Shown here: piece by piece, positions 1 to 14,429 of the stretch
Layout: every line of letters begins with the position of its first letter
How positions within the stretch are numbered: the first letter of the stretch is position 1
Assembly: GCA_963762145.1 (NCBI GenBank)
Contig: CAVXJS010000004.1
Coordinates: forward strand, 1-14,429
Source: an uncultured Candidatus Rokubacteria bacterium
Lineage (GTDB): Bacteria; Methylomirabilota; Methylomirabilia; Rokubacteriales; CSP1-6
Length of the DNA: 14,429 nt
Direction of reading: 5' to 3'
The notes under the pieces: generated by a model
Databases searched by the model: none
The model's input: the letters and a program-made list of their open reading frames with translations, nothing else
What the model was told of the DNA's origin: nothing
Position numbers and translations under genes: made by a program

Positions 1-26
1 ACCCCCGGCAGCCGGTAGCCCCGCAT
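1..26 (-). CDS. Possible 5' end of the next gene of the left operon (MRGYRLPG..., runs off the window)
   Basis: Minus-strand ATG at 26-24 is preceded by GAGGGGG (36-30) and lies 34 bp after the stop of 61..1047. Only 8 codons are visible. Confidence 0.35.
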
Positions 27-60
27 TCGCCCCCTCGCCCCTCGAGGAGGCGCGCCGGCC

Positions 61-1047
61 CTACTGGATCTTGCCCGCGGCATTCATGAGAAATCTTGCC
101 TCCGCGAATGATTCCCTTGCCTCGTCGGCGAGACCCTGCCGCGCGTAAAGGCTGCCCAGGAGGAAATGCAGGGTCGGCTCCTCGGGCTGCCGGGCCAGTT
201 CTTCCATCAGGCTGAGACGGGCATCGTGAAGCAGACCATTGGCCGCGAGAAAACCGGCCCGCAGCGTCACGAGCGTGGCGGACGGCAATGCAGGGGCGAA
301 CGCCGCTCCGAGGTCGTTCAGCTCATCGCGGATCGTCCGGGCGCGGTCGGCGGCGACCAGCTCGAACCACGCGTCCTGTGGCGGGCCCCAGGCCGGGAGG
401 AGCTGGAACCTGTACCGGACGCCGGCCGCCAGGGGGGGCGCGTTCCGGGGGTACTGGAATCGGGTGGCCGCGAGATTCGTGCGCTCGAACACCAGACCAT
501 CGGGCCCACTGATGCGAACACCGTACGCGGAAGACTGGCTCCCGCGCCACTCGAAGATCAGGGAATCGGGGAGCACGAGGCCATTGTGGGGCGTCAGGAT
601 CACCGGGGGCTTGAGCCCTCCCCGCGTGCCCAGGGGCCCGAACGTCAGATCCTTCGGGGTCGTCGTGGCCAGGAAGTCGATGCTCGCTTCGAGGATCCGC
701 AGGCCCTTGTGAAGCCGGCTGCCTCCGGGGGAAGGGGCCGGAACCGTGAACGGGGAAGACGCCTCGTTGACCTTGGTGCTTCCACGTCCGCCGGTCAGCA
801 CGACGACCACCCACGCATCCTCGGTCGTGCTCACCGTGTCCCCGCCTCTCAGGGTCAGGAGGGGTGTCGCGGCGCGCCAGCGTTCGCCTTCAGCCGACCT
901 GACTTCGACCTGCCCACGCCCGGCGTGAATCTCGGTAATCATCCCGGCCACCTCCCGTTCCGCGCCTGCGGCGACGGGCGGGGACCACAGCATGCCAGGC
1001 AGGATCAGGATGCTCCACCACCAGCTTGTCCGCTTCATCACGCTCAT
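61..1047 (-). CDS. Secreted protein: N-terminal FecR-like beta domain, central DUF928-like region, C-terminal TPR
   Basis: 328-aa ORF with GGAGG RBS (1061-1057) 9 nt before the ATG. Signal-peptide-like N-terminus (KR..WWWSILILPGMLWSPPVAAGA). FecR-like segment GQVEVR..W...L..GDTVST. The pattern ILTP..LIFEW..LAAGVRYRFQL..FLAANGLLHDAR..L..QPEEPTL resembles DUF928. TPR-like LHFLLGSLYARQGLADEARESF. Confidence 0.75.
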   Translation of the reverse strand: MSVMKRTSWWWSILILPGMLWSPPVAAGAEREVAGMITEIHAGRGQVEVRSAEGERWRAATPLLTLRGGDTVSTTEDAWVVVVLTGGRGSTKVNEASSPFTVPAPSPGGSRLHKGLRILEASIDFLATTTPKDLTFGPLGTRGGLKPPVILTPHNGLVLPDSLIFEWRGSQSSAYGVRISGPDGLVFERTNLAATRFQYPRNAPPLAAGVRYRFQLLPAWGPPQDAWFELVAADRARTIRDELNDLGAAFAPALPSATLVTLRAGFLAANGLLHDARLSLMEELARQPEEPTLHFLLGSLYARQGLADEARESFAEARFLMNAAGKIQ

Positions 1048-1140
1048 GACTGGGTTCCTCCCCGGTCGCGGACCATTGAACGAAGGGTGGACGCCCGGCC
1101 CGGCCCCCTGGGGTCGCGCCTAGCGTGTCTGAGCATTGCG

Positions 1141-1157
1141 GGCAAGGCCCATGCCAC
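1141..1157 (-). promoter_or_regulatory. Sigma-54 (RpoN) -24/-12 promoter for the 61..1047 gene
   Basis: Minus strand reads TGGCAT-GGGCC-TTGC (1156-1142), matching TGGCAC-N5-TTGC at 9 of 10 defined positions with exact GG-N10-GC spacing. It is intergenic, correctly oriented and about 95 bp upstream of the ATG. Confidence 0.7.
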
Positions 1158-1342
1158 GGGCACTGTCTCGACATCACGGGACTTTTCGAGGGGACGGTCG
1201 CCGCTCAGGCGACTTTCTGCCCGATTCGACCTTGTGCCGTGCCCGAACATGCGGGTCTGCGGTACGATTCCTCGGATAGCAGGCGCCGGTTCGGTCCCCG
1301 GCGCCGGTGGGCCCACGTGTACTTGCGGGAGATCCAGCACCG

Positions 1343-2302
1343 ATGCCCTACTCGTCGCCGATCTTCGATAGCGAACTGGAGCTGTACTTCCGGGAAGTCC
1401 CCCACGACTCCGTCCTGGACATCGGGGCCGGGGAAGGCAAGTACGGCGAGATGCTTCGCCGAGTACAGCCGAACGCGAAGCGGATCGCGGTAGAGCTCGA
1501 TACGGACTACGTCGAAGAGTACAAGCTCCGAGATCTCTACGATGAAGTCTGGGATCGTGACGCAGCCGATCTCATGAACGACCTCGACCGCACGTACGAT
1601 GCCGTGATCCTCGGCGACTGCATCGAGCACATGCGCAAGAGCGTCGGGTTGGACCTGCTGAACTTTCTCGTCTATCGCTCGAGAATCATCGTCGTGAAGT
1701 TTCCGATCCAGATGATTCAAGACCCGTACCAGGGTCACAAGAGCGAGGCGCATATCTCGGTGTGGTCTGAGCACGACTTCCGGGGTATGGACTGCTTCTT
1801 CGCCGAGCGAGACCATATCTGCCTCGCCATGGTGAGGGGCTATCGGAGCCAGACCATGGAGTGGATCCCGGACGCGGTGATGCAGCGTTTCGGCTACCGC
1901 AGCATGGCCGAGTTCTACGCGAGAGATCCCGCGCGGTTGTTGCTCGCGGACGTCGAATCCCGCCGCCGAGGATCAGCGCGGTCCGAGATTCGCATGACCA
2001 TTCCGTCCGGTGCGACCTACATCCTGGTCGACGAGCTGCAGACGGATCTCGCCGCCGACGCGGACCACAAGGCGTTGCCGTTTCTCGAACGGAACGGTGA
2101 ATACTGGGGCCCTCCCACGGACTCGCAGGAAGCCATCCGGGAGATCGAACGCATGCGCCGGTCCGGGTGTACGCACATCGTCTTCGCGTGGCCGGCCTTC
2201 TGGTGGCTGGAATACTACCGAGGCATGACGGAGTACCTCCGCACGCGGAGCCGGTGCGTGCTGGAGAGCGACCGACTGAGGATGTTCGACCTGCGGGACT
2301 AG
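1343..2302 (+). CDS. Class I SAM-dependent methyltransferase with an additional C-terminal domain of unknown function
   Basis: Motif I VLDIGAGEGKYG, acidic motif II IAVELD, and YDAVILGDCIEH. Start placed at ATG 1343 (MPYSS, 319 aa) after GGGAGA at 1327-1332, rather than at 1307. Confidence 0.85.
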   Translation: MPYSSPIFDSELELYFREVPHDSVLDIGAGEGKYGEMLRRVQPNAKRIAVELDTDYVEEYKLRDLYDEVWDRDAADLMNDLDRTYDAVILGDCIEHMRKSVGLDLLNFLVYRSRIIVVKFPIQMIQDPYQGHKSEAHISVWSEHDFRGMDCFFAERDHICLAMVRGYRSQTMEWIPDAVMQRFGYRSMAEFYARDPARLLLADVESRRRGSARSEIRMTIPSGATYILVDELQTDLAADADHKALPFLERNGEYWGPPTDSQEAIREIERMRRSGCTHIVFAWPAFWWLEYYRGMTEYLRTRSRCVLESDRLRMFDLRD

Positions 2303-2313
2303 CTCGTCGTCGG

Positions 2314-3207
2314 CTACGGCACCTCGCGCGAGTCGAGCTGCGGCTCGAGCGGAATCCGCGTCTCGTGGCAGCCGTACGCGTGCGGGGTCAGCTCGATCAC
2401 GCTGTGCAGCGGGATGGGCAGGTACGGGCAGCGCTCGCGCGGAAGACCCTGGAAGTACGCGTAGAGCGCGCGCAGCACCGCGTTGTGGGCGACGACCAGC
2501 ACCGGCTTGCGCGTGCGCTCGAGCTCGATGATCACCGGGTCCAGGCGCAGGATCACGTCCTGGTACGACTCGCCGCGCGGATAGCGGTAGGTGAACTTGT
2601 CGCGTCGGCGCGCGGCATACTCCTCGGGCAGGCGCTCCTGGATCTGCGCGTAGCTCATGCTGTCGCAGATGCCGGCGTCGATCTCGTCGAGCGCGCGCCA
2701 CGGCCAGGGCGTTCGGCCGAGCGGCGCGGCGGTCTGGACCGCGCGCCGCAGCGAGCTCGTCCAGATCACCACGCCGTCGCGATCCGGGTCGCGCCGGTCG
2801 AGGAACTCGGCGAGCGACTCCGCGTAGCGATGGCCGGCGGGCGTCAGGTCGGGATCGCCGCCGAGCACCCCGGCGACGTTGAACACGCTCTCGCCGTGGC
2901 GGGTGAGCCAGATCGGGCGCGCGGTCAGGTGCAGGTTCATCAGGAAGAACACGAGGCGCGCGGCCAGGTAGCCGTCGACGTTGCTCACGGTGACACCGCG
3001 TCCGGGGCCGGTGACGCGCAGGTACGCGCCCTCGTCGTCGTCGAGCGGCTCGGTACACGCGCTCGTAGTGGGCGATGCGGGCGCGGAAGTCGGTCGACCG
3101 CCTCGTCGGGATCCGCTGTCCTCGTAGTCGGGCGACGACAGCTTGGTGCTGCGGATGTTGGCCTCGATGATGTGCGGCTCATCGCAGCGGATCTCGATGA
3201 ACAGCAC
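2314..3207 (-). CDS. C-terminal fragment of PFK-2/FBPase-2 (end of the kinase domain plus histidine-phosphatase FBPase-2 domain)
   Basis: Contains RPIWLTRHGES, WTSSLRRAVQT, WRALDEIDAGIC, DKFTYRYPRGESYQD, VAHNAVLR and PLHSVIELTPHAYGC. The apparent start at 3207 is an internal GTG. Confidence 0.85.
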   Translation of the reverse strand: MLFIEIRCDEPHIIEANIRSTKLSSPDYEDSGSRRGGRPTSAPASPTTSACTEPLDDDEGAYLRVTGPGRGVTVSNVDGYLAARLVFFLMNLHLTARPIWLTRHGESVFNVAGVLGGDPDLTPAGHRYAESLAEFLDRRDPDRDGVVIWTSSLRRAVQTAAPLGRTPWPWRALDEIDAGICDSMSYAQIQERLPEEYAARRRDKFTYRYPRGESYQDVILRLDPVIIELERTRKPVLVVAHNAVLRALYAYFQGLPRERCPYLPIPLHSVIELTPHAYGCHETRIPLEPQLDSREVP

Positions 3208-3571
3208 CTGGAAGCCGGCGCTGCTCGCAGCGGGCGCGCACCATCGCGCGGCGGGCGCGCGTGGTGTTGGTGGCGTCGTAGATCGCGACCTCTCCTTCGG
3301 CCGCGAGCCACGCGTCCATGTCGTCGAGCGCCGCCATCGCCGCCGCCCGGCGCGCCTCTTCGCCCTGCGCGTTGTCGGGATCGAAGAAGCTGTGCGGCAT
3401 CTGGGCGCCGACCCGCGCGCGCCGGTACTCGCCGACGTTGAAGACGCCGGTGCGATAGCCGAGCCACGAGAGATAGCGCTCGATGCGGCGCGCGGTGTAG
3501 CTCTTGCCGCGCGCCGGCAGCCCGACCATGACTATCGCGAGCCGGTCGTCCAGGATGGTGGCGCCCGCCAT
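3179..3571 (-). CDS. N-terminal fragment of PFK-2/FBPase-2 (P-loop kinase domain), as a gene caller would report it
   Basis: 130 aa from ATG 3571. Walker A GLPARGKS and DATNTTR are present; the frame loses homology after CEQ (about 3221). Confidence 0.8.
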   Translation of the reverse strand: MAGATILDDRLAIVMVGLPARGKSYTARRIERYLSWLGYRTGVFNVGEYRRARVGAQMPHSFFDPDNAQGEEARRAAAMAALDDMDAWLAAEGEVAIYDATNTTRARRAMVRARCEQRRLPGAVHRDPLR

Positions 3572-3598
3572 GACATTCTCCACTCTACTCCCGAGTCC

Positions 3599-3627
3599 TT
3601 GACTCGTCACCGTTGTCGCGGCACTAT
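3599..3627 (+). promoter_or_regulatory. Putative sigma-70 promoter for the cysteine hydrolase
   Basis: TTGACT (3599-3604), a 17-bp spacer, then CACTAT (3622-3627), in the 85-bp divergent intergenic region. The -10 match is weak. Confidence 0.4.
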
Positions 3628-3656
3628 CGAGCCCCGGAGGCCCAGAGGACAGGCTA

Positions 3657-4364
3657 GTGAGCACCGCGCACGAGAAGTACATCGCCCTCCAGCGGCACCG
3701 CAATGCGGGCCCCCTGGCGCTCGATCCCCGCACCACCGCGCTCCTGATCATCGACATGCAGGAGTACTTCGTGAACCCGGCCTCGCCCTTTTCGCGGGCC
3801 TGTGAGGCCATCGTTCCGGGCGTCCTGAGCCACTTCCAGGAGCGCGGCCGCGGCGTCGTCGAGCCCTCGCTCCGGCGGCTGCTCGACTTCTTCCGGGCCC
3901 GTGGGCTGCGGATCGTCTACACCACCGTGGCCTCGGAGCTGCGCGATGGCCGCGACCTGATGCCGATCTTCCAGCAGCGGAACGCGGCCAACCGGGCCGC
4001 GGTGGGCGACGCCGCGATTCCGCCACGGGGCGACGCATGGGCTCGCATCGTCGCGAGTCTCGAGCCGCGACCGGACGAGCTCGTCGTGAACAAGACGACC
4101 TACGGCACGTTCAGCTCGACGGGGCTCGACCACGCCCTGCGCGCGCTCGGCATCACGTCGCTCGTGGTGGGGGGCGTGGTGACGAACGTCTGCGTGGAGA
4201 CCACCGCGCGCGACGCCGCCGATCGCGGCTACGAGGTGGTACTGCTCGACGACGGGTGCGCCGCGTACTCGCCGGAGATCCACGAGGCCACCCTGCTCTC
4301 GTTCCAGGGCCCGTTCGGCCGGGTGCGGAGAGCCGACGAGGTGCTGGCGCTCCTGGACCGATGA
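3657..4364 (+). CDS. Isochorismatase-family cysteine hydrolase
   Basis: Asp-Lys-Cys triad motifs ALLIIDMQEYF, NKTTYGTF and GVVTNVCVETTARDAADRGY. GTG start with GAGG at 3645-3648. Confidence 0.92.
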   Translation: MSTAHEKYIALQRHRNAGPLALDPRTTALLIIDMQEYFVNPASPFSRACEAIVPGVLSHFQERGRGVVEPSLRRLLDFFRARGLRIVYTTVASELRDGRDLMPIFQQRNAANRAAVGDAAIPPRGDAWARIVASLEPRPDELVVNKTTYGTFSSTGLDHALRALGITSLVVGGVVTNVCVETTARDAADRGYEVVLLDDGCAAYSPEIHEATLLSFQGPFGRVRRADEVLALLDR

Positions 4365-4376
4365 GCCGGGGCCGGT

Positions 4377-5426
4377 TCAGCCGAGCTTCGGCATCACCTG
4401 CTCGGCGAACACGCGCATCGTGCGCTCGACCTCGGCGCGCGGCAGCATCGCGCCCTGGTCGAACCAGCCGATGATCTGGGAGAGCCCGAACTCCTCCTTC
4501 GCGCGCTGGAGACGGTCCACCACCTCCGCCGCGTCGCCGAACACGGCCTGATCCCGGCAGAACTTCTCGTAGGGCAGGTCGGCGATCGTCTCCCGGATGA
4601 ACTTGAGCCGGGGCAGGTGATCGCCGTAGGAGTCGGGCAGGCTCGAGAAGATCGTCTCCAGGTTCTTGTAGTACTGCATCACACCGGGCCGCATCGCGTC
4701 GCGCGCCGCCGCGGACGTGGCCCCGACGTGGACCGGCTGCATCAGCGCCATCTGCTCGGGCCCCCACGGGTGCCCGGCCGCGGCGAGCTTCTCGCGATAG
4801 GCGGTCATGCACTCGCGCAGCAGGGGCAGCGGGGTGGTCGTCGTGCCCGAGTAGATCGGCAGCCCCAGCTCCGCGATGTGGGCGAAGCTCTCCGGCGTGT
4901 GCACCGCCACCCGGATGGGCGGGTGCGGACGCTGGAGCGGCTTCGGCACCACCGAGAGGTTCTCGATCTGGTAGAACCGCCCGTCGTAGCTGAAGCGGTC
5001 CTTCGTCCAGGCCAGGCGGATGATGTCGAGGCACTCGGCGAAGCGGGCGCGGTTCTCTCCGACCGGCACCCGGAAACCGTGGAACTGGGTGGGAATGGAG
5101 CCGCGGCCCACCCCGAACTCGAGGCGACCGCCCGAGAGGATGTCCGCGGTGGCGGCCTGCTCCGCGCAGTCGAGCGGCTGGTGCAGCGGCAGCAGGGTCA
5201 CCGCGGTGCCGACGCGAATGCGCTTGGTGCGCTGGGCGATCGCGGGCACCGCCATGAGCGGGGTGGAGAGCAGGGAGAAGGCGGCGCCGAAGTGGATCTC
5301 GGCGAGCCAGGCCACGTCGAAGCCGAGCGAGTCGGCGAGCGTGGCCAGCTCGAGCATCTCGGTGAAGCGCTGGGCGTGGCTCTCGCCGGCCCGCTCCGGC
5401 GCCTGGAAGAAGAGGCCGAATCGCAT
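4377..5426 (-). CDS. LLM class (luciferase-like) flavin-dependent oxidoreductase/monooxygenase
   Basis: Motifs MRFGLF, LGFDVAWLAEIHF, TKRIRVGTAV, DILSGGRLEFGVGRG and PKPLQRPHPPI; 349 aa. Confidence 0.92.
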   Translation of the reverse strand: MRFGLFFQAPERAGESHAQRFTEMLELATLADSLGFDVAWLAEIHFGAAFSLLSTPLMAVPAIAQRTKRIRVGTAVTLLPLHQPLDCAEQAATADILSGGRLEFGVGRGSIPTQFHGFRVPVGENRARFAECLDIIRLAWTKDRFSYDGRFYQIENLSVVPKPLQRPHPPIRVAVHTPESFAHIAELGLPIYSGTTTTPLPLLRECMTAYREKLAAAGHPWGPEQMALMQPVHVGATSAAARDAMRPGVMQYYKNLETIFSSLPDSYGDHLPRLKFIRETIADLPYEKFCRDQAVFGDAAEVVDRLQRAKEEFGLSQIIGWFDQGAMLPRAEVERTMRVFAEQVMPKLG

Positions 5427-5439
5427 CGCGCGCCCGGCC

Positions 5440-6282
5440 TCAGGCGCGCGCGAGCGGCCAGCCGAGCCACTCGCAGACGCCGCGTCCCATCACGTACTCC
5501 AGATCCTCGCCCTTGAGCCACGGCAGGTGCTGGGTGAAGAGCGTGATGCACTCGTAGTAGGTGCACGGCATGCGGGTGAGATCGGTCCCCCAGAACGTGC
5601 GCTTCGGGCCGAACGCGTCCACGAGCCGCCGGATGCCGTCGTGGAGATCCGGGAACGGGTAGGGCTGGGCCGAGAGCGAGACCATGCCCGAGGCCTTCAC
5701 CGACACGTTCGGGTGCTTGGCCAGTGCGCACACCGCGGGCAGCTCCTCGAAGACCTTGGGCGCCTTGCCGCGCACGCTGATGCCCACGTGGTCGATCACG
5801 AGCTTGAGGCCGGGATGGCGCGTGGCGATGCGATCGAGGTGATCGAGCGCGCCCGGCACCAGGACCATCAAGGGGATGCCCGCCTTCTCGGCCGCGGCCC
5901 AGAGCCAGTCCGCGGAGCCGTCGGTGAGCAGGTGGCGGTAGTGCTCGTTGTGGAAGGTGAAGCGCATGCCGAGCATGCCCGGCTGCTTCCGCCAGTCGGC
6001 CACGAGGGCGCGGCTCGCGATATCTTGGAGTCCGAGGCGGCCCATGACCGCGAAGCGATCGGGATAGCTGCGCGCGGCCTCCAGCGCCATGTCGTTGCGG
6101 TCGCCTTCCCACGAGGGCGGCACCAGCACCATGCGCCGCACGCCCGCGAGATCCATCTGGAAGAGCAGCGTCTCTTTGAGGATCGGGTAGGGCTTCTGCG
6201 CTTCCGCCGCGCGGCCGGGTGGCCACGGCCGGCTGGGGCTCTCCGCGGCCCAGAGGTGCACCTGCGCGTCGACGATATCCAT
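5440..6282 (-). CDS. Amidohydrolase_2 family protein (lactonase-like TIM-barrel hydrolase)
   Basis: Motifs IVDAQVHLW, GMRF, LVIDHVG, NVSVKASG and FGPKRTFWGTD. AGGAG RBS at 6292-6288. Confidence 0.88.
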   Translation of the reverse strand: MDIVDAQVHLWAAESPSRPWPPGRAAEAQKPYPILKETLLFQMDLAGVRRMVLVPPSWEGDRNDMALEAARSYPDRFAVMGRLGLQDIASRALVADWRKQPGMLGMRFTFHNEHYRHLLTDGSADWLWAAAEKAGIPLMVLVPGALDHLDRIATRHPGLKLVIDHVGISVRGKAPKVFEELPAVCALAKHPNVSVKASGMVSLSAQPYPFPDLHDGIRRLVDAFGPKRTFWGTDLTRMPCTYYECITLFTQHLPWLKGEDLEYVMGRGVCEWLGWPLARA

Positions 6283-6304
6283 GGGATCTCCTGTGAGAGC
6301 GGAG

Positions 6305-7855
6305 TTACCGCGGGGCCTTGAGCCGGAGGTCCTCGTACGGCGCCGAGTACGAGAAGCCCTTGATGTGGTCCACGCACGCCTCCTCCACCCGTGGGCCGAC
6401 GCCCCAGAGGAAGGCCAGTTCGTAGATGGGCACGTACATCACCCGGTCCTGCATGATCTGCTGGATCTGGTGCAGCATGCCTTCCCGCTTCTTGCGATCC
6501 AGCTCGCGGGCCTGGCGCTCGAAGAGCGTCTCGATCTCCGGGACCACTCCCGACGAGTAGATCCCGTTCTTGGTGACGTAGACCTCGATGCGGGTAGCCG
6601 CGTTGCCCGCGGGCGCGCCCAGGCCCATGATCACGCCCCGGAGCTTGTGCTCGCGCCAAGCGGTGAGGAAGGCCGCGCGCTCCATCGTGCGCAGCCGCGT
6701 GCGGATGCCGACGGCCTGCAGATAGCCGCCGATCGCCTCGGCCAGCGAGAAGAAGGGCGGAAACGGGGTGAGGTCGCCCGCGTCGAAGCCGTTGGGGTAG
6801 CCGGCCTCGGCGAGAAGCTTCTTGGCCCGGGCGGGATCGTACGCCGGCGGCGGATACGCCCGCGCGAAATCGAGGACGCGCGGTATGAGGCCGCCGGTCG
6901 GATGCGAGAGCCCGAGCGTTTCGGCCTGGTTTAGCCCCTCGCGGTCGAGGGCATGGCTCGCGGCCAGCCGGACGCGCCGGTCGTGCCACGGCGACTTGGG
7001 ATCCCACTGCTCGGGCAGGTCGAGGAAGGTCACGCCGGGCGGCATGGCCGCGGCGAGGCGCAGGCCCGGCGTGCGCTTGACCTCCTGGGCCGTTGGACCG
7101 CTTAGCAGGTAGACGATGTCCACGTCGCCCGCCTTGAGAGCGGCGGCGCGCGTGGTCTCGTCGGGCATGCTGCGGAAGACGAGCCGCTTGACCGACGGGA
7201 CCTTTCTCCAGTAGCCCTCGAAGGCTTCCATCACCAGATCCACGCCGGGGTTGAAGCTCACCACCCGGTACGGGCCCGCGCCGATCGGCGCCTTCTTGAA
7301 GCCGTCGTCGCCCACCTTCTCCACGTACTTGCGCGGCACGATCCACGCCGCGCCGGTGGCGGAGGTACCGTAGAAGGTCATGAAGTCCGGCCACGCCTCC
7401 CGGAGGTGGAAGCGCACGCGCCCGGCGTCCACGATCTCGACGTCGCGCACGCGGTCCTTCAAGAGCTTGGCCGCGGCGCCCTTGTAGCGCTCGAACGAGA
7501 ACTTCACGTCGTCCGCGGTCACCGGGTCGCCGTTGTGGAACTTCGCGTTCTTGCGCAGAACGAACTCGTAGACGAGCCCGTCCTTCGACACCGTCCAGGA
7601 CTCGGCCAGGCTCGGGGTGTTCTCGCCGGCCGGCATCGGCTTCACCAGCGCGTCGTGCACGGCGTAGAGCACCATGAACGGATTGATGAAGGCCTCGGTG
7701 TCGCTCGGGTCGAGCCACTTCGTGGCCAGCGTGACGTGGAGCCCCCACGTGAGCGTGCCCTCGGGCGCCGCGGCGGCGGGCGCGCGGAGCGCGGGGATCA
7801 GGAGCAGGACGGCGACCGCGACGAGCGCGCGACGTAGAAGGAACGGTCTCACCAT
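6305..7855 (-). CDS. ABC transporter substrate-binding protein, family 5 (DppA/OppA/NikA-like)
   Basis: Signal peptide plus motifs LAESWTVSKDGLVYEFVLRKNAKFHNGDPVTADDVKFSFER, PIGAGPY, DRRVRLA and YDPARAKKLLAEAGY. GGAGG RBS at 7864-7860. Confidence 0.95.
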   Translation of the reverse strand: MVRPFLLRRALVAVAVLLLIPALRAPAAAAPEGTLTWGLHVTLATKWLDPSDTEAFINPFMVLYAVHDALVKPMPAGENTPSLAESWTVSKDGLVYEFVLRKNAKFHNGDPVTADDVKFSFERYKGAAAKLLKDRVRDVEIVDAGRVRFHLREAWPDFMTFYGTSATGAAWIVPRKYVEKVGDDGFKKAPIGAGPYRVVSFNPGVDLVMEAFEGYWRKVPSVKRLVFRSMPDETTRAAALKAGDVDIVYLLSGPTAQEVKRTPGLRLAAAMPPGVTFLDLPEQWDPKSPWHDRRVRLAASHALDREGLNQAETLGLSHPTGGLIPRVLDFARAYPPPAYDPARAKKLLAEAGYPNGFDAGDLTPFPPFFSLAEAIGGYLQAVGIRTRLRTMERAAFLTAWREHKLRGVIMGLGAPAGNAATRIEVYVTKNGIYSSGVVPEIETLFERQARELDRKKREGMLHQIQQIMQDRVMYVPIYELAFLWGVGPRVEEACVDHIKGFSYSAPYEDLRLKAPR

Positions 7856-7879
7856 GACACCTCCGGTCCGTTCGGTCGG

Positions 7880-8977
7880 CTAATGGTACACCGGCCCGGC
7901 GGGCAGCCGGGCGGGGTCGAAGGCCTCGAGGTCGAGCGACGTGGCGCGGCCGTCCGCGATCAGCTCGGCCAGCGCGAGACCGGTGCCCGGCGCGTTCAGC
8001 ATGCCCCACGGCCCGTGGCCGGTCGCCACGTACGCGCCCGCCGCGCCGGGCACGCGGCCGATCAGGGGGATGCCGTCGTCGGCGATCGGCCGGTAGCAGG
8101 CCTGGCGGCGCTCGATCGGCGCGGCGGCCAGCGCGTGGGAGACGCGCCCGGCGGCGCGGGCCAGCGTGGCGCAGCCGGCCTCGCTCACCTCCACGCCCTC
8201 CGCGGACTCCGGCAGCGGCTGGCGGTCGGCCATGCCGCACACGTAGACGGTGCCGTCGGGCCGCGGGATGATCTCGGGCTCGAGCGCGCGGCCGTCCGCG
8301 GTGCGGTAATCCATGAAGAGCGCGTGGGCGGGCACGTCGGCGGCGGCGAGCGTGACGCTGTAACCCTTGAGCCCGTGGATGCTCGGCAGGGCCACGCCCT
8401 TCACGCGGCCGGTCCAGGGGCCCATCGCGAGGACGACCGCGTCGGCCTCGAAGGCCTCGCCATTCACCGTGACGCCGCTGACCGCGCGGCCGCGGGTGGT
8501 CACCGCCTCGACCACCCCGGTGCGCAGCGCCGCGCCGCGGGCCCGCGCCGCGTCGATCAGCGCGGTGGTGAAGCGGGCGGGGTGGACCTGGGCCGTCGTC
8601 TCGGTCGAGCCGAGCGCCCCCGCCACGACGGCCGGCCCGTCGATCCAGCCCGGCGCGGGGATCCGGTGTCCGCCCGCCACCGCGCCCTTCTCGCGCGCGG
8701 CCAGCATGTAGGTGTCCATCCGCCGATAGCCGTAGTCGGTCGGGATCTCGCGCGCGAGATCTCCGTGGAGCGCGAAGCTCAGCCGGGCGAGCGGGCCCAC
8801 CTCCGTGTTATCGCACCAGTCGAGCGCGAGGAAGCCGCCGGACTTGCCGGAGGCCGCGCAGGCCACCCCGGTGCGCTCCACGACCGTGACCGCGACGCCG
8901 CGGCGGGCCAGGTAGTAGGCCACCGCGGCGCCCATCACGCCGGCGCCGCAGACGATGACGTGCCGAGGAGGGGTCAT
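7880..8977 (-). CDS. FAD-dependent oxidoreductase, DAO/glycine oxidase family (Tda3-like)
   Basis: Rossmann motif VIVCGAGVMG, ASGKSGGFLALDWCD, TTAQVHP and ATGHGPWGMLNAPGTG. Start placed at ATG 8977 (MTPPRH, 365 aa) because the 9058 start would overlap the divergent gene's start and RBS. Confidence 0.88.
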   Translation of the reverse strand: MTPPRHVIVCGAGVMGAAVAYYLARRGVAVTVVERTGVACAASGKSGGFLALDWCDNTEVGPLARLSFALHGDLAREIPTDYGYRRMDTYMLAAREKGAVAGGHRIPAPGWIDGPAVVAGALGSTETTAQVHPARFTTALIDAARARGAALRTGVVEAVTTRGRAVSGVTVNGEAFEADAVVLAMGPWTGRVKGVALPSIHGLKGYSVTLAAADVPAHALFMDYRTADGRALEPEIIPRPDGTVYVCGMADRQPLPESAEGVEVSEAGCATLARAAGRVSHALAAAPIERRQACYRPIADDGIPLIGRVPGAAGAYVATGHGPWGMLNAPGTGLALAELIADGRATSLDLEAFDPARLPAGPVYH

Positions 8978-9000
8978 GGCCGGCTCGCCGCACAGGGTAG

Positions 9001-9050
9001 TACAATCCTCCGCGAACCCCCAGCCCAATCGCCACCCCCGACGGAGGAGG
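9001..9050 (+). promoter_or_regulatory. Putative -10 element (TACAAT) and strong RBS (GGAGGAGG) for the 9057 gene
   Basis: TACAAT at 9001-9006 in the 79-bp divergent intergenic region, with no clear -35. GGAGGAGG at 9043-9050, 6 nt before the ATG. Confidence 0.45.
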
Positions 9051-9056
9051 CCTGTC

Positions 9057-9896
9057 ATGGACTACGGCGCGGTCATGTTCCCCACCGAGTACTCGATCGC
9101 TCCGGACGAGCTGGCGCGGGCTCTCGAGGAGCGCGGCTTCGAATCGGTGTGGTTTCCCGAGCACACGCACATCCCGGCGAGCCGCCAGAGCCCGTGGCCG
9201 GGCGGGGGCGAGCTGCCGCGCGACTACTGGTCGGCCTACGATCCGTTCATCGCGCTCATGGCCGCGGCGGCCGCGACGAAGCGCCTCCGGCTCGGCACCG
9301 GCATCTGTCTCGTGATCGAGCGCGATCCGATCGTCACCGCCAAGGAGGTGGCCACGCTCGACCGGCTCTCGGGCGGCCGGGTCCTGTTCGGTATCGGCGG
9401 CGGCTGGAACGCCGAGGAGATGGGCCATCACGGCACCGCGTGGAAGAGCCGCTGGCGGGTGCTCCGCGAGCGCGTGCTCGCGATGAAGGCGATCTGGACC
9501 GAGCGCGAGGCGAGCTACCAGGGTGAGTTCGTGCGCTTCGGGAAGATCTGGGCCGAGCCCAAGCCCCTCCAGAAGCCGCACCCGCCGATCATCATCGGCG
9601 GCGACGGGGAGAAGACGTTCGACCGGGTCGTGGAGTTCGGCGACGGCTGGATGCCGATCATGCGCCCGCACACCAACCCGGTGGAGAAGATCCCCGCGCT
9701 CCGCGAGCGGTTGAAGACGGCGGGCCGCGACCCGAAGTCGGCGCCGGTGTCCATGTTCTTCGCGCCGCCCAAGCGGGAGGCGCTCGCCGCGCTCGCGGCG
9801 GCCGGGGTGCAGCGCGCCATCTTCGGCCTGCCCGCCGCGCCCCGCGACGAGGTGCTGCCGAAGCTCGACGCCTACGCGGCGGTGATGCGCGCCTGA
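9057..9896 (+). CDS. LLM class F420-dependent oxidoreductase (Rv2161c-like)
   Basis: Motifs GFESVWFPEHTHIP, DPFIAL, AKEVATLDRLSGGRVLFGIGGGWNAEEM and PKPLQKPHPP. ATG 9057 with a strong RBS; 279 aa. The F420 cofactor is inferred from the subfamily only. Confidence 0.9.
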   Translation: MDYGAVMFPTEYSIAPDELARALEERGFESVWFPEHTHIPASRQSPWPGGGELPRDYWSAYDPFIALMAAAAATKRLRLGTGICLVIERDPIVTAKEVATLDRLSGGRVLFGIGGGWNAEEMGHHGTAWKSRWRVLRERVLAMKAIWTEREASYQGEFVRFGKIWAEPKPLQKPHPPIIIGGDGEKTFDRVVEFGDGWMPIMRPHTNPVEKIPALRERLKTAGRDPKSAPVSMFFAPPKREALAALAAAGVQRAIFGLPAAPRDEVLPKLDAYAAVMRA

Positions 9897-10876
9897 CCGC
9901 CCGGGGCGACCAGGATCTTGCCCGCGCGCTCGCCACGCTCGGCGTGCGCCACCGCGGCGCGGATGTCGTCGATCGCGTAGACCTTCTCGACCGGCGCGGT
10001 GAGGAGCCCCTGCCGGACCTGCTCGCCCAGCTCCGCGTAGATCGCCCGGATCTGGGCCGGTGAGCGGCTGGCGAGCGCGCGGCCGAGGATGAAGCCGACC
10101 AGCGTCTGCCCGTCGCCGACCAGCTTGCCACGCGGCATGATCGGATCCTCGCCGCTCATCGAGCCATAGTTGCACACCACGCCGCCCTCGCCCAGGCAGG
10201 CCGAGATCCTCGCGGTGGCGCGGCCCGAGATCGCGTCGATGCCGAGGCGGATCGGCGTGCCGTCGGTGCGGGCCTTGACCACCTCTGCCAGCTCGGGGCC
10301 GTCCACCACGCAGACGTCGGCGCCGAGCGCGGTCAGCTCGCCGAACAGCGCCTCGCGCCGCACCACGTTCACGGTCCGCACGCCGCGGGCCCGCGCCAGC
10401 CGGATCACGAAGCGGCCCACCGCGGAGTTGGCCACGTTCTGGATGATCCAGTCGCCCGGTCGCAGGGCGACGAGGTCGGAGAGCAGGAGGAGGGCGGTCG
10501 GCGGGTTGATGCGGAGCATGGCGGCCTGGAGCTCGTCGAGTCCCTCCGGCACCGGGATCACGTCGTCGCCCTTCACGCGGCGGCGCTGGGTCCAGTTCTC
10601 GCGCTGCAGGTTGATCACCCGGTCGCCCGCCTTGACGTGCGAGACGCCGGCCCCGACCGCGGTGACGCGGCCGACGCACTCGGCGCCGATGCCGGCGGGC
10701 AGGGCCGGCCGCAGGCGATACGTCCCGCGGCACATCGAGAGATCCGCCGGGTTGATCGGGAATGCGAGCACGTCGAAGACGACCTCGCCCGCCGCCGGCG
10801 CGCCGACGTCCGGCACCTCGACGCAGCGGACCGCCTCCGCGGGCGCCCCATAGCGCTCGAGCAGGACCTGCTTCAT
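9872..10876 (-). CDS. MDR-family NAD(P)H oxidoreductase, trans-2-enoyl-thioester reductase (ETR/MECR)-like
   Basis: Motifs PINPADL, INPPTA, WIIQNVANSAVG, NYGSMSG and GKILV; no structural-zinc Cys cluster. Start at ATG 10876 (MKQVLL, 334 aa) overlaps the upstream stop as ATGA. Confidence 0.88.
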   Translation of the reverse strand: MKQVLLERYGAPAEAVRCVEVPDVGAPAAGEVVFDVLAFPINPADLSMCRGTYRLRPALPAGIGAECVGRVTAVGAGVSHVKAGDRVINLQRENWTQRRRVKGDDVIPVPEGLDELQAAMLRINPPTALLLLSDLVALRPGDWIIQNVANSAVGRFVIRLARARGVRTVNVVRREALFGELTALGADVCVVDGPELAEVVKARTDGTPIRLGIDAISGRATARISACLGEGGVVCNYGSMSGEDPIMPRGKLVGDGQTLVGFILGRALASRSPAQIRAIYAELGEQVRQGLLTAPVEKVYAIDDIRAAVAHAERGERAGKILVAPGGQARITAA

Positions 10877-11739
10877 CGCGCCACCGGCTCCGCGGGATCG
10901 CCCGCGATGGTGGTGCGCTGCATGAGGCGGCGATACCGCTTGGTGTCGAAGGGCGTCGCGCGGTGGAGCACGCAGCGGTTGTCCCAGATCACGAGGTCGC
11001 CCTCCTGCCACTCGTGCCGGTACACGAACGCGGACTGGGTGACGTGATCGAGCAGGGTCCGCAGGAACGCCCGGCCCTCGTCCACCGGCCAGCCCTCCAC
11101 GTGCGAGGCGTGCGCGCCCAGGAAGAGGGCGCGGCGGCCGTTCACCGGGTTGGCCCGCACGAGCCGGTGACGCACCGGCGGGTAGACCGCGCGCTCCTCA
11201 GCGGTGAAGAAGCCGGGCCGGACCTGGTCGCGCGACCACGAGAAGTCGTGCACGACGACCGCGTGCTCGGCGCGGCGCTTCAGGTCGTCCGGCAGCGAGG
11301 GATAGGCCGCGCGACCACTCGCGAACTCGGTGGCACCGCCCTCGGGCGGCACGATCCGCCCGGTCAGGATCGAGCAGAGCGACGGTACCGTCTTGAACGA
11401 GCTGTCGCTGTGCCAGAGCATGTTCGCGAGCTGGTAGACCATCCGCCGGTCTTCCGCGGGAATGACCTCGCCGGTCTTGATGTCGAGGTTGGACTGGCGC
11501 GCGAACGGGGTGCCCGCGGCCGGGTTCATGCTGCGGGTGACCTCGAGCGCGCCGAAGCGGAGGCTGAACGCCACCTGAGTCTCGTCGTCGAGCCCGGCGC
11601 CGCGGAAGAGCAGCACCGAGTGCTCGTCGAAGGCGGCGCGGATGGCCGCCCACGTGGCTTCGTCGAGCGGTCGGCTGATGTCGGCGCCGACGATGCGCGC
11701 GGCGAAGGAGGAGCCGAGTGGGGTCACCGTGATCGTCAT
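10873..11739 (-). CDS. TauD/TfdA family Fe(II)/2-oxoglutarate dioxygenase (TfdA/SdpA-like)
   Basis: HxD motif in ANMLWHSDSSFK, GGATEFA, HRLVRANPVNGRRALFLGAHA, and WDNRCVLHR with the distal His; 288 aa. Confidence 0.93.
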   Translation of the reverse strand: MTITVTPLGSSFAARIVGADISRPLDEATWAAIRAAFDEHSVLLFRGAGLDDETQVAFSLRFGALEVTRSMNPAAGTPFARQSNLDIKTGEVIPAEDRRMVYQLANMLWHSDSSFKTVPSLCSILTGRIVPPEGGATEFASGRAAYPSLPDDLKRRAEHAVVVHDFSWSRDQVRPGFFTAEERAVYPPVRHRLVRANPVNGRRALFLGAHASHVEGWPVDEGRAFLRTLLDHVTQSAFVYRHEWQEGDLVIWDNRCVLHRATPFDTKRYRRLMQRTTIAGDPAEPVAR

Positions 11740-11752
11740 GTCAGGTGTCTCC

Positions 11753-14416
11753 CTAGGCGGAGTGCCCCGCGGTCTGAACCGCGGCCAGGAGGGAATCCGG
11801 GTTCACCGGCTTGACCAGGTGCGCGTCGAAGCCCGCCTCCATGGCCTGCCGGCGATCGTCGGGCTGCCCGTAGCCGGTGAGGGCGACCAGGTACATGGAC
11901 GCGGCGGCGCTCTCGCGGACGTGCCGGGCGAGCTGGTAGCCGTCGAAGCCGGGCAGTCCCACGTCCACCAGGGCGATGTCGGGGCGCAGGCGCAGCGCCG
12001 CCTCGAGCCCGCCCGGCCCGTCGGCGGCCTCGTGAACCTCGTGCCCGGCCACGTGGAGCAGGTGGCGAAGCATCTCGCGCGCGTCCGCGTTGTCCTCCAC
12101 GACGAGAATGCGGCGTGACACGCCGTTGGACGGGGCCGCCACCGTCACCCGGGGCGCGGGGACGGGCCGCGCGGCGAGCGCGGGCAGCCGTACCGTGAAC
12201 GTGCTCCCGTGACCGGCGCCCGCGCTCGCCGCCTCCACGCGACCGCCGTGCAGCTCCGTGATGCGCCGGACCAGCGTGAGGCCGAGCCCCAGGCCGCCAG
12301 CGCCGCGGTCGGGTCCGCGCTCGCCCTGGGCGAAGAGATCGAAGACGCGGGGCAGGATCTCCGGGGCGATCCCGACTCCGGTGTCGCGTACGCGCAGGAC
12401 CGCGTCGCCCTGCTCGTCGCGGAGAGTGATCTCGATGCGGCCGGCGGCCGGGGTGAAGCGGAGGGCGTTGCCGATGAGGTTGTTGACGATCTGCTCGAAG
12501 CGCGTCTCGTCCACGTCGGCCCAGACCGGCTCGAGGTCCATGGCGATCCGATGCCGCTCGGTCTTCCCGCTCGCGGCCAGGGTGGCCAGGCTGTGGCGCA
12601 CCGCCTCGCCGAGCTCGAGCGGCCGGCGCACCAGCGCGATCTTGCCGGAGGTCACGCGGGCCACGTCGAGCAGGTCGTCTACCAGCCGGGCCAGGTGAGC
12701 GTTCTGCCGCGCGATGATCTCGTGGGCGCGCCGGGTCACCTCCGCGGACGGCTCACCCGTCTCGAGCACGTGGATCGCGGTGGCGATCGCGGAGAGCGGG
12801 TTCCGCAGCTCGTGGCCGAGCATCGCGAGCAGCTCGTCCTTGCCCCGGCTGGCCGACTCCGCCTCCGCGCGCGCGGTGTGCTCGGCGGCCAGGAGCCGGG
12901 CCTTCTCCACCGCCACCGCCGCGTGGTCGGCGAGGGTGACGAGCGCGGCCTCGTCTCCCTCGGTGAACGGCCGGAGCGTGAAGTTGTTCGCGTAGATCAC
13001 GCCCGCCACCGCGCCGGAGGAGATGATCGGCACCGTCAGGCCGGACACGATCCCGTCCCCGTGGGCGATCGCCACATAGGGACTGTCCCGGAAGCGGGGA
13101 TCGCGGGCGAAGTCGTCGGAGCGCACCGGCCGGCCGGTGGACCAGGTGAGGCCGCCCATACCCTGGCCCTTCGCGATCTCGAAGCCCTGCGGCATCAGCG
13201 AGGAGACGACGGTGGGGTACCGCACGAGGAGGCGCCCCGCCTCGTCCACCAGCGCGATCCGCGCGCTGTCCGCGCGCACGAGGCCGCGCACCGCGTTCAC
13301 CGCGGTCCGGAGGACGGTGTCGAGGTCCGGCGAGGCGGCGAGGGCGTGTGCGACGTCGGCGATAGCGCGGGCCTGCCGCTCGCGGAGCGTGGCTTCCTGC
13401 TCGCGGGTGCGGGCGAGCTCCGCGGCGGCGGAGAGCTGGTCGGCCACCTCGTTCACCTCGGTCACCCCGCTCTGCAGCGGCTCCGCGGGCTCGCCGCGCT
13501 CGACGGAGCGGGCGATGCGGACCAGGCCGCCGACCGCGCCCGCGATGCGGCGCCCGAAGACGAACGCCAGGCCGGCCGCGACCGCCGCGGCGAGCGCGGC
13601 GCCCAGCGTGAGCTGCCCGGCGCCACGACGAAGCGGCGCCTCCACCGCGGCGACCGGGGCGGTGAGCACGACGCGCCAGCCGGACAGCGGCGCGGTGGCG
13701 AAGGCCACGTACACCTCGGTTCCCTCGAGGAGCCGGCTCTTCACCCAGCCCTCGCGTCCCGGCGAGGGGTTCCGCACCTTCCGTCCCACCATCTCGGCTT
13801 CGCCCTGGGTGCGGGCCACGATGGTCGCGTCGCGGTCCTGCACCACCGCGATCGTCTCGGGGGCGAACTGCTGGGCGCGGAGGAGCTCGCCGAAGGTGGC
13901 CGCGCGCAGCCCGGCGGTCAGGACGAAGCGCACCGCGTTGTCACGCACGACCGGGACGTAGACCGCCACGATGTTCCGCTCGCTCGACCCGTCGAAGAGG
14001 TTGGAGATCGCGGGCCGCCGGTGGTCGCGGAGCTCGGCGAGGAGCTCGGGCCGGCGGGTCGGGGGCCGTGGAGTGCCGAGCGGCACGGACGTCTGCATGA
14101 GCGCGCGACCGTCGGCCTCGAAGAGGAGCACGTTCACCCAGCCCTGGGTGCGGGTCACCCGATCGCAGAGCTCGTAGAAGGACGTGAGGTTCATGGTGTC
14201 GAGGTGCTCGGACTGGCCGAGCGCCTCGAGTGCGGTGATGACGGTCTCGAGCTCCTTGTCCACCGTGCGCGCGACCGCGGAGGCGGTGTCGCGCATGCCG
14301 CGCTCGGTGGCCGCGAGCTGCAGGCGGGCGTTCTCCCGCATCACGAGCGCGGTGAAGCCCAGCACCGGCACCAGCGCGACCAGGACCAGGGCGACGAGAT
14401 GGCTGCGCAGGCGCAT
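11753..14416 (-). CDS. Membrane-bound hybrid sensor histidine kinase (Cache-like, HAMP-like, GAF, HisKA, HATPase, REC)
   Basis: Two hydrophobic TM segments flank an extracytoplasmic domain. GAF region, H-box MLGHELRNPL, N-box NLIGNALRFT, G boxes DTGVGI and GLGLGL, and receiver ILVVEDN..LVDVGLPGFDG..LVKP. No RBS is visible before 14416, so the start is not firm. Confidence 0.93.
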   Translation of the reverse strand: MRLRSHLVALVLVALVPVLGFTALVMRENARLQLAATERGMRDTASAVARTVDKELETVITALEALGQSEHLDTMNLTSFYELCDRVTRTQGWVNVLLFEADGRALMQTSVPLGTPRPPTRRPELLAELRDHRRPAISNLFDGSSERNIVAVYVPVVRDNAVRFVLTAGLRAATFGELLRAQQFAPETIAVVQDRDATIVARTQGEAEMVGRKVRNPSPGREGWVKSRLLEGTEVYVAFATAPLSGWRVVLTAPVAAVEAPLRRGAGQLTLGAALAAAVAAGLAFVFGRRIAGAVGGLVRIARSVERGEPAEPLQSGVTEVNEVADQLSAAAELARTREQEATLRERQARAIADVAHALAASPDLDTVLRTAVNAVRGLVRADSARIALVDEAGRLLVRYPTVVSSLMPQGFEIAKGQGMGGLTWSTGRPVRSDDFARDPRFRDSPYVAIAHGDGIVSGLTVPIISSGAVAGVIYANNFTLRPFTEGDEAALVTLADHAAVAVEKARLLAAEHTARAEAESASRGKDELLAMLGHELRNPLSAIATAIHVLETGEPSAEVTRRAHEIIARQNAHLARLVDDLLDVARVTSGKIALVRRPLELGEAVRHSLATLAASGKTERHRIAMDLEPVWADVDETRFEQIVNNLIGNALRFTPAAGRIEITLRDEQGDAVLRVRDTGVGIAPEILPRVFDLFAQGERGPDRGAGGLGLGLTLVRRITELHGGRVEAASAGAGHGSTFTVRLPALAARPVPAPRVTVAAPSNGVSRRILVVEDNADAREMLRHLLHVAGHEVHEAADGPGGLEAALRLRPDIALVDVGLPGFDGYQLARHVRESAAASMYLVALTGYGQPDDRRQAMEAGFDAHLVKPVNPDSLLAAVQTAGHSA

Positions 14417-14429
14417 GGAGGAGGGGCCT

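Follow-up and report, generated by a model that had tools for sequence, protein, structure and literature searches.

The usual teaching is that fructose-2,6-bisphosphate (Fru-2,6-P2) regulates glycolysis and gluconeogenesis in eukaryotes only. The classical activator site is carried by the eukaryotic duplicated phosphofructokinase (PFK-1), and the N- and C-terminal tails of the animal isozymes of 6-phosphofructo-2-kinase/fructose-2,6-bisphosphatase (PFKFB) carry phosphorylation control. An exception is already on record: the introduction of PMC9721465, citing Rider et al. 2004, names a single bacterial one for Fru-2,6-P2, Desulfovibrio desulfuricans. PMC11793985 describes the eukaryotic role alone. 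In the literature that we searched, whose coverage is imperfect, we found neither a paper on a PFKFB enzyme of bacteria, myxobacteria included, nor enzymatic or metabolite data on any bacterial homologue.

Here we describe a PFKFB-type gene in a bacterial contig of 14,429 nt, the whole of which is called the window. It is the entire contig C4 of a source genome of 6.26 Mb in 25 contigs with 70% GC, rated 88% complete and 5.4% contaminated. We consider, at a probability of about 0.7, that the gene encodes a bacterial PFKFB core enzyme of functional type, that its frame breaks are long-read-style assembly errors, and that it was acquired horizontally from Polyangiales-type myxobacteria.

The gene and its domains

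An earlier note, made from the letters of this DNA, had described a 417-aa kinase-phosphatase fusion in the PFKFB domain order. This was borne out: deleting four extra bases gives 1254 nt, that is, 417 codons and a stop, with 6PF2K followed by His_Phos_1 (Table 1). In the three-frame translation of the minus strand, the start ATG lies at 3571 and the stop TAG at 2316..2314, and all of the motifs listed before (GLPARGKS, FNVGEYRR, DATNTTR, RHG, LDEIDAG, AHNAV, YRYPRGESY) were found. The note had also pointed to a Shine-Dalgarno site, the lack of introns and GC-rich codons as in the neighbours; we found GGAG 7-10 nt upstream of the ATG, no intron, and a GC3 of 0.87, similar to that of the neighbouring genes.

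Table 1. Positions in the window of the PFKFB-type gene, its pieces and the adjoining intergenic region
Feature	Positions	Strand	Content and basis
Whole PFK-2/FBPase-2 (PFKFB-type) gene	2314..3571	-	417 codons + stop, four extra bases set aside
Piece 1: N-terminal half of 6PF2K	3224..3571	-	GLPARGKS (Walker A), FNVGEYRR, DATNTTRARR; Pfam 1.1e-39, profile 11-118 of 223
Piece 2: mid-kinase domain, other frame	3118..3219	-	FIEIRCDE, KLSSPDY; 6PF2K profile 119-146
Piece 3: DPDEAV, six codons, third frame	3096..3113	-	Translation and congener alignment
Piece 4: 13 codons, DFRARIAHYERVY	3053..3091	-	Translation and congener alignment
Piece 5: kinase end and entire His_Phos_1	2317..3051	-	RHGES, LDEIDAG, YRYPRGESY, AHNAV; 2.9e-41, profile 1-187 of 194
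Stretch with four 1-base insertions	3050..3223	.	172 nt; congener alignment, soil contigs, G013
Divergent intergenic region between PFKFB and isochorismatase-family genes	3572..3656	.	85 nt; includes GGAG, the ribosome-binding site for PFKFB

The Pfam search that the note had proposed gave 136.5 bits for 6PF2K (PF01591) on piece 1 (E 1.1e-39, cut-off 27), with remnants of this domain on two further pieces, and 141.7 bits for His_Phos_1 (PF00300) on the last piece (E 2.9e-41, cut-off 21.7). These matches are far beyond chance. The 6PF2K scores of the window fall in two frames (137.4 and 56.8 bits), and those of the congeners, the other genomes of the same genus, reach 218-257 bits, all in one frame. 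For the PFKFB protein, none of the NCBIfam models scored above its cut-off. The window gene thus joins a kinase domain above the gathering score to a C-terminal histidine phosphatase, as PFKFB proteins do; its frame is interrupted by four +1 breaks, and the single frame is intact in 8/8 aligned congeners. Judged by its sequence, it is a member of an already annotated bacterial PFKFB branch, whose homologues measure 400-430 aa and whose function is predicted.

The gene stands alone. Its convergent neighbour is a methyltransferase-like gene (1307-2302), and its divergent neighbour is an isochorismatase-family gene (3657-4364, +). ORF clustering found no conserved neighbour across 18 loci, and the gene neighbourhood was therefore rejected as a functional clue. 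As stated before, no glycolytic gene lies within the window. The gene context is shared only by the congener genome G013, which is collinear over about 8.8 kb (4379-8789 at 94%, 2309-4358 at 91% and 80-1255 at 84%). The methyltransferase-like gene (1307-2302, in the window segment 1256-2308) is absent from the otherwise collinear G013 locus, where about 1.3 kb extra lies between the isochorismatase and luciferase-like genes. The region 4377-11739 holds two luciferase-like monooxygenases, Amidohydro_2, SBP_bac_5, a DAO flavoprotein, a zinc-type dehydrogenase (9872-~10850, minus) and a TauD-family dioxygenase, and these oxidative and uptake genes may form a cluster for the use of organosulfonates or peptides. 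The segment 11753-14416 (minus), which reaches almost to the contig end, encodes a hybrid sensor kinase of 887 aa that combines dCache, GAF, HisKA, HATPase and receiver domains.

The frame breaks

The frame is broken by four 1-base insertions, at ~3222, ~3116, ~3096 and ~3051, which shift it from 2 to 0, 1, 2 and 0 in turn; none of the four lies in a homopolymer. All of them are absent in 8/8 aligned congener genes (86-91% nucleotide identity), and apart from these bases the window and the eight congener genes differ in length at the N-terminus only. The same was seen in soil populations. When contigs from four soil-metagenome runs of three studies were aligned to window positions 2000-3900, the extra bases were absent from 100% of the contig depth at all four places in 4/4 runs. 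A contig of 1783 nt from run X1, covering 2058-3844, has 27 mismatches and four gaps in all, each of them at one of the four insertions. The soil contigs differ from the window by ~1.5% and may for this reason represent other strains.

The closest collinear genome, G013, also lacks the four extra bases. Three other 1-base insertions are private to G013, opposite window positions 4624, 5872 and 7336 (L106, G013:C29); they fall in luciferase-like, amidohydrolase and solute-binding genes whose counterparts in the window are intact, judged by Pfam coverage. With about 40 contigs, G013 is probably a long-read-like assembly, and private single-base insertions therefore seem to be characteristic of these assemblies. 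The three insertions suggest that long-read MAGs of this genus often contain indel errors. A GC3-phase scan together with Pfam coverage found no further frame break in the 14.4-kb contig. Outside the window, a frame change was found on C10 at ~188076-188142 (~188,100), where a 497-aa protein of a congener aligns in frames -1 and then -3; this was the one other change among 14,517 redundant aligned residues, a rough sample of the genome-wide frameshift rate.

Since the extra bases are absent in congeners and soil contigs, and since G013 has private insertions of its own, the four frame breaks are very probably assembly errors. The frame correction of the earlier note did recover the 417 codons, and most likely it repairs such errors and does not describe a biological feature. 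Programmed frameshifting was rejected, as it would need four consecutive +1 events that are absent from all relatives.

Among the alternatives, the one that survives best is true and recent decay of the gene to a pseudogene in this strain alone, so that the insertions are real mutations and the enzyme is no longer made. As assembled, the window sequence has no open frame across 3050-3223, a 6PF2K match is missing in 7/20 congeners, and a 163-nt contig of run X4 connects 2302 to 3647 without the PFKFB gene. From the last two observations, loss of the gene seems to happen in this group. The X4 contig, with a depth of 3, links the stop codon of the methyltransferase gene (2302) to position 3647, shortly before the isochorismatase start, with 26 different letters between the two, and its flanks have 5-7 mismatches per 67 nt relative to the window; it looks like the allele of a relative that is without the PFKFB gene exactly at the gene borders. 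Against decay, all four insertions are +1 and lie within 172 nt, whereas the remaining 1086 nt are free of any lesion, stop or motif change, which is an odd pattern for a decaying gene. The pattern fits a local consensus error, G013 has the same kind of private insertions in conserved genes, and every near-identical contig in 4/4 runs is without the extra bases. We therefore regard recent decay as unlikely and retain the reading of an intact gene with assembly errors.

Conservation of the active sites and predicted function

The query for structures was an intact protein of a congener (L003:1444-2730; 428 aa when read from the chosen ATG), which matched 14 distinct PDB sequences at E <= 1e-10. 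Its residues 16-418 align with residues 34-434 of the 520-residue human PFKFB3 (E 5.3e-120), which agrees with the earlier statement that long regulatory tails are lacking. Further matches are to PFKFB2, to the enzymes of rat testis and liver, and to the bisphosphatase domain by itself. Identity to eukaryotic PFKFB cluster representatives is 45-55% over the full length.

The motif alignment comprised 29 bacterial rows and 14 named or eukaryote-sourced rows. In the kinase domain, the columns that are invariant in 29/29 bacterial rows are Walker A GxPxxGK[ST], RR of GEYRR, D/T/N of DATN and RR, together with K of KLSSPDY and R..R...Y; in the rat testis and human structures, the corresponding residues form the ATP loop and bind Fru-6-P. 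In the phosphatase domain, RHGES, R, E of LDEID, K, YRYP.GESY, the second H and R are likewise invariant in 29/29 bacterial rows, and in the rat and human structures the His of RHG, the Glu of LDEID and the second His make up the catalytic triad, with K, YRYP.GESY and R as ligands of the sugar phosphate. The window gene carries all of the invariant motifs of both domains, and both are kept more strictly in the bacterial rows than in the 14 eukaryotic rows.

Based on these features, the stand-alone gene would encode a core enzyme of 417 aa. Its P-loop kinase, at the N-terminus, would phosphorylate C2 of fructose-6-phosphate using ATP, and its C-terminal histidine phosphatase would hydrolyse Fru-2,6-P2 via a phospho-histidine intermediate. 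Without tails, the balance between kinase and phosphatase would be governed by substrates and metabolites. The Fru-2,6-P2 formed would most plausibly inhibit a class 1 fructose-1,6-bisphosphatase (FBPase) as a substrate analogue, and it might also modulate the PPi-dependent phosphofructokinase (PPi-PFK) of the host. Reportedly, the class 1 FBPase of E. coli is inhibited by Fru-2,6-P2 (a report of 1984); bacterial PPi-PFKs of this short type are reported to be non-allosteric, which counts against the proposed regulation. Domain identity, conservation of residues, intactness in relatives and in soil populations, the phyletic pattern and the nesting in the tree were observed; from there on, both enzymatic activities, and regulation of the host PPi-PFK and/or class 1 FBPase, are inferred.

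The PPi-PFK is encoded at C17:30517-31464 (NF041103 equivalog, 568.9 bits vs a cut-off of 550) and is the sole full-length PFK of the host genome. A class 1 FBPase-like gene is also present (C7:150058-150621), with 352 bits, just below the cut-off of 368, and no GlpX match was found in this genome. At G000:C21:1137991-1138305 lie the C-terminal 105 residues of the classical ATP-PFK of the congeners, with 75% identity. The first 309 residues of the congener ATP-PFK have no other match in the host genome, and the only further match to this protein, at 32% identity, falls on the PPi-PFK gene (C17). Co-occurrence of PFK or FBPase with the PFKFB gene in the genus was considered and set aside: class 1 FBPase is uninformative because it is present in 19/20 congeners, and a PFK match, found in 13/20 congeners, showed no association (9/13 PFKFB carriers vs 4/7 non-carriers).

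It could also be argued that the protein is intact and acts on another sugar phosphate, or is a phosphatase only, so that it has a PFKFB-like fold and is not a Fru-2,6-P2 enzyme. In line with this, no assay of a bacterial homologue was found in the literature searched, most homologues are named just 'broad specificity phosphatase PhoE/predicted kinase' at JGI, all NCBIfam models stay below their cut-offs, and the host is without the eukaryotic duplicated PFK-1, having the PPi-PFK and the 105-aa ATP-PFK remnant only. On the other hand, an identity of 45-55% to eukaryotic PFKFBs extends over the full length, the residues that bind Fru-6-P and Fru-2,6-P2 in the rat and human enzymes are all kept in 29/29 bacterial rows, and the bacteria conserve both domains more strictly than the 14 eukaryotic rows do. 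We judge this alternative to be slightly less likely still than decay of the gene, and a Fru-2,6-P2 enzyme remains our preferred reading.

Distribution in bacteria

The phylum sample comprised 251 genomes of 68 genera. Within it, a full-length gene was found only in the genus of the window (13/20 congeners and the window itself); in the rest of the sample there was no full-length match, the other matches being weak P-loop ones. Among 8000 candidates scored in a word-indexed protein search, 4407 clusters reached E <= 1e-5. The top matches were a 'Methylomirabilota bacterium' (86% identity) and 'Polyangiales bacterium' proteins (69, 72 and 76%). NCBI already gives such homologues, including some MAG copies, the name 6-phosphofructo-2-kinase/fructose-2,6-bisphosphatase, which is not the name that most carry at JGI. 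A search of cluster representatives returned 1265 at E <= 1e-30, the nearest named ones being Acytostelium (55%), Podila (50%) and Sodiomyces (47%); another Myxococcota cluster stood at 52%.

In a peptide-pattern scan of one genome per prokaryotic species, at least 592 stretches were confirmed among at least 600 returned. The best 80 of these at least 592 include complete genomes from Sorangium cellulosum, So ce56 (L056) being one, and from Minicystis rosea (L039) as well as Byssovorax and Sandaracinaceae MAGs, and a Desulfovibrio sequence was not found among these best 80. Of 401 genomes sampled evenly from the Sorangium phylum, 82 carry a 6PF2K match at E <= 1e-30, with one copy each. The gene is common in soil myxobacteria and no rarity. 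The earlier note had called bacterial homologues sporadic, and this part did not hold, given these 82 genomes, the complete Sorangium and Minicystis genomes and the names already in use at NCBI. The other part of its interpretation, a PFKFB fusion in a genuine bacterial contig with both active sites kept, stands. The note had also counted homologues that are widespread and have a known different function as evidence against the proposal; they are widespread, and as no different function is known, the proposal is not overturned.

The complete Sorangium genomes among the matches listed (L043-L059) have, in 15/15 cases, a PFKFB homologue about 50 kb from the record start, and this shared location suggests stable vertical inheritance there. 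The congener MAGs among the matches (L025-L031, L037) bear discordant titles: four Methylomirabilota and one each of Nitrosotalea, Limnocylindria, Verrucomicrobiia and Deferrimicrobiaceae. The phylum name of the genus is therefore probable and not certain. L025 and G019 have PFKFB genes of 100% identity.

Origin of the gene

The tree of eukaryotic and bacterial homologues that the earlier note had recommended was built by careful maximum likelihood from 43 rows (29 bacterial) and 431 columns and is unrooted. The genus of the window forms a clade of nine rows (support 100/99) inside Polyangiales sequences, nesting in a set of 12 rows (99/95) and in one of 14 (100/99); the non-genus members of these sets have Polyangiales or Myxococcales titles, plus one Burkholderiales. 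This nesting, together with the phyletic pattern, supports horizontal gain of the gene by the genus, probably from a Polyangiales-like donor.

In this unrooted tree, the bacterial rows nest inside no single eukaryotic lineage, and 29/29 lie on one side of a branch that has a support of 72/85 and is present in 69% of bootstrap trees. Rooting by distant P-loop kinases or phosphatases was dropped as unreliable. With an unrooted tree and a split at 72/85, we assign no direction of transfer between bacteria and eukaryotes.

That the PFKFB gene reached the contig by eukaryotic contamination or a chimeric join has next to no chance of being true: the closest named non-bacterial relatives are eukaryotic (Acytostelium 55%, Podila 50%) and the estimated contamination of the genome is 5.4%, but the GC3 of 0.87 is near that of the neighbours, with no intron and with a Shine-Dalgarno site, the gene is present in 13/20 congeners at 86-91% nucleotide identity, and continuity, which the earlier note had wanted confirmed, holds across both flanks, where the independent 1783-nt short-read contig argues against a chimeric join and the contig is collinear with G013 over ~8.8 kb. 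The gene is thus best read as a genuine bacterial one, as the earlier note had it.

A broader reading would be that Fru-2,6-P2 is a regular regulatory metabolite in a large bacterial group, the Polyangiales, that the gene was exported horizontally to this Methylomirabilota-like soil genus, and that Fru-2,6-P2 acts on non-eukaryotic targets such as class 1 FBPase and a short PPi-PFK. The fused gene itself would perhaps be of myxobacterial origin. A bacterial origin of the fused gene is conceivable because the 29 bacterial rows stand together and inside no single eukaryotic lineage. We hold this reading as a whole to be rather doubtful.

Comparison with known systems

Taken by itself, the window is a modest result, one more homologue. 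The wider importance lies in the finding that a strictly conserved, complete PFKFB core occurs in about a fifth of the sampled Sorangium-phylum genomes, cultivable strains included, and that the gene was also passed, as the tree suggests, to an unrelated soil genus. As the gene is present in cultivable Sorangium, bacterial use of Fru-2,6-P2 and its targets are directly testable in a culturable organism. The frame breaks also carry a warning, as long-read MAGs of this genus have private 1-base indels that mimic pseudogenes.

Among the known systems, the single-domain histidine phosphatases are the most distant. CobC alpha-ribazole phosphatase, PspA and dPGM share the C-terminal domain, which gives sub-threshold NCBIfam matches (e.g. 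TIGR03162, 81 bits vs 163); membership in these families was rejected, as all matches are below cut-off and these enzymes are without a 6PF2K domain.

The Polyangiales homologues resemble the window protein in size (~409-425 aa), in having the same motifs at 57-76% identity, and in being encoded by stand-alone genes in variable contexts, and they differ from it in the host phylum. The eukaryotic PFKFB1-4 (2axn, 6iby, 5htk, 1bif, 1k6m) agree with it in both Pfam domains and their order, share its kinase and phosphatase motifs and are collinear over ~400 residues. Unlike the animal-type regulated isozymes, whose N- and C-terminal extensions have protein-kinase sites, the window protein consists of the core only, 417 aa with no regulatory tail at either end. 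The hosts differ as well: the eukaryotes have a duplicated PFK-1, whereas the host of the window has a PPi-PFK and a class 1 FBPase.
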